In this document: piece after piece, positions 1 to 64,000 of the stretch
How the letters are laid out: the number at the start of each line of letters is the position of its first letter
How positions within the stretch are numbered: the first letter of the stretch is position 1
Sequence record: PZ026127.1
DNA length: 64,000 nt
Origin: a phage
Reading direction: 5' to 3' (one strand)
The notes under the pieces: generated by a model
Told to the model about the DNA's origin: nothing
The model's database searches: none
Seen by the model: only the letters and a program-made list of their open reading frames with translations
Position numbers and translations under genes: made by a program

Positions 1-1463
1 CGAGTATCATTCGACAAGTGAATATAAGCCCAGAGACCATCGCAGGGACATTCGCTAACGCACCGATACATGAATATATTGCCGGAACAGCTCCGCGTCC
101 TAGCGACACCTACAGTTGCTCTCCTAACGGCATGATGTATTATAAAGACCGTGAAGGTGTGATTCCGACAGAAATCACAAAGGTATTCTTGCAGCGTAAA
201 GAACATAAAGGTTACATGCTTGCAGCTCAGCGTAATGGTGAGTTAATTAAAGAAGCATTGGAAAATCCTAATCTCTCGGTTGATAGTCCACTGGATATCG
301 ATTATCGTTTTGACTTCTCTGACGAAATCAAAGCCCAGATTAAAGCACTGTCAGCGCCTTCTTTAAGAGAAATGTTGAAGAAAGCCGAGCTCACTGAAGT
401 TGCAGGTAACACGGCTCAGATTAACCGTAAGTTGCTTATCAACTCCCTTTATGGTGCACTTGGTAACGTATGGTTCCGTTACTATGACCTCAGGAACGCA
501 ACTGCAATCACATTGTTTGGTCAAATGGCCCTCCAATGGATTGAACGTAAGGTTAACGAATATCTGAATAGCGTGTGTAAGACTGAAAATCAGAAGTTCG
601 TGCTCTATGGTGATACTGACTCCATTTATGTTAAGGCCGATGCAATCATCAATAAAGTAGGCGAAGATAAATTTCGTGACACTAACCACTGGGTCGACTT
701 CTTAGATAAATTTGCACGTGAACGTATGGAACCAGCTATTGATGCAGGCTTCCGTGAGATGTGCGAATACATGAACAACAAACAACACTTGATGTTCATG
801 GACCGAGAAGCTATCGCAGGTCCTCCACTTGGTTCTAAAGGTCTTGGTGGATTCTGGACAGGCAAGAAACGTTATGCACTGAACGTTTGGGACATGGAAG
901 GTACTCGTTATGCCGAACCGCACTTGAAAATCATGGGTCTCGAAACTCAGAAATCAAGTACACCTAAAGCAGTTCAGAAAGCTCTGAAGGAATGTATCCG
1001 TCGTATGCTTCAGGAAGGCGAGGCATCTTTGCAAGAATATTTCAAACAGTTTAATAAGGAATTTAACGAACTCGATTATGTAAGCATTGCAGCAGTATCC
1101 AGTGCTAACAACATCGAGAAATATAATGAAGGTGGATTCCCGGGTTCTAAATGTCCATACCACATCAAAGGTTGCTTAGCTTACATGCGTGCTTCTGCAG
1201 GTGATTTGACTATGCCTCGTATCGTTGATGGTGAAAAGGTATATGTACTGCCACTTAAAGAAGGCAACCCGTTTGGTGAAGCTTGTATGGCATGGCCGTC
1301 AGGTATTGAACTTCCGGTTCAGATTCGTGACCAAGTCCTCCGTTGGATGGACTACAACGTACTGTTCCAAAAGACCTTTATCAAACCTCTGACCGGTTTT
1401 ACTGAGTCTGCTAAAATCGACTACGAGAAAAAAGCAACATTATTTGATATGTTCGACTTTTAA
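1..1463 (+). CDS. 43: DNA polymerase gp43, C-terminal part (5' end lies outside window)
   Basis: ORF runs in frame from window edge; family-B polymerase motif YGDTDS and C-terminal LFDMFDF tail as in T4 gp43. Confidence 0.95.
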   Translation, partial: SIIRQVNISPETIAGTFANAPIHEYIAGTAPRPSDTYSCSPNGMMYYKDREGVIPTEITKVFLQRKEHKGYMLAAQRNGELIKEALENPNLSVDSPLDIDYRFDFSDEIKAQIKALSAPSLREMLKKAELTEVAGNTAQINRKLLINSLYGALGNVWFRYYDLRNATAITLFGQMALQWIERKVNEYLNSVCKTENQKFVLYGDTDSIYVKADAIINKVGEDKFRDTNHWVDFLDKFARERMEPAIDAGFREMCEYMNNKQHLMFMDREAIAGPPLGSKGLGGFWTGKKRYALNVWDMEGTRYAEPHLKIMGLETQKSSTPKAVQKALKECIRRMLQEGEASLQEYFKQFNKEFNELDYVSIAAVSSANNIEKYNEGGFPGSKCPYHIKGCLAYMRASAGDLTMPRIVDGEKVYVLPLKEGNPFGEACMAWPSGIELPVQIRDQVLRWMDYNVLFQKTFIKPLTGFTESAKIDYEKKATLFDMFDF

Positions 1464-1465
1464 GT

Positions 1466-1495
1466 GTTTACATACCACAAGGAACGTGGTAGTAT
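1466..1495 (+). promoter_or_regulatory. early sigma70-type promoter (GTTTAC -35, TAGTAT -10) upstream of imm
   Basis: GTTTAC at 1466-1471, 18 nt spacer, -10-like hexamer, then CCTATCAAC box and GAGGAA RBS. Confidence 0.5.
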
Positions 1496-1525
1496 CCTTC
1501 CTATCAACTACATGAGGAAATTACA

Positions 1526-1762
1526 ATGGAAGCTTTAATCGTTAGTGCTGGTGTTTTAGGATTCGGTTCTCTGGTTATTATGTTCATCGGTTACTTTTTA
1601 CCATGGATTCTGGCTCTTCTGCGAGGCACTCGTAGTAATGTCGGAATTTTCTTCCTTAATCTCCTGTTAGGCTGGACGATGATTGGTTGGGTAGTGGCTT
1701 TAATCTGGGCTATCGTCGCTGAACGTAAATCAAACGCACAAATCATTATTGTTAAGCAATGA
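1526..1762 (+). CDS. imm: Imm superinfection-immunity membrane protein
   Basis: 78 aa, two hydrophobic helices, position directly after gene 43 as in T4; RBS GAGGAA. Confidence 0.85.
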   Translation: MEALIVSAGVLGFGSLVIMFIGYFLPWILALLRGTRSNVGIFFLNLLLGWTMIGWVVALIWAIVAERKSNAQIIIVKQ

Positions 1763-1903
1763 AAATAATTATTTTATTTCTTATAATGACTGCCTTTACC
1801 ATTTATTGGGCAGTGGCAATTCCGCCAATGATTCCGACACTCATCATTGGATGGATTATTCTTATAGCACAAATTAAGTATAACTGTTTTAATTGAGGAT
1901 ATT

Positions 1904-2404
1904 ATGAAAAAGTTAATTATCGCAATGAGTATGCTCCTATCAGGTTGCGCGGTCCAATATGGTGATACAGTTTCGGCCGATGAAGTTGGTAAAGCTCGTA
2001 TCGCAGCTGAACAGAAACAATTCGATGGCGAAATGAAATTCCGTGCAGGTTCTGGACTTGTGTACACCCGAGCTAATAATCAATGCGGTAATAACTGTGC
2101 AAAATATGCTCAACAAGAAATCGAATTCCAACGTGAACAAGAGTCCAAGCGTGAAGCGGTACTAGCCAAACACCAGGCAGAAATGAAGCGTCAAGATGAT
2201 TTGTACAAAAAGCAGAAACTGTATGCGATGTGCGTAAACCATATCAATCTACAGATTTCCATCCACGAGGCTCGTTATTACGAAATGCTCGAAACCGAGA
2301 GCTTCGGTAAAGCTCGTGATTATAAGAAACAAATCGATAAGCTCAAGACCAAAGCACCGGCGGCAATAGAACAGTGTATTGAAATCGGTAAAGATAAGAT
2401 TTAA
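1904..2404 (+). CDS. predicted lipoprotein, function unknown
   Basis: N-terminal MKKLIIAMSMLLSGC lipobox followed by charged coiled-coil-like region; RBS GAGGA. Confidence 0.6.
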   Translation: MKKLIIAMSMLLSGCAVQYGDTVSADEVGKARIAAEQKQFDGEMKFRAGSGLVYTRANNQCGNNCAKYAQQEIEFQREQESKREAVLAKHQAEMKRQDDLYKKQKLYAMCVNHINLQISIHEARYYEMLETESFGKARDYKKQIDKLKTKAPAAIEQCIEIGKDKI

Positions 2405-2464
2405 GCAATACCAATTTATTAAAAATAGTGTATAATGTACCTACATTCACTTGAGGAACAGATA

Positions 2465-4138
2465 ATGAAAAAGGTTGTTATTTTAGGCGCGGGTCTTGGC
2501 TCACGGTTGTATCCAATTACCAACGAAATCCCGAAGGTACTGGTTAACTACAAACAACATACTGTATTAAAACATTTGTATGATTTGTATAGTAATCAAT
2601 CAGATGAAATTATTCTGGTTATTCACAGCAAATTTAACGACCTCGTTAAAGGCTATATTAAATCCATTAACATGATTAATAGTGATAAGCCTAAATTCAC
2701 TATTCGTAACGTTGATGTTGCCAATGGTTCGGCTCATGCTATCGATTGCATTGCCGAAGATATCATTGGGCACAATGTCTTGTTTAACTGGTGTGATATT
2801 ATTCCTGAAGGTCATAAAGTTGAGTGGGATAACGACTACTGTTATACCTATGGGACTGACTGTCGTTTTACATTTGAAGAACCGTACTTGCGTGAAATTG
2901 GTACCGGTGGTGGCGTAGTTGGCTTGTATCAGGTGGCTAATTGGACAGGTTTCGACCGTTCTAATTATGGTGAAGACCTTGCTGACAACCTGGATTCAAT
3001 GGTCCATTTGACTGAACGTAAGTTAGACTTTGTAGTTGATGTTGGTGACAAACTGAAACTGGCTAAGGCCCATGAAGATTCTGAAATTAACCGTGAATTT
3101 AATAAATTAGAGTTCACTGAGAATCTAGCTATTAAAGTACCTACAAACGAATTAGGTAAAGAAATCCAATCTAAAGAAATCAATTGGTACAATTCTATTG
3201 ATTCTGAATTCGTTCCTAGCATTGTAGACTTTGCTCCAGGTGAATTCATTAAAATGGAACGTATCTTTGGTCGAACCATGGCAGATGCCTACCGGTTTAT
3301 GTCTAAAGAAACTAAAGTCCTAATGGTTTATAAGGTTATTAGTGCATTACGTTCGTTCGGTGGAACTATCGATAATCCATCTGATGAGCAATGGTATTCT
3401 GATGTTAAGAAAGAAGTATTGGACAAGGTCCTTATTCGTAATGCTTCTATCGCCGGATTGATTGAAGGCTTTGCTCCACAGGGCATTACCCATGTTAACG
3501 ACTTTAAGGTAGGCGACCCTGAAAAACTTCTTCGCCATGCACTAGAAATTCTGTCTGAACATAAAGAACCGTACCAACTTATTCATGGCGACCCGCACTA
3601 CAGTAATATTATGTTGTCGGACGAAGGTGATATTAAAATCATCGACCCACGTGGTTATTTTGGTAATAGTTCTAAAGGCCCTGCGATTTATGATGAAGCT
3701 AAGGTGCTTTATTCTATCGATGGTTATGACAAATTTAACTCTGACCCTCTATGGGGTGGCTTAACTCGTAACGGAACTCGTGTATTCGTTGATATTGAAA
3801 AGGTTATGCCTTTAGATGATATTCCAATGTGTACATTTAAGCACAAGCTCTGGATTGCTGTTATCTGGATGGCATTGGCAGGTTACTTTAAAAATAACCC
3901 TCTGAAAGCTCTGGGTGCTTATTACAACGGTTTGTACCAACTGAGTGTGCTGCTGAAGCGACATCCTCGTAAGCGTAAGCTTATCACAGGTGAATTCGTT
4001 GATGAAGTTCGCGACCCTATCACGGCTCAAATTATCACTCGTTGTCCTGATAAGTGGGTTTTGCTTGACCAAGAAACTGGTGTAAAATATAAACCTACAG
4101 GTTCTACTGAACTCCACAAACAATGGAAGAAAATTTAA
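2465..4138 (+). CDS. bifunctional nucleotidyltransferase / kinase-like phosphotransferase (N-terminal sugar-1-P or phospho-alcohol nucleotidyltransferase domain, C-terminal APH/choline-kinase-like domain)
   Basis: N-terminus ILGAGLGSRLYPIT...PKVLV matches the G-x-G-[ST]-R-x-x-P-x-T nucleotidyltransferase signature; C-terminal HGDPHYSNIM...IKIIDPRG matches the catalytic loop of aminoglycoside/choline/anomeric-sugar kinases. Start set at ATG 2465 after GAGGAA; the track ATG at 2435 lies inside a TGTATAAT -10 box. Confidence 0.7.
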   Translation: MKKVVILGAGLGSRLYPITNEIPKVLVNYKQHTVLKHLYDLYSNQSDEIILVIHSKFNDLVKGYIKSINMINSDKPKFTIRNVDVANGSAHAIDCIAEDIIGHNVLFNWCDIIPEGHKVEWDNDYCYTYGTDCRFTFEEPYLREIGTGGGVVGLYQVANWTGFDRSNYGEDLADNLDSMVHLTERKLDFVVDVGDKLKLAKAHEDSEINREFNKLEFTENLAIKVPTNELGKEIQSKEINWYNSIDSEFVPSIVDFAPGEFIKMERIFGRTMADAYRFMSKETKVLMVYKVISALRSFGGTIDNPSDEQWYSDVKKEVLDKVLIRNASIAGLIEGFAPQGITHVNDFKVGDPEKLLRHALEILSEHKEPYQLIHGDPHYSNIMLSDEGDIKIIDPRGYFGNSSKGPAIYDEAKVLYSIDGYDKFNSDPLWGGLTRNGTRVFVDIEKVMPLDDIPMCTFKHKLWIAVIWMALAGYFKNNPLKALGAYYNGLYQLSVLLKRHPRKRKLITGEFVDEVRDPITAQIITRCPDKWVLLDQETGVKYKPTGSTELHKQWKKI

Positions 4139-4521
4139 TGTCACATCGAGTAGAAAATAAGCCTCATTTATGTTTTGACATCGATAACACAATCACGATT
4201 TGGAACCATGACCGTGATTATGAAAACTTTAAACCGGACACCGAAATGGTGTCCATGATTAATAAGCTTTATGATGAAGGATGCGAGATTACCTTGTTCA
4301 CTGCCCGTGGTATGACTTCATGCGGTCCAGGTCGAATCTTGGTTGAAGTAGTTCCTGCATTGGTTAAGAATCTTGAAAAGATTGGATTGAAATATCATAA
4401 TCTGCTTACACATAAGCCGAGTTATACTTTTATCATCGATGACCGAGCAATCCGTCCTGACCACTTTAAAGAAATGGTTCGTGAAGGAACTCTTGAAACC
4501 TATAAGGCATATCATCCGTGA
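4138..4521 (+). CDS. HAD-superfamily phosphatase-like protein
   Basis: Motif I FDIDNTIT (DxDxT), motif II TLFTAR, motif IV IIDDR; start ATG overlaps upstream stop (TAATG). Confidence 0.6.
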   Translation: MSHRVENKPHLCFDIDNTITIWNHDRDYENFKPDTEMVSMINKLYDEGCEITLFTARGMTSCGPGRILVEVVPALVKNLEKIGLKYHNLLTHKPSYTFIIDDRAIRPDHFKEMVREGTLETYKAYHP

Positions 4522-5054
4522 AACCAAAAATCATTGTTATCGACGGCCCGGATAATTCCGGGAAGTCTACTTTAATTGAATCGCTTTTATCTGATAAGAA
4601 ATATCGTCTTATCGATTTCCCTAAAAAGATTAATGGTAAGTGCATTTCGATAGGGACTGATAATGACAAGGCTTTAGTCGAGACGTTGTATAAGTTTTTA
4701 GACCCTAATTTTGTCTACATCTTAGACCGTGGATATCCTAGTAATATTGTTTACTCAGGATTCCTTCGTGGTGAAATGGACCCCTATGTAGAACTGGAAG
4801 ATTGGAAAGGGTTTAAATCTGAATTCAATATTATTGAGGTTATTTTAACCCGTAATCCACTGGATAAAGACTTTGAAGATGACCTTATTAAATTAACCAA
4901 AGATGAGTTCAACCTAACTATCCGGCAATATGAAACATGTTTTGAAAACGTGTTTAAAATCTTAAATCACGACGGCCATAATAACTTGCTTAACGTCGAT
5001 ATGGTAGAATTAAAACGTCTGAATGAATATATTGAAAATAAGGTGAATAAATGA
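4518..5054 (+). CDS. P-loop nucleotide kinase, thymidylate-kinase-like
   Basis: Walker A IVIDGPDNSGKST and TMK-like DRGYPSNIVYS motif; GTG start overlapping upstream stop. Confidence 0.6.
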   Translation: MKPKIIVIDGPDNSGKSTLIESLLSDKKYRLIDFPKKINGKCISIGTDNDKALVETLYKFLDPNFVYILDRGYPSNIVYSGFLRGEMDPYVELEDWKGFKSEFNIIEVILTRNPLDKDFEDDLIKLTKDEFNLTIRQYETCFENVFKILNHDGHNNLLNVDMVELKRLNEYIENKVNK

Positions 5055-5749
5055 AACACATTACCGCTGTTAGTTTTGAAAACGCGTTTAAGCAAATGAA
5101 CGAAGAAATCCTGGAAGCTCCACAGTTTGCAGTTGATTCTCGTATCGGCCGTTGTTATGAAATTGGTTCTGCTTCGGTAGAAGTACTGGATGCAAGCACC
5201 TATAAATTCACCGACCCTCGTATTAATCGTATCAACTATGATTATGCCGAATCTTTCTGGAAGTTTATGATTTCTGGTGGTACTGACGCCGCCGAAGCAT
5301 TTAAGGAATACCCTAATGTTGCTAAGTTCATTGATAAGCCGAAAAGTGACGTATTGCCTGCAAACTTCAACACTTTCTATGGACCTAGAATTGTGGCCCA
5401 ACTCCCAGCCTTACTTAAAGAGCTTAAAGAGAAGCCTAACTCAAGACGAGTTGTGTTCCAAATTCTCCAAGAACAAGACCAAGCCCTCCTTGATTCTGAC
5501 GAATCCTTAGAATATCCATGTACCGATTCGGTGACATATTATATTCGTGATGGACGTCTGTATGCACACACTCATATGCGTTCACAGAACTGTGCTATTG
5601 TTATGCAGCTGGATTTCTATCTGCAGGGTAAACTGATGGCCTTTATTGCTGAACAGTGTGGTGTTGGTCTGGGTACGTATTCCCATACTATGGTTAGTGC
5701 ACACGTATTTGAACGTGATTTTGACTACGTTCGAGGATTCCTGAAATGA
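5051..5749 (+). CDS. 42: dCMP hydroxymethylase (thymidylate-synthase fold)
   Basis: 232 aa; motif CTDSVTYYIRDGRLYAHTHMRSQN resembles T4 gp42; position between imm region and uvsX. Confidence 0.85.
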   Translation: MKHITAVSFENAFKQMNEEILEAPQFAVDSRIGRCYEIGSASVEVLDASTYKFTDPRINRINYDYAESFWKFMISGGTDAAEAFKEYPNVAKFIDKPKSDVLPANFNTFYGPRIVAQLPALLKELKEKPNSRRVVFQILQEQDQALLDSDESLEYPCTDSVTYYIRDGRLYAHTHMRSQNCAIVMQLDFYLQGKLMAFIAEQCGVGLGTYSHTMVSAHVFERDFDYVRGFLK

Positions 5750-6639
5750 GTTTGTTTATCGTTCCTATTTTCAGTATGCGTAGTTACGAAACAGGTGAAT
5801 ATGCCGTCCTTAAGGACGGCAATTTTCAACTCCATTTAAACCGTGCTTGCCCAGGTGATTATCTGGCTTATCCTAGAAATTCGAGCGATATCAAAGAATG
5901 CATTGAATTATTTCCTGAACTGAATTTTGTACCTCTTTGGTATAAAGAAAATGCTTATGAAACTCGTAAACATTTTTGGTCTGAAAATGAGTTCGTTGTT
6001 GATTCGTTAATCGAATACTATGACTGCTCAGGATTGGTAACCGATATCACAGGTTATGATGGTGCTCATACCGTACAATTCAACTTTAACATTACAATGG
6101 ACCCTGAAGTTCCTCGTTATTACATCGATGAGTTTATTGATACCGACGTGGGTTCAGTTGAACGTTCGATTTATACTACAGTCTTGAATCAATGTCAGAA
6201 AGACGTCCTGGTGTCACGAGGTGCGTCCTCTGATAAGATTTTTGTAGACCAAAAGGTAATTAATCCTGCAGTAATTGAGCGTTACTCTGAAGGTCTAGCG
6301 CCTATTAAAATTGATGGTATTTTCCATCCATTCCGTATTTCAGATAAATGCTACCAATTCGAAAGAGTTGTAGACCAGGCTGCGGCTGAGGGTTCTCGTC
6401 TTTACATCACCGACCCGAATGATTCATTTAAGCGTGAAGACTATCGTCCTGATGTAGAGATTATTAAATTCAAACCGAGTAAGGTTGAATATTATCAGAT
6501 TCTGAAATCAAGACCTCATATCATTTATCATGAGAATCCCGGTTTAGTATTCCATCCTGGTCTGGCTGAATTCATTTATTTCGGTGCCCACATCCATTCT
6601 GAGCACGAAATGCCAAGTTATGAGGACGTGGTCCTTTAA
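5746..6639 (+). CDS. unknown protein occupying the beta-glucosyltransferase position; candidate hmC-DNA transferase
   Basis: 297-aa ORF translationally coupled to gene 42 (ATGA overlap); no recognisable motif; assignment by synteny only. Confidence 0.4.
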   Translation: MSLFIVPIFSMRSYETGEYAVLKDGNFQLHLNRACPGDYLAYPRNSSDIKECIELFPELNFVPLWYKENAYETRKHFWSENEFVVDSLIEYYDCSGLVTDITGYDGAHTVQFNFNITMDPEVPRYYIDEFIDTDVGSVERSIYTTVLNQCQKDVLVSRGASSDKIFVDQKVINPAVIERYSEGLAPIKIDGIFHPFRISDKCYQFERVVDQAAAEGSRLYITDPNDSFKREDYRPDVEIIKFKPSKVEYYQILKSRPHIIYHENPGLVFHPGLAEFIYFGAHIHSEHEMPSYEDVVL

Positions 6640-6716
6640 CGCTGTAAATGTGAAGTGATATAATTACCCTATCTTAAAACGTGAGTAAAATATAATGATG
6701 CCTATGGAAAAATATA

Positions 6717-7889
6717 ATGTCTGATTTAAAATCCCGTTTGATTAAAGCTTCTACTTCTAAAATGACCGCCGACCTGACCAAATCTAAATTGTTTAATGGT
6801 CGTGACGAAGTTCCTACTCGTATCCCTATGCTGAATATTGCATTGGGCGGTGCGTTGAATGCAGGCTTACAATCAGGTTTGACAATCTTTGCTGCTCCAT
6901 CTAAACACTTTAAAACGTTGTTTGGACTTACCATGGTTGCGGCATATATGAAGAAATATCCAGACGCAATTTGTTTGTTCTATGACTCTGAGTTTGGTGC
7001 TTCAGAATCTTATTTCCGTTCGATGGGTGTTGATTTGGAACGTGTGGTTCATACACCAATCCAGTCAGTCGAACAGCTTAAAGTTGATATGACCAACCAG
7101 TTAGAAGAAATTACTCGTGGCGAAAAGGTTATTATCTTTATCGACTCCATTGGTAACACTGCTTCTAAGAAAGAAACCGAAGATGCTTTGAACGAGAAAG
7201 TTGTAGGTGATATGACTCGTGCTAAATCACTGAAATCTCTGTTCCGTATCGTAACACCTTATCTGACTATCAAAGATATCCCTTGTGTAGCAATCAACCA
7301 CACGGCTATGGAAATTGGTGGAATGTATCCTAAAGAGATTATGGGTGGTGGTACTGGTATTCTGTACTCTGCTTCTACCGTGTTCTTTATCTCTAAACGT
7401 CAGGTTAAAGATGGTACCGAGCTCACTGGTTATGACTTCACACTGAAGGCTGAGAAATCTCGTACGGTTAAAGAGAAATCAACGTTCCCTATCACCGTTA
7501 ACTTCGAAGGTGGTATCGACCCATTCAGTGGATTGCTTGAAATGGCTACTGATATTGGCTTTGTCGTGAAACCTAAAGCTGGCTGGTATAATCGTGCATT
7601 CCTTGACGAAACCACAGGCGAAATGGTTCAAGAAGAAAAAGCATGGCGTGCTAAAGCTACCGATTGTGTCGAGTTCTGGGGACCGCTGTTTAAACATGCC
7701 CCGTTCCGTGAAGCAATCGAGAATAAGTATAAGCTCGGTGCAATTAATTCTATTAAAGAAGTTGACGATGCAGTGAACGACCTTATTAACTCTCGTGTCT
7801 CTAAGAACGTTGCTGTTAAATTAGGTGGTAATGCCCAAAGCGCCGCTGATATCGAAAACGATTTGGAAGAGATGGATTTAGATGACTGA
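6717..7889 (+). CDS. uvsX: UvsX recombinase (RecA-like)
   Basis: 390 aa, N-terminus MSDLKSRLIKASTSK and overall strong match to T4 UvsX. Confidence 0.95.
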   Translation: MSDLKSRLIKASTSKMTADLTKSKLFNGRDEVPTRIPMLNIALGGALNAGLQSGLTIFAAPSKHFKTLFGLTMVAAYMKKYPDAICLFYDSEFGASESYFRSMGVDLERVVHTPIQSVEQLKVDMTNQLEEITRGEKVIIFIDSIGNTASKKETEDALNEKVVGDMTRAKSLKSLFRIVTPYLTIKDIPCVAINHTAMEIGGMYPKEIMGGGTGILYSASTVFFISKRQVKDGTELTGYDFTLKAEKSRTVKEKSTFPITVNFEGGIDPFSGLLEMATDIGFVVKPKAGWYNRAFLDETTGEMVQEEKAWRAKATDCVEFWGPLFKHAPFREAIENKYKLGAINSIKEVDDAVNDLINSRVSKNVAVKLGGNAQSAADIENDLEEMDLDD

Positions 7890-8211
7890 TTTATCTGATT
7901 TAGATAATTTCGTTAAAGATACCGAAGAGGGTCCTAGTGACCCTCGTTATTATGAGAAATCATTAGATATAATCCGTAAGTCAATGGGATCGGTTAAGCA
8001 GGAAATTATGCTTACTTTACCCGATGGCACTGCTCACATCGTTTATGTGATGAATATTGTTATTGAGAAAGATGGAAAAGTGTCGGTTGATTTCGGAACA
8101 CCTTCCGAAGACCGAAAAGAAGAGCTGGCGCTTCATGTAGAAAAATGTGTTACAATGCAAATACAAGAAGAACTGGATAAAATTAAATCTAAGAGGTGGT
8201 GGAAGTGGTAG
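7882..8211 (+). CDS. 40: gp40-like protein (head vertex assembly helper)
   Basis: 109 aa ORF between uvsX and 41, as T4 gene 40. Confidence 0.6.
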   Translation: MTDLSDLDNFVKDTEEGPSDPRYYEKSLDIIRKSMGSVKQEIMLTLPDGTAHIVYVMNIVIEKDGKVSVDFGTPSEDRKEELALHVEKCVTMQIQEELDKIKSKRWWKW

Positions 8212-9635
8212 AAACTATTTTGGCTCAACTGCTAGGCAATAGTGATTATTTCACTAAGGTCTGGCCTTATATGAATGATTCTTATTTTGACCAGGGTCCT
8301 GCAAAGACCCTTTTCAAAGAAATTAAAAAACATGTCAATGAATATAATGCAGTGCCTTCTAAGAACGCATTGAGCATTGCATTAGATAACAGTACGCTTT
8401 CAGAAGTTGAACACCAAGGCGCTAAAGAGCTTTTAAGTTCGCTGAATGCCGGACCTGAAGACCAAGAATGGTTGGTTAAAGAGACGGAGAAATACGTTCA
8501 GAAAGCAGCGATGTATAATGCAACTTCAAAAATCATTGAAATCCAAACTAATGCCGACCTTCCGGTTGAGCAACAAAATAGAAAACTTCCAGGTATTGGT
8601 GCTATTCCGGATATCATGCGTGATGCATTATCGATTTGTTTCGATTCTGAATTAGGTCATGACTGGATGGATGACTATGAAGAACGATTCAAAAGTTATT
8701 CCGATAAAGCACGTAAGGTTCCATTCCGTCTTAATATTCTGAATAAGATTACCAAGGGTGGTGCTGAGTTTGGTACTGAAAACGTATTGTTGGCAGGAAC
8801 AAACGTAGGTAAGTCTCTTGGTCTTTGTTCATTGGCTGCTGATTACCTTCAATCCGGTTACGATGTTCTTTATATCTCCATGGAGATGGCAGAGGAAGTA
8901 TGTGCTAAGCGTATCGATGCCAACCTTCTGGACGTGTCGCTGGATGATATCGATGATGGTCACGTCTCGTGGCCTGAATATAAAGCTAAGATGGATAAAT
9001 GGCGTTCAACTGCTACCTTGGGTCGTTTAAAGATTAAACAGTACCCTACCGGTGGCGCTAATGCCGATACATTCCGTGCATTATTAAACGAATACAAGCT
9101 CAAACAAAACTTTGTCCCACAGGTCGTTATCGTTGACTACTTGGCTATCTGTGCATCGTCTCGTACGAAAGTTTTCTCTGAAAACAGTTACGGATTGATT
9201 AAGATGGTTGCTGAAGAACTACGTGGACTTGCAGTAGAGAAGAAATTACTGTTGTGGACTGCAGCCCAGACTACTCGTGGTGCGAACGTTGCAGCCGAAA
9301 TCGATATGGCCGATATTGCTGAATCCTTTGGTATTGCACATACTGCAGACTTCATGTTGGGTGTGGTCGAGACAGAAGAGTTCGCTCAGATGGGTATGCA
9401 GATGGTTAAGCAGCTTAAATCTCGTTATGGCGATAAGAGCTACTACAACAAATTTAAGATTGGCGTTAAGAAAGGAAATCAACGTTGGTACGAAGTTGAA
9501 GATGATTCCAACCCAGGCCCAGTGAACACTGTTCGTGAGGCTACAGGTGAGATGAATCGCCAGGCCGAGGTCAATCGACAGACGCGTGTTAATAGAAGTG
9601 ATTTGGACGATTTAGCAGCATCTATCAAATTTTAA
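8205..9635 (+). CDS. 41: gp41 replicative DNA helicase (DnaB-like)
   Basis: Matches T4 gp41 from the MVE(T/I)IL N-terminus onwards; Walker A GTNVGKS; GTG start. Confidence 0.95.
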   Translation: MVETILAQLLGNSDYFTKVWPYMNDSYFDQGPAKTLFKEIKKHVNEYNAVPSKNALSIALDNSTLSEVEHQGAKELLSSLNAGPEDQEWLVKETEKYVQKAAMYNATSKIIEIQTNADLPVEQQNRKLPGIGAIPDIMRDALSICFDSELGHDWMDDYEERFKSYSDKARKVPFRLNILNKITKGGAEFGTENVLLAGTNVGKSLGLCSLAADYLQSGYDVLYISMEMAEEVCAKRIDANLLDVSLDDIDDGHVSWPEYKAKMDKWRSTATLGRLKIKQYPTGGANADTFRALLNEYKLKQNFVPQVVIVDYLAICASSRTKVFSENSYGLIKMVAEELRGLAVEKKLLLWTAAQTTRGANVAAEIDMADIAESFGIAHTADFMLGVVETEEFAQMGMQMVKQLKSRYGDKSYYNKFKIGVKKGNQRWYEVEDDSNPGPVNTVREATGEMNRQAEVNRQTRVNRSDLDDLAASIKF

Positions 9636-9656
9636 GGAGCTTCGGCTCCTTTTTTG
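9636..9656 (+). terminator. intrinsic terminator (GGAGC-UUCG-GCUCC hairpin plus U tract)
   Basis: ggagcttcggctcc followed by ttttttgtttt directly after gene 41 stop. Confidence 0.7.
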
Positions 9657-9665
9657 TTTTTAAGG

Positions 9666-9694
9666 GTTTACATCTCCTGTAGGCGTGATACTAT
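9666..9694 (+). promoter_or_regulatory. early promoter (GTTTAC ... TGaTACTAT)
   Basis: -35 GTTTAC, 17 nt spacer, extended -10, followed by CCTATCAAC box. Confidence 0.5.
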
Positions 9695-9718
9695 AGACCT
9701 ATCAACTTGGAGAACAAA

Positions 9719-10036
9719 ATGAAAACCATCGACTGTAAAGCAGAATATAAAGTGTATTACCATGGAAGTTGTAGTGTCGCTAATATCGGTAATATGCTTT
9801 GTCCTCCTGAGGAAACAGGAGTTCTGTCTGAAACCGGTCGTAAGAAAAACCTAAATCGTGTGTTCTTTACTGAAGATATCGGTTTGGCTAAGATTTATGC
9901 TGGACGTGCAGCTCGTTCAGTGGGAGGAGAACCCCGTCTTTATCGTGTAATTGCTCCGGTAGATGTGGTTTGTTTAAATGATACTAAAGGCGCTACAGTT
10001 TATCATGCTGAATGGGCCTTCTGTGAGGAAATCTAA
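9719..10036 (+). CDS. small ADP-ribosyltransferase-like protein (Arr-like candidate)
   Basis: 105 aa; YYHGS near N-terminus, later RVFFTED and RLYRVIAP segments line up by eye with the H-G-T / Y / acidic pattern of rifampin ADP-ribosyltransferase-type enzymes. Confidence 0.4.
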   Translation: MKTIDCKAEYKVYYHGSCSVANIGNMLCPPEETGVLSETGRKKNLNRVFFTEDIGLAKIYAGRAARSVGGEPRLYRVIAPVDVVCLNDTKGATVYHAEWAFCEEI

Positions 10037-10231
10037 ATGTCTGAATCAATTAAAGTAAAATTTGTCGGCCATTTCGCCAACGGTGATACCGCTACCAAAG
10101 AAGCTTCAGTGCGTGAAAACGATATTGTGTGGGTGGCTACCCAATTCGCTGAAGTCAATAGTATTCTAGTCAAGGCCTATGTCGACGACGTAGAAGTTTA
10201 TGAACATGATGCTCGCATTGAGGAAATCTAA
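10037..10231 (+). CDS. hypothetical small early protein
   Basis: 64 aa ORF immediately after upstream stop, early-gene orientation. Confidence 0.5.
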   Translation: MSESIKVKFVGHFANGDTATKEASVRENDIVWVATQFAEVNSILVKAYVDDVEVYEHDARIEEI

Positions 10232-10372
10232 ATGGAAGAATTTGAATGTGTAGTATGTGGTTGTTCAGTCTATGAAGACCAAGCGGTATTTGATGCTTGG
10301 GATAACGCAACCTGTTTAGACTGTGACAGCGAATTCGAAGAAATTGCTCATAAACATGAAGGTGAGGAATAA
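10232..10372 (+). CDS. hypothetical zinc-ribbon peptide
   Basis: 46 aa with CVVCGC ... CLDCD pair of Cys motifs; tightly packed between neighbours. Confidence 0.4.
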   Translation: MEEFECVVCGCSVYEDQAVFDAWDNATCLDCDSEFEEIAHKHEGEE

Positions 10373-10612
10373 ATGAATATTACCTTAATGAAACCAACTC
10401 CTAGTTCTTTTTGGAATAAATCTTTTGGTAAGCATAACATGTTTATCCAACGTACCGTAAACAACTGGGAACTAGTTCTTTCAGCGGGCCACAACGATTA
10501 TGAACAAGAATATGTAGAGTTCTTCGAATTTCCTGTGAAGCCCACTAAGCGTCAGATTCGTCAGACAAAACGTAAATTCCGTAAAATTTATTTGGAAGAT
10601 TCATTAAAATAA
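10373..10612 (+). CDS. hypothetical small early protein
   Basis: 79 aa ORF with GAGGAA RBS. Confidence 0.5.
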   Translation: MNITLMKPTPSSFWNKSFGKHNMFIQRTVNNWELVLSAGHNDYEQEYVEFFEFPVKPTKRQIRQTKRKFRKIYLEDSLK

Positions 10613-10613
10613 A

Positions 10614-10642
10614 GTTTACAACGGTCTATGGTAGTGATACTA
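10614..10642 (+). promoter_or_regulatory. early promoter
   Basis: GTTTAC at 10614, TGATACTAT extended -10, then CCTATCAAC box. Confidence 0.5.
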
Positions 10643-10671
10643 TGGACCTATCAACTACCGAGGAGAACATT

Positions 10672-10965
10672 ATGAAAAAGTTATTAATCGCAGCAATCCT
10701 TACAGTAGCATCATGTGGCACAGCTCCAGTTACGGCTGGATTGGATAAAGACCTTTGTGAATGGTCTATGACTGCAGACCAAGAATCGGTTGAACATCAG
10801 ATTTATGCCGATATCATGAACATCACTAAACGCGACCGCCCTGATATGGCTAAAGAAGTGTCAGACCAATTAGCTTCAGGTGGTGTTATGCAATATAACT
10901 GGAATTTGTATTGTGATGCCAATTTCGATAACAAAAATATCGTTAAAGAGGTGACAGGTGAATAA
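10672..10965 (+). CDS. secreted/lipoprotein-like small protein (possible spackle-type periplasmic protein)
   Basis: 97 aa from ATG 10672 after GAGGAGAA; signal peptide MKKLLIAAILTVASCG; lies in the 41-61 interval where T4 has sp. Confidence 0.5.
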   Translation: MKKLLIAAILTVASCGTAPVTAGLDKDLCEWSMTADQESVEHQIYADIMNITKRDRPDMAKEVSDQLASGGVMQYNWNLYCDANFDNKNIVKEVTGE

Positions 10966-11398
10966 GATTAACAGAAATTTAGTTATCAAAAAACTTCGTT
11001 GTAAAAATCCAAATGCACAAGCATACAGGATGTTTTGGAGCGACGACCACCAATACCTGGGTTATTTTCTTGTTGATAGCGATGATCGAATTACAATGGC
11101 TCATAAACTTCTTAACAGAGAATTAAACCATTGGCAAGAACTTATCGCGGTGAGGTCTAAATTATTTTCGTGCAATACAATGCACCAATTGGTTTATTTT
11201 TTCGCTGAAGGTATTCCTGACAAGGTTGAGTTTGATGGATTCGAATTTAAAGACATCCTCCCAGACAACGAATTGAACGACCGCGTTAATATGGACATCC
11301 CTAGCAAGTATATCAAAAACAGTCTGTTGAAAATTCTGGAAGCTCCGGTTTATTCAATAGATGACCAGATTTTTAATGCCTTTATGAATCGAGGTTAA
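10958..11398 (+). CDS. hypothetical protein
   Basis: 146 aa ORF, GTG start overlapping upstream gene. Confidence 0.5.
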   Translation: MNKINRNLVIKKLRCKNPNAQAYRMFWSDDHQYLGYFLVDSDDRITMAHKLLNRELNHWQELIAVRSKLFSCNTMHQLVYFFAEGIPDKVEFDGFEFKDILPDNELNDRVNMDIPSKYIKNSLLKILEAPVYSIDDQIFNAFMNRG

Positions 11399-11399
11399 T

Positions 11400-11621
11400 A
11401 TGTTTGTCTTAACTCAATTCTCTAAAGCGGTGTATAGTTACTCTTGTCAGTGGGAAGTCTTTATCGATTCTCCTTCACCTAAGTACGGTGTTTTTGGTCG
11501 AGTAACTACTCAAGCTTATGTTGCACGGCCAACTAAGCGCCAGCTTCGTAAACTTAAAAAGGCCCATCGCCAACTGATTGAGAGAAGGGAACAATATGAC
11601 TGCAATGTGTACGGGCTCTAA
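11400..11621 (+). CDS. hypothetical small basic protein
   Basis: 73 aa ORF directly after upstream stop. Confidence 0.45.
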   Translation: MFVLTQFSKAVYSYSCQWEVFIDSPSPKYGVFGRVTTQAYVARPTKRQLRKLKKAHRQLIERREQYDCNVYGL

Positions 11622-11787
11622 GATTTCTGTATTCGAGTTATTCGAAGAATATGAAATCATATCAAAAGACCAAGAAGCTATCCATATTATTGCCGGTGAT
11701 GGGGTGACTTGGATTATTCCACTTTACCACGAAGATACGTACGAAGTCACTGATGCAAATGGTGATAAAGCTATTTTCGTAATATAA
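11596..11787 (+). CDS. hypothetical small protein
   Basis: 63 aa from ATG 11596 preceded by GAGAAGGGAA. Confidence 0.4.
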   Translation: MTAMCTGSKISVFELFEEYEIISKDQEAIHIIAGDGVTWIIPLYHEDTYEVTDANGDKAIFVI

Positions 11788-11803
11788 ATAAGGCCAGGAG
11801 CCT

Positions 11804-11965
11804 ATGAAATCTTTTAAAGAAGTTATGAACGAAGATATGGTCGCAGGCGATGCAGGTGGTAACCCATCTAATATTGCCTCCGGAACTACCTCAGGCGCGG
11901 TCGTCAACAAAGGGCCTGAACAAATCCCATCTAAAAAGCGTAAAGAAAAATCCGAAAACGAATGA
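11804..11965 (+). CDS. hypothetical small basic peptide
   Basis: 53 aa, RBS AGGAG, Gly/Ser-rich with KKRKEK tail. Confidence 0.35.
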   Translation: MKSFKEVMNEDMVAGDAGGNPSNIASGTTSGAVVNKGPEQIPSKKRKEKSENE

Positions 11966-12003
11966 TATAATGGCTCTATTAATTTAGAGCCCAAGGAAAA
12001 ATA

Positions 12004-13032
12004 ATGTCATATGTCGATAGAGAATTTGCTGTACGTGCCTTGAATTACCAACCTAAATTCAGACAAGTAACTGGTAGTGATTTTAAATTAAACTGTCGTT
12101 GTCGTGTATGTGGCGACTCCCTAAAAGATGAGAACAAAGCTCGTTTTTGGGCCTATCCGGCCAATGACGGCTCCGTAATGCTGCACTGTTTTAACTGTGA
12201 CTATTCAGCAGGAATTAAGAAGTATCTATACGAATATGAGCCTGATTTATATCGAGAATATATTCTTGAGAAACATAAAGAGCAATCGTTCGGGAGACAA
12301 GCTGCACCTAAGGTGGAGATATCAGAAAAGATTAAAGCCAAGATGCCTGTCATCGAAAAGCTTAATTTCTGTGAACGTCTGGATAGAATGCCAAAGGACC
12401 ATCCTATTATCAAATATGTGACGTTACGTTGCATTCCTGAAAACAAATGGAACCGGCTGTGGTTTACTAAAGAATGGCCGGCATTGGTGAACTCTGTCAA
12501 TCCAGGGACCTATTCTAAAGAAATGCCTGAGCCTCGTTTGGTTATTCCAATTTTCAATAAGAATAAACAAATTGAAAGTTTTCAGGGTCGAGCCTTACGT
12601 AAAGATGCTCCACAAAAATATATTACAATAAAAGCTCATGACCAAGCTACAAAAATATATGGAATGGATACAGTTGACGAACGTCAGTTGGTGTGGGTAA
12701 TGGAAGGCCCTATTGACTCTTTGTTTGTTCCGAATGCAATAGCAATTACTGGCGGGTCGTTGGACTTGGCTATGGTTCCATGTAAAGAAACTCGTGCCTG
12801 GGTAATGGACAATGAACCCCGCCATCCTGACACAATTAAGCGTATGCAACGATTAGTTGATGCTGGCGAAAGGGTTCTATTCTGGGACAAGGCTCCATGG
12901 CCTTCTAAAGATATAAATGATATGATTATGAAAGATAAAGCTGATATAAATGATGTACTGGCATATATGAAAGCTAATATAGCCCAAGGTTTAATGGCAA
13001 AAATGAGACTTTCAAAATATTCTAAAATTTAG
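12004..13032 (+). CDS. 61: DNA primase gp61
   Basis: 342 aa; N-terminal zinc-binding CRCRVCGD ... HCFNCD and overall match to T4 primase. Confidence 0.9.
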   Translation: MSYVDREFAVRALNYQPKFRQVTGSDFKLNCRCRVCGDSLKDENKARFWAYPANDGSVMLHCFNCDYSAGIKKYLYEYEPDLYREYILEKHKEQSFGRQAAPKVEISEKIKAKMPVIEKLNFCERLDRMPKDHPIIKYVTLRCIPENKWNRLWFTKEWPALVNSVNPGTYSKEMPEPRLVIPIFNKNKQIESFQGRALRKDAPQKYITIKAHDQATKIYGMDTVDERQLVWVMEGPIDSLFVPNAIAITGGSLDLAMVPCKETRAWVMDNEPRHPDTIKRMQRLVDAGERVLFWDKAPWPSKDINDMIMKDKADINDVLAYMKANIAQGLMAKMRLSKYSKI

Positions 13033-13229
13033 GCAGGAACTCCGCTAAAGAATCCAATTATGCTTAATACGTGTTCCATTGTAACCGCTGGTAAAATTAT
13101 CCCTTGGCTAGCGGCTACAGGGACTACTAGAAGATTCCAAAGGAATACGTCTAGCGCAAGAAAACCTAACATCATTTTCTTGTCTTTCTTTTCGGCCAAT
13201 TTCCAGATTTGGTAAAAAATACTGCCCAT
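13029..13229 (-). CDS. small hydrophobic membrane protein on opposite strand
   Basis: 66 aa ORF; on - strand a near-perfect SD (AGGAGGATAAC-ATG) precedes the start; hydrophobic C-terminal half. Confidence 0.45.
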   Translation of the reverse strand: MGSIFYQIWKLAEKKDKKMMLGFLALDVFLWNLLVVPVAASQGIILPAVTMEHVLSIIGFFSGVPA

Positions 13230-13320
13230 GTTATCCTCCTGTTAAATTAATATTTATTCGCTTTAATCTAACAGTTTATAATTATCTAACTTACTAATGA
13301 ATTGAAAAGGAAAAAATATA

Positions 13321-13839
13321 ATGGCATACTTTAACGAATGCGCAAACCTGATTGATGGTGTTGATAAAGCTGAGGAAGCTTATTTTAATGCTCTGATTCA
13401 TGAAGATAAAGACCCTCTGCAAGTTATGCTTGATATGCAGAAATCTTTACAGGTTCGTTTGGCTAATGACCGTGAATATTGTTACCATCCGGACAAATTA
13501 GCGACAGCCGGTGATGTTGTTGCTTGGATGCGTGAACAGAAAGATTGTATTGACGATGAATTCCGTGAACTTCTGACTTCCCTCGGTGAAATGTCTAAAG
13601 GTGAGAAAGATGCATCTGCTGTATGGAAAAAATGGAAAGCCCGTTACCCGGAAGCACAAGCCAAACCTATTTCAGAAATGTCTCCTGAAGACCAGCTTGA
13701 AATTAAATTTGAACTCATTGATATTATGCACTTCGTATTCAATATGGCTATTGGCCTGAATATGTCGGCTGAAGAAATGTTTAAACTTTATTATCTGAAG
13801 AATGCTGAAAACTTTGCAAGGCAGGACCGTGGCTATTAA
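13321..13839 (+). CDS. 56: dCTP pyrophosphatase (dCTPase/dUTPase, MazG-like)
   Basis: 172 aa, matches T4 gp56 size and sequence character; located between 61 and soc. Confidence 0.85.
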   Translation: MAYFNECANLIDGVDKAEEAYFNALIHEDKDPLQVMLDMQKSLQVRLANDREYCYHPDKLATAGDVVAWMREQKDCIDDEFRELLTSLGEMSKGEKDASAVWKKWKARYPEAQAKPISEMSPEDQLEIKFELIDIMHFVFNMAIGLNMSAEEMFKLYYLKNAENFARQDRGY

Positions 13840-14497
13840 GGCTAAGTTTTATAGAACTTATTTGATAAAAATTAGGACGCCGAAAGGTGTCTTTTGGTAT
13901 GGTGGTAAACATGAAACCTTTATACTAAATCCAAATAAAGATAGATATCCAGGTTCTGGCAAAATCTTATGGAATATGTATAAAAAGTATGGTCTAAAAT
14001 ATAAAATACGTTGGTTTGTAGGCCACCAAAATTTAGAAGAATCTTTTAATCATGAAAGACTTTTAATAGCCAAAATAAGAGAAAAGCATCCTAACGAATG
14101 CTTGAATATATTACCAGGTGGCGCTGGCAGCGAAGGACATAAATGGACTGAAGAACAGTGTATAGAGCACAAGCTTAGATTAAATAAACCTGAAACTAAG
14201 ATTAAAATGAGGAAGGCTCAAGCTATAGCTCAGAATAGGCCTGAACGTAAAGCTCGTCAATCAGAAATAATGAAAGAGTTTTATGAGAATGGTGGGAATA
14301 AATTAATATCTGAAGCCACTTCTAAAGCTCAACGAACTGCTCCTCATTGGCATGAACCATTGAAAAGCGAAATCTATAATATTTGGCTTTCATTAGGTAA
14401 ACCAACTACAGGTCCTGTAGTCAAAGAACTTAAAGGTAAATATGACGTTACCGCAAGTGCTCTCAAAAATTTAATATACTCTTTTAGAGATATATAA
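13802..14497 (+). mobile_element. segF: free-standing homing endonuclease-like gene (SegF-like, GIY-YIG-type)
   Basis: 231 aa ORF overlapping 3' end of gene 56, at the position where T4 carries segF; N-terminal Y-x-x-Y-L-I-K ... F-W-Y-G-G-K resembles a GIY-YIG module; basic helix-rich C-terminus. Confidence 0.55.
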
Positions 14498-14531
14498 ATA
14501 CACCTGTAATTAAACAACAAAGGAGTTAATT

Positions 14532-14765
14532 ATGGGTGGTTTCGTTAATATCAAAACCTTTACACATCCAGCTGGTGAAGGTAAAGAAGTTAAAGGTACT
14601 GAGGTTTCGGTTCCGTTTGAGATTTATTCAAACGAGCACCGTATTGCAGACTCTCATTATCAGACTTTCCCTTCGGCCGTTGCAGCCTATACTACTGTAG
14701 TGACTGATGCAGCCGATTGGCGAACTAAGAACGCAGCAATGTTCACGCCGACCCCAGTAGTTTAA
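14532..14765 (+). CDS. soc: small outer capsid protein Soc
   Basis: 77 aa; VNIKTF ... HYQTFPS motifs match T4 Soc. Confidence 0.85.
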   Translation: MGGFVNIKTFTHPAGEGKEVKGTEVSVPFEIYSNEHRIADSHYQTFPSAVAAYTTVVTDAADWRTKNAAMFTPTPVV

Positions 14766-14770
14766 TTATA

Positions 14771-14794
14771 AGGAACCTTCGGGTTCCTTTTTTG
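14771..14794 (+). terminator. intrinsic terminator (GGAACC-UUCG-GGUUCC plus U tract)
   Basis: aggaaccttcgggttcc followed by ttttttgg after soc. Confidence 0.8.
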
Positions 14795-14859
14795 GTTTTA
14801 AGGGTTTACTTTCTAAGAAGGTTATGTTAAGATGGTCTTATCTTATAGAGGAGAACACT

Positions 14860-15069
14860 ATGTTAAATCGTTGGATTAAACCAAATAAAACTTTAGATGA
14901 AATTATCGCTAACCACGTATTGAAAAAGTACTTTTATACGCCTTGGTATACCGAAGTTATTGTCCATTCATTTATGATGCATGAAGACGGTTCTATCGAA
15001 TTTAATGCCGAAATCCGTCACGAGACTGATGATATTGATAAAGTTGAATTTAAACGAGGTTTCCTATGA
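14860..15069 (+). CDS. hypothetical small protein
   Basis: 69 aa from ATG 14860 after GAGGAGAA. Confidence 0.5.
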   Translation: MLNRWIKPNKTLDEIIANHVLKKYFYTPWYTEVIVHSFMMHEDGSIEFNAEIRHETDDIDKVEFKRGFL

Positions 15070-15389
15070 TTCGTTGGCTTAAGAATTTTTTCAAGACCAA
15101 ACCTGGTGAAGGGGTGGTTCCTATCTCAGGTCTGAAGGAATATGTTTATGTGGGCGATGGTATGATGGAAGAAGTTATCCGTCAACCTGAAAAAGCCGGT
15201 AATGTAGGCCCGGGTGCCCTTCCTTTGAATTCTAAAAAGTTTAAAGAGCATCTAGAAGCTCGTCGCACAAGCCATATTGATACTACTCCTATTATGGTTG
15301 CGGCTGCTGTCAGTTCTTGGACTGGTGATTCTTCTTATTCGTCTTATGACTCAGGAAGCTGTGACTCATCGTCCGGCTCGTGTGATTAA
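15066..15389 (+). CDS. hypothetical protein with Ser/Cys-rich low-complexity C-terminus
   Basis: 107 aa, ATGA start/stop coupling; C-terminal SSWTGDSSYSSYDSGSCDSSSGSCD. Confidence 0.5.
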   Translation: MIRWLKNFFKTKPGEGVVPISGLKEYVYVGDGMMEEVIRQPEKAGNVGPGALPLNSKKFKEHLEARRTSHIDTTPIMVAAAVSSWTGDSSYSSYDSGSCDSSSGSCD

Positions 15390-15589
15390 TGAAACCTTTA
15401 TCATGGCTTAAAGATTGGCTGGACCGTCCTGGTGATTATCTTGATGACGGGTGGTTGGACCAAGCTAATGCAGAAATGAAACGCGAGTCCGAAGAATGGA
15501 TTCTTAAAGGTATCCGTGAAGAACGCGAAAAGAAATTAGAACGCGAAGCTCTTAGAATTATGCGTGACATCTATGGGGATAAATCATGA
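15389..15589 (+). CDS. hypothetical small protein
   Basis: 66 aa, coupled to upstream gene. Confidence 0.45.
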
Positions 15590-15753
15590 CTACTGAAGAG
15601 GCCGAAAAACAAGCTAAAGAGGCACTGGATTTGCTTCTTAAAATTGGTAGTAAAATGATGAAAGAAAACGAGAAATACATCCAAGAAAATAAAATTCCGG
15701 ATGGTCCTTTAGTAGGTAAACTAAGAAGAGGAAATCATAATGAAAGTTTATGA
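15586..15753 (+). CDS. hypothetical small protein
   Basis: 55 aa ORF, ATGA coupling to upstream gene. Confidence 0.35.
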
Positions 15754-16228
15754 ACTAGAATTCCATGTACGTGATTCATCTGGACAGACACGTCCTTATG
15801 ATGCTACGGTGTGTCTTATCTTTGTCGACAATGGTACGAATTCTATAACCCAGTTAGAAACACGATTAAAAGATATTAAGCTTCCAGAAAATATTATGAT
15901 GAAGGCTTACCATAACAAAAATGTTGATGTTGCTGAAGATTGTCCTTTTAGCCTGGCTGAAGCATTACATATCAAGGGTTATCGCCATCCGGACCCGTAT
16001 GGCGAAGGAACAATGGACATTTTCTATAAAGATACCGATAGAATGTCCAACGAACGTCTTAAAGGTCGTACTTATCTTATTTCCGCTACCGAAGACCTTA
16101 TTGAAGTTGAACGTCAGATTTGGAAGCACTTTGATATTGGATTGCGCTTTACCATGACTGAAGACGCTATTCGTGATGCTAAGGTACGAGCTCGTATGTA
16201 CGAGTACGGTCCTATCGGTGGTTACTAA
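15740..16228 (+). CDS. hypothetical early protein
   Basis: 162 aa ORF with RBS AGAGGAAA. Confidence 0.5.
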
Positions 16229-16416
16229 TGGACTTATTTGATATGTTTGTCATTCCGGACCCTGAGCCTGAAACAACTCAGGAGCCGCCTGTTGACCTTG
16301 TCAATGAACTTGATATGATTATACAGAAGCACGGTTTTAAGTTGCCTAAAGATGCTCTTAGCGACCTTGCTTCTTATTACTTAGACCCTCCACCCTGGGC
16401 CCCTTGGGTAAAATAA
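16228..16416 (+). CDS. hypothetical small acidic protein
   Basis: 62 aa, coupled start. Confidence 0.45.
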   Translation: MDLFDMFVIPDPEPETTQEPPVDLVNELDMIIQKHGFKLPKDALSDLASYYLDPPPWAPWVK

Positions 16417-16471
16417 AGTTTTACACCTCCTCCCTTCATGTTATAATGACCTCTAAATCACCGGAGGTCAT

Positions 16472-17041
16472 ATGAACATCGAACAAAAATGTCTTTATCA
16501 AGACCGAATCAATTCCAAATTCTCAAAACACGAACAGAATCTTTTAGAAAAATGTCTGGATGCTAAAAAAGACCCTAACTTCCATTACGACCTTGACAAA
16601 CTGGTTCGCAAGCATGTTACTTCAGCGGTTCCAGTAGAGTTGTATCGTGGGATTACCACCAGAGAACTTGAGCAATTAGAGCTCCTTTCAGTAGGTTGTC
16701 AATGGTCTCCTGGTCGAGTTACTTCTTTTAGTACACAATACTCTCAGGCTCGTCAATTCGCAGGGGCATGGGAATATGGAACCAAAACCATTTTAAGTCT
16801 CAGGAATGCACCGTTCATTTTCGACTACTACAATCATGCTATCGACCTTGTTCTTGCAGGGAATGTGGATGAGCTTGAAATAGATGAAACCCGTATTGAC
16901 CTCTATGATATGGTTGAAACTGAATGTGAGTTCATGGTCTCCAGCCTATCAAGATTTGAGATTGTTGAAATCGAAACCGTCAAAAGGGACCCGTACGAAA
17001 TCGAGTACAAAACAATTCATTTAAAAATGTTGGATTTTTAG
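16472..17041 (+). CDS. ADP-ribosyltransferase, ModA/ModB family (R-S-E class)
   Basis: 189 aa; LYRG (Arg), SFSTQ (STS) and ECEF (E-x-E) motifs in the expected order. Confidence 0.7.
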   Translation: MNIEQKCLYQDRINSKFSKHEQNLLEKCLDAKKDPNFHYDLDKLVRKHVTSAVPVELYRGITTRELEQLELLSVGCQWSPGRVTSFSTQYSQARQFAGAWEYGTKTILSLRNAPFIFDYYNHAIDLVLAGNVDELEIDETRIDLYDMVETECEFMVSSLSRFEIVEIETVKRDPYEIEYKTIHLKMLDF

Positions 17042-17095
17042 TTTACAGGCAAGGAAGCTTGTGGTACTATCTTTCTATCAACTGAGGAGAATAAT

Positions 17096-17710
17096 ATGTT
17101 ATATCCAAGCCATAAATTAGCAGAATTTATCAACAATGCCAAATGCGATGATTTCCGTGAGAATACTCAGATAGAAATTGATGAGGTGTATTCTGATTTA
17201 GAACAGAGTACCCTCTGGCAGTGTATGGAAAATAAACCGGATACTATCCAGGAAACTCTGAACAAAATTATTCGTAAGAACCTGACTTCTGTAGTGCCTG
17301 ACAAGTTGTACCGTGGGATTTCTAAGAAGACTATGGCATATCTTGAATCTACTATGTGTGTAGGTGCCGTAATTGAATTCGACCGAGTAATGAGCTTCTC
17401 AAAAGATTTCAATGTAGCTCGTAACTTCGCATCTTATAACTTCTACGGCACATTTAATATCTTTTGTATTAATGATGCACCATTTGTGTACAATTATCAG
17501 GAAGAAATCTTTAAAATGTTATGTGCCGCGCCCCCTGAAGAGTTCCCAGGTGCATTTCCTGAATCTACCCGTGTAGCAAACTTACAATTAATCAATGATG
17601 AAGATGAGATGATGTTCCCTGCGGGAACTACGCTGCGCGTAGACTCTATTGAGAGAAATCCTAAATGGAATAATTACACCATTTGGAATCTTTCCGTTCT
17701 TTCTTACTGA
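17096..17710 (+). CDS. ADP-ribosyltransferase, ModA/ModB family paralog
   Basis: 204 aa; LYRG, MSFSKD and EDEMMFPAG motifs; tandem with preceding paralog. Confidence 0.7.
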   Translation: MLYPSHKLAEFINNAKCDDFRENTQIEIDEVYSDLEQSTLWQCMENKPDTIQETLNKIIRKNLTSVVPDKLYRGISKKTMAYLESTMCVGAVIEFDRVMSFSKDFNVARNFASYNFYGTFNIFCINDAPFVYNYQEEIFKMLCAAPPEEFPGAFPESTRVANLQLINDEDEMMFPAGTTLRVDSIERNPKWNNYTIWNLSVLSY

Positions 17711-17778
17711 ACCACCCGGTTTAATTGAAAGGCAAAGTCCTTGATTCATTATACCGTCGAAAATTTAAAGCAAAAAAG

Positions 17779-17808
17779 TGTTTACTTTACCGAGCAACAT
17801 GATACTAT
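17779..17808 (+). promoter_or_regulatory. early promoter
   Basis: GTTTAC ... TGATACTAT with downstream CCTATCAGC box. Confidence 0.5.
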
Positions 17809-17848
17809 AGACCTATCAGCTAATCGTCCGTAAGATGAGAAAAATATT

Positions 17849-18598
17849 ATGCCTACTATTAAAACTAACGATGAATTTGAGTTAAAGGTTTACAAACGTC
17901 GCGAACACACTAAAGCCTCTGCCAAAAAACGTGGTAAGGACTTTAACCTGTCTAGTAAGTACGTTCGTAGACTTCTTGAACAAAAAGTGTGTGCATATTC
18001 AGGCGAGCGCTTTGATGAGAATTCAGATAAAGATAAGATTTCGTTTGAACGCTTTAACAACGATATAGGTTATATCGAAGGTAATGTAATCCCGGTTAAA
18101 GTTAAGTACAACGGGTTGCGAGCTGATTTGTCTTTAGATGAATTGAAACGTGCACAGACTCGTTTAGCGTCCCGTATTTCAGGTGGTTCTAAAATGCCTA
18201 ATAGTTTTAAAGTTACCCCAGATAATTATTATAAAATTCGTAAAATAGTTAAAAATATTAAAGATACCCAAAGAGGTCTTAAAAAGCGTGAAAAACGTCT
18301 TAAGGACCTTATTAAATCAGGAGCCACTGATAATACCCCTTCTGTCATCGCGGTTAAGGCCCGTATCCATGGTTCTAACGCTTCAATAGGTACTATGGAA
18401 AAGGGTCTTAAATCTTTAATTGGTGGGCCTGATTGGCGTGTCAAGTTTAAATTGTCTGAAGCAGAAACGCGTTACGATATGTATGATAAAATTATTCAAG
18501 GTCTGGAGCGTTTAGAACACCTTTCTTTTATTGACAAAATGAAGTTGAAAAAAGGTCTTCCGCTGAATGCTTCAATTTTTTCACTGATTAGAGGTTAA
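17849..18598 (+). CDS. hypothetical basic protein at the position of T4 srd; contains degenerate HNH-like segment
   Basis: 249 aa; CAYSGERF ... GYIEGNVIPV resembles an HNH core with catalytic residues substituted. Confidence 0.45.
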   Translation: MPTIKTNDEFELKVYKRREHTKASAKKRGKDFNLSSKYVRRLLEQKVCAYSGERFDENSDKDKISFERFNNDIGYIEGNVIPVKVKYNGLRADLSLDELKRAQTRLASRISGGSKMPNSFKVTPDNYYKIRKIVKNIKDTQRGLKKREKRLKDLIKSGATDNTPSVIAVKARIHGSNASIGTMEKGLKSLIGGPDWRVKFKLSEAETRYDMYDKIIQGLERLEHLSFIDKMKLKKGLPLNASIFSLIRG

Positions 18599-18599
18599 C

Positions 18600-18899
18600 G
18601 TGATGTACTATGCATACGTATTAGTTCACAAGGACAAAGACGGGTACGAAATTCCATTAGAAGAGGCCGGTGAGGTGACTTTGTATTCGACAAAGATTGG
18701 AGCCGATACCGCTCTATCCGTTTATGAAATGTCAACAAAAAGATATCTTCGGCTTGGACGCCTTGAAACGGTGTGCACACCTAGAAAATGGTGGTTTGAT
18801 AAGTGGGAAACTAAAACAGTATATCCTACCGAAGAACGAGCCCGAGAACTTAAATTAGTTTTAGACACTTTATATGTTAAGCGAGTAAAATTGGCATGA
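18600..18899 (+). CDS. hypothetical protein
   Basis: 99 aa ORF between srd-position gene and dda. Confidence 0.45.
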   Translation: MMYYAYVLVHKDKDGYEIPLEEAGEVTLYSTKIGADTALSVYEMSTKRYLRLGRLETVCTPRKWWFDKWETKTVYPTEERARELKLVLDTLYVKRVKLA

Positions 18900-20227
18900 T
18901 TACATTTGAAGACTTGAACATCGGCCAGAGGACGGCCTTTAAAGAAATCATTGAAGCTATTAAACGACGTAAGGGCGAATGGATTACATTGAACGGCCCT
19001 GCTGGTACGGGTAAAACAACCCTTACCAAATTTATTCTTGACCATCTAGTCAAGAATGGTGAACTCGGAGTTATTTTGACTGCACCTACCCATGCGGCCA
19101 AAAAGGTGTTGTCGAAACTCGCAGGTCAAGAAGCATCAACAATTCATAGAATTCTAAAAATTAACCCTACTACGTACGAAGACCAGGACATCTTTGAACA
19201 ACGCGAAGCTCCTGACTTGAGCAAATGTAATGTTCTAGTTGTTGACGAAGGCTCGATGATTGACGGTAAGCTGTTTAAGATTATTGAATCCTCCGTGCCA
19301 CCATGGTGTACTGTATTAGGGATTGGCGACAGAGCTCAGCTACAGCCAGTGGAACCTGGAAGTGATGGTAGTCCGCAGTTGTCTCCATTCTTTACACATC
19401 CAAAAATCAAGCAATTGCATTTGACCGAAGTAATGCGTAGTAATGCTCCTATCATTGAGGTTGCTACCGAAATCCGTAATGGTGGGTGGTTTAGAGATTG
19501 TATATTCGAAGGACATGGTGTCCATGGTTTTAAATCTCAAACTGCTTTAAAAGATTTTATGATGAATTATTTTTCCATTGTAAAAGACGCGGATGCCTTA
19601 TTTGAAAATAGGATGTTTGCTTATACAAATAAATCGGTTGAAAAGCTGAATAGCATTATTCGTAAAAAGCTTTATGAAACCGATGCACCTTATATCAAGG
19701 GCGAAATCCTAGTGATGCAAGAGCCTTTTATGAAGGAACTTGAATACGATGGTAAGAAATTCTCTGAAACCATTTTTAATAATGGACAAATGGTTCGTAT
19801 TCTGGATGTGAACCATACCTCGTTGTTTTTGTCTGCTAAGGATGTAGGCACTCGTCAAATGATTAATTACTGGGACCTGCAAGTAGAATCTATCGATGAA
19901 GATGATGAGTATTATGTAGAGCATTTAAAGGTTATCGATGAGGCTTCAGTTGAGAAGTTCCATTATTTCTTGGCTAAGGTTGCTACTGAATACAAAGCCA
20001 TGCGTGGAACGGGTAAGAAACCTAAGTGGGCTGATTTCTGGAAAGCCAAGCGAATGTTCAGTAAGGTTCGAGCTCTTCCTGTGAGCACTGTTCATAAATC
20101 CCAAGGACTTACAGTCCAAAACAGTTTCATCTATACTCCATGCATGCATATGGCTGATGCGAATTTAGCTTCACAGCTGGCTTATGTTAGTATTACTCGT
20201 GCTCGTACTGACGCCTACTACGTTTGA
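18896..20227 (+). CDS. dda: Dda DNA helicase (SF1B)
   Basis: 443 aa; Walker A GPAGTGKTT and strong overall match to T4 Dda. Confidence 0.9.
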   Translation: MITFEDLNIGQRTAFKEIIEAIKRRKGEWITLNGPAGTGKTTLTKFILDHLVKNGELGVILTAPTHAAKKVLSKLAGQEASTIHRILKINPTTYEDQDIFEQREAPDLSKCNVLVVDEGSMIDGKLFKIIESSVPPWCTVLGIGDRAQLQPVEPGSDGSPQLSPFFTHPKIKQLHLTEVMRSNAPIIEVATEIRNGGWFRDCIFEGHGVHGFKSQTALKDFMMNYFSIVKDADALFENRMFAYTNKSVEKLNSIIRKKLYETDAPYIKGEILVMQEPFMKELEYDGKKFSETIFNNGQMVRILDVNHTSLFLSAKDVGTRQMINYWDLQVESIDEDDEYYVEHLKVIDEASVEKFHYFLAKVATEYKAMRGTGKKPKWADFWKAKRMFSKVRALPVSTVHKSQGLTVQNSFIYTPCMHMADANLASQLAYVSITRARTDAYYV

Positions 20228-20234
20228 GGAAAAT

Positions 20235-20474
20235 ATGATTAAAGTAACTAAAGACCAATTTTATAAGTTGAAATTCGAAACCGAACATATTATTAAAGTC
20301 AACCAAAATAATATCAGCATTAGGCAAAAGGCCCATACTGTCCTGAACTCTCTTAAAGAGATTGAAAGTGATTTTATTGCAGTACAAAATCTGATGGACG
20401 ACAATATCTCTTCGGTTTATATTGAAGACTACACCGTTGGCCAAATCCGAGACCTTATGAGGTACGTTAAATGA
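20235..20474 (+). CDS. hypothetical small protein
   Basis: 79 aa from ATG 20235 after GAGGAAAA. Confidence 0.45.
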   Translation: MIKVTKDQFYKLKFETEHIIKVNQNNISIRQKAHTVLNSLKEIESDFIAVQNLMDDNISSVYIEDYTVGQIRDLMRYVK

Positions 20475-21145
20475 AAGATATAATTATTGACTTTGAAACC
20501 TTTGCCACTACTCAAAATGCAGCGGTTATCGACCTAGCCGTAATTGCTTACGACCCTAATCCAGAGGTTGTAGAAACGTTTGAAGAGCTTACTCAACGAG
20601 GCCTTCGTATTAAATTTGACCTCGCTTCTCAACGTGATAAACGACTGTTTTCTAAAAGCACGTTGCAGTGGTGGAAAGAGCAAGGGCCTGAAGCGCGTAA
20701 AAACCTGGCTCCATCTGAAATTGATGTGTCCACTTCTATTGGTCTCGGTAATTTCCTGGAATACTGCCGTAAAAACGAAGTAGACCAATGGAAATCCCAG
20801 ATGTGGTGTCGTGGAATGTCCTTTGACTTTCCTATCTTAGTCGACCTTATTCGTGATGCTTATCGTTCTGAAGGGGTTCCTGAGAATGAAATCGATACCA
20901 GTAAATTAGAACCGGTTAAATTCTGGAACCAACGTGACATCCGTACAGCTATTGAAGCATATTCACTAACTCGTGGATTGAGCATGTGTCCTCTGCCTAA
21001 CGGAACATTGAACGGCTTTGTTGCTCATGACTCCATCCATGACTGTGCTAAGGATATCTTGATGCTGAAATATGCCCAACGTTATGCCTTAGGCCTGGAA
21101 GATGTCCCTGAGAATCCGGACCCATTAAGTATAAAAAATCGATAA
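20471..21145 (+). CDS. dexA: exonuclease A (DnaQ-like 3'-5' exonuclease)
   Basis: 224 aa, N-terminal DFET exonuclease motif; position after dda as in T4. Confidence 0.8.
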   Translation: MKDIIIDFETFATTQNAAVIDLAVIAYDPNPEVVETFEELTQRGLRIKFDLASQRDKRLFSKSTLQWWKEQGPEARKNLAPSEIDVSTSIGLGNFLEYCRKNEVDQWKSQMWCRGMSFDFPILVDLIRDAYRSEGVPENEIDTSKLEPVKFWNQRDIRTAIEAYSLTRGLSMCPLPNGTLNGFVAHDSIHDCAKDILMLKYAQRYALGLEDVPENPDPLSIKNR

Positions 21146-21148
21146 AAG

Positions 21149-21179
21149 TGTTTACTTCTCCTCATGACATGATATTATC
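21149..21179 (+). promoter_or_regulatory. early promoter with embedded inverted repeat
   Basis: GTTTAC, TGATATTAT; CTCCTCATG in spacer pairs with CATGAGGAG at the RBS. Confidence 0.5.
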
Positions 21180-21205
21180 TACCCTATCAACATGAGGAGA
21201 ACAAA

Positions 21206-21715
21206 ATGAAAATTTATCGAGTGGAGTCATCGTTCAGTATCTTAGATAACAGCGATGTTATAGCAATCACTCACCAACAGTGCCGCCAATTAACACCGTA
21301 TAGAGGCTCGTTTGATGAATGGAGCGAAGGTTGGTTATTAGAAGTAGGTTTCGACAAACCTAATTTTAGACACCACCATACCAATAATAAAAATATTCCA
21401 CTACCAGGTCAAGACAAGTTGTTGGTGGAAAATTCTAATAAAACCATTCGAACTAAGTGGAACCAGCCTGATTATGAAGGCTGTGATGATTATATTCCAG
21501 GTTGGTTTGTTAATCTCTACCATTTTGCTTTTGCCAGTGAGTATGATATGATGCGCTGGTTCACTCGTGAAGAGCGTGAAGAATTATCTTCTAAAGGATT
21601 CTATCTTGCCGTTTACGAAATCCCTGAAGATGAGGTTGTCATTGGTGGCCGCCAAGTAATGTTCCGCAAATCCCATGCTGAACTCGTAGATTTTATTGAA
21701 TTGAGAACAATATGA
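21206..21715 (+). CDS. hypothetical protein
   Basis: 169 aa ORF with GAGGAGAA RBS. Confidence 0.5.
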   Translation: MKIYRVESSFSILDNSDVIAITHQQCRQLTPYRGSFDEWSEGWLLEVGFDKPNFRHHHTNNKNIPLPGQDKLLVENSNKTIRTKWNQPDYEGCDDYIPGWFVNLYHFAFASEYDMMRWFTREEREELSSKGFYLAVYEIPEDEVVIGGRQVMFRKSHAELVDFIELRTI

Positions 21716-22260
21716 AATTTAATTACAACCCTAAATACACCCCGAATCCGGCAGCTAAACTGATTGATTTTGATGTTTTAAGCACTTATGTATGCCCTGT
21801 TAAACCACTGGAAATTAAGGAACCTGCTATGAATACTCAGACTATCGAAATCGGCAAAACCTACAAACTGGTTGAACCTGAAATTAAAACTAAGGCCTTG
21901 ATTTCTGGCCATAAAACTCTGACTGAGGTTTTTGGCGAAGGCGAATTTATTGTTGAAGAATTTACCAAAAGTGACTGGTTTACTAAATCTTACGTCATCC
22001 ACGGCCGTCGATTAGATAATAACAAAATAGAGAAAATCTTGGTTTATGAAGATGAGTTCATCCTGTTCCAAGAAGTTGAAGAACAAGACCCTACCGACCT
22101 TCTGTGTGCTGCTGTGTCTATCCGTCGTCCTTTTGATAATCCTATCTGTGGTTGGGTAACAGACCAGTGGGTTGAAGACGGTGTTGAGCTGCTGAACGTT
22201 GTACATGCTGGTGATTTTAGCGTAGTACCTCGTAGTGCAGTGGTTAATGTATTGAATTAG
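21712..22260 (+). CDS. hypothetical protein, paralog A
   Basis: 182 aa; C-terminal GWVTDQWVEDGVELLNVVHAGDFSVVP shared with next gene. Confidence 0.5.
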   Translation: MKFNYNPKYTPNPAAKLIDFDVLSTYVCPVKPLEIKEPAMNTQTIEIGKTYKLVEPEIKTKALISGHKTLTEVFGEGEFIVEEFTKSDWFTKSYVIHGRRLDNNKIEKILVYEDEFILFQEVEEQDPTDLLCAAVSIRRPFDNPICGWVTDQWVEDGVELLNVVHAGDFSVVPRSAVVNVLN

Positions 22261-22333
22261 TAGTTTACTTTATCGAGAGCCATGTTATAATGGCTCTCAT
22301 GGAGAATAAACTTATTAACCAAGAGAGAAAATT

Positions 22334-22885
22334 ATGATTACTATCGGTGAAATTGTTCGTGTATCCAAAGAATCTCGCTCAAAAGCCGCGGGTCGTTTTG
22401 TTGAAGTTGCTGGTATTCGTACTAATTTAGTAGGTGGAATTAAAGAAGTTAAAGTGCGTATTATTCCTAAAAATGGCCAGACTGAAACTCAATTCGCTTA
22501 TGTGCATCCTAAATTCCTGGAATCAACTGAATTCACTGGACACATCGCTCCTGTAGTTGAAGAAGTTGAATCCCATGATGGGTATGTATGTGAAAGCAAT
22601 GATATCCGTGGCGTAGTAGCTCAAGACGTTGAAACTATTGACCAATCTCATGTTGGTGTTGATTTCAAATGGAAATTAGGTAAAGGTGTCTTTTTCGTTT
22701 CACCTAAACCGTTTGAATACAATTGCAAGTATGGTCCGACTTATGAAACCACTAGTATGTCCGGTTACATCACAGACCAATGGGTTGAAGAAGGTGTTAA
22801 GCTGTATAACATCGTGTTCCTTGGCACCTTTAAAGTAGTTCCTGAAAGTTTTATTGTTGAGTACGCTGATATTCATTTTGCATAA
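22334..22885 (+). CDS. hypothetical protein, paralog B
   Basis: 183 aa; C-terminal GYITDQWVEEGVKLYNIVFLGTFKVVP. Confidence 0.5.
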   Translation: MITIGEIVRVSKESRSKAAGRFVEVAGIRTNLVGGIKEVKVRIIPKNGQTETQFAYVHPKFLESTEFTGHIAPVVEEVESHDGYVCESNDIRGVVAQDVETIDQSHVGVDFKWKLGKGVFFVSPKPFEYNCKYGPTYETTSMSGYITDQWVEEGVKLYNIVFLGTFKVVPESFIVEYADIHFA

Positions 22886-22957
22886 AGTTTAAAAACAGTA
22901 TACAACAGGGTAGTAGTGTGATACTATTACCCTATCAACAAATGAGAGGAAAATAAA

Positions 22958-23176
22958 ATGGCTAAAGTTACTGTGAACTCGACTCGTGAAGAATTTGAAG
23001 ATGTTCTGTTCAACCCTGATTTAATCGTGGTTCAAAAGGAACATTCTGATACGTTTTCTCATTTATCGTCGGTTTATGTATACGAAAACCAAGGTGATGA
23101 AAACCCTATCTATGCGGTGTTCCGTGAAATCACTGCTGAAGGCACCGACTTCTGGAAGGAAACTTATAATGCTTAA
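22958..23176 (+). CDS. hypothetical small protein
   Basis: 72 aa, RBS GAGAGGAAAA. Confidence 0.5.
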   Translation: MAKVTVNSTREEFEDVLFNPDLIVVQKEHSDTFSHLSSVYVYENQGDENPIYAVFREITAEGTDFWKETYNA

Positions 23177-23606
23177 TCAAGAACTTGAATTTGAAAAAGG
23201 TAAATGGTACTATTTTAAAGATGATGCGGCAGAAGCTGAATTCCGTAAGCTGAATTCCCATAATATTAGGAATCCTAATAATTCTTCTATAGCAGATATC
23301 ATTGTCAATTCTGAAGGTTTTTGCCCTGTTAGATTAGCGGCAGGTTATGTGATGAACGTGGACTTGGCTTATGGTGATAACACTGATATGGTTTTATATC
23401 CAAGCGAGCGTAAATTCTTTACGGAAATGGTTGTAGTTGACAGTGAAGACGAATGGGCCGAAGATGGTTTCTCTGAAGACGAAGACACGTCTGAAGATGC
23501 AGCTCCATTCGAACCGAGTGATTTTCCTTTAACTAAAATCACTATCTCTAATAATTCTGAAGCCTGGTCAGTTTTCCAGATGTTGAAAGCTCACTTTAAG
23601 GAATAA
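23169..23606 (+). CDS. hypothetical acidic protein
   Basis: 145 aa from ATG 23169 overlapping upstream stop; acidic C-terminal stretch. Confidence 0.45.
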   Translation: MLNQELEFEKGKWYYFKDDAAEAEFRKLNSHNIRNPNNSSIADIIVNSEGFCPVRLAAGYVMNVDLAYGDNTDMVLYPSERKFFTEMVVVDSEDEWAEDGFSEDEDTSEDAAPFEPSDFPLTKITISNNSEAWSVFQMLKAHFKE

Positions 23607-23607
23607 T

Positions 23608-23784
23608 ATGCCACTTTATGATTACAAATGCCAATCTGAAGACTGTGCAAAAGAATACGAAAAAATCAAGAAAATCTCTGAAAGAGATAATGATGTTTGT
23701 CCTGATTGCCATCGGCTGGCTGTTCGGTTAGTCTCGGCTCCTAAACATGTTAATGGCGGTTTTTACGACCTGCTGACTAAGTGA
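23608..23784 (+). CDS. zinc-ribbon protein (FmdB-like MPxYxYxC family)
   Basis: 58 aa; MPLYDYKCQSEDC ... CPDCH two Cys pairs. Confidence 0.45.
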   Translation: MPLYDYKCQSEDCAKEYEKIKKISERDNDVCPDCHRLAVRLVSAPKHVNGGFYDLLTK

Positions 23785-23790
23785 GAAATT

Positions 23791-24051
23791 ATGAAATATA
23801 TTAATCGTTCTATTGCAGCTCTCGTATTAGCAGTTTCTTTGGTTGGATGTACTGATGCCGATAATGCTACCCGTGTATTGGATGCAAATGGCTACGAACA
23901 AATCCAAATCACAGGATACAACCTATTTGGCTGCTCTGAAGATGATTTCCAACGTACAGGCTTTATTGCTGTGGGTCCGACAGGTAAAAGGGTTGAAGGA
24001 ACTGTTTGTTCTGGATTATTCTTTAAAAAGTCGACCATTCGATTTGATTAA
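23791..24051 (+). CDS. predicted lipoprotein
   Basis: 86 aa; signal and lipobox LAVSLVGC. Confidence 0.5.
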   Translation: MKYINRSIAALVLAVSLVGCTDADNATRVLDANGYEQIQITGYNLFGCSEDDFQRTGFIAVGPTGKRVEGTVCSGLFFKKSTIRFD

Positions 24052-24067
24052 GGGCTTCGGCCCTTTT
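24052..24067 (+). terminator. intrinsic terminator (GGGC-UUCG-GCCC plus U tract)
   Basis: gggcttcggccc tttt before gene 39. Confidence 0.6.
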
Positions 24068-24117
24068 ATGCTTTAAGTGAAATGGGATAATATTCTCCTA
24101 CTACATGAGGAAATAAC

Positions 24118-25935
24118 ATGATTAAGAATGAAATTAAAGTACTGTCCGACATTGAACATATCAAAAAACGTAGTGGGATGTATATTGGCTCAAGTGCTAA
24201 TGAAGCTCACAGTCGATTCCTGTTTGGTAATTTTACACAGGTAAACTATGTTCCTGGACTGGTTAAATTAATTGATGAAATCATTGATAACTCTGTCGAT
24301 GAAGCTATTCGTACCAATTTTAAATTCGCAAATAAAATTGATGTTCAAATTAAGAATAACCAGGTTTCAGTTTCTGATAATGGTCGTGGTATTCCACAAG
24401 CAATGGTCACCGACCAAAATGGTGAACAGATTCCAGGTCCTGTAGCTGCATGGACTATTCCAAAGGCAGGTGGTAACTTTGGAGATGACGCTGAGCGTAA
24501 GACAGGCGGCATGAATGGTGTCGGTAGTAGTTTAACTAATATCTTCTCTGTTTTGTTCACAGGCATCACCTCTGATGGTGAGAATGAGATTACTGTTAAC
24601 TGTTCAAACGGAATGGAAAACAAAGGTTGGTCTACTAAGAAATCTAAAGGTAAGGGTACTTCGGTTATATTCACCCCAGACTTTAATCATTTCGAAGAAA
24701 ATAGCCTGTCACAAATTTATCTGGATATTACATTAGACCGATTGCAAACTCTGGCCGTAGTTTATCCTGATATTCAATTTACTTTTAATGGTAAAAAAGT
24801 AGATGGCAACTTTAAAAAGTATGCTAAGCAATTTGGTGAAGACTTTGTAATCCAAGAAACCGATAATGTTTCGATGGCATTTACTCCTTCTCCGGATGGA
24901 TTCCGTCAACTGACTTATGTAAACAATATCCACACCAAGAATGGTGGCCACCACGTTGAATGCGTATTCGATGATATTTGTGAACACCTTCTGCCAGGCA
25001 TTAAAAAGAAATACCGTGGAATTGAAGTAACTAAAGCTCGTGTTAAAGAATGCCTTACGATGGTGATGTTCATTCGTGATATGAGCAACATGCGTTTTGA
25101 TTCACAGACTAAAGAACGTTTGACCTCTCCTTTTGGTGAGATTCGCAATCATATCCAAATTGATGCTAAGAAAATTGCTCAAGCCATTCTTAAAGTTGAT
25201 GGGTTGATTATGCCTATCGTTGAAGCTGCTTTAGCACGTAAATTAGCAGCTGAAAAGGCTGCCGAAACTAAAGCCGCTAAGAAAGCTTCTAAAGCCAAGG
25301 TCCATAAGCATATTAAAGCTAACCTATACGGCAAAGATGCTGATACAACCCTGTTCCTAACCGAAGGTGATTCCGCTATGGGTCCTTTCATTGAAGTTCG
25401 TAATAAAGACCTTCAAGGTGGTTACCCATTGCGTGGTAAGGTTATGAATACCTGGGGAATGACAGCAACAGATATCATGAAGAACAAGGAACTATTTGAT
25501 ATCTGTGCAATCACTGGACTTGTTATTGGCGAACCTGCAGAGAAAACTAACTATCGTAATATCGCTATTATGACTGATGCTGATGTGGATGGTACTGGTT
25601 CGATTTATCCATCATTGCTAGCCTTCTTTAGTCAATGGCCCGAATTGTTCGAACAAGGCCGAGTACGGTTCTGTAAAACTCCGGTGATTATTGCCCAGGT
25701 TGGTAAAGAACAGGAATGGTTCTATGACGTTCCTAGTTATACCAAAGCTAAGGACTCTCTACCAAAACATTCTATTCGGTACATCAAAGGACTAGGTTCT
25801 CTTGAGAAAGCTGAATATCGTCGAATGATTCAAGACCCTAAATTTGATGTGGTTCAATTACCTGAAGATTGGAAAGAACAGTTCGAAATGCTCCTTGGTA
25901 ATGACCCACAACTCCGTAAGGCCTGGATGTCGTAA
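24118..25935 (+). CDS. 39: DNA topoisomerase II large subunit (GyrB-like ATPase), uninterrupted 39/60-equivalent
   Basis: 605 aa single ORF with GHKL ATPase N-terminus and Toprim-like C-terminal half. Confidence 0.9.
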   Translation: MIKNEIKVLSDIEHIKKRSGMYIGSSANEAHSRFLFGNFTQVNYVPGLVKLIDEIIDNSVDEAIRTNFKFANKIDVQIKNNQVSVSDNGRGIPQAMVTDQNGEQIPGPVAAWTIPKAGGNFGDDAERKTGGMNGVGSSLTNIFSVLFTGITSDGENEITVNCSNGMENKGWSTKKSKGKGTSVIFTPDFNHFEENSLSQIYLDITLDRLQTLAVVYPDIQFTFNGKKVDGNFKKYAKQFGEDFVIQETDNVSMAFTPSPDGFRQLTYVNNIHTKNGGHHVECVFDDICEHLLPGIKKKYRGIEVTKARVKECLTMVMFIRDMSNMRFDSQTKERLTSPFGEIRNHIQIDAKKIAQAILKVDGLIMPIVEAALARKLAAEKAAETKAAKKASKAKVHKHIKANLYGKDADTTLFLTEGDSAMGPFIEVRNKDLQGGYPLRGKVMNTWGMTATDIMKNKELFDICAITGLVIGEPAEKTNYRNIAIMTDADVDGTGSIYPSLLAFFSQWPELFEQGRVRFCKTPVIIAQVGKEQEWFYDVPSYTKAKDSLPKHSIRYIKGLGSLEKAEYRRMIQDPKFDVVQLPEDWKEQFEMLLGNDPQLRKAWMS

Positions 25936-25979
25936 TAAATATGTATGGTACTAATTGGTGCCATACAAAAGGAGACTTT

Positions 25980-26141
25980 ATGAGAAAGTACTGGGTTACG
26001 CTCGTCACCGGTGAATACGGTTATATCTGGACTGATACTAGACCTCAGTTTGCAGAATACGTGACTATTACAGTCGAGACATGGGACGGCGAAGTTTACC
26101 AAACCCGCGGACAAGTCTATAAGGTCGATTCAAGTAACTAA
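25980..26141 (+). CDS. hypothetical small protein
   Basis: 53 aa from ATG 25980 after AGGAG. Confidence 0.4.
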   Translation: MRKYWVTLVTGEYGYIWTDTRPQFAEYVTITVETWDGEVYQTRGQVYKVDSSN

Positions 26142-26144
26142 TAA

Positions 26145-26164
26145 GGGCCTTCGGGCCCTTTTCG
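26145..26164 (+). terminator. intrinsic terminator (GGGCC-UUCG-GGCCC plus U tract)
   Basis: gggccttcgggccc tttt. Confidence 0.7.
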
Positions 26165-26213
26165 GGGTTTACAAAGACCTGTGGTTATGATAGGATTATT
26201 TAGAGGTGAGAAT

Positions 26214-26537
26214 ATGATTATGCAAGATAACAGTATAGTGAACACTGACAACCTGGCTCTATCCTTTATGGAAACAGCCATTCGTAACTGTAAGGACGAA
26301 GGAGTAGTGACTACAAGCGGTAAGGGACTTGAATACCTTAAGGCTGTAAAATCTATTGCCTTAAAGATTAAAGATAACCAGGCGCTCTCTCCTGTTGTCC
26401 AGGAAAAGGTTTTAGAGATAATGTATCGCCACAGAGAGCACAAAAGTACAATGGGTTCTATGAGAAGAATTCTGGCTGAACTAGGTTCTACCAGAGAATA
26501 TGTTCAACATGAGGTAGTTAAAAATGACAAACTTTAA
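26214..26537 (+). CDS. hypothetical protein
   Basis: 108 aa from ATG 26214 after GAGGTGAGAA. Confidence 0.45.
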   Translation: MIMQDNSIVNTDNLALSFMETAIRNCKDEGVVTTSGKGLEYLKAVKSIALKIKDNQALSPVVQEKVLEIMYRHREHKSTMGSMRRILAELGSTREYVQHEVVKNDKL

Positions 26538-26727
26538 AGTGAATATTGATTTGTTCGATAAAGCCGTCCATAAAGAATTCCGGTTAATCCAACGATTTTT
26601 TGATATCAATGCGGCTGAGGATTTTAAAGAACGCTTTAAAGAAATCAGATATAAAATACTCAACGACATCGCTACTAAGGACGAGCTCCTTGAAGTGGCA
26701 GACATTTTTAAACGTAACCTGAATTGA
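26524..26727 (+). CDS. small protein upstream of rIIA (rIIA.1 position)
   Basis: 67 aa ORF. Confidence 0.45.
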   Translation: MTNFKVNIDLFDKAVHKEFRLIQRFFDINAAEDFKERFKEIRYKILNDIATKDELLEVADIFKRNLN

Positions 26728-26734
26728 GAAAAAT

Positions 26735-28945
26735 ATGATTATTGAAACCGAAAAAGAACAAATCATTGGTAATGGTGCTAAGTCCACAGGCTTTACTATT
26801 CAGGCATCGCCTAAGGTCTTTAAAATTTTGTCATCAGACCTTTATAGTAATAAAGTACGTGCCGTAGTTCGTGAACTAATTACCAACATGATTGATGCCC
26901 ATATTCTAAATGGTAATAAAGAACGTTGGAAAGTACAGGTTCCTGGTAAACTAGACCCTCGCTTTGTATGTCGTGATTTCGGTCCGGGTATGAGTGATTT
27001 CCAAATTCGTGGTGATGAAAACGAAACAGGTTTGTACAACTCTTATTTCGCATCATCCAAAACGGCTTCTAACGATTTCATCGGTGGCTTTGGCCTTGGT
27101 TCAAAATCTCCGTTCAGTTATACCGAAACGTTTAATATCACCTCATGGCACAATGGCGAAGTTCGCGGTTATGTAGCATATATGGATGGTGATGGCCCGC
27201 AGATTAAACCTACTTTCGTAGAACCTATGCAGCCAGGTGATAAAACAGGTATCGAAATCACGGTTCCTGTTGATGAAGAAGATTTCCGTAAGTTTGAAAC
27301 TGAAGTTCGTTATATCATGCGGCCTTTCATTGGTCTTGGTGATGTAGACGGTGTTGAAGTTGATTATTTCCCTGAATTTGACGATTACCATCCTGTAACC
27401 ACTACAAATTATGGCAGCTTCGAACGTTCAGGACTTTATGCAGTTTATGGTGGTATTGTTTATCCATTGGATTCTGCCTATAATAAAGGCACATGGATGC
27501 GTACTCGCCATGATGTAGTTTATATTAAGTTCCCTATGGGTTCACTGGATATTGCTCCGTCTCGTGAAGTGTTGTCTCTTGATAAACGTACGATGGAAAA
27601 TATTGCAACCCGTATCGAAGCACTGGATGCAGTGGTCTTTAAAAACGATACACAGGAATGGGTTGAATCTGATAATCCACGCCATGTTTATCGTGACCTT
27701 TCTAACCTTGGTTACAGTGCTCGTGACTATCTTACCAAAAAAGGTGGAACTAGCCTGTTTACTACAGAAAAATTGACATATGAGAAATTATACCAGCGTT
27801 ATACCCTTCAAAACGACCTTATTAATTTAGGTGTGGTTTACGAAGTCGTTTCAGACCCACGTTTGAAACGAATTAAGTCAAGTGGTAATACTTCTTCGGT
27901 AGCAGGACTTAGTAATTTATTAGGCATTAATAAGAAAGAAATCCATGTTGTTTATGATGATGAAAAAGGTCGTGTGCCATTAGTTCGAGGTCTTTGGGCT
28001 CTGGCAATGGACAACAGTGCTTCGGCTAAGAAAATTGTTAAAGAGAACAATATTCCTAAATACGGAACTGACCTTATTTTTGTCGACCCAAATTCAATGT
28101 TGCAAATGCAACAACTTGAAAAGGTTAAAGAACTTTTTAAAGGTGACACAATTCATTTTTATAAAGTCTCTGAACTGAATAAAATTGTTAAGCCATGGAT
28201 TCCGGTTACTGTCCGTTCATCAGAACCGCGTCCTAAAACACCGAGTGCTTATCGTTGGTTCATTAAAGACGGGCGCTGGCAACAAGAGACCATGTATTTG
28301 ACTGCTGCCGAAGCAGAAGAAATTACAGGTTATGTTCTGTTTGGCAGTCGTTCTGATATTATGGGAATGGATGAAGCTTATGGTATCTTTGACATCAATA
28401 CCACTACCATGTGTCGTATGGCTAATTTGATTGGTGCTACCGAATTCCATATCATTCGCCCTCAGATTGCCAAAAAGATTAAAAAGTTAGGCCAATGCGA
28501 ATGCTTGATGGAAGCTACATTAGAAGCTTATGCTGAAGCCTTAGACGCGGTAGATGTTGATGACTACCTTGGTAGCAATACTCGAGCTCGGTATTACCTT
28601 GAAATCATTGCTAAGTTCCCTCAGCTTAATTTCATGACCAAGTATTTCAGTGATAAGCCGGTAACTGAAGCATATACTCGTCTGAGTAATTTCTATGATA
28701 TATTCCGTTATATGAATTTCCATGGTTATATCACTGATGATAAGCTTTCCGTTATCAAGAAAATTTGTAACAATACTTTTTTTAAGTTGACTGATAATGC
28801 TTCAAGCAACAATGATAAAATGACTGTACAGTTTGAATCTGATTACCATTTAGTTTCGGACTACATGTATCGTCGTGGAACATCCATTACCGAGGCTTCT
28901 GTAGCTCAAATTGTTAAATTCATGAAAGCCGTGGAAGCGGCTTAA
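26735..28945 (+). CDS. rIIA: RIIA lysis-inhibition/membrane integrity protein
   Basis: 736 aa; N-terminal GHKL-like segment; size and order as T4 rIIA. Confidence 0.9.
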   Translation: MIIETEKEQIIGNGAKSTGFTIQASPKVFKILSSDLYSNKVRAVVRELITNMIDAHILNGNKERWKVQVPGKLDPRFVCRDFGPGMSDFQIRGDENETGLYNSYFASSKTASNDFIGGFGLGSKSPFSYTETFNITSWHNGEVRGYVAYMDGDGPQIKPTFVEPMQPGDKTGIEITVPVDEEDFRKFETEVRYIMRPFIGLGDVDGVEVDYFPEFDDYHPVTTTNYGSFERSGLYAVYGGIVYPLDSAYNKGTWMRTRHDVVYIKFPMGSLDIAPSREVLSLDKRTMENIATRIEALDAVVFKNDTQEWVESDNPRHVYRDLSNLGYSARDYLTKKGGTSLFTTEKLTYEKLYQRYTLQNDLINLGVVYEVVSDPRLKRIKSSGNTSSVAGLSNLLGINKKEIHVVYDDEKGRVPLVRGLWALAMDNSASAKKIVKENNIPKYGTDLIFVDPNSMLQMQQLEKVKELFKGDTIHFYKVSELNKIVKPWIPVTVRSSEPRPKTPSAYRWFIKDGRWQQETMYLTAAEAEEITGYVLFGSRSDIMGMDEAYGIFDINTTTMCRMANLIGATEFHIIRPQIAKKIKKLGQCECLMEATLEAYAEALDAVDVDDYLGSNTRARYYLEIIAKFPQLNFMTKYFSDKPVTEAYTRLSNFYDIFRYMNFHGYITDDKLSVIKKICNNTFFKLTDNASSNNDKMTVQFESDYHLVSDYMYRRGTSITEASVAQIVKFMKAVEAA

Positions 28946-28959
28946 TCTAAGGAAATATT

Positions 28960-29928
28960 ATGTACAATATTAAGTGTTTGACCTCCGCTGAGCAAGTTGA
29001 AATCGTTAAGTTATATATTTCTGGTAATTATACTCAGAATGAGTTGGCTGACTGGTACAGTGTATCAGTTGATACAATCCGTAAAGTCCTGAAAAATGCT
29101 AAAGGAGCTGGACAGGCCCAGGTAGTTATTACCGGAAATATCAAAGTAACAGTTCCTAACGAGCCTAGTGAAGTTCCCGTTGAAGTTACTATTGGCGGCT
29201 CTCGCCCTGAAATTATCTGGAACGCGAGTTCTAAATTCGTATCCATCACTGAAGGTCGTACAGTATGGAACACCACTAATAAGAACAAACATTTTGATGC
29301 CATCGTACAGGCTCTTAAAGAATCTCGTTTCGATGACGCGATTAAACTGATTTCCATTAAAGAAGCCGTTAAGGCCTTTGTTAAAGGCAACGTTCGTATT
29401 GAAGGTGGACGTCTGGTTTACCAAGGCATTGAATTGCGTTCAGGGTTGATTGACCGTATTATCACTTCAATGGAAAACGGTGAAGACTTCGAATTCTACC
29501 TGCCGTTCCTTGAGAACCTGTTAGAAAACCCAAGCGAAAAAGCTGTACAACGTTTGTTCGACTTCTTGGTGGCAAACGACATCAAAATTACTGAAGATGG
29601 TCACTTTATTACGTGGAAGGTGGTTAACTCCGATTACACCGACTGCCGTACCGGTACGTTTGATAACTCGCCAGGCAAACCTGTTAAAATGCCTCGTTCA
29701 CGTGTGAATGATGACGACGAAGTAACTTGTTCAAGTGGTCTGCACGTTTGCTCTCGTAGTTATATCGGTCATTTTGGCAACTCAAGCTGTAAAGTAGTTT
29801 CATGTAAAGTTAACCCACGTGATGTTGTTAGTATTCCGGTCGATTACGGTGATGCTAAAATGCGTGTATGTTATTATGAAGTTCTGGAAGACGTCACCGA
29901 ACAGTTCGCAAACGAATACAAATACTAA
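28960..29928 (+). CDS. rIIB: RIIB protein
   Basis: 322 aa directly after rIIA. Confidence 0.9.
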   Translation: MYNIKCLTSAEQVEIVKLYISGNYTQNELADWYSVSVDTIRKVLKNAKGAGQAQVVITGNIKVTVPNEPSEVPVEVTIGGSRPEIIWNASSKFVSITEGRTVWNTTNKNKHFDAIVQALKESRFDDAIKLISIKEAVKAFVKGNVRIEGGRLVYQGIELRSGLIDRIITSMENGEDFEFYLPFLENLLENPSEKAVQRLFDFLVANDIKITEDGHFITWKVVNSDYTDCRTGTFDNSPGKPVKMPRSRVNDDDEVTCSSGLHVCSRSYIGHFGNSSCKVVSCKVNPRDVVSIPVDYGDAKMRVCYYEVLEDVTEQFANEYKY

Positions 29929-29965
29929 ATCAATAACGGAGGCTTCGGCCTCCTAATGAGGAATT

Positions 29966-30163
29966 ATGTTAGGTTACCAAGCACGTGTAGTTGAAGAATA
30001 CGACCAGTTAGTTCTTAAAATTAATGCACTAGAAACCTTTATTGAAGGTGGTGTTTTTGAAACTCTTGATATCCGTCAACAAGGGTTACTGATTGCCCAA
30101 CTGGACGCGATGGGTGCTTATGCTCATTGTTTAGAAGTTCGTATTTCTTATTTCGGTGAGTAA
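29966..30163 (+). CDS. hypothetical small protein
   Basis: 65 aa, RBS GAGGAA. Confidence 0.45.
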   Translation: MLGYQARVVEEYDQLVLKINALETFIEGGVFETLDIRQQGLLIAQLDAMGAYAHCLEVRISYFGE

Positions 30164-30164
30164 A

Positions 30165-30482
30165 ATGATTAATTATATGAATGTTGGCGACGAAGATATC
30201 AAAAATTCATATCTCCAAGGTAACCATGTGGTAGATAAGGTTTATTGTGTAGATGTAATCAAATCCGATAAAGCCACGGGCCATCTTTTCGCCGCAGACG
30301 TGATTTTTGATTCAATTGAAAACCTTAAAAAATTAGACCACAGTAAATTGAGTGAAAACTCTCGTATCTATTTTGGTAATGTTCACGTCGAAGAATTGTA
30401 TATTGGTGGTGATTATGAATCCGTCAAATCCGGGACTAGTTCGACTGTCGAAGATGCCGACATTTACCCTGAAGACATCTGA
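30165..30482 (+). CDS. hypothetical protein
   Basis: 105 aa from ATG 30165. Confidence 0.45.
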   Translation: MINYMNVGDEDIKNSYLQGNHVVDKVYCVDVIKSDKATGHLFAADVIFDSIENLKKLDHSKLSENSRIYFGNVHVEELYIGGDYESVKSGTSSTVEDADIYPEDI

Positions 30483-30495
30483 TTTAACAGGTGAA

Positions 30496-30972
30496 ATGAA
30501 GGTCAAGATTAAGGACACCGTATTGTATTCCTTAAGCCAAGACCCGTCCCAAGATAAGAAAGAAGTATTGACTCGGTGTGTCATTGCAACGTATGCCGAG
30601 TATATGGTGGCTGATTGGTTGAAAGGATACGTTAACAGTGGTCTGGAAGACCATGATGACCCTTATACCTATGCCTGGGATGTTTTAGCGCATCCTATGT
30701 ACTGTGGACTTCGTGTAGAGGTTAAGACCCACCAATCAGATTCTAAGTGGATTTCCTGCACTACAGGATACTCTGGTGACTTCCCGTATGGAACAGGGAT
30801 TAACCTGGGACCGCTCCTGAATCATAAAGTTGCAGACTGTATAATTATATTCGACACTTCAGTAAATGAGGCAGGCGACGTCCTGTTCACTCCTAAGTTC
30901 TCTGGTGACAGAGAAGCCATCACAAAGCTAGTCCGTAAGAGTAATTACAACGGCTGGTATCTCGCCTTATAA
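30496..30972 (+). CDS. PD-(D/E)xK-type nuclease candidate at the denB (endonuclease IV) position
   Basis: ATG 30496 after AGGTGA; D ... EVK motif (WDVLAH ... RVEVKT); lies between rIIB and ndd. Confidence 0.45.
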   Translation: MKVKIKDTVLYSLSQDPSQDKKEVLTRCVIATYAEYMVADWLKGYVNSGLEDHDDPYTYAWDVLAHPMYCGLRVEVKTHQSDSKWISCTTGYSGDFPYGTGINLGPLLNHKVADCIIIFDTSVNEAGDVLFTPKFSGDREAITKLVRKSNYNGWYLAL

Positions 30973-31044
30973 ATTTTTAAAATAGTATTTACATACGCCA
31001 TGGATGGTGTTACTATCTTCCTATCAACTAATGAGGAGAACAAA

Positions 31045-31311
31045 ATGGATATCAAATTATATTACGCTAAACACAAAGTTACAGGTATGGTTGTTGCCGC
31101 TATGTATGATGCATCAGGTGAAGGTGGTGATGTTACTACAGAGTTATCTCTTTCTGAATGTAAATTTCTCCGTCCCTTAATCGCATCAAAGGAAGATTTA
31201 GAAAAGCTTATTGATGGAAAACTGGATAATGTTGACGGCATAGATATTCTTTATGACCTCCGCACGGCATTGTACAGGGGATTGATTGAGATAAAAGAGG
31301 TGGTGTTTTGA
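31045..31311 (+). CDS. hypothetical small protein
   Basis: 88 aa from ATG 31045 after GAGGAGAA. Confidence 0.45.
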   Translation: MDIKLYYAKHKVTGMVVAAMYDASGEGGDVTTELSLSECKFLRPLIASKEDLEKLIDGKLDNVDGIDILYDLRTALYRGLIEIKEVVF

Positions 31312-31578
31312 GTAGCAAAATGTGGTGCCTTATTTGGATGGCCTGTATCCCAGTGATTTGCGTATGTTTTAGTTTATTGTTGTGGAAATTGGCATAAATC
31401 AGTATACATCTCCATTAATCATGATATTATAGACCTATCAACTAATGGAGATGATTATGAAAAACTTACTTAAAGCAATTTGGAACATGTTTGTGTTGTT
31501 AATGGTATTGAGCATTTTCCCAATCGTTTTTATGATTGACCATGTACGTGTATTCTTTAACTTCTGAGGAAAATATTA

Positions 31579-31790
31579 TGAAACTTTTTAAAGATGTGGT
31601 AGTCGGCGAGAGCTTTGTATTGCATAATGGCCAACAACTGATTCGCATTTCTCCTTTGCAAGTTGGGACTGAATTACAACCTGTTAATGCTACAGACCTT
31701 TATGATTCAACTAAGCGTTTTTGTGTAGGCCCTAGTGTGCAATGCCTTACTGTTGATGAACTGATGGCTATTTCTGTTGACGCTGAATAA
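31579..31790 (+). CDS. hypothetical small protein
   Basis: 70 aa from ATG 31579 after GAGGAAAA. Confidence 0.45.
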
Positions 31791-31800
31791 GGAAAATATT

Positions 31801-32145
31801 ATGTCTAAATTATTTTTTGGTAATCGCAACATTATGTTCTTTAAACAGATTAGCATGTCAGAAACATTTGATTTAAGTTATTCAGGCGACACAAAAGCTG
31901 TTAACCTTAAAAATTTAGCGTCTGCAGAATTTGCATTCTATCAGGACCCTGAAACTGGTTTCTACAAATTTATTAAGTTCCGCATGACTATGGACCGCGA
32001 TTATCGTGACGTTTATTATACAAGTTATGAAAGTGTTATCAATGCAATTCGTGAAGCTTATGGATTGGATTCGTTATCTCTTGACCGCCTGTATAATGCA
32101 AGCCTTTACACCAGCGGATTTATTTTAGAACAGCTACAAAAATAG
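31801..32145 (+). CDS. hypothetical protein
   Basis: 114 aa from ATG 31801 after GGAAAA. Confidence 0.45.
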   Translation: MSKLFFGNRNIMFFKQISMSETFDLSYSGDTKAVNLKNLASAEFAFYQDPETGFYKFIKFRMTMDRDYRDVYYTSYESVINAIREAYGLDSLSLDRLYNASLYTSGFILEQLQK

Positions 32146-32173
32146 TTTACAACCTCGAGAATCATGTTATAAT
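32145..32173 (+). promoter_or_regulatory. early promoter with inverted repeat flanking -10
   Basis: GTTTAC, TGTTATAAT; GAGAATCAT / ATGGTTCTC flank the -10. Confidence 0.5.
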
Positions 32174-32222
32174 GGTTCTCGTTGACTGGATAACAAACCA
32201 TTAATCTACTGAGGAAATTGAT

Positions 32223-32672
32223 ATGAATACTTATATGACTCGCCGTAACGTTCTGTCTGCTGGTGCTACTACTGTTGCTTATGTTAAGAACGGTGAATAC
32301 CAAAATGGTAAACCTTCTAAAGAAATCTCTGCTCAGCCAGGCTTCTACTTCTTTGTTAAAGGTGGAGCTGATTCTCGTGTCGTAGCGGCTCGTTTTTATG
32401 TCGGTAATCAACGTTCGGCCCAAGGGCTCGACGGTATCGTGGCTAACATTCGTAAGAAACGTTCTCAATCAGCTCGCACTATGGCAGTGAACGGTGTTGT
32501 GTATGAAGTTCTTTATGTACCGGCTTCTAAGATGAAACCTCTGACTACCGGTTTTGGTAAGGGTCAAATTGCAATGGCTTTCACTCGCAATCATAGTTCC
32601 GACCTCCAGACACTGGAAGAAATGAACCGTATGTTGGCTGATAACTTTAAATTCATCCTGCAGGCTTACTAA
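32223..32672 (+). CDS. ndd: nucleoid disruption protein Ndd
   Basis: 149 aa; C-terminal half ([10 protein letters not shown] ... [14 protein letters not shown]) nearly identical to T4 Ndd. Confidence 0.9.
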
Positions 32673-32845
32673 TGAAATCTCTATTTGTAATGGGTTACCT
32701 ATTAGTTTTAGCCTTATTCACATCGACCGGAGCCTTTATGGCTTTAGGTCTACCTCTTAATGATAATGTGGCTGTCGTTATGTGTGTAGGTGGTGGATTT
32801 ATTTGTTTTGAACGTTTATGCAAAATGTGTGGTGTGTATGAGTAA
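32672..32845 (+). CDS. small hydrophobic peptide
   Basis: 57 aa membrane-like ORF overlapping ndd stop (TAATG). Confidence 0.35.
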
Positions 32846-32925
32846 TTTCCATAACGAACATGTGATGCAGTTCTATCGTAACAATCTTAAAACTAAAGGC
32901 GTCTTCGGACGCTAATGAGGAAAAT

Positions 32926-33087
32926 ATGGTTATCCTAGTTTTTATTGAACTTATTATGGCTATAGTCTGTTCAGTTTGCTTCTTTTTAGGTGTGTGGACC
33001 CCTGGTCCAATATTCTTAAGTTTTCTGCTTATTGGCTGGGTTCTTTCTACTTCTGTCGGTTTACTTAAGACGATTAAAAATGATTAA
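32926..33087 (+). CDS. small hydrophobic peptide
   Basis: 53 aa, RBS GAGGAAAA. Confidence 0.35.
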   Translation: MVILVFIELIMAIVCSVCFFLGVWTPGPIFLSFLLIGWVLSTSVGLLKTIKND

Positions 33088-33220
33088 TAAAATCTTGGGC
33101 TACTCGTTAGCCCTTGCTGCTTTATTAGTAGCGCTGTATTATGGAGTAATGTTCGGACTTATCCAAGTTGTGCTTTTTATTTCCGATGTTATTATGGCTA
33201 TTCATTCACTAGTATGGTAA
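33080..33220 (+). CDS. small hydrophobic peptide
   Basis: 46 aa transmembrane-like ORF. Confidence 0.35.
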   Translation: MINKILGYSLALAALLVALYYGVMFGLIQVVLFISDVIMAIHSLVW

Positions 33221-33224
33221 AATT

Positions 33225-34553
33225 ATGGAATTAACATCTCGTGGTTTAAAAAGTATTATCGACAACGAAGCATTGGCTTATGCAATGTATACTGTCGAAA
33301 ACCGAGCCATTCCAAATATGATTGATGGCTTTAAACCTGTACAACGTTTTGTAGTTGCTCGTTGTCTTGATATGGCTCGTGGTAATAAAGAAAAATTCCA
33401 CAAACTAGCTTCTATTGCAGGTGGCGTAGCCGACCTTGGATATCACCACGGTGAAGGTTCTGCTCAGGAAGCTGGCGCTTTGATGGCTAACACGTGGAAT
33501 AACAACTATCCACTGTTAGATGGTCAGGGTAACTTTGGTTCCCGATTGGTTCAAAAAGCTGCGGCCTCTCGTTATATCTTTGCACGCATTGGAAGTAACT
33601 TTGCAAAAGTTTATAAGGACACAGAATATGCTCCGGTTCATGCTGATGTCGAACATAAGCCACCGGCTTTTTATCTGCCTATTATTCCTACTGTTCTTCT
33701 TAATGGCGTTTCCGGTATTGCAACTGGTTATGCAACTAATATTCTTCCTCATAGTTTTGATTCTGTTAAGAAAGCTGTATTGCAAGTTCTTCAGGAAAAA
33801 CGAGTAACCAAACCTAAAGTGGCTTATCCTGAATTCCGCGGTGATGTTGTTGAGATTGAACCAGGTAGTTATGAGATTCGTGGAACGTATAAGTTCACGT
33901 CTCGAACCCAAATGCATATCACAGAAATCCCATACAAATACGACCGTGAAACATATGTGGCCAAGATATTAGACCCTCTGGAAGAAAAAGGGTATATCAC
34001 ATATGATGATGACTGTGACGAGAACGGTTTCGGCTTCAAGGTTAAGATTCGTAAAGAATACGAATTGCCTACTGATGAAGATAAGAAGCATGAAAAAATC
34101 ATGAAGGACTTCGGGTTAATCGAACGTCGTTCACAAAACCTGACCGTCATTAATGAGAAAGGTAAACTTAAGGTTTACGAAGATGCAGTTGAACTGATTC
34201 GTGATTTCGTTGAGGTCCGTAAGACCTTTGTACAGAAACGTATTGATGGTAAAATCATCGAAACTGAAGAAGCTTTCAAACTGGCATTGGCTAAAGCCAC
34301 ATTTATCAAAGATGTTATTGATGGTGTAGTGGTTATCCAAGGTAAGACTCGTAAGGTTTTAACCGAAGAATTGGCCGGTAATAAAGTCTATGGCGAATAT
34401 GCCGATAAACTAGTGGCCATGAACATTTTCCATATCACTTCTGATGAAGCTAAGAAACTGGCTTTGGAAGCCAAGGCTAAGAAAGAAGAGCATCAATATT
34501 GGAAAACCACTGATGTGGTAACTGAGTATGTTAAAGATTTGGAGGCTCTATGA
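33225..34553 (+). CDS. 52: DNA topoisomerase II medium subunit (GyrA-like)
   Basis: 442 aa; N-terminus with NMIDGFKPVQRF and catalytic-Tyr region. Confidence 0.9.
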   Translation: MELTSRGLKSIIDNEALAYAMYTVENRAIPNMIDGFKPVQRFVVARCLDMARGNKEKFHKLASIAGGVADLGYHHGEGSAQEAGALMANTWNNNYPLLDGQGNFGSRLVQKAAASRYIFARIGSNFAKVYKDTEYAPVHADVEHKPPAFYLPIIPTVLLNGVSGIATGYATNILPHSFDSVKKAVLQVLQEKRVTKPKVAYPEFRGDVVEIEPGSYEIRGTYKFTSRTQMHITEIPYKYDRETYVAKILDPLEEKGYITYDDDCDENGFGFKVKIRKEYELPTDEDKKHEKIMKDFGLIERRSQNLTVINEKGKLKVYEDAVELIRDFVEVRKTFVQKRIDGKIIETEEAFKLALAKATFIKDVIDGVVVIQGKTRKVLTEELAGNKVYGEYADKLVAMNIFHITSDEAKKLALEAKAKKEEHQYWKTTDVVTEYVKDLEAL

Positions 34554-34653
34554 GCCTTGGAGTCGAGTTCTTGTTACTCTGTATCTTTGCTGTTATCCTA
34601 GGCCTGGCGACAGGCTTAGCTATAGGTTTAATAGCAGCCCACTTTAAAAAGTA
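34549..34653 (+). CDS. small hydrophobic peptide
   Basis: 34 aa transmembrane ORF coupled to gene 52 stop. Confidence 0.3.
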
Positions 34654-34655
34654 AG

Positions 34656-34682
34656 GAACCTTCGGGTTCCTTTTTTTGGGTT
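34656..34682 (+). terminator. intrinsic terminator (GGAACC-UUCG-GGUUCC plus U tract)
   Basis: ggaaccttcgggttcc ttttttt. Confidence 0.8.
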
Positions 34683-34696
34683 TAGTGCAAAAAAGT

Positions 34697-34736
34697 GTTT
34701 ACATCTGCTTTAAACATGATACTATAGACCTATCAA
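34697..34736 (+). promoter_or_regulatory. early promoter
   Basis: GTTTAC ... CATGATACTATAGACCTATCAA cassette. Confidence 0.5.
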
Positions 34737-34763
34737 ATAAATGAACTGAAACGGAGATACAAA

Positions 34764-35399
34764 ATGTCTAAAATTACTTATATCATCAAAGCTTCTGAAG
34801 ACGTCCTGAATGAAAAAACTGCTTCGATCTTAGTACATATCATCAAGCATAACTTCATCACTTCAGGCGAAGTCCGTGAAGCCCTGAGTGAGCAATTTAG
34901 TGCAGCAGTGGTTAACTCTAACATCGGTGTATTGATTAAGAAAGGATTCATCGAAAAATCTGGTGACGGTTTAGTGGCTACAGGTGAAGCAATGGACCTG
35001 GTTCAAAAAGCTGCCGACCTGTTCGCTTCTGAAAATGCTCCAGAGATGTTGGAAAAACGTAAAACGCGTAGTTCACGTGGTGTTACTCCTGAAATGGTAA
35101 CACTGGCTGATGAAGTTAAAGCTTTATTAGAAGACCGTATCGAGATTCGTGAAATTGCTGAAAACCGTAGCAACCTTGAAGTTCGATTCGCTAAACGTAC
35201 CAATGGTATTCGTCAAATTGAAGTCCGTCGTGATGGAATGATGCGTATCTTCGGTTATAATATGACTGATAAAGAAAAACAAGTGTTTACTTCCTTGAAT
35301 CTTGATGTTAAGATTAAGACTGGTGGTAAGAATACTTATATCGACTTCCAAAACGTATCATCTGAAGTTATCAAAACCGTAACCAACGCAATTATCTGA
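34764..35399 (+). CDS. motA: MotA middle-transcription activator
   Basis: 211 aa; N-terminus MSKITYIIKAS and VVNSNIGVLIKKG closely match T4 MotA. Confidence 0.9.
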   Translation: MSKITYIIKASEDVLNEKTASILVHIIKHNFITSGEVREALSEQFSAAVVNSNIGVLIKKGFIEKSGDGLVATGEAMDLVQKAADLFASENAPEMLEKRKTRSSRGVTPEMVTLADEVKALLEDRIEIREIAENRSNLEVRFAKRTNGIRQIEVRRDGMMRIFGYNMTDKEKQVFTSLNLDVKIKTGGKNTYIDFQNVSSEVIKTVTNAII

Positions 35400-35413
35400 C
35401 TGAGGAAATTATT

Positions 35414-35743
35414 ATGAACAAGCTGAATATTGTTAATGAACTTCGTCGTTGTGCAGAACCTACTCAAGAAGGTTGGGATATTTGGTACCACGGTGCTTAC
35501 CTCGGCACTATTGTTAAGATTAAAGCAGGTAAATACTTAATCATCCGTGGTGGTTCTGAAGCTTCTATGGGTATTCGCAAAAACTTTATGGCAGCAATCA
35601 GCACCTTTGTTCCGGCGGCCTACGAAGTTTATAAAGCGGACTACAAAGAATACCAGGAATCACAGCCGGTTATTCGTTCAATTGGTGTTAATAAAGCTCA
35701 ACAGAAAACTTTATGGCAACGTGTTAAAGGATGGTTCAAATGA
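35414..35743 (+). CDS. hypothetical protein
   Basis: 109 aa, RBS GAGGAAA. Confidence 0.5.
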   Translation: MNKLNIVNELRRCAEPTQEGWDIWYHGAYLGTIVKIKAGKYLIIRGGSEASMGIRKNFMAAISTFVPAAYEVYKADYKEYQESQPVIRSIGVNKAQQKTLWQRVKGWFK

Positions 35744-36078
35744 TTCCGATGGAACTTGACTGGGACGGCGAAGGCCATTCCCTTAAATTAATCGAAGAGC
35801 AGCGTAATGATTGGGACGAGCGTGTAGCTCTGGTAAACGGTATTAAGAAAATTTATCAACTCAATCTCCAGATTGATAACGTTCATCTTGAATTTGGTAT
35901 GCAGTTATTACGATTTCTTGAGATTATTTTTATTGAAAAGGTAAATATAACTTCGTATGGCGAGGGCCAAACAGTTGATATTAAATTATCATCCTATTAT
36001 AAAGGTGATTTAATTGAAACTGCCACCAAAATTCAAGAATTTGCTAAAGATAATGGCCATAAGGTGATTTTCAAATGA
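35731..36078 (+). CDS. hypothetical protein
   Basis: 115 aa, coupled start. Confidence 0.45.
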
Positions 36079-36563
36079 ATCCATTAAAAGCTAAAGAATT
36101 ATCCTTTAAACACCGTCTGGCTTTATTAGATAAAGCACTTTCTCGTGAGACGCCCGAAAGTCTAGCAGCTAAATTACAGGCCTATGGCGACTACACCGAA
36201 TATACGGAAGAGGATGTTCTGGAAGAGGTTCCTGAAATCTGTTGGCAGATTGCTCATTGGAACAACAATGAAAAATATCAGCGTCGGATTGTGTGTGCAG
36301 CCAACCGCTTTAAGTTAAAAGACGGTGGGACTCTGGTTATTCCTGGTGCTCGTCATTATTCTAAAGATATGGCTGAAGTTCTCGACCAGGTAAGTGATAA
36401 ACTTGTATCAGACCATGTTTGTGGTGATGACCAAGGATTTATTGACCAATATTCAAACTATTGGACTCGCGAAGAAGCAATGATTATTGCAACTTATGCT
36501 AATCAAGTTCGTATTGAACGTGGCGGTAGTGAAAAAGAACTTTACTCTGAGGACCTTTACTAA
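36075..36563 (+). CDS. hypothetical protein
   Basis: 162 aa, ATGA coupling. Confidence 0.5.
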
Positions 36564-36844
36564 TGAATCTTAAACAACTCCAAATTGATGCAATCGAAGC
36601 CCATATTAATCATGTTAAACGTCTGAATGTCATGGTGGAAGATAATTGGGGAACTTATGTGAACCAACCAGCTTGGGATGCCTTAGACCATGAATATATA
36701 AAGAATATTAGTTCTAAGACAATCCATGGTAATATGGAAGGGTTGAAGCCGTTCCTACGTGATATGTATATTGCAACTAATAAAGAAATTATCAGCTCTC
36801 TTGAATATCAATTAAGGAAATTACGTGAACAATCTGGTAGCTAA
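36563..36844 (+). CDS. hypothetical protein
   Basis: 93 aa, coupled start. Confidence 0.45.
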   Translation: MNLKQLQIDAIEAHINHVKRLNVMVEDNWGTYVNQPAWDALDHEYIKNISSKTIHGNMEGLKPFLRDMYIATNKEIISSLEYQLRKLREQSGS

Positions 36845-36933
36845 GCACGATTTCAATAAGGCTTCTGTCCATAAGGACAAGAAGAAAAATCTTAAAGAGT
36901 CTAAACGTAAGCAGAAACATAAGGGTAAAGGCT

Positions 36934-37218
36934 ATGATTACTAAGCTCCACACACATAAAGTAACGGAACTGGTTATTCTCATCGATGAGCTTTTTAAAA
37001 TCTATGCTTCTGTACCAGCGGAAATCTTTACAGAAATTCTTTGCGATTTGGATAGTAGCTTTGCCTATATCCAGCCAGAATACGTCATTCAGTTCTTTGG
37101 TGAACGTCCCGGTTATGCTAAAGTAGTTTTTGGCCCCGGATTAGATGAAGAACAAGTTTTAAGAGAAATCCAAGAAGAAATTGATGACTTTGGATTAGAA
37201 GATTACATTGAGGAATAA
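36934..37218 (+). CDS. hypothetical acidic protein (arn position; possible DNA-mimic anti-restriction protein)
   Basis: 94 aa, strongly acidic C-terminus; lies between motA region and asiA. Confidence 0.4.
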   Translation: MITKLHTHKVTELVILIDELFKIYASVPAEIFTEILCDLDSSFAYIQPEYVIQFFGERPGYAKVVFGPGLDEEQVLREIQEEIDDFGLEDYIEE

Positions 37219-37220
37219 TT

Positions 37221-37379
37221 ATGAGTCATAACTTAGAGAATACCGTAACAGGCATGCGTACACGTGAGCAGGAGTGCTTTGAGGAATTCCTGGGAGCTGA
37301 TTTTAAGTTCCAGGAACCAATAGAAGAGATGTATCAGGAATATGTTAAAAAGAACGAAGGACATGTTTACAATCCCTAA
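37221..37379 (+). CDS. hypothetical small acidic protein
   Basis: 52 aa ORF after AGGAATAA. Confidence 0.35.
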   Translation: MSHNLENTVTGMRTREQECFEEFLGADFKFQEPIEEMYQEYVKKNEGHVYNP

Positions 37380-37434
37380 GGATATGTTAGTATAGCCATA
37401 TCAGATAATGTCGTACTGAATTGAAGAGAATATT

Positions 37435-37710
37435 ATGACTAAAATTGAAATCGTTTCCGAAATTGCCACTATTGTTTCCATTTTGATTAAAACGGATTGT
37501 GAAGACATCATGCAACGTCGTGATGAGTTTATTGCCTTTTTGAATGAGTTAGGTATTCGTAATGAACATGGAAAGGAACTTAATGGTTTGTCTTATAACA
37601 AATTATTTAAGTCTTTAACTGAAGATGAGCGTGAAACTCTTATTGAGCAATTTAATGAAGGGTATGAAGATATACACCGTTATTTAATGATGTATACCTC
37701 CAATTTCTAA
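37435..37710 (+). CDS. asiA: AsiA anti-sigma70 factor
   Basis: 91 aa; IVSILIK ... FIAFLNE ... FNEG ... YRYL pattern matches T4 AsiA. Confidence 0.9.
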   Translation: MTKIEIVSEIATIVSILIKTDCEDIMQRRDEFIAFLNELGIRNEHGKELNGLSYNKLFKSLTEDERETLIEQFNEGYEDIHRYLMMYTSNF

Positions 37711-38360
37711 CGTGTTCGACCTAATGTCCTCCCGGCTTGACCACACATAGACGAAAGTCTAGGAAATCCTAAATCCGGTTTGATATCATACCAGTACAAC
37801 GATATCGAGCCGGCGTAGACGTTATCCAAATTAAAAAACGGGCATGAAAACATATACGTGAATTGTGTTTTCTTCTTTGTAGGGAGAAACACTGATTCAG
37901 TACTTGATTCAAAATAGTTCCCGTTAACTCCCGCCATATATTCTACTGACGTTTTGTCAATTGGAAACCCTCCCGTGTTTTTTGCGTCTACCGTTTCCGG
38001 TAATTTACCCTCGTAAGCCACCATATCCACAAAATAATTCATGTTGGTTGGTCTAAAAGAATATATTGCTGTGAAGTCTGCGCCTGAAGAAGAATGCACT
38101 ATTCGGAGCTGCTCGATAGCCGCAATTTTAAATCTATTGTCCTGGTCTTGTCTAATCATTTCAGTATAAGAGGCATAAGTTGTCTCTTTGTAAAAGTTTA
38201 GAATATACTCGCCTTTATACCAAACCAATGCCATAAAGAACAATAATATTACGACTAGGACCCGGGAAAAAACAACTTTCCCGGAAGAAGTATCTTTAAA
38301 AATTCTATCAAGAAGTCCAAAAAGTAGGTCTGATAATGATATTCCTACTTTTGGTTCCAT
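37707..38360 (-). CDS. t: holin T
   Basis: 217 aa; SDLLFGLLDRIFKD N-terminus, one TM helix, large periplasmic domain, matches T4 holin; SD AAGGAG. Confidence 0.9.
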   Translation of the reverse strand: MEPKVGISLSDLLFGLLDRIFKDTSSGKVVFSRVLVVILLFFMALVWYKGEYILNFYKETTYASYTEMIRQDQDNRFKIAAIEQLRIVHSSSGADFTAIYSFRPTNMNYFVDMVAYEGKLPETVDAKNTGGFPIDKTSVEYMAGVNGNYFESSTESVFLPTKKKTQFTYMFSCPFFNLDNVYAGSISLYWYDIKPDLGFPRLSSMCGQAGRTLGRTR

Positions 38361-38378
38361 ACTTTTCTCCTTTAAAGA

Positions 38379-38386
38379 TATTTATA
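38379..38386 (-). promoter_or_regulatory. late promoter TATAAATA for t
   Basis: Exact TATAAATA on - strand about 19 nt upstream of holin ATG. Confidence 0.55.
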
Positions 38387-38391
38387 AATTC

Positions 38392-39189
38392 TTAACTAAG
38401 CCAAGGGCCGTAAATCGTACCGGTCGCGCCCCATGCAGGAGCAGAAACGGCAACAGCAGCTCCAGAACCGCCCGCTGCCCCAACTTTAAGAACTTTACCA
38501 CCATCATTCCATGCGTTCTGGCCTGCGGCGCCAGCATCACCGCCATGACCTGAGTGGGCGTTACCATAATTGTATCCACCGCCAGGGCTTTCATAAGAAG
38601 CACCACCACCGGAGTATCCACCACCGCCACCAGGACCAAATGGACGTCCACCACCACCACCGATATCTTGCCAGTTAGCACCTGAGTGAGGACGATACGC
38701 AATGCCACCACCGCCACCACCACCGCCACAGATAACCCCATAGTTCCAAATACGTAGTCTATGACCTATATGGTTGACTATACAATCACCGCCCCATTGA
38801 CCGTTACCGTCGCCACCTGAATGGGTCCACCCACCGTGGCCGCCTCGGCCCCACATATGCACGCCTCCATGAATAGTCAAATTGACATATTCATTAGGTG
38901 TGTCGGCATTCATAAAGAACAATGGAACATTACGGTCGTAAGATACTATATCGCCTGTGATATTAAACACAATAGGTGCGCTGCCTGCTTCAAAACAGCG
39001 GTCGCGGAACCACTGGCCATTAAAATTATGGTTTGCTGTTATGGTGTGAATTACTTCAACAGACCGACCGTTCATATTACTCATCCAAAATGGGACACCC
39101 ATTCTTAATCTTACAGCGGCTCCTGCCATCCAAGGGTCTCCTGTCTGCGCCCTTGCAGAAGTTCCTATCCACGGTCCTGCTACTGCCAT
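38392..39189 (-). CDS. 38: gp38 receptor-binding adhesin, T2-type with glycine-rich motifs
   Basis: Poly-Gly blocks separated by variable segments; start set at ATG 39189 after GGAGG. Confidence 0.8.
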
Positions 39190-39220
39190 ATAAACCTCCA
39201 AGGGGCCGAAGCCCCTCTTA

Positions 39221-42200
39221 TTATTTTAACAATGATTTAATTAATGCTTTAAGTTCTTCAATCTCTGATTTCAATTCTGCTATTTCTGCAGTGTGCTCAT
39301 TGATTGCAGCTGTATTTAAACCAATTACACCGTTATAGTTCAAACGAAGTAAAGCTTCACCATCAGGGTCGCCTTCAACCAATTCAGGTAAAATAGCTTG
39401 AACTTCTTGAGCAATTAAACCAGCGTTAGGTTCCCATTTCTGATTACCTTCTTCATCCAGGCCACGTTTCTGCATATAAGTGTAGCCGTTAATTTTAGAA
39501 AGCTTCTCAGAAGCATTTTCAAATTTAACAAGGTCTTTTTTAACACGAATATCAGAACGAACATAAACGTCACGGACAAATGTTGAATAGGCATCGCTTT
39601 GTTGGATTAAATGACCAAAAGAAATAATAGCTCTTCCTGTTTCAGTCCACAAAGCACCAGTGGTATCCCAAAGACCTTCATGGATATGGTAAGAACTAGA
39701 CCATGAAGCAATATGCATACCATTGGCAACCATATTGATTCGGCCGTCACCACCATGCGATAATCCTGTGTCGTTATCACCAATAGCAATACTAGGAGAG
39801 CCTAATCCATTAACAGTACCAACACCAATTGCAGGAGTCTGGACTAAAGACGGGGCGTAAAATAAACCACTAGAGTGGAATTCGAAAATACCTGCAGGAT
39901 CGTTGCCATTTTCCTGGTTACCAACACGGATAATAGCTTGGGCCCATGTATTAGTAATACGACGCATACCGAAATCAACACCCGATACATATCCTTCATT
40001 AGTAATACCAGATTTTCCTTTGATAATCGGATAATAACTATCATTACCAACATTACCAAAATCTACAAACACCGGAGCTTCTTGCTTCCATTGGTTTCCC
40101 CAATCGCCAGCCTGGTGCGCAGCCCATTGTGTACCCTTTATATAAAGACGGTCCTTATTAAAATAAAAAGTATCCGACCCTTGAGGAGCTAAACCAATTT
40201 CCCCACTATTATGAATATTAAAACCTGAATTAGTTTGGAAACTATAAAACGATAAGGCATTATCAGCGCCGCCATTACCTACATACCAGTTATTAACGCC
40301 GGCTTTTTGCCCTTTAACATAACCGGATTCGGTTGCAGCACTGTTAATAACAATAGCATCCGAGTTTGCATTAAGAGTTAAGCGGCCGGTCATCGTGTCG
40401 CCTTCTTTAGAAACACGGCTATAGACAGCACCAAGAAGATTGGTTACATCACCGGCAGAAGTAAACGTTTTCCAGATATCAGACCAGATGTTACCATTTT
40501 TGCTAATAGTAGCTTCACCACCGCCAACCTGCACGTTATCCGGGAAATTAACTGTACCATCAGCATTAAATCTTGATGTATGACCTTGGGTCCCGTCTTC
40601 TTTGTAATGATGCAAAACAAAAGTCCCGGAATTAATTTCAGTACCTAAAGACCAAACAGCTTTTCCTTGTAAGAATTTCTGCTTAACAATAGGATAATAT
40701 TTACTTACCGCGTCATCATCAATTTCTTGGAAAACAGGAGCTGCTTGTGCATATTGAATATCGTAACCGCCTGCACCTGCACCATGTCCACCGAATTTAA
40801 TATAGCCGTTCGCAGTGATCGTATTGTATCTTGACTGTAAATCTGGAATACTTACTTTACCGGTATCTAAAGCCATACTAAATGGGCGAAGTGGTCCGAT
40901 ATCACCGGACATGCCTTCACCGAATGCAGTAGGAATAATATGAAGACTTCCTTCCGAACGTCTAAAAATGACCCCGTAATCGTTGTTCCAGATGCGGAGC
41001 CCGTTAACAGCATTTGTAGTAATTTCGCCTGCGGTATGGACCGCTCTATCAACCAAAATATCTTTTTTAACAACAAGATTTTCGTTAATAGTTTGTTGTC
41101 CATTTAATACGGCCTCAACGGTATTATCTTTATTGCGCTGGATATAATGCATCCAACTTACGGCATCAGATATTTCCATCACGTTTTTACGGGTGCCGCC
41201 TACTGTATTAAATGTGTTACCCCATACGGCAATAGACATATTATCAACAGAGCTCTGACCAGTGGTATAACCTTTAAAAAGCAAAACTGAGTTGTTATTT
41301 CGGCCATCAATATTAACCGAACCACCAACAACATCAATATTACCAGGAGTAACTAACAAACCACCAGCGGTGTTAACGTTTGTAGTACCCTTACCACGGA
41401 AATAGTGGTGATAATTACCGCCTTGATAATACCCTAAAAGAGTTTGTCCGTCGCCGTAAGCATTATTATCATGATAAGTGACAACTGTAGCCAAAGCATA
41501 GTTTTCCGACGGAGGTGTTGTCATAAGAACCCCGTCCGGAGAATAACCCATAACCATTTTTCTAAGGCTTTGTGTTTCCGTAGGTCCGTAAATGAAAGTT
41601 CTTGTTCCGTTGTTTACTGTATGGAAATATCCATCCTGATGCCATTTTAACCCGGTGTCATTATCACCAAGAGCAATTGAAGCAGTTCCTAATTCAGAAT
41701 ATCCTTTAGAGTTACCTGGGGTGCCTACAGAAATAGAATGACCGGCTTTCAATCCACCAGACCAAGTAAATGACCAAAGATAGGCGTCTAATCCATCTCC
41801 AGCATACCAGGTTATCCCGTCATTATCTTTAACTTCATGGAAAATGCTCGAACTAACTGCATTTCGCATAACACGGAGATGGTTAATAGCTGTTTCACTT
41901 TCTGCCAATGGGCTATTATCGGCCATTGAATAGATATCATAATCGCCTATCTTCTTCCCGTTTGTAATAACTTTATCGGTCAGAATTTGTGGAGATGAAA
42001 TAGATTTCCATGCTGATACTTCAGGTGAAGTAAATAGTCCACTGCCTGAAAATGCATAAGTGCTTTCGCTTCCTGCAGCATAATCTTGAACGCGAATATT
42101 AACTACTTGATTGGTCAAACCCGCATTGTTAGGAGAAAAGATAATACCACGCTCACGGTCATCGCCATCAAAGAAACGAAGATGAGAAGTTGAGGCGCTC

Positions 42201-42541
42201 TTAGAAATAAGTTCTCCACCTTCGGTCATTATCCGACCTGCAGCAATAATATCACGAGTTACGCGAGCAATCCCTGTTAAATTAAAATCACCTGTTTGGG
42301 TAAAGGTACCATTTAAGGTATAATCGCCGGTCTGGTTGTAATTTCCTTTATGAATAACGTTACCGTCAATATTACCACCTTTAGCAAAGCCAAGGTCGAT
42401 GATAGCGCCAGAGTCGTCTTTAGTAAAAAGTAATCGGTCCTTTAAGTTAATAGCCAGTTCGCCTTCAGCCAACTGGGCCGGTGTTGGACGTACACCGGCT
42501 ACTTTACTTCTTTTAAATTGGATTTGCTTTAAAGTAGCCAT
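39221..42541 (-). CDS. 37: long tail fibre distal subunit gp37 with C-terminal intramolecular-chaperone domain
   Basis: 1106 aa; C-terminal SDIRVKKDL ... GLIAQEVQ ... coiled-coil tail typical of autoproteolytic chaperone domains. Confidence 0.9.
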
Positions 42542-42549
42542 AATGCCTC

Positions 42550-43197
42550 TTAATAATAACCAAAATCTTGAATAGAATCTTTAATAACAATCTGGTCAAA
42601 ACGAGGAACGTGTCCTGCGTCAGAGGCCGGATTCAGCGAAATAAAGTTAGGAGCAGCAAGTACTCCGGTCATTGTTTGCATGTTAGTATTATTTATTTGG
42701 ACTTGTTTTGCGTTATCTACTAACGATAATCCTACTTGAGCTTTAGTAGGGGTGTTGCCTGGGCTGAATACACGACCTGATTCGTCATAAACTTGACGGA
42801 ATAATGAATCACCCATTACTGTGAGGCGTTTAGCACCCACTACTGTACTTGGGTCAAATATAACGAACGGTGTACCATCTTCCGTTTCATATCCAAAAGC
42901 ACCTTTAATACGGAAAGAAGCTGTGAACGGGGCTCCGCCAGTTCTTGCTCCTAATTTAATACCGTATCCATTGGTATCATTAAAGGTCAGCCCTTTTTCA
43001 AAATACACGTTATTCTTATAATTACCACCATCTGCTTTTGAAACAAAATCGTTATCAGTGGCTTGTGGTTTATTATATTCGGTGTAAACTTTATATGTTT
43101 TGTAAAGAAGGTCATTTGATACAGGCGTTAAGGGAAAATTACCTTGGTGCCATAATACCGAACCTCCTGCTGTAGAACCTAATTTTAAATCTGCCAT
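42550..43197 (-). CDS. 36: long tail fibre distal connector gp36
   Basis: 215 aa; position and size as T4 gp36. Confidence 0.85.
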   Translation of the reverse strand: MADLKLGSTAGGSVLWHQGNFPLTPVSNDLLYKTYKVYTEYNKPQATDNDFVSKADGGNYKNNVYFEKGLTFNDTNGYGIKLGARTGGAPFTASFRIKGAFGYETEDGTPFVIFDPSTVVGAKRLTVMGDSLFRQVYDESGRVFSPGNTPTKAQVGLSLVDNAKQVQINNTNMQTMTGVLAAPNFISLNPASDAGHVPRFDQIVIKDSIQDFGYY

Positions 43198-43245
43198 TTG
43201 AGTTTCCTTTGGGAGTTATAGCCTTTTATATATTTATGGCTGTAA

Positions 43246-43264
43246 AAACGAAAAAGGAACCCGA
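43246..43264 (-). terminator. intrinsic terminator on - strand after gene 35
   Basis: - strand reads ggaaccttcgggttcc followed by tttttcgttttt. Confidence 0.7.
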
Positions 43265-43271
43265 AGGTTCC

Positions 43272-44393
43272 TTAATATTTTTCTCTAAATTCAGCGACCC
43301 AAACCTGACCAGGTTTAGTGCCTGTTTTATCATATAGCTGGGCTATGGTAGTACCCATATTTTTAGTTTCCGTACCAAAGTTCATACGAATACCGTTAAC
43401 ACCAAATTCAGCAGGTTTTGGCTGAGGTTCTGATTCAGATATCTCACCGAACATAACATTTCGAACTCCGCCTTGGCCAGCCGAAGCTGTTTTTCTGGCA
43501 TAAAGAGTAAAGTCTGTAGTACCTTCAGGAACCATTACTACCCGTTCAAATGTCATCCATGCACCAGCAGGAACGTTGGAAGGAACGTCCATATTAACTG
43601 TCCCAGTTAAAGCACCTGAGGCATTAAAAAATCTAACAGACATCTGAGAAGTCCCTACGTCTTTTAAAGCTTGGTCGCGCATTAATTGAAACTTAAGGTA
43701 AAAGAATTCACCTGGTTTCATATTATAATCTGTTAATGGGGTGGTAGGAGATTCGGTAGGAAATCGCTTAATTTCATCTCCATCATTGCTTAGATAAGTG
43801 CTTTCGTCTTCAACAATTCTGACAGGATATCCTGTACCACCGACATCACTGATATCATCAAATACCACTTCCAATGGAGTAGAAACATCTTCGACCAATA
43901 CCCCATCATTATAAAGCACATGTTCCATTACTATAGCATTCCTTCCTGAAACATAAAATGCCGAATAAGACGGCTCGAAGCGGTCTATTAGCCATTTAGA
44001 TGGAAATGCGGTACTTCCTGCTGCACGGAACCAATCGATAAGTTTTTGTGAAGCATTTAATCTACCAGAAGATACTAAACAAACTATTCTATTAGCCGGT
44101 ATAGAATTTATATACGTTATAAAAGCTTCAGAAATAACATCAAAATCTTTTGTAAAACTATAAGTTTTGTTAGCCACTATTTTGGGTTCAGCACTAACAT
44201 CAATTTCTATAAGGTTTAATCCATTTTGAAAATTCTGGGAACCGAAGTTCCCATCTTGAAATTTAACATATGCTTTTGTGGTAGACTTAGTACAACTACC
44301 CGCTATACTAAGTTTATACCTTACAGCATTGTTTTCAGATAATGTAGGAACCTGGACATATCCTTGTCCAAATTCTGCCATAAATCTTTCCAT
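43272..44393 (-). CDS. 35: long tail fibre hinge protein gp35
   Basis: 373 aa; position between 34 and 36. Confidence 0.85.
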   Translation of the reverse strand: MERFMAEFGQGYVQVPTLSENNAVRYKLSIAGSCTKSTTKAYVKFQDGNFGSQNFQNGLNLIEIDVSAEPKIVANKTYSFTKDFDVISEAFITYINSIPANRIVCLVSSGRLNASQKLIDWFRAAGSTAFPSKWLIDRFEPSYSAFYVSGRNAIVMEHVLYNDGVLVEDVSTPLEVVFDDISDVGGTGYPVRIVEDESTYLSNDGDEIKRFPTESPTTPLTDYNMKPGEFFYLKFQLMRDQALKDVGTSQMSVRFFNASGALTGTVNMDVPSNVPAGAWMTFERVVMVPEGTTDFTLYARKTASAGQGGVRNVMFGEISESEPQPKPAEFGVNGIRMNFGTETKNMGTTIAQLYDKTGTKPGQVWVAEFREKY

Positions 44394-44401
44394 AATACCT
44401 C

Positions 44402-47400
44402 TTATTCAATCCACTCAAACTTAACGGATTTAGTGACCGGGTCAGGAATAATACGCACGTTACCAATACGTAACCAATCAAGGATTGTAATGTTTTTCAT
44501 GGTAGCATTATCTGCAGGTAAAGCACCCACGTCATTGGCTGTAGGCGGGTTAGCTGCTGTATAAACCATAGCAAAATCCGTCCACTCATTTTTATTTTTC
44601 TGCCAAGTACGTGTATAACGAATAGTACCACCATTCAGTCCTGTAGGGTAACATATCCAATCTTGATAACATGAATCCAAGGTATTGCCAAACTGGGTTA
44701 ACGTACCAGGGTATTTAATTTCATTTTTATCTCTATCAAAGAAATCAAACCATTGGCCTCTAAGCTTTTCATCATTAGAGCCTAAAACTGGGGCTCCTTC
44801 AGTACCATCCTCATTCAGATAATGTATTTCAGGCGAATCAAAAGTTCCATCTAACGTCAACCAACCTGTAGCTTTCCAATCTCCATCCGTTACTGAAGGC
44901 GGCTTGGTCTGAATTGTATCAATAGTTATATGACGACGTAATATCATTCTATGATAACCCGGGAACTTACTATAAGTAGCCTCGTCACTGATATCAACAG
45001 ACCAGAAGCCAACTGTTTCTGCAGTAGGAGCTTGCTCGATAAGACTTGGCTTAGTACCAAATGCACGAACTGGAGCATTAACACGGAGAACACCTGTCAT
45101 TGTGTCGCCGGCCTGGTTAACAAAGTTCCGGTCTACAATTTCTACAGCGTTTTTCTCGGTCAGAACTTTATAAGCACCGCCACCATTAGCTACGATATTT
45201 CCTGCATCTAATGTTTTAAGAACCAAATTCTGAGAATTATCGCCTAAAGACAATGTAGCACCAGAAGATTCACCTGTGGTGGTTGCGATGGTTCTTCCAT
45301 TCAGGACAAAGTTATTTTTGGCCTGGACATCATTCCCAGCACTAAGGTTATTCAGAGCAGCCACATTACCTGTAGCGGTGTTCATAGTCAATACGTTAGT
45401 CGTATCACCAATGGTTAATGTAGTTCCTGTAGATGGAGCTGTTATTTTCCATTTATTGGTTCCGTTAACAACGTTCACTGTGCCAAAGGTAGAATTCGTA
45501 GCTGTAACATCCGTAAATGTAGCAGTACTAGAAGACACCAGAGGAGCTGCCAGGTTCAATTGTTTGGTCAGGGTTAAAGAACCATTAACCGTTTGGTCGA
45601 CGTCTCTACGAATGAACTGGAGTGAATCTAGGCCATCCAATTTCTCGGAGTTCACAGCCGTAGCATTTATAGGTAAAAAGTTCTGTAAAGTTTTATTCAT
45701 CTCGTAAGATGAAACCGCATAACCCGTTTTAGGGTAGTTAGCTGCGTTCAGAACAGTATCATCGTTCTCGTAAAGGCCTGTGCCTGAGTTAAATTTAACA
45801 CCGGAACCGGTAACTTTATTTCCTGAATGGGTTAAAGCACCTTCGGTTAGTTTAACAAATCCACGACGAAGTGCAGTAGCTTCCCAAGTGGTTTCGGTCT
45901 GTACTACATATTTTAAACCAGAAGGGCTTACAGCCAGAACTTTAGAAGTTCCTGCAGTTGTTTCGGTATTCGTTGCAACACGAATAATACCTTCAGAACT
46001 TTCAGTAGATTTTTTAGAATGCAATTTCAAAGGAGTGATGATAGTTTTATCATCGGTACCAACGTTGACTTCGGTCTGGGTTGCCAGGCGAGCAGTACCA
46101 CGTTGAGTCTCATTTGCTTCTCTAATATCTAGTGTATAATGGTTCCATAAGGTTCCTGATTCAACCAAACCACTGGCTGCTGAGACAGAAGTTCTAGCAG
46201 TATCATTAAATCTTGTTTTAACTTTCAACGGAGTTGAAATAACATTATCTAACGTACCAGCATCAAATTCTACCTGTGTTGCAATTCTAGCAATACCAGT
46301 CAATCCTTCCGTAGCTTTCCTATCATTTAACGTTTTAGGCGTTACTGCACGAGTATAATCTGTTCCAGTATCAGTTTCCTGTTGCGTAGCAATTTCAATT
46401 AACCCTGTACGAGTATCAAGAGCCACACGAGCATGTAATGTTTCAGGAGAAACAGCACTGTTGGCAAATCCACTTGCAGTTTGACCTGCGTTAACTTCAG
46501 ATTGGTTAGAAAGATATACCGTACCCTGTTGAACTTGGGTAGCTTTATACTGGTCAAGAGCTTTAGGAGAAATAACCAAATTGCCTACGTTCTTATTATA
46601 AACGTTAGTACCTACGGTGTCCCTAGCAGTCGCAGGAGCGGTTCCTACAGTAGAGGTATATGTTACAATACCTGAAAGACTTTCCGAACCCTGGCGCGCT
46701 TGTAGCTTCTTAGGAGTGATGATTGTAGTATCATCTGTACCCGTGTTAGTTTCAACTTGCGTAGCAATTTCAGCAACACCACGACGAGTTTCGGTTGCAG
46801 TACGTTCGTTTAATTTCTTAGGAGAAATAATCAAATCGTCCTGGAATGCGAAGGTTGTGTCCTGGTTCACCTGAGCAGTAGTAGCAATACGAGCAATACC
46901 ACGACGAGATTCAGTCGCCACACGATTAGCTAAAGTCTGCGGAGTAATTGCCAGTTCTTTTTCAGGATTATTTTCATGGTCAACGTTTGCTTGAGTCTGG
47001 GACGCAAGGGCAATAACACCTAAACGAGCACGAGTTAAATCATCTTTAGAATCCACACGTTCTATAGTAGGAACGTTCTGGGCAACAACCCAATATTTGC
47101 CACCTGTAGTGGTGTCTTCGATATAACTCAGTTCAATAACCGGAGTATAACTTATATTGCCATTAAAGGTCAGTACGTCATTCAATACCCATTCGGTTTC
47201 TGGTGGATATTCTGAACGTTTAGGGAATTGAAGCAACTGGACGGATGAAGCAATCTTATCTCCTACGGCAGCCTTAATATTTACTGTCTGAGCTTTACGG
47301 AGATAGTTCAGAGCAATCTTAACGACATCACCCTGGGCCACACCGGTAGGTAATGTGATATTAATTGTCTGGGGTGTCGTGTTATTAGGACCAAAAACAA

Positions 47401-48373
47401 TAACACTTTCGTTAGCCAAGAGTTCAACATCGTCACGAATTACACGTAAACGAGTTTGAAGGTCGCCGTCCCAAACATACCATAATTTTTCGTTAGAGTT
47501 ATAAACGAAGAATCCATCGCCTGAGGTACGGAATTCCATGCTATGCTGATCAGGTTTACCTAATGCAGACGAAGCATCAAACGTTTCAACGATTAAGTGG
47601 AACTTACTTCCTAAACCATCGATATCAACGGTTTTAATCATATCACCTTGGTTCGCATACTTAGGAAGAGTAAACTTAATTACTGCACCTGAAGTATAAC
47701 GACGGAGAACATTATCACCGGCTTGAGCTTGGAACTGAGCGGTGTTCGGTTCTACACGAATACCACGTTCTTCGTTACCAGCTTCCCAGAAATGCCAAAG
47801 ACGGTTAGCAAAGATAAGCATGTTATAAGAAAAAGGCTTCGTAATTAAGGTCTCAGTAAACTGATTACCAAAACGAACAATTTTCTGGTTACCGCCACCA
47901 GGAGCAGAACTAGACTGAACCTTTATTTCGTTATAACCAACACGTCCACCGATATCTTTAATTACAACGGTATCGCCGTCTGTAGGGTTAGGAGGCAAGG
48001 TAAATGTAGTAAAGCTAGCAGCGGAATCCACCGCAATATATTCACCAGAAGCCAGTTGGCGTGTAGGAGATGCTACGGTAATCCATTTAGGGTCCGTACG
48101 GGTAGCGGTCCAATAACCAGGTACAAAGGTTCCTGCCGGAGCATCGATATCACGTTGAGCAACCCAGATACGTTGGTCATGGATTACGGCGAACCCTTTC
48201 TTATATCCACGCGTCTCGTCGTACGCCTGGATGGTGTTCTCATCTATAAAGAATTCAACGTTGACGCCGTCGTCTAATACATTGTAATCGGCTTTGGCAA
48301 CATTGATAACTTTCTCGCCTGCAGCATCGAGTCCGGATGTAGCACGGAAGGCAGGTTTTAAAATATCGGCCAT
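44402..48373 (-). CDS. 34: long tail fibre proximal subunit gp34
   Basis: 1323 aa; long collinear match to T4 gp34 including repeated RRG(I/V)A(R/E)IAT segments and C-terminal FEW(I/V)E. Confidence 0.9.
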   Translation of the reverse strand: MADILKPAFRATSGLDAAGEKVINVAKADYNVLDDGVNVEFFIDENTIQAYDETRGYKKGFAVIHDQRIWVAQRDIDAPAGTFVPGYWTATRTDPKWITVASPTRQLASGEYIAVDSAASFTTFTLPPNPTDGDTVVIKDIGGRVGYNEIKVQSSSAPGGGNQKIVRFGNQFTETLITKPFSYNMLIFANRLWHFWEAGNEERGIRVEPNTAQFQAQAGDNVLRRYTSGAVIKFTLPKYANQGDMIKTVDIDGLGSKFHLIVETFDASSALGKPDQHSMEFRTSGDGFFVYNSNEKLWYVWDGDLQTRLRVIRDDVELLANESVIVFGPNNTTPQTINITLPTGVAQGDVVKIALNYLRKAQTVNIKAAVGDKIASSVQLLQFPKRSEYPPETEWVLNDVLTFNGNISYTPVIELSYIEDTTTGGKYWVVAQNVPTIERVDSKDDLTRARLGVIALASQTQANVDHENNPEKELAITPQTLANRVATESRRGIARIATTAQVNQDTTFAFQDDLIISPKKLNERTATETRRGVAEIATQVETNTGTDDTTIITPKKLQARQGSESLSGIVTYTSTVGTAPATARDTVGTNVYNKNVGNLVISPKALDQYKATQVQQGTVYLSNQSEVNAGQTASGFANSAVSPETLHARVALDTRTGLIEIATQQETDTGTDYTRAVTPKTLNDRKATEGLTGIARIATQVEFDAGTLDNVISTPLKVKTRFNDTARTSVSAASGLVESGTLWNHYTLDIREANETQRGTARLATQTEVNVGTDDKTIITPLKLHSKKSTESSEGIIRVATNTETTAGTSKVLAVSPSGLKYVVQTETTWEATALRRGFVKLTEGALTHSGNKVTGSGVKFNSGTGLYENDDTVLNAANYPKTGYAVSSYEMNKTLQNFLPINATAVNSEKLDGLDSLQFIRRDVDQTVNGSLTLTKQLNLAAPLVSSSTATFTDVTATNSTFGTVNVVNGTNKWKITAPSTGTTLTIGDTTNVLTMNTATGNVAALNNLSAGNDVQAKNNFVLNGRTIATTTGESSGATLSLGDNSQNLVLKTLDAGNIVANGGGAYKVLTEKNAVEIVDRNFVNQAGDTMTGVLRVNAPVRAFGTKPSLIEQAPTAETVGFWSVDISDEATYSKFPGYHRMILRRHITIDTIQTKPPSVTDGDWKATGWLTLDGTFDSPEIHYLNEDGTEGAPVLGSNDEKLRGQWFDFFDRDKNEIKYPGTLTQFGNTLDSCYQDWICYPTGLNGGTIRYTRTWQKNKNEWTDFAMVYTAANPPTANDVGALPADNATMKNITILDWLRIGNVRIIPDPVTKSVKFEWIE

Positions 48374-48405
48374 TTTATTTCCTTTTCGTTTTCAGGGTAT
48401 AGAAC

Positions 48406-48413
48406 TATTTATA
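48406..48413 (-). promoter_or_regulatory. late promoter TATAAATA for gene 34
   Basis: Exact TATAAATA on - strand about 33 nt upstream of gene 34 start. Confidence 0.5.
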
Positions 48414-48420
48414 GCAAGAT

Positions 48421-48449
48421 GTTTACTTCCTTAAAACCCATGATATAAT
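48421..48449 (+). promoter_or_regulatory. early promoter for rnh
   Basis: GTTTAC, 14 nt, TGATATAAT; followed by GACCTCT / AGAGGTT inverted repeat. Confidence 0.55.
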
Positions 48450-48480
48450 GGACCTCTCAACTACTTGAACAGAGGTTCAT

Positions 48481-49428
48481 ATGAACGATTTAGATTTTTT
48501 ACTTCCTGAAGAAGACCAACAAAAAGATGGATTTTTACTCCTAGATTTCAGCCAAATCATTATGGCTGCGGCTTTCCAAGAGTTTGGTGAGAATGCTGGA
48601 TTTCCTAAAGTAACTACAGCAATGCTTCGACACCTCGTGTTGAATTCAATTAAGAAAAACATTAAAGACTTTAAAAAACAAGGTTACAGCCAACTGGTTA
48701 TTTGTGTTGACAACTCTAAATCAGGTTATTGGCGTCGTCGCTATTCACCTTATTATAAGAAAAACCGTGCTAAGGCTCGTGAAGAATCATTATTTGATTG
48801 GGAAGGCTTATTTACGGCAATGCATATTATTGTTGATGAGCTTGAACATAACATGCCTTATATTGTTATGAACATCGATACTGTCGAGGCCGATGACCAT
48901 ATTGCTGTTTTAACCCGAATCCTCACGGCTTTAGGCCATCCTGTTATGATCGGTTCTTCGGATGGTGACTTTACCCAGCTCCATAAATTCCCTGGGGTAA
49001 AACAATGGTCTCCAATGCAGAAAAAATTCGTCAAAACAAAATCTGGCGATTCATTGCTTGATTGCGTGACTAAGGTTGTTAAAGGTGACCGTAAAGATAA
49101 CGTCGCGAGTATTAAAGTTCGTGGTGATTACTGGTTGACGATGGTTGAAGGCGAACGTACTCCTAGCACTCGTGCCAAGGAACTTGAAGCAATTGCTCTG
49201 AATTATTATGACCATGATATAATTAAAACACTTCTTACTGAAGAACAATATGAACGTTTCTGTGAAAACCAAATCTTAATTGATATGGACTTTATTCCAG
49301 ATGATATTGTTGCTTTAATTACTGAAAGATATAATACGTATAACAAACCTTCGAAATCTAAAGTCTATCCTTATTTCGTTAAATCTGGTTTGTCTAAACT
49401 AACCGCTACAGTAGCTGATTTTTATTAA
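48481..49428 (+). CDS. rnh: RNase H (5'-3' exonuclease, FEN family)
   Basis: 315 aa; collinear match to T4 RNase H (CIDNAKSGYWRR-like, SSDGDFTQLHK). Confidence 0.9.
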   Translation: MNDLDFLLPEEDQQKDGFLLLDFSQIIMAAAFQEFGENAGFPKVTTAMLRHLVLNSIKKNIKDFKKQGYSQLVICVDNSKSGYWRRRYSPYYKKNRAKAREESLFDWEGLFTAMHIIVDELEHNMPYIVMNIDTVEADDHIAVLTRILTALGHPVMIGSSDGDFTQLHKFPGVKQWSPMQKKFVKTKSGDSLLDCVTKVVKGDRKDNVASIKVRGDYWLTMVEGERTPSTRAKELEAIALNYYDHDIIKTLLTEEQYERFCENQILIDMDFIPDDIVALITERYNTYNKPSKSKVYPYFVKSGLSKLTATVADFY

Positions 49429-49438
49429 GGTGAATATA

Positions 49439-49708
49439 ATGGCTAAAGAAAAAGTGAAAGTTGAATTCAATCAAGAAGAACATGGTAACACATTGGCACA
49501 ACTGATTAAGTCGGCTTCTGATACTAAATTAAAAATGGAAGCTTACGGTGACGAAATTAAAGATATCAAAGACCGTGCTAAGACTGAACTTGGTGTAGAC
49601 GGTAAAATGTTTAACCAACTGTTCTCTCTGTACCATAAAGGCACTCGTGAACGTTTCGAAGACGAAAAAACTGAAGTGGTAGAACTGTATGACACAATCT
49701 TTGAATGA
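49439..49708 (+). CDS. dsbA: DsbA double-stranded DNA-binding protein
   Basis: 89 aa from ATG 49439; position between rnh and 33. Confidence 0.7.
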   Translation: MAKEKVKVEFNQEEHGNTLAQLIKSASDTKLKMEAYGDEIKDIKDRAKTELGVDGKMFNQLFSLYHKGTRERFEDEKTEVVELYDTIFE

Positions 49709-49991
49709 TTTTGATGGAGCGGTTAATACCGCTTCCGAACCTGTCCATGTGCTCGTAAACAAACAACAGAATGGCCTTGATATTGAGGCCTTTGTTGAAG
49801 CTGAAGGTTGTAGTTACCTCGAAGCGGCTACCGCATGGTTGGAAGAGAACAGCATCCCTGAAGGTAACTTTGCTCGTTATTTGCCTGCAGGAATTATTGA
49901 TAAAATTATGAACGAAGCCATTGATGATAACTTGCTTCGACCTTCAATGGCTCGAACGCAAAAAACTAATACTCTGGATTTCTTGTTATGA
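49689..49991 (+). CDS. 33: late transcription co-activator gp33
   Basis: 100 aa acidic protein between dsbA and 59. Confidence 0.7.
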   Translation: MTQSLNDFDGAVNTASEPVHVLVNKQQNGLDIEAFVEAEGCSYLEAATAWLEENSIPEGNFARYLPAGIIDKIMNEAIDDNLLRPSMARTQKTNTLDFLL

Positions 49992-50641
49992 TTAAGATTC
50001 GCATGCCACCAAACAATAACCGTATGGTGAATGGTAAGAGCGTATATTCACTATACTTAATGCTCAAACATCACTTCAATGCCAAATACGACGTTATAAA
50101 ATATAACTGGGTCATGCGAATCTCTGATACGGCTTATCAAAAACGTCGTGACAAATATTTCTTTGAGAAATTGAGTGATAAATACACTTTGAAAGAGCTT
50201 GCTCTTATTTTCATGAGTAACTTGGTGGCTAACCAAGACGCATGGATTGGCGACATCAGTGATGCCGACGCCTTAGTCTTTTACCGAGAATATATCGGTA
50301 GACTTAAAAGAATAAAACAAGTTTTTGAGGATGATATCAAAAACATCTATTATTTCAGTAAGAAAGTGGAAGTTAAAGCGCTTTCTGAAATTTTTGATTA
50401 TAATAAAAAAGTTAACTCGAGCTATATTTTTAAGCTCCTTCAATCGAATGTTATTTCATTCGAAACGTTTATTTTGCTTGATTCATTTATGGATATAATT
50501 GATAAACATGATGAACAGACCAACGATTTAGTGTGGTCTAAGTATTCGACTAAATTAAATGCTTATAAGAAAATTCTTATAATCGATAATTTAGAAGCTC
50601 GTAAATTGTTCATTGAAACTATCAAATCTTGTAAGTTTTAA
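49988..50641 (+). CDS. 59: gp59 helicase loader
   Basis: 217 aa; near-identical to T4 gp59 across most of its length. Confidence 0.9.
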   Translation: MIKIRMPPNNNRMVNGKSVYSLYLMLKHHFNAKYDVIKYNWVMRISDTAYQKRRDKYFFEKLSDKYTLKELALIFMSNLVANQDAWIGDISDADALVFYREYIGRLKRIKQVFEDDIKNIYYFSKKVEVKALSEIFDYNKKVNSSYIFKLLQSNVISFETFILLDSFMDIIDKHDEQTNDLVWSKYSTKLNAYKKILIIDNLEARKLFIETIKSCKF

Positions 50642-50730
50642 TGCTTCAAACCAACTGTGTTAATATACTAACTCAATCTGTTAAAAACTGTTAATAAAAT
50701 ATAACTGCTAAATCTGCTAAGGTAAATAAT
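50642..50730 (+). promoter_or_regulatory. gene 32 mRNA leader / candidate autogenous translational operator
   Basis: AU-rich leader with iterated CTG(T/C)TAA units immediately upstream of gene 32 start. Confidence 0.45.
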
Positions 50731-51636
50731 ATGTTTAAACGTAAAGACCCTTCCCAACTGGCTGCTCAACTGTCTGCAATGAAAGGTGGTTCTTCTTTCT
50801 CTTCCGATGATAAAGCTGAATGGAAATTGAAAGATGACAATGGCGTTGGTACTGCGGTAATTCGTTTCCTACCTTCGAAAAACGAAGAAAATCCATCTCC
50901 ATTCATTAAGCTCGTTAACCACGGCTTTAAGAAAAATGGTCAATGGTACATTGAAAACTGTACGTCTACACACGGTGATTTCGATTCATGTCCTGTATGT
51001 AAATACATGAACCAGAATGATACCTTTAATACTAATAATGCCGAATACAAACTGATGAAACGTAAAACTTCCTTCTGGGCTAACATCCTTGTTATTAAGG
51101 ATAGTGCAGTGCCTGCTAACGAAGGTAAAGTGTTTAAATTCCGTTTCGGTCAGAAAATTATGGATAAAATCAACCAGATGGTTGAAGTTGATACCGATAT
51201 TGGTGAAGTGCCGGTTGACGTAACATGTCCGTTTGATGGTGCGAACTTCGTACTGAAATCTAAGAAAGTTGGCGACTTCAAGAACTATGACGATTCCAAA
51301 TTCATGGGTCAGTCTGAAATTCCTAACATCAATGATGAAGCTTACCAAGCTAAATTGATGGAAGAAATGCACGACCTTTCTAAACTGCTCGATTTCAAAT
51401 CATTCGAAACTAACGAAGCCAAGTTTAAGAAAGTTGTTGGTACAGCTGCTCTTGGTGGTGCTGCCGCTAAAGCTTCTGCAGCCGCTGATAAGATTGGTGA
51501 TGACCTGGACGCATTCAGTGCAGACCTTGATGCATATGATTCTAAACCATCTACACCGACTCGTTCCACTACTCCTGAGCCGTCAGTAAGTCCTTCTGAT
51601 GACGATGGTCTGGACGACCTGTTAGCTGGTCTATAA
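50731..51636 (+). CDS. 32: gp32 single-stranded DNA-binding protein
   Basis: 301 aa; Zn-binding [14 protein letters not shown] and acidic C-terminal tail. Confidence 0.95.
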
Positions 51637-51652
51637 GTTATTGATTTATAAT

Positions 51653-51678
51653 GGGAAGACTTCGGTCTTCCCTTTTTG
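51653..51678 (+). terminator. intrinsic terminator (8-bp stem, UUCG loop, U tract)
   Basis: gggaagacttcggtcttccc ttttt after gene 32. Confidence 0.85.
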
Positions 51679-51688
51679 GCATTTAATG

Positions 51689-51731
51689 GTTTACAACGCC
51701 TTTAAACATGATACTATAGACCTATCAACTA
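51689..51731 (+). repeat. early-promoter cassette copy 1 (identical 43-nt promoter-plus-box unit)
   Basis: gtttacaacgcctttaaacatgatactatagacctatcaacta, identical to copy at 52401. Confidence 0.7.
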
Positions 51732-51746
51732 CATGAGGAAATAAAA

Positions 51747-52136
51747 ATGGAAATCGGTAAAACTTATGAACTTCGTCCTGAATGCATTAAAGACTTTATT
51801 GAAATGGACGAATATGAAAATAATAAAAGCATGGTCGGCCTTATCCAAGACAACGGCGGTTGGTTTGAAGTAAAGGATATGGTGACTATGGATGGCGACA
51901 AATTTGTGACTGAAATCGAATGCGCCAACGGCGAGATTTATAATGAAGTTGGGTTGGTGCCAAATTATTTTGAGTTGCATGAAGACGAGTTCTATTGCTT
52001 CCGTGAATATGTTGTGGAAGATAAAGAAATCGATGAGCCTATTGCTAAGGCCGGTGTGACTCAAATCCATTGCATTGTCACCGAACAGAACGTTGACCAA
52101 ATCATTGAACTTTTGCAAAAAACTTTTAAGGCCTAA
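51747..52136 (+). CDS. hypothetical protein
   Basis: 129 aa, RBS GAGGAAA. Confidence 0.5.
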   Translation: MEIGKTYELRPECIKDFIEMDEYENNKSMVGLIQDNGGWFEVKDMVTMDGDKFVTEIECANGEIYNEVGLVPNYFELHEDEFYCFREYVVEDKEIDEPIAKAGVTQIHCIVTEQNVDQIIELLQKTFKA

Positions 52137-52137
52137 T

Positions 52138-52398
52138 ATGACTAAAGATGATTTCCTGGATGCAGTAGAAAAAGCCAGTGAGAAATTTGAAGTGATGGGT
52201 GTACGAGTTCATAAAGACCGAAATTACGGGCTCGATATCCAAACTTATTCATTATGGCTTGTAGGTGAACATAGTCTTGTAACCACCTTAGTTATGGGTG
52301 TTGATGCCCAACCTTTACTGGTTAAATTTAGAAGTATGGAAAAAGCTACCAAAGAAATGATTAAACTTGGTAAATGGCTTGATAAAATTCAAAAATAA
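52138..52398 (+). CDS. hypothetical protein
   Basis: 86 aa from ATG 52138. Confidence 0.45.
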   Translation: MTKDDFLDAVEKASEKFEVMGVRVHKDRNYGLDIQTYSLWLVGEHSLVTTLVMGVDAQPLLVKFRSMEKATKEMIKLGKWLDKIQK

Positions 52399-52400
52399 AT

Positions 52401-52443
52401 GTTTACAACGCCTTTAAACATGATACTATAGACCTATCAACTA
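52401..52443 (+). repeat. early-promoter cassette copy 2
   Basis: 43-nt exact repeat of 51689-51731. Confidence 0.7.
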
Positions 52444-52461
52444 ATGAGTGAGGAAAATAAA

Positions 52462-52689
52462 ATGGCTAAGGTTAATATTGATATCGTTGATTTTGAATAC
52501 ACTTACGAAGTTATCCGTAATCGTTATCCTTCTTTAGTTATGACCCATATTAAAGATACTCAATTCTGTAGTATGCAAATTGAAGTCCAAGGTCCTCTTG
52601 AAGACCTTACCCGCTTTATGGCTGACGAGTATTGTGACGGTATGCACCCGGAAGACGCTAAATTTTATATGGGCTTAATTCAAAAATAA
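52462..52689 (+). CDS. hypothetical small protein
   Basis: 75 aa from ATG 52462 after GAGGAAAA. Confidence 0.45.
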
Positions 52690-52744
52690 GTTTACACCAG
52701 GCTATGGTAGTGATACTATAGCCTTATCAACTAAGGAGAATAAA

Positions 52745-54433
<1,689 letters not shown>

Positions 54434-54494
54434 AAATTCAAATAATCTGTACTCTGTTTTTGGTTATTATGGTCGGGCTGAATTTGGTGCTATA

Positions 54495-54788
54495 ATGAGA
54501 GTCTGTAGAGTTGTTAACAAGTATAAAGAAGATTTTGATGTCAACATCCAACGTGGAACTATGTGGGGTAATCCATTTAAAGATGGAACCCGCGAGGAAA
54601 ACATCAAGAACTTTAAAGAATACTTTATTGCTAAAATAAAATCGGGCGAAATTAAAAGAGAACATCTTGAAACCCTTAGAGGTATGCGTATAGCGTGTAC
54701 CTGTAAACCTAAGGACTGTCATGGGGATGTGATAGCCTTGATTGTTAACAAACTTTTCAAAGACACGTTCTCATTAGAAGACCTATAA
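54495..54788 (+). CDS. hypothetical protein with GNPF ... CHGDV motif (DUF4326-like)
   Basis: 97 aa ORF between td and nrdA. Confidence 0.45.
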   Translation: MRVCRVVNKYKEDFDVNIQRGTMWGNPFKDGTREENIKNFKEYFIAKIKSGEIKREHLETLRGMRIACTCKPKDCHGDVIALIVNKLFKDTFSLEDL

Positions 54789-54854
54789 ATATCAGTCCAT
54801 GCTTAACAGGTTCTATGATAGAATAATTGTAGAACCTAACATATTGAGGAAATT

Positions 54855-57110
54855 ATGCAAGTACAAAAAAGTAGTGGTGTATCCCAAGATTTTGACGCAC
54901 AAAAAATTATTAAAGTTCTGACTTGGGGCTGTGAAGGAACCCAAATCGACCCCTATGAATTATACGAAGAAATCAAATCTCATCTTCGTGATGGTATGAC
55001 TACCAAAGATATCCAAAATCTGACTGTTAAGGTAGCAGCCAACCTTATTTCAGTTGAAGAGCCTGATTACCAATATGTTGCTGCAAAGCAATTGATGTTT
55101 GCACTGCGTAAAGAAGTTTATGGCCAGTTCGAACCACGTAGCTTTATCGACCATATTTCCTATTGTGTTAACGAAGGTAAATATGACCCTGAATTGCTGT
55201 CTCGATATTCTGCAGAAGAAATTACTTTCTTAGAATCTCATATCAAGCATGAACGTGACTTTGAATTGACCTATGCAGGTGCGATGCAGCTGAAAGAGAA
55301 ATATCTGGTTAAAGATAAGACTACGGGTAAAATCTACGAAACCCCTCAGTTCGCTATCATGTGTATTGGCATGGCCTTACACCAAGAAGAGCCAGGTAAT
55401 CGTTTGGCACATATTATTCGTTTTTATGATGCTGTAAGTACCCGTCAGGTTTCATTACCAACTCCTATTATGGCTGGAGCACGTACACCTACCCGTCAAT
55501 TTAGTTCTTGTGTGGTTATTGAAGCAGGCGACTCACTGAAATCTATTAACAAAACTGCTAACTCAATAATTGAATACATTTCTAAACGTGCAGGTATTGG
55601 TATCAACGTTGGTATGATTCGTGCTGAAGGTTCTCGTATTGGCATGGGTGAAGTCAAACATACTGGCGTTATTCCATTCTGGAAACATTTCCAGACTGCT
55701 GTTAAATCATGTTCACAAGGTGGAATCCGTGGCGGCGCTGCTACTGCTTATTATCCTATTTGGCATTTGGAAGTTGAAAATCTGCTCGTTCTGAAAAACA
55801 ACAAAGGCGTAGATGAGAACCGTATTCGTCATATGGACTACGGAATCCAGATGAACGACCTTATGATGGAACGTTTCGGTAAAAATGATTACATCACGCT
55901 GTTTAGTCCTCATGAAATGGGTGGTGAGCTTTATTATTCTTATTTCGAAGACCAAGACCGTTTCCGTGAATTGTATGAAGCAGCTGAAAAAGACCCTAGT
56001 ATTCGTAAGAAACGTATTAAAGCACGTGACCTCTTCGAATTGTTCATGACCGAACGTTCAGGCACTGCACGAATTTATCCTCAGTTCGTTGATAACACTA
56101 ACAACTTCACACCATTTATTCGTGAAAAAGCTCCTATTCGACAGAGCAACTTGTGTTGTGAAATTGCTATCCCGACTACTGACGTGAATAGTCCGGACGC
56201 TGAAATTGGTTTGTGTACGTTGTCTGCATTCGTATTGGATAACTTCGATTGGCAGGACCAAGACAAAATCAACGAGCTCGCTGAAGTCCAGGTACGTGCA
56301 CTTGATAACCTATTGGACTACCAAGATTATCCTGTTCCTGAAGCTCTGAAGGCCAAGAAACGTCGTAATCTAGGTGTTGGTGTTACTAACTACGCCGCTT
56401 GGTTGGCAAGCAACTTTGCTTCTTATGAAGACGCTAATGATTTAACTCATGAACTGTTTGAGAGATTACAATATGGACTTATCCGAGCATCAATCAAGTT
56501 GGCCGAAGAAAAAGGACCTTGCGAGTATTATTCAGACACTAAATGGTCTCGAGGCGAATTACCTATCGACTGGTACAATAAAAAGATTGACCAAATCGCA
56601 GCCCCTAACTATGTTTGTGACTGGACGTCGTTGCGGGAAGACTTGGCTAAACATGGCATCCGTAATAGCACATTATCAGCACTTATGCCGTGTGAATCAA
56701 GCAGCCAGGTTTCCAACTCTACAAACGGTATCGAACCTCCACGTGGTCCGGTAAGTATTAAAGAATCTAAAGAAGGTAACTTCCGTCAGGTAGTTCCTAA
56801 TGTAGAACATAACCAAGGACTCTACGATTACGCTTGGAGCCTCGCTAAGAAAGGTAATAAACCTTATCTTACCCAAGTGGCAATAGCGTTGAAATGGGTG
56901 TGTCAATCAGCATCAGCGAATACATATTACGACCCGCAGATTTTCCCAAAAGGAAAAGTTCCGATGTCGGTAATGCTTGATGACCTGCTGTATTTCTGGT
57001 ACTACGGCGGTAAGAACCTTTACTATCATAACACCCGTGATGGCTCTGGTACTGATGACTACGAAATCGAAACTCCTAAAGCCGACGATTGTGCAGCTTG
57101 TAAGCTTTAA
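54855..57110 (+). CDS. nrdA: aerobic ribonucleotide reductase large subunit
   Basis: 751 aa; ATP-cone N-terminus and class I RNR active-site region. Confidence 0.95.
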   Translation: MQVQKSSGVSQDFDAQKIIKVLTWGCEGTQIDPYELYEEIKSHLRDGMTTKDIQNLTVKVAANLISVEEPDYQYVAAKQLMFALRKEVYGQFEPRSFIDHISYCVNEGKYDPELLSRYSAEEITFLESHIKHERDFELTYAGAMQLKEKYLVKDKTTGKIYETPQFAIMCIGMALHQEEPGNRLAHIIRFYDAVSTRQVSLPTPIMAGARTPTRQFSSCVVIEAGDSLKSINKTANSIIEYISKRAGIGINVGMIRAEGSRIGMGEVKHTGVIPFWKHFQTAVKSCSQGGIRGGAATAYYPIWHLEVENLLVLKNNKGVDENRIRHMDYGIQMNDLMMERFGKNDYITLFSPHEMGGELYYSYFEDQDRFRELYEAAEKDPSIRKKRIKARDLFELFMTERSGTARIYPQFVDNTNNFTPFIREKAPIRQSNLCCEIAIPTTDVNSPDAEIGLCTLSAFVLDNFDWQDQDKINELAEVQVRALDNLLDYQDYPVPEALKAKKRRNLGVGVTNYAAWLASNFASYEDANDLTHELFERLQYGLIRASIKLAEEKGPCEYYSDTKWSRGELPIDWYNKKIDQIAAPNYVCDWTSLREDLAKHGIRNSTLSALMPCESSSQVSNSTNGIEPPRGPVSIKESKEGNFRQVVPNVEHNQGLYDYAWSLAKKGNKPYLTQVAIALKWVCQSASANTYYDPQIFPKGKVPMSVMLDDLLYFWYYGGKNLYYHNTRDGSGTDDYEIETPKADDCAACKL

Positions 57111-57163
57111 TAAAATCTGATTATAATTGACTCATGGATGAGTCACTAACAAATGAGAATAAC

Positions 57164-58342
57164 ATGTCTACAGTTTTTAATACCACCCCAGTTGATGTTT
57201 TAGTCGAACCGATGTTCTTTGGTTCAGGATTGGGTATTGCCCGTTATGATATCCAACGTCATAAAGTATTCGAAGAGCTTTGTGAAAAGCAGTTGAGTTT
57301 TTTCTGGCGTCCAGAAGAAGTCAACTTGATGATGGATGCTGCTCAATTTAATAAGCTTCCACAATTCCAACAAAATATTTTTACCAATAACCTGAAGTAT
57401 CAATCACTTCTGGATAGTATCCAAGGACGTGCTCCTTCTGCTGCACTTCAAGCCTTGATTTCAGACCCTAGCCTTGATACATGGGTGGCTACATGGACCT
57501 TTAGTGAGACTATTCACTCTCGTTCATATACCCATATCATGCGTAACCTCTATACAGACCCGTCAAAGGTATTTGATGAAATTCTGTTAGATGACGCTAT
57601 TATGAAACGTGCCGAATCTATTGGTCGTTATTACGACGACGTTATTGAGAAAACTCGCTATTGGCAGAATGCTAAAGCTGATATCGAATACCAAAAAGAA
57701 ATTAATGCAGACGAAGACGATATTGAAGATGCTATTGAGCATGAGATGTATTGGAAGCGTGAGCTAATGAAATCCCTTTACCTTTGCCTTCATGTAATCA
57801 ACGCATTGGAAGCTATTCGTTTTTATGTATCTTTCGCATGCACCTTTAACTTCCATAAAAACATGGAAATCATGGAAGGTAATGCTAAGATTATGAAGTT
57901 CATTGCACGTGATGAACAGCTTCACCTTAAAGGTACTCAGTACATTATTCGTCAACTCCAACTTGGTACTGACGGTGACGAATGGGTTAAAATTGCTCAA
58001 GAGTGTGAACAAGAAGCAGTTGATATTTTCATGGAAGTTAACCGTCAAGAAAAAGAATGGGCTGCTCATCTGTTCAAAGATGGTACTTGCCCTGGATTAA
58101 ATACTCAGAACATGGGTGCTTTTGTCGATTACCTGACAGTTTCTCGTATGAAGCAATGTGGCTTACCGTGTCCTATTACTGATGCTCCTGCCCGCCATCC
58201 TTATCCTTGGATTCGCGAATACCTGAACTCTGATGCTGTACAGGCTGCTCCTCAGGAAGTGGAAATCAGTTCTTACCTTGTAGCACAAATTGATAACGAT
58301 GTCGATGAAAAAGTAATGGCATCGTACAAGAAATATTTTTAA
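57164..58342 (+). CDS. nrdB: ribonucleotide reductase small subunit, uninterrupted (no intron)
   Basis: 392 aa from MSTVFNT; di-iron ligand pattern; continuous ORF. Confidence 0.9.
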   Translation: MSTVFNTTPVDVLVEPMFFGSGLGIARYDIQRHKVFEELCEKQLSFFWRPEEVNLMMDAAQFNKLPQFQQNIFTNNLKYQSLLDSIQGRAPSAALQALISDPSLDTWVATWTFSETIHSRSYTHIMRNLYTDPSKVFDEILLDDAIMKRAESIGRYYDDVIEKTRYWQNAKADIEYQKEINADEDDIEDAIEHEMYWKRELMKSLYLCLHVINALEAIRFYVSFACTFNFHKNMEIMEGNAKIMKFIARDEQLHLKGTQYIIRQLQLGTDGDEWVKIAQECEQEAVDIFMEVNRQEKEWAAHLFKDGTCPGLNTQNMGAFVDYLTVSRMKQCGLPCPITDAPARHPYPWIREYLNSDAVQAAPQEVEISSYLVAQIDNDVDEKVMASYKKYF

Positions 58343-58369
58343 GGAATGGGGCTTCGGCCCCTTATTGCT

Positions 58370-58783
58370 ATGAAAGAAATCGCAGACGAATTTAGCTTTA
58401 TCAAGTACGTCACCCTAGAACTCCAAGATGACGCCAGCATTGCTCCACTCACAGTACCAAATAAACAAAATGTCATATATGCTATAGCGGTTGATGATAT
58501 ACTAGTCTACATCGGGAAGACTAAAAATCTTCGTAAGCGCATCAACTACTACCGAACCGCTATTAATCGTAAGGACCAAACGTCAGATTCGACCAAGTCC
58601 ATTCTGATTCATGAAGCATTAATGGCAGGTAAAAAGGTAGAGTTCTATGCACGGCAGTGCTTTAATCTGTCGATGACTAACGAACTTGGAACTATGTCAG
58701 TTGAGACCATGTCTCTTGAAGAGCCAATGTTCATAAAGAAATTTAATCCACCTTGGAATACCCAACATAGGATAAAGCAATGA
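58370..58783 (+). CDS. denA: endonuclease II (GIY-YIG nuclease)
   Basis: 137 aa; VIYAIAVDDILVYIGKTKNLRKRINYY core, close to T4 DenA. Confidence 0.9.
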   Translation: MKEIADEFSFIKYVTLELQDDASIAPLTVPNKQNVIYAIAVDDILVYIGKTKNLRKRINYYRTAINRKDQTSDSTKSILIHEALMAGKKVEFYARQCFNLSMTNELGTMSVETMSLEEPMFIKKFNPPWNTQHRIKQ

Positions 58784-59928
58784 TTGAATTATATGATAAC
58801 TTGATGGCCCTGGTTAAAAACTCGACTAAATCTAAGTTCTTCTTTAAAGACTTTCAGAGTGCGCTAGGAGTCAACTATCGCATCTTTAGTTATAACTATG
58901 CATCGTACAGTGATTGGTTGGAAGACGGCGCACTAGAGTGCCGAGGCATTATGTTTGAAATGGACGAGAACGGTCCAGTACGTATTGCTGCTCGTCCTAT
59001 GCAAAAGTTCTTTAACCTTGACGAAAACCCTCTGACCATCGGTCTAGATTTGTCACCAGAAAATATTGACCTCGTAATGGCTAAGGAAGATGGTTCTCTG
59101 ATTTCTACATTCATGGACCGACAGTATCTTTCTGTTAAATCTAAAGGCTCTATCCATTCATCAATGGTGCATGATTCTTTACGGTTCCTTCGTCTCCCTG
59201 AGAACGAGGCTTTTGCCGCACGTCTAGAAGAAATCACCAAAGCTGGGTATACCTGCAACCTTGAATATGTTGCACCTACCAACCGTATCGTGCTGGCTTA
59301 CCAAGAAACAAATCTCATCCTGTTGAACGTTCGTAATAATGAAACCGGTGAATATATTCCATATGCGGAATTGTTTAAGGACGGCGCACTGCGTAAGCAT
59401 TTGGTTGAAAGCTATGAGCTCGCTGAGGGCGATTTCGTAGAAAACATCCGTAAGCAGGAAGGCATTGAAGGTTTCATCTTTGTACTGAAAGATGGTACGT
59501 TCTTTAAACTCAAAACCGCCTGGTACAGTGCACTGCATCATACCAAAGATTCCATTAACAACAACGAACGTTTGTTTGAAGTTGTAGTGGCTGGTGGAAC
59601 TGATGACCTTCGTGGTCTGTTCAGTACAGATTCCTTTGCTATCGAGAAAATCGATGCCTTTGAACGCATCCATTTAGATTACCTAGAACAATCATTAGCC
59701 TTGTTAGAAGCAGCTTACTCTCAACTCAAAGGTCGCGACCGTAAAGACTATGCCGTTACTGGACAGCTAATCCTTAAGGACTTCCCAGGGTTGTTCTCTA
59801 TTCTTATGCAGGCGTACGTAGGCGGTATTAATTATGATACGGTCATGGACCAGATTAACTCTGTGTTCTTGAAAAATCATAAGGCCCAAATCCCTGAAAA
59901 ATATTTGAAAGAAATTGTGGTAGAGTAG
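58780..59928 (+). CDS. rnlA: RNA ligase 1
   Basis: 382 aa; YRIFSYNYASYSDW and ECRGIMFE motifs match T4 Rnl1 (gene 63). Confidence 0.9.
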   Translation: MIELYDNLMALVKNSTKSKFFFKDFQSALGVNYRIFSYNYASYSDWLEDGALECRGIMFEMDENGPVRIAARPMQKFFNLDENPLTIGLDLSPENIDLVMAKEDGSLISTFMDRQYLSVKSKGSIHSSMVHDSLRFLRLPENEAFAARLEEITKAGYTCNLEYVAPTNRIVLAYQETNLILLNVRNNETGEYIPYAELFKDGALRKHLVESYELAEGDFVENIRKQEGIEGFIFVLKDGTFFKLKTAWYSALHHTKDSINNNERLFEVVVAGGTDDLRGLFSTDSFAIEKIDAFERIHLDYLEQSLALLEAAYSQLKGRDRKDYAVTGQLILKDFPGLFSILMQAYVGGINYDTVMDQINSVFLKNHKAQIPEKYLKEIVVE

Positions 59929-59956
59929 TTTACATCTCCTCATGACGTGTTAGTAT
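59928..59956 (+). promoter_or_regulatory. early promoter with TCTCCTCAT / ATGAGGAGA inverted repeat
   Basis: GTTTAC, GTTAGTAT -10-like; spacer sequence pairs with the RBS. Confidence 0.5.
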
Positions 59957-59986
59957 AGACTTACCAACTAATGAGGAGAAAACAAA

Positions 59987-60487
59987 ATGAATATGCAAAT
60001 GATTACTAACGAAATGGTTGTTAAGGCTTTTGGTGACTCTACTGACGGCATCCAAGTTTTTAAAGGTTCTCGTGCAGTAGGTTACCTGACCGATCTTCGT
60101 GTCACTTTAGCTAAAAATGCTAAAAAGAAAATCAAGCAAAAAGAATACTCTACCCGTTATGCAGAAGAAAAGCGTGAAGCCATGCCGGAAGCTGTTAACT
60201 CTATGGTTGAGTTTCTCCAAAATAACCTTTCCAAGTACGATGCCGAGGTATTCATTAATATTAGCCAACCTAATGTTAAAATCTCAGGCATCACTTTCTA
60301 TTTGATTTGTGACCCATTAAGCGACAAGTTTAATCGCCTTGGCATTTCAAGTCCTTACCATACTGCTGAAGAATTATGTTTTATGTTTGAAACGTATAAA
60401 ATTCAGTGTGAAAATCCTAAAACGGTTCTTATTAATTCCCTGTCACGTGATGACATCATCGAGATTATTACCAAATGTCTAAATTAA
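59987..60487 (+). CDS. alc: Alc-like protein (transcription termination on cytosine DNA)
   Basis: 166 aa in the position and size of T4 alc. Confidence 0.65.
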   Translation: MNMQMITNEMVVKAFGDSTDGIQVFKGSRAVGYLTDLRVTLAKNAKKKIKQKEYSTRYAEEKREAMPEAVNSMVEFLQNNLSKYDAEVFINISQPNVKISGITFYLICDPLSDKFNRLGISSPYHTAEELCFMFETYKIQCENPKTVLINSLSRDDIIEIITKCLN

Positions 60488-60828
60488 GTATTTACCTTTT
60501 AGCTGGAGCCATTGCAGTAGGTGCTTATGGTTTTATTTCGTATCAATCAAGTCGTATTGATACCCTTACTGAAGAACTGAAAACAACCCAGCAAACGGCC
60601 AAACAGAATGCCGAAGCCGTAGATGACCTACGTGGCCAATACTCTGATATTGAATTCCGTACTACTGAAATGAATGCCCGAATGGATAAAATTAAGGTAG
60701 AAAATGAAAAGCTCCGTAAAGATTCGAAGAAGGCGCACGTGGTGGCAAGTAAGCCAGGATTGGTCGAAAAACAAATCAACAAGTCCTTCGATTCCTTTAC
60801 AGAAGACTTCAGGAGCATTACAGAATGA
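60475..60828 (+). CDS. membrane-anchored coiled-coil protein
   Basis: 117 aa; N-terminal TM helix then coiled coil. Confidence 0.5.
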   Translation: MSKLSIYLLAGAIAVGAYGFISYQSSRIDTLTEELKTTQQTAKQNAEAVDDLRGQYSDIEFRTTEMNARMDKIKVENEKLRKDSKKAHVVASKPGLVEKQINKSFDSFTEDFRSITE

Positions 60829-61115
60829 TTAAATTATCTGTGGTAGTATTATCTATTGGCTTGTTAGTTGGATGTGCCCAGGACATCCCTGTAGTGCCTA
60901 AGCAACAACTACATCCTTCATGGCCACAACCTATTGCCAAACATAATGTTAAATGGCAGGTTAAGGTAATCGATGGTAAAGCTTGGGTTGGAATGCCATT
61001 TGAAGATTCCCAAGAACATCGTATTTGGTTGAATGACGTAAAAAGATATGTACAAGACCAGAAATCTATGTTATGTTATTATCGTTCTGGACTAAAAGAG
61101 GAGAAGTGCAAATGA
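60825..61115 (+). CDS. predicted lipoprotein
   Basis: 96 aa; lipobox LLVGC. Confidence 0.5.
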   Translation: MIKLSVVVLSIGLLVGCAQDIPVVPKQQLHPSWPQPIAKHNVKWQVKVIDGKAWVGMPFEDSQEHRIWLNDVKRYVQDQKSMLCYYRSGLKEEKCK

Positions 61116-61282
61116 TTGAAGCGTGTACTGATGGATGGGATATCGTTCGATTCGGTTTTGTCTGCTTTTGTTTTGGAATTCTGATTAGTATATGTATTGG
61201 CGGTCTTTTCGGAAAGTAGTTTACAAACTCATGGGAGCAGAGTATAATGCTCCTACGGATTATAAAAATCGAGGAAATTATT

Positions 61283-61761
61283 ATGACTTTACGTGATAAC
61301 AGTTTTGTGGCTAAGCCTGAATACATTTCAGGCGTTAAATCTCCTGTATTACAAAAGCTCTTAAAATTAGGGTCCTGTGCAAGTACACCAATTGAAAAGA
61401 AGGCAACTTTCGATTTTGCTTGGGCTATGGTAGACGGTATTGATGTAGTAAGACAGGTATCTTTTTATGCTCCAGGGTCTATTGAGCCTTCGCAGATTAT
61501 TAATTTGAATGGAAGTAATTATATTACCGTCCAACAGTGGTATCGTATGATGCGCCCGGTTTGGGAATACCCTGAATTCATTGAAGAGTACAATGAAAAA
61601 GAACGTATTCGCGAGCTAGTAAAAAGTTTTGAATATGCGGCTAAACGCCATGGACAAATGCAATCCGCAGTAACCCTCGGTGATGTTCCTGAAAGTGTTG
61701 CTTACGAATCAGGTAAAACCCTTAAAACTTGCCGTGAAGAACTTTATAAGGAACTTGGTGT

Positions 61762-61765
<4 letters not shown>
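61283..61765 (+). CDS. hypothetical protein
   Basis: 160 aa from ATG 61283 after GAGGAAA; the upstream track ATG lies inside the promoter -10. Confidence 0.5.
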
Positions 61766-62965
<1,200 letters not shown>

Positions 62966-62966
<1 letters not shown>

Positions 62967-63163
62967 TGAATAATATCGAAAAGATTTTTCGTACAATCGA
63001 AGAAATTGAAAAACGTAAATGCTTTTTCTTCGGTGTATGGCCTTTAACTGATGGACGTATTGGCCTGGATGTTATGGACTATAAAGATGAAGACAAGGTC
63101 GATGGTGGTATTTTTAAATCCGCTCCTGAACTCCTTGCCTTCTTGGAAGAACATTATGTATAA
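62966..63163 (+). CDS. hypothetical small protein
   Basis: 65 aa from ATG 62966 overlapping pseT stop. Confidence 0.4.
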
Positions 63164-63371
63164 CAAACACCACGAAGTTGAAGAAGAAGCTTATAAAGAG
63201 CTTCAGAAACTGGTAGGTCAGAATATGTCTCCTACCCTCATTAACTCACTAGCAGCCCTTCGTAATGACCTCAATGAACGTTACAAAGGCGAGTACTATG
63301 TTGAGTTCGTTCCTCTGACTGAAGTCGTTGACCGGTTTATTGTTAACGTGAAGGTCCATACAGTACACTGA
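63156..63371 (+). CDS. hypothetical small protein
   Basis: 71 aa from ATG 63156. Confidence 0.4.
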   Translation: MYNKHHEVEEEAYKELQKLVGQNMSPTLINSLAALRNDLNERYKGEYYVEFVPLTEVVDRFIVNVKVHTVH

Positions 63372-63378
63372 GGTAATT

Positions 63379-63657
63379 ATGTTCCCTACTTATTCTGAAA
63401 TTGTTAAAGTAGTTTTTAGTCAGATTGTATCTGATTACCTATACGAACCCGTCGACACGTCGACTGAACTAAAGGTGCATGGTCGTTTGTCTGCTATTCT
63501 GGAAATCATGTTCCCGGATGCAGTTGATGCAATCACTGTTCAACTCACGCCTGGTGCAGCAATTGCAATTGTCCCATTTAAAATTGATAACCACATTTTG
63601 GCTATTTCATGCAAAATGGACTTCCAGAAACAAACGGTAGTTGTCGAAGCAATTTAA
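63379..63657 (+). CDS. hypothetical protein
   Basis: 92 aa, RBS GAGGTAA. Confidence 0.45.
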   Translation: MFPTYSEIVKVVFSQIVSDYLYEPVDTSTELKVHGRLSAILEIMFPDAVDAITVQLTPGAAIAIVPFKIDNHILAISCKMDFQKQTVVVEAI

Positions 63658-63659
63658 GT

Positions 63660-63699
63660 GTTTACACTATGGTAGGACTGTGGTATAGTAGTCCTACCG
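63660..63699 (+). promoter_or_regulatory. early promoter with inverted repeat flanking -10
   Basis: GTTTAC; GGTAGGACT / AGTCCTACC flank TGGTATAGT. Confidence 0.5.
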
Positions 63700-63720
63700 A
63701 AACAAATGAGGAAATCGAAA

Positions 63721-64000
63721 TGAGCCAGTTCTTTGAAGAGCGTAAGTTTTATAAGTTCGTTGGTGAATACACTAAAAACAAATTCACTAATAACGGTGCT
63801 TATGGCCTCAATACAGCTTTTGCTAAGTATGTGGGTATGAATCCGTTTGAAGTTGAAATTGATTACCATAACGGGAAGCCACGTGTAAGCCGAATTCGTG
63901 TATATGACGAGATGATGTTTGTCGACCCGAGCAAAATGACAGGTAATCCTAATGATGCAAATAGTGTTCTTTTTAATTCATCAGGCTTTTTTAGCCATGA
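63721..64000 (+). CDS. hypothetical protein, 3' end outside window
   Basis: ORF starting at ATG 63721 after GAGGAAA and running to window edge. Confidence 0.45.

Follow-up and report, generated by a model that had tools for sequence, protein, structure and literature searches.

The conserved box behind the -10 hexamer of Dhakavirus early-promoter cassettes is probably the start-site end of a standard T-even early promoter

The promoter module that recurs in a 64,000-nucleotide stretch of phage DNA (sequence record PZ026127.1; "the window" hereafter means this whole stretch) is very probably a standard sigma-70 early promoter of the T-even type, with the CCTATCAAC box as its start-site end, carried in cassettes that recombine. 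The box is real and non-random, but it is no new signal. In the arrangement that we propose, an A/T-rich UP element, the -35 hexamer GTTTAC, a spacer of 17-18 nt, TGn and a -10 hexamer would form a promoter fused to a short leader bearing a Shine-Dalgarno (SD) sequence and ATG. The C-C at -3/-2 would close a 6-nt discriminator, T-A-T would serve as a Y-R-Y 'start' element 7 nt after the -10 hexamer, fixing initiation at the A and favoring strong initiation, and TCAAC(TA) would provide a G-free, unstructured initial transcribed stretch. The box may also influence promoter strength and escape. The near-identity of the copies would be due to selection on the start-site positions combined with concerted evolution, by means of patch conversion and cassette-bounded indels such as those of promoter-early stem-loop (PeSL) cassettes.

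Source phage and inventory of early-promoter cassettes

Dhakavirus genomes (JS98, IME08, QL01, WG01 and ABTNLS3) match the window at 90-100% identity, and WG01 shows no difference from it across the 141 nt tested. Judged by these sequence matches, the source of the window is a Dhakavirus, a JS98/WG01-like relative of T4. The + strand of the window is the early-gene strand. An earlier note on this DNA had estimated that about twenty intergenic regions of this strand carry T4-type early-promoter cassettes, and the estimate was a good one: a relaxed scan followed by curation, covering intergenic regions of the + strand, yields 23 cassettes with the form GTTTAC, 17-18 nt, TGnTAnnnT, short leader, SD sequence and ATG.

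1466-63730, + strand: span of all 23 cassettes (-35 hexamer scan)
+ strand: -35 hexamer starts of cassettes 1-12, at 1466, 9666, 10614, 14804, 16419, 17041, 17780, 21150, 22263, 22898, 26167 and 30987
+ strand: -35 hexamer starts of cassettes 13-23, at 31402, 32145, 34697, 37365, 48421, 51689, 52401, 52690, 59928, 61219 and 63660

The -35 hexamer is exactly GTTTAC in 19 of the 23 cassettes and has one mismatch in the other four. Spacers are 17 nt long in 13/23 cassettes and 18 nt long in 10/23, the window using 17 nt as often as 18 nt, unlike T4 (N17/18). A TAnnnT -10 hexamer is present in all 23 cassettes, and the TG of an extended -10 (TGn) occupies -15/-14 in 22 of them. As with an UP element, the A+T content at -39 to -44 is 0.74-0.96 compared with 0.60 window-wide, and an A is found at -40 in 19/23 cassettes. 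Every cassette is closed by the SD sequence and start codon of the downstream gene, with leaders of 11-43 nt. Like T4-type early promoters, the cassettes are oriented with early genes and lie 5' of them. The open reading frames (ORFs) on their 3' side are orthologs of the T4 early genes imm, sp, mrh.2, modB, modA, srd, motB.2, motB, cef, ndd, ndd.4, motA, asiA, rnh, frd.1-3 and alc, and the JS98 annotation agrees with the early-gene identity of these ORFs. The cassettes are predicted to be used by unmodified host sigma-70 RNA polymerase right after infection.

The identical cassettes between gene 32 and frd

The two focal copies of the module are located between gene 32 and frd, where the local order is gene 32, a terminator-like hairpin, the frd.2 promoter, one more ORF, the frd.3 promoter and the frd.1 promoter.

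51653-51672, + strand: intrinsic-terminator-like hairpin GGGAAGAC-TTCG-GTCTTCCC followed by T5 (terminator scan)
51689-51746, + strand: early-promoter cassette of the frd.2-like gene (sequence, cassette scan), with -35 GTTTAC at 51689-51694, a 17-nt spacer, TG at 51709-51710, -10 TACTAT at 51712-51717, discriminator AGACCT at 51718-51723, predicted +1 A at 51724, leader ATCAACTACATGAGGAAATAAAA and ATG at 51747
51721-51729, + strand: first copy of the CCTATCAAC box, spanning -3 to +6 (CC, T-A-T start element, CAAC)
52401-52463, + strand: frd.3 early-promoter cassette, with -10 at 52424-52429, predicted +1 A at 52436 and ATG at 52464
52433-52441, + strand: second copy of the CCTATCAAC box, an exact match
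52690-52744, + strand: frd.1 early-promoter cassette with the box variant CCTTATCAAC (cassette scan)

Both focal copies read GTTTAC-aacgcctttaaacatga-TACTAT-agacctatcaacta, in which aacgcctttaaacatga is the 17-nt spacer, and each is followed by a GAGGA-type SD sequence and then ATG. Their reported identity over 43 nt is exact: 51689-51731 equals 52401-52443 over precisely this length, and both flanks then diverge into unrelated sequence. The first of the two cassettes also follows gene 32 in JS98, IME08, VR5 and Bp7. The hairpin at 51653-51672, which lies 3' of gene 32 and directly upstream of the first focal promoter, produces together with that promoter the terminator-plus-promoter layout described for PeSL cassettes.

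Three further copies, given as starting at 9666, 17779 and 34697, had been said to differ from the focal pair only in the spacer. They are indeed repeated copies of the module, but the second starts at 17780, the copies at 17780 and 34697 are one base off inside the box (CAGC and CAAA), and the 34697 cassette has part of its spacer, ctttaaacatga, in common with the focal copies.

9666-9714, + strand: cassette with exact AGACCTATCAAC, downstream of gene 41, near-identical to the T4 denV promoter (T4 coordinate 65413)
34697-34763, + strand: motA early-promoter cassette with box CCTATCAAA, single copy in the window (comparison with JS98 and VR5)

Frequency, position and linkage of the box

The sequence CCTATCAAC has nine exact matches in the window, all of them on the + strand, inside a cassette and 3-4 nt past the -10 hexamer of that cassette; dinucleotide shuffles contain 0.48 matches on average and never more than 3. 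When up to one mismatch is allowed, 14 matches lie in cassettes, eight elsewhere on the + strand and six on the - strand. The box is thus tied to promoters, as had been proposed, and does not occur elsewhere at comparable frequency.

A box with no more than two mismatches is present in 15/23 cassettes, and it starts 3 nt after the -10 hexamer in 13 of these 15. The full AGACCTATCAAC is found in only four cassettes (at 9695, 31431, 51718 and 52430). The eight cassettes that lack the box have mostly TATAAT or TATAGT as their -10 hexamer. Likewise, the box and a TACTAT -10 hexamer are linked, with the box present in 10/10 TACTAT promoters versus 1/6 of those with TATAAT or TATAGT, and judged by eye the link exists in T4 as well. 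This tie fits a cassette subfamily that spreads as a unit, and it may go back to common ancestry and gene conversion within that subfamily, although a separate function is conceivable. The box is absent from five MotA-box sites and five TATAAATA sites, which are small numbers of middle- and late-promoter-like sequences.

The box in T4, RB69 and RB49

We scanned 150 kb of T4 in the same way as the window and obtained 37 early promoters. Many of them read TACTAT-acaaCTATCAACTAC or TACTAT-tacCCTATCAACTAC, and the box follows the -10 hexamer in at least 12/37. The denV promoter, which is the near-match to the 9666 cassette of the window, reads GTTTAC-atctcctgtaggtatga-TACTAT-agacctatcaactac and contains the box as agaCCTATCAACTAC. 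When the T4 promoters are anchored on the -10 hexamer, their consensus from -3 to +8 is CCTATCAACTA (C C T A T C A A C T A), with the same letters as in the window. In addition to this downstream consensus, T4 early (Pe) promoters and the cassettes of the window share the -35 hexamer, the spacing, TGn, the -10 hexamer, the UP composition and the gene context (motA, alc, frd.1-3, srd, modA/B, rnh and others).

The two phages differ in degree. The box is sharper and more common in the window than in T4 (15/23 and up to 1.4 bits, compared with about 12/37 and at most 0.5 bits), and the flavor of positions -6 to -4 is specific to each genome, being AGA (AGACC) in the window and ACA (ACAAC) in T4. 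The orthologous promoters of srd and sp have the box in the window phage and lack it in T4; an early promoter can therefore do without it.

In RB69 (Mosigvirus), agacctatcacc, ctttctatcaactac and similar sequences follow the -10 hexamer. RB49 (Krischvirus) has a -35 hexamer of the TTGACA type, yet it keeps the core of C-C or A-C followed by ATCAA (cAC-ATCAAa). The box is not lineage-specific and is part of the T4 repertoire. The view that it stands outside the T4 early-promoter consensus has to be given up, given that CCTATCAACTA follows the -10 hexamer in T4's own promoters and in RB69. The start regions of the T7 A1 (...GCC-ATCGAG) and lambda PL (...CAC-ATCAGC) promoters likewise have a C-rich discriminator end, after which the transcript begins with A-T-C. 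These promoters are unrelated to those of the window, and we take the resemblance as a lead only.

A preference for C at -3 to -1 in T4-like early promoters has been reported (Nolan 2006, PMC1524935), and unspecified 'additional regions of consensus' have been mentioned for T4 early promoters (Hinton 2010, PMC2988021). In the accessible literature on the box sequence, on JS98 and Dhakavirus promoters and on the mapping of T4 transcription start sites (TSSs), we found no paper that names the box.

Predicted start site and evolutionary constraint

The promoter name Pe133295 in the T4 record denotes the 7th nt after the -10 hexamer of that promoter. Based on the T4 Pe numbering and on published start-site rules for E. 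coli, transcription would start at the A of CCT-A-TCAAC. With the start at this A, CCT would be discriminator DNA and untranscribed. The earlier suggestion that the whole box makes up the first nucleotides of the transcript does not agree with this predicted start.

The 'start' element of Kuo et al. (2025) consists of 3 bp, Y(-1)R(+1)Y(+2); in E. coli, when centered 7 bp after the -10 hexamer, it shows 93% co-localization with the TSS and raises promoter strength (PMC12641261). The phage box resembles this element in that its T-A-T is centered 7 nt after the -10 hexamer, the position of top TSS co-localization in E. coli, and differs from it in extent, the element as defined being 3 bp long and the box about 12 bp, with CC upstream and CAACTA downstream. 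A YRY centered at nt 7 is found in 16/23 cassettes of the window, and one centered at nt 7 or 8 in 20/23. Among the relatives, a YRY at nt 7 occurs in 25/37 T4, 8/13 RB69 and 8/16 RB49 promoters. At other offsets, its frequency does not exceed 0.17 in the window, in T4 or in RB69, and it reaches 0.38 (at nt 5) in RB49.

We measured constraint by aligning each cassette to its JS98 and VR5 counterparts, which gives 43 comparisons. Identity between orthologs, by position, is as follows.

-35 hexamer: 0.97
Spacer: 0.81
TG (-15/-14): 0.98
-10 hexamer: 0.95
-6 to -4: 0.84
-3: 0.98
-2: 0.81
-1: 0.98
+1: 0.95
+2: 1.00
+3 to +6: 0.88-0.91
+7 to +9: 0.85

The core of the start region (-3, -1, +1 and +2) differs from the spacer with a Fisher p value of 2e-9, and the T-A-T positions of the start element are the best conserved of the box. 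Constraint is thus greatest on the start element and weakens along the transcribed sequence. The idea of a start element accounts for T-A-T and perhaps for the flanking C. By itself, it leaves unexplained the uniform C-A-A-C-T-A and the tie between the box and TACTAT.

Could the box be a signal in the leader RNA?

The earlier note had suggested that the box may be a leader-encoded signal (processing site, factor binding site or translational enhancer). On such a reading, early mRNAs would share a 5'-terminal tag, AUCAACUAC, transcribed from the box, which would enhance translation, bind a factor or govern RNase processing or mRNA stability. We consider this unlikely. Positions +3 to +6 are conserved above the spacer (0.88-0.91 versus 0.81; p = 0.01), but conservation drops with distance from +1, quickly after +2, and both constraint and information are highest at -3 to -1, which would be untranscribed: in a -10-anchored alignment, information content peaks at -3, -2 and -1 (C, C and T; 1.40, 1.13 and 0.92 bits), upstream of the predicted start. 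While an AUCAA start is also seen in RB49, as a common tag might be, 8/23 early cassettes lack the box, as do the sites that resemble middle and late promoters, and the distance of the box to the SD sequence and ATG varies (12-28 nt to ATG), with no fixed SD spacing.

The sequence transcribed from the box, AUCAACUA, contains no G, and its predicted mean unpaired probability in primary transcripts is 0.72, as an accessible tag would require; we found no conserved RNA structure for the box. A translational enhancer that acts by pairing with 16S rRNA was rejected, given that the longest complement of AUCAACUAC in E. coli rrsH is 5 nt and that 98.5% of shuffled 9-mers do equally well or better, a chance-level match. 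A known RNA family was rejected as well, on the basis of an Rfam gathering scan of the whole window with 0 hits to any family. By eye, the box contains no xAxxxT hexamer of the kind expected for a sigma-dependent pause element. Geometry, information content, start position and ortholog constraint instead point to a function in the DNA, at the start site, and we retain a leader role as a minor alternative.

Recombination between cassettes

The proposal that the cassettes are substrates for recombination is borne out at two loci. In JS98 and VR5, a small extra ORF at the motA locus, orf253, is flanked by two copies of a 41-bp cassette that stand 325 and 324 bp apart. The window has one cassette there, bordered on the left by the sequence that precedes the first copy and on the right by motA. 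Recombination between the two repeats would be expected to leave such a single cassette. Within each of the two genomes, JS98 and VR5, the copies are identical to each other, and between the genomes they differ, which is concerted evolution. At frd.3, the flanks of the promoter are orthologous in all Dhakaviruses and the spacer is not: it is that of the frd.2 promoter in the window and WG01 (one base off in ABTNLS3), that of the motA promoter in IME08 and Bp7, and different again in VR5 and JS98. These comparisons support the conclusion that cassettes exchange sequence, through a cassette-bounded ORF indel at motA and a spacer patch swap at frd.3. Selection alone is insufficient for the 43-nt identity of the focal copies.

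Two other differences were considered and set aside. The frd.2a/b difference from JS98 is attributed to recombination between paralogous genes rather than to cassettes, and no cassette lies at either end of the orf228/229 indel.

The comparison with promoter-stem-loop cassettes that the earlier note had called for shows that recombination of the cassettes matches the PeSL model (PMC2839356, PMC4122927). PeSL cassettes are known from RB49/phi1, T4/PST and KVP40/nt-1 (Arbiol 2010, PMC2839356; Comeau 2014, PMC4122927). The likeness to the cassettes of the window lies in the repeated composite of AT-rich region, stem-loop, early promoter, SD sequence and ATG; in stem-loops that, in part of the window's cassettes, are placed upstream of, within or across the promoter; and in copies that flank small ORFs, with indel ends inside cassettes (at the motA locus in the window). 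As far as consulted, the two papers make no mention of a start-site box. A difference is that not every cassette in the window has a stem-loop: the 52401 cassette has neither a stem-loop (z = +1.3) nor an upstream hairpin.

Of 20 cassettes folded and scored against shuffles, nine had z <= -2.3 and one more had z = -2.0. Among them, the 52690 cassette forms a stem-loop, AGGCTATGGTA / TACTATAGCCT, across the -10 hexamer (z = -2.8). Outside this scored set, the 61219 and 63660 cassettes are predicted to fold into similar stems. Canonical AGACCTATCAAC copies, both focal ones included, have no significant fold (z = -0.97 and +1.32). The idea that the box is the 3' arm of a hairpin was rejected, as only some cassettes (22898, 10614 and 52690) show this arrangement. 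Reading of the sequence places a GC-rich hairpin and a T run just upstream of the 9666, 14804, 26167, 34697 and 51689 cassettes, and the terminator scan called only that of 51689.

Overall, about half of the cassettes have a significant stem-loop, across the -10 hexamer or from the spacer to the SD sequence, with z from -2 to -5.4, and two of these stem-loops are kept in the T4 orthologs by means of different stem sequences. In read-through RNA, the stems would cover the SD sequence (mean unpaired probability 0.36, compared with 0.67 in transcripts from the cassette's own promoter).

Hitch-hiking and operator function

If recombination homogenizes the cassettes, the box could be a functionless passenger that is uniform as a result of recent cassette copying and recombinational homogenization. 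This we regard as very unlikely. Concerted evolution of the motA-locus cassettes in JS98 and VR5, the spacer swap at the frd.3 promoter, the linkage of the box to the TACTAT variant of the -10 hexamer and the genome-specific flavor of -6 to -4 (AGA in the window, ACA in T4) are all as expected for a passenger, but the consensus is common to genera whose spacers share nothing, and in the ortholog comparisons -3, -1, +1 and +2 are constrained like the -10 and -35 hexamers. Moreover, among the 15 box cassettes, 75 pairs with unrelated spacers (<=40% identity) are 68% identical at +1 to +9 and 54% identical at -6 to -1, a comparison that is partly circular because its cassettes were picked by the box. 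With all 23 cassettes, the identities are 0.46-0.49, compared with 0.34-0.36 for the flanks.

The least probable reading, to which we give hardly any weight, is that the box is an operator bound by an early-shutoff repressor, or a determinant of the response of some early promoters to Alt/ModA-modified polymerase: the mechanism of T4 early-promoter turn-off is unknown, Alt stimulation needs sequences outside -35/TGn/-10 (PMC2988021), the box sets apart a subclass of cassettes and its canonical copies contain a weak TGATA-N9-TATCA inverted repeat, but this case is purely circumstantial, with no link between the box and a protein in this analysis, no operator-like dyad or direct repeat beyond 5 bp, and an RB49-type core that stands behind different promoters.

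Implications

With the box read as the start-site end of a standard early promoter, conservation in the T-even early promoter extends through the start site, and the bases under the strongest constraint fall on the Y-R-Y start element described recently. The result is at present chiefly of use for annotation, for which it provides a map of 23 early promoters in a Dhakavirus with predicted start points. It also provides comparative cases of recombining promoter cassettes, namely an ORF indel, a patch conversion and the concerted evolution of tandem copies, which extend the PeSL picture to another genus.

One extension of this reading goes further. In its extended form, with CC at -3/-2 and CAACUA at +3 to +8 in addition to the 3-bp start element, the box is strictly linked to TACTAT and might mark a functional subclass of T-even early promoters, with a different response to Alt/ModA-ribosylated RNA polymerase or to early shutoff, or with a common 5' tag of early mRNAs. 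We think it improbable that this is so. If true, such a separately regulated class would give the finding more weight, as it would bear on T4-type early shutoff and on promoter selection by Alt.

Stem-loops across the -10 element

A strong stem-loop is present in about half of the early-promoter cassettes in the window, each of which combines a T4-type early promoter with a short leader, a Shine-Dalgarno sequence and a start codon.

Early-promoter cassettes with a strong stem-loop (window, + strand)
10614-10674, stem-loop cassette
21150-21208, stem-loop cassette
22263-22336, stem-loop cassette
22898-22960, stem-loop cassette
31402-31459, stem-loop cassette
32145-32225, stem-loop cassette
52690-52747, stem-loop cassette
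59928-59989, stem-loop cassette
61219, stem-loop cassette
63660, stem-loop cassette

The 5' arm lies within the -35/-10 spacer, and the 3' arm lies either directly after the -10 element or inside the Shine-Dalgarno sequence. Those cassettes that were folded and compared with shuffled sequences gave z values of -2 to -5.4. The stem across the -10 element is kept between genera by differing sequences, as seen when window positions 63660-63710 and 22263-22310 are compared with T4 Pe133295 and the T4 motB promoter. For one stem the arms are GGTAGGAC/GTCCTACC in the window and GGTAGAG/CTCTACC in T4. For the other they are GAGAGCC/GGCTCTC and GGGACC/GGTCCC, respectively, and the predicted energies of the window and T4 stems are alike. 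These compensatory changes argue that selection acts on the stem itself. Another compensated change distinguishes cassette 17041 from its counterpart in the related phage VR5.

At 51709-51727 and in the other canonical copies, TGATA of the extended -10 element recurs in inverted orientation as TATCA in the conserved start-site box, giving a repeat with 5-bp arms 9 nt apart. This repeat is energetically weak; with a T4-type TGGTA, pairing with the box would survive via a G-U pair. Separately, a middle-promoter-like site with a MotA box (24069-24123; TGCTTTA-N12-TAATAT) lacks the CCTATCAAC box. The leader that follows it, ctactacatgaggaaat, is similar to those of cassettes 1466 and 51689.

Cassettes in related genomes

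In the related phages JS98 and VR5, a small open reading frame upstream of motA, orf253, lies between two identical 41-bp promoter cassettes, whereas the window has one cassette (34697) and no orf253.

JS98 record 163960-164285 (segment L011), cassette pair with orf253
VR5 record 164357-164681 (segment L013), cassette pair with orf253

Since the copies are the same within each genome and differ by one base between genomes, their sequences indicate concerted evolution. At the sp promoter (window 10647-10674), the box-to-ATG segment is replaced in the JS98 and VR5 orthologues (accgaggagaacatt against aatgaggagttaaaa), despite 94% identity of the sp coding sequence. This difference appears to reflect an exchange whose break point fell inside the cassette.

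In the frd region, the window carries a single frd.2 gene (51747-52136) and JS98 a tandem pair of paralogues, frd.2a and frd.2b (L004 1048-1806). Because the alignment breaks at the gene starts, the indel appears to stem from recombination between the paralogues and not between promoter cassettes. Ahead of frd, JS98 carries two additional open reading frames, orf228 and orf229, whose junctions have no cassette.

Pairing of the Shine-Dalgarno sequence

The complete stem would be expected only in read-through RNA entering a cassette from upstream. In such RNA the Shine-Dalgarno sequence is predicted to be mostly paired, with a mean unpaired probability of 0.36, compared with 0.67 when the RNA is initiated at the promoter of the cassette itself. 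In two cassettes, those of modB (16446-16474) and rnh (48448-48483), the Shine-Dalgarno sequence already pairs within the primary transcript (GACCTC...GGAGGTC; z = -3.7 and -2.8), and T4 has a similar sequence in its rnh leader. Such pairing may place modB and rnh under translational control.
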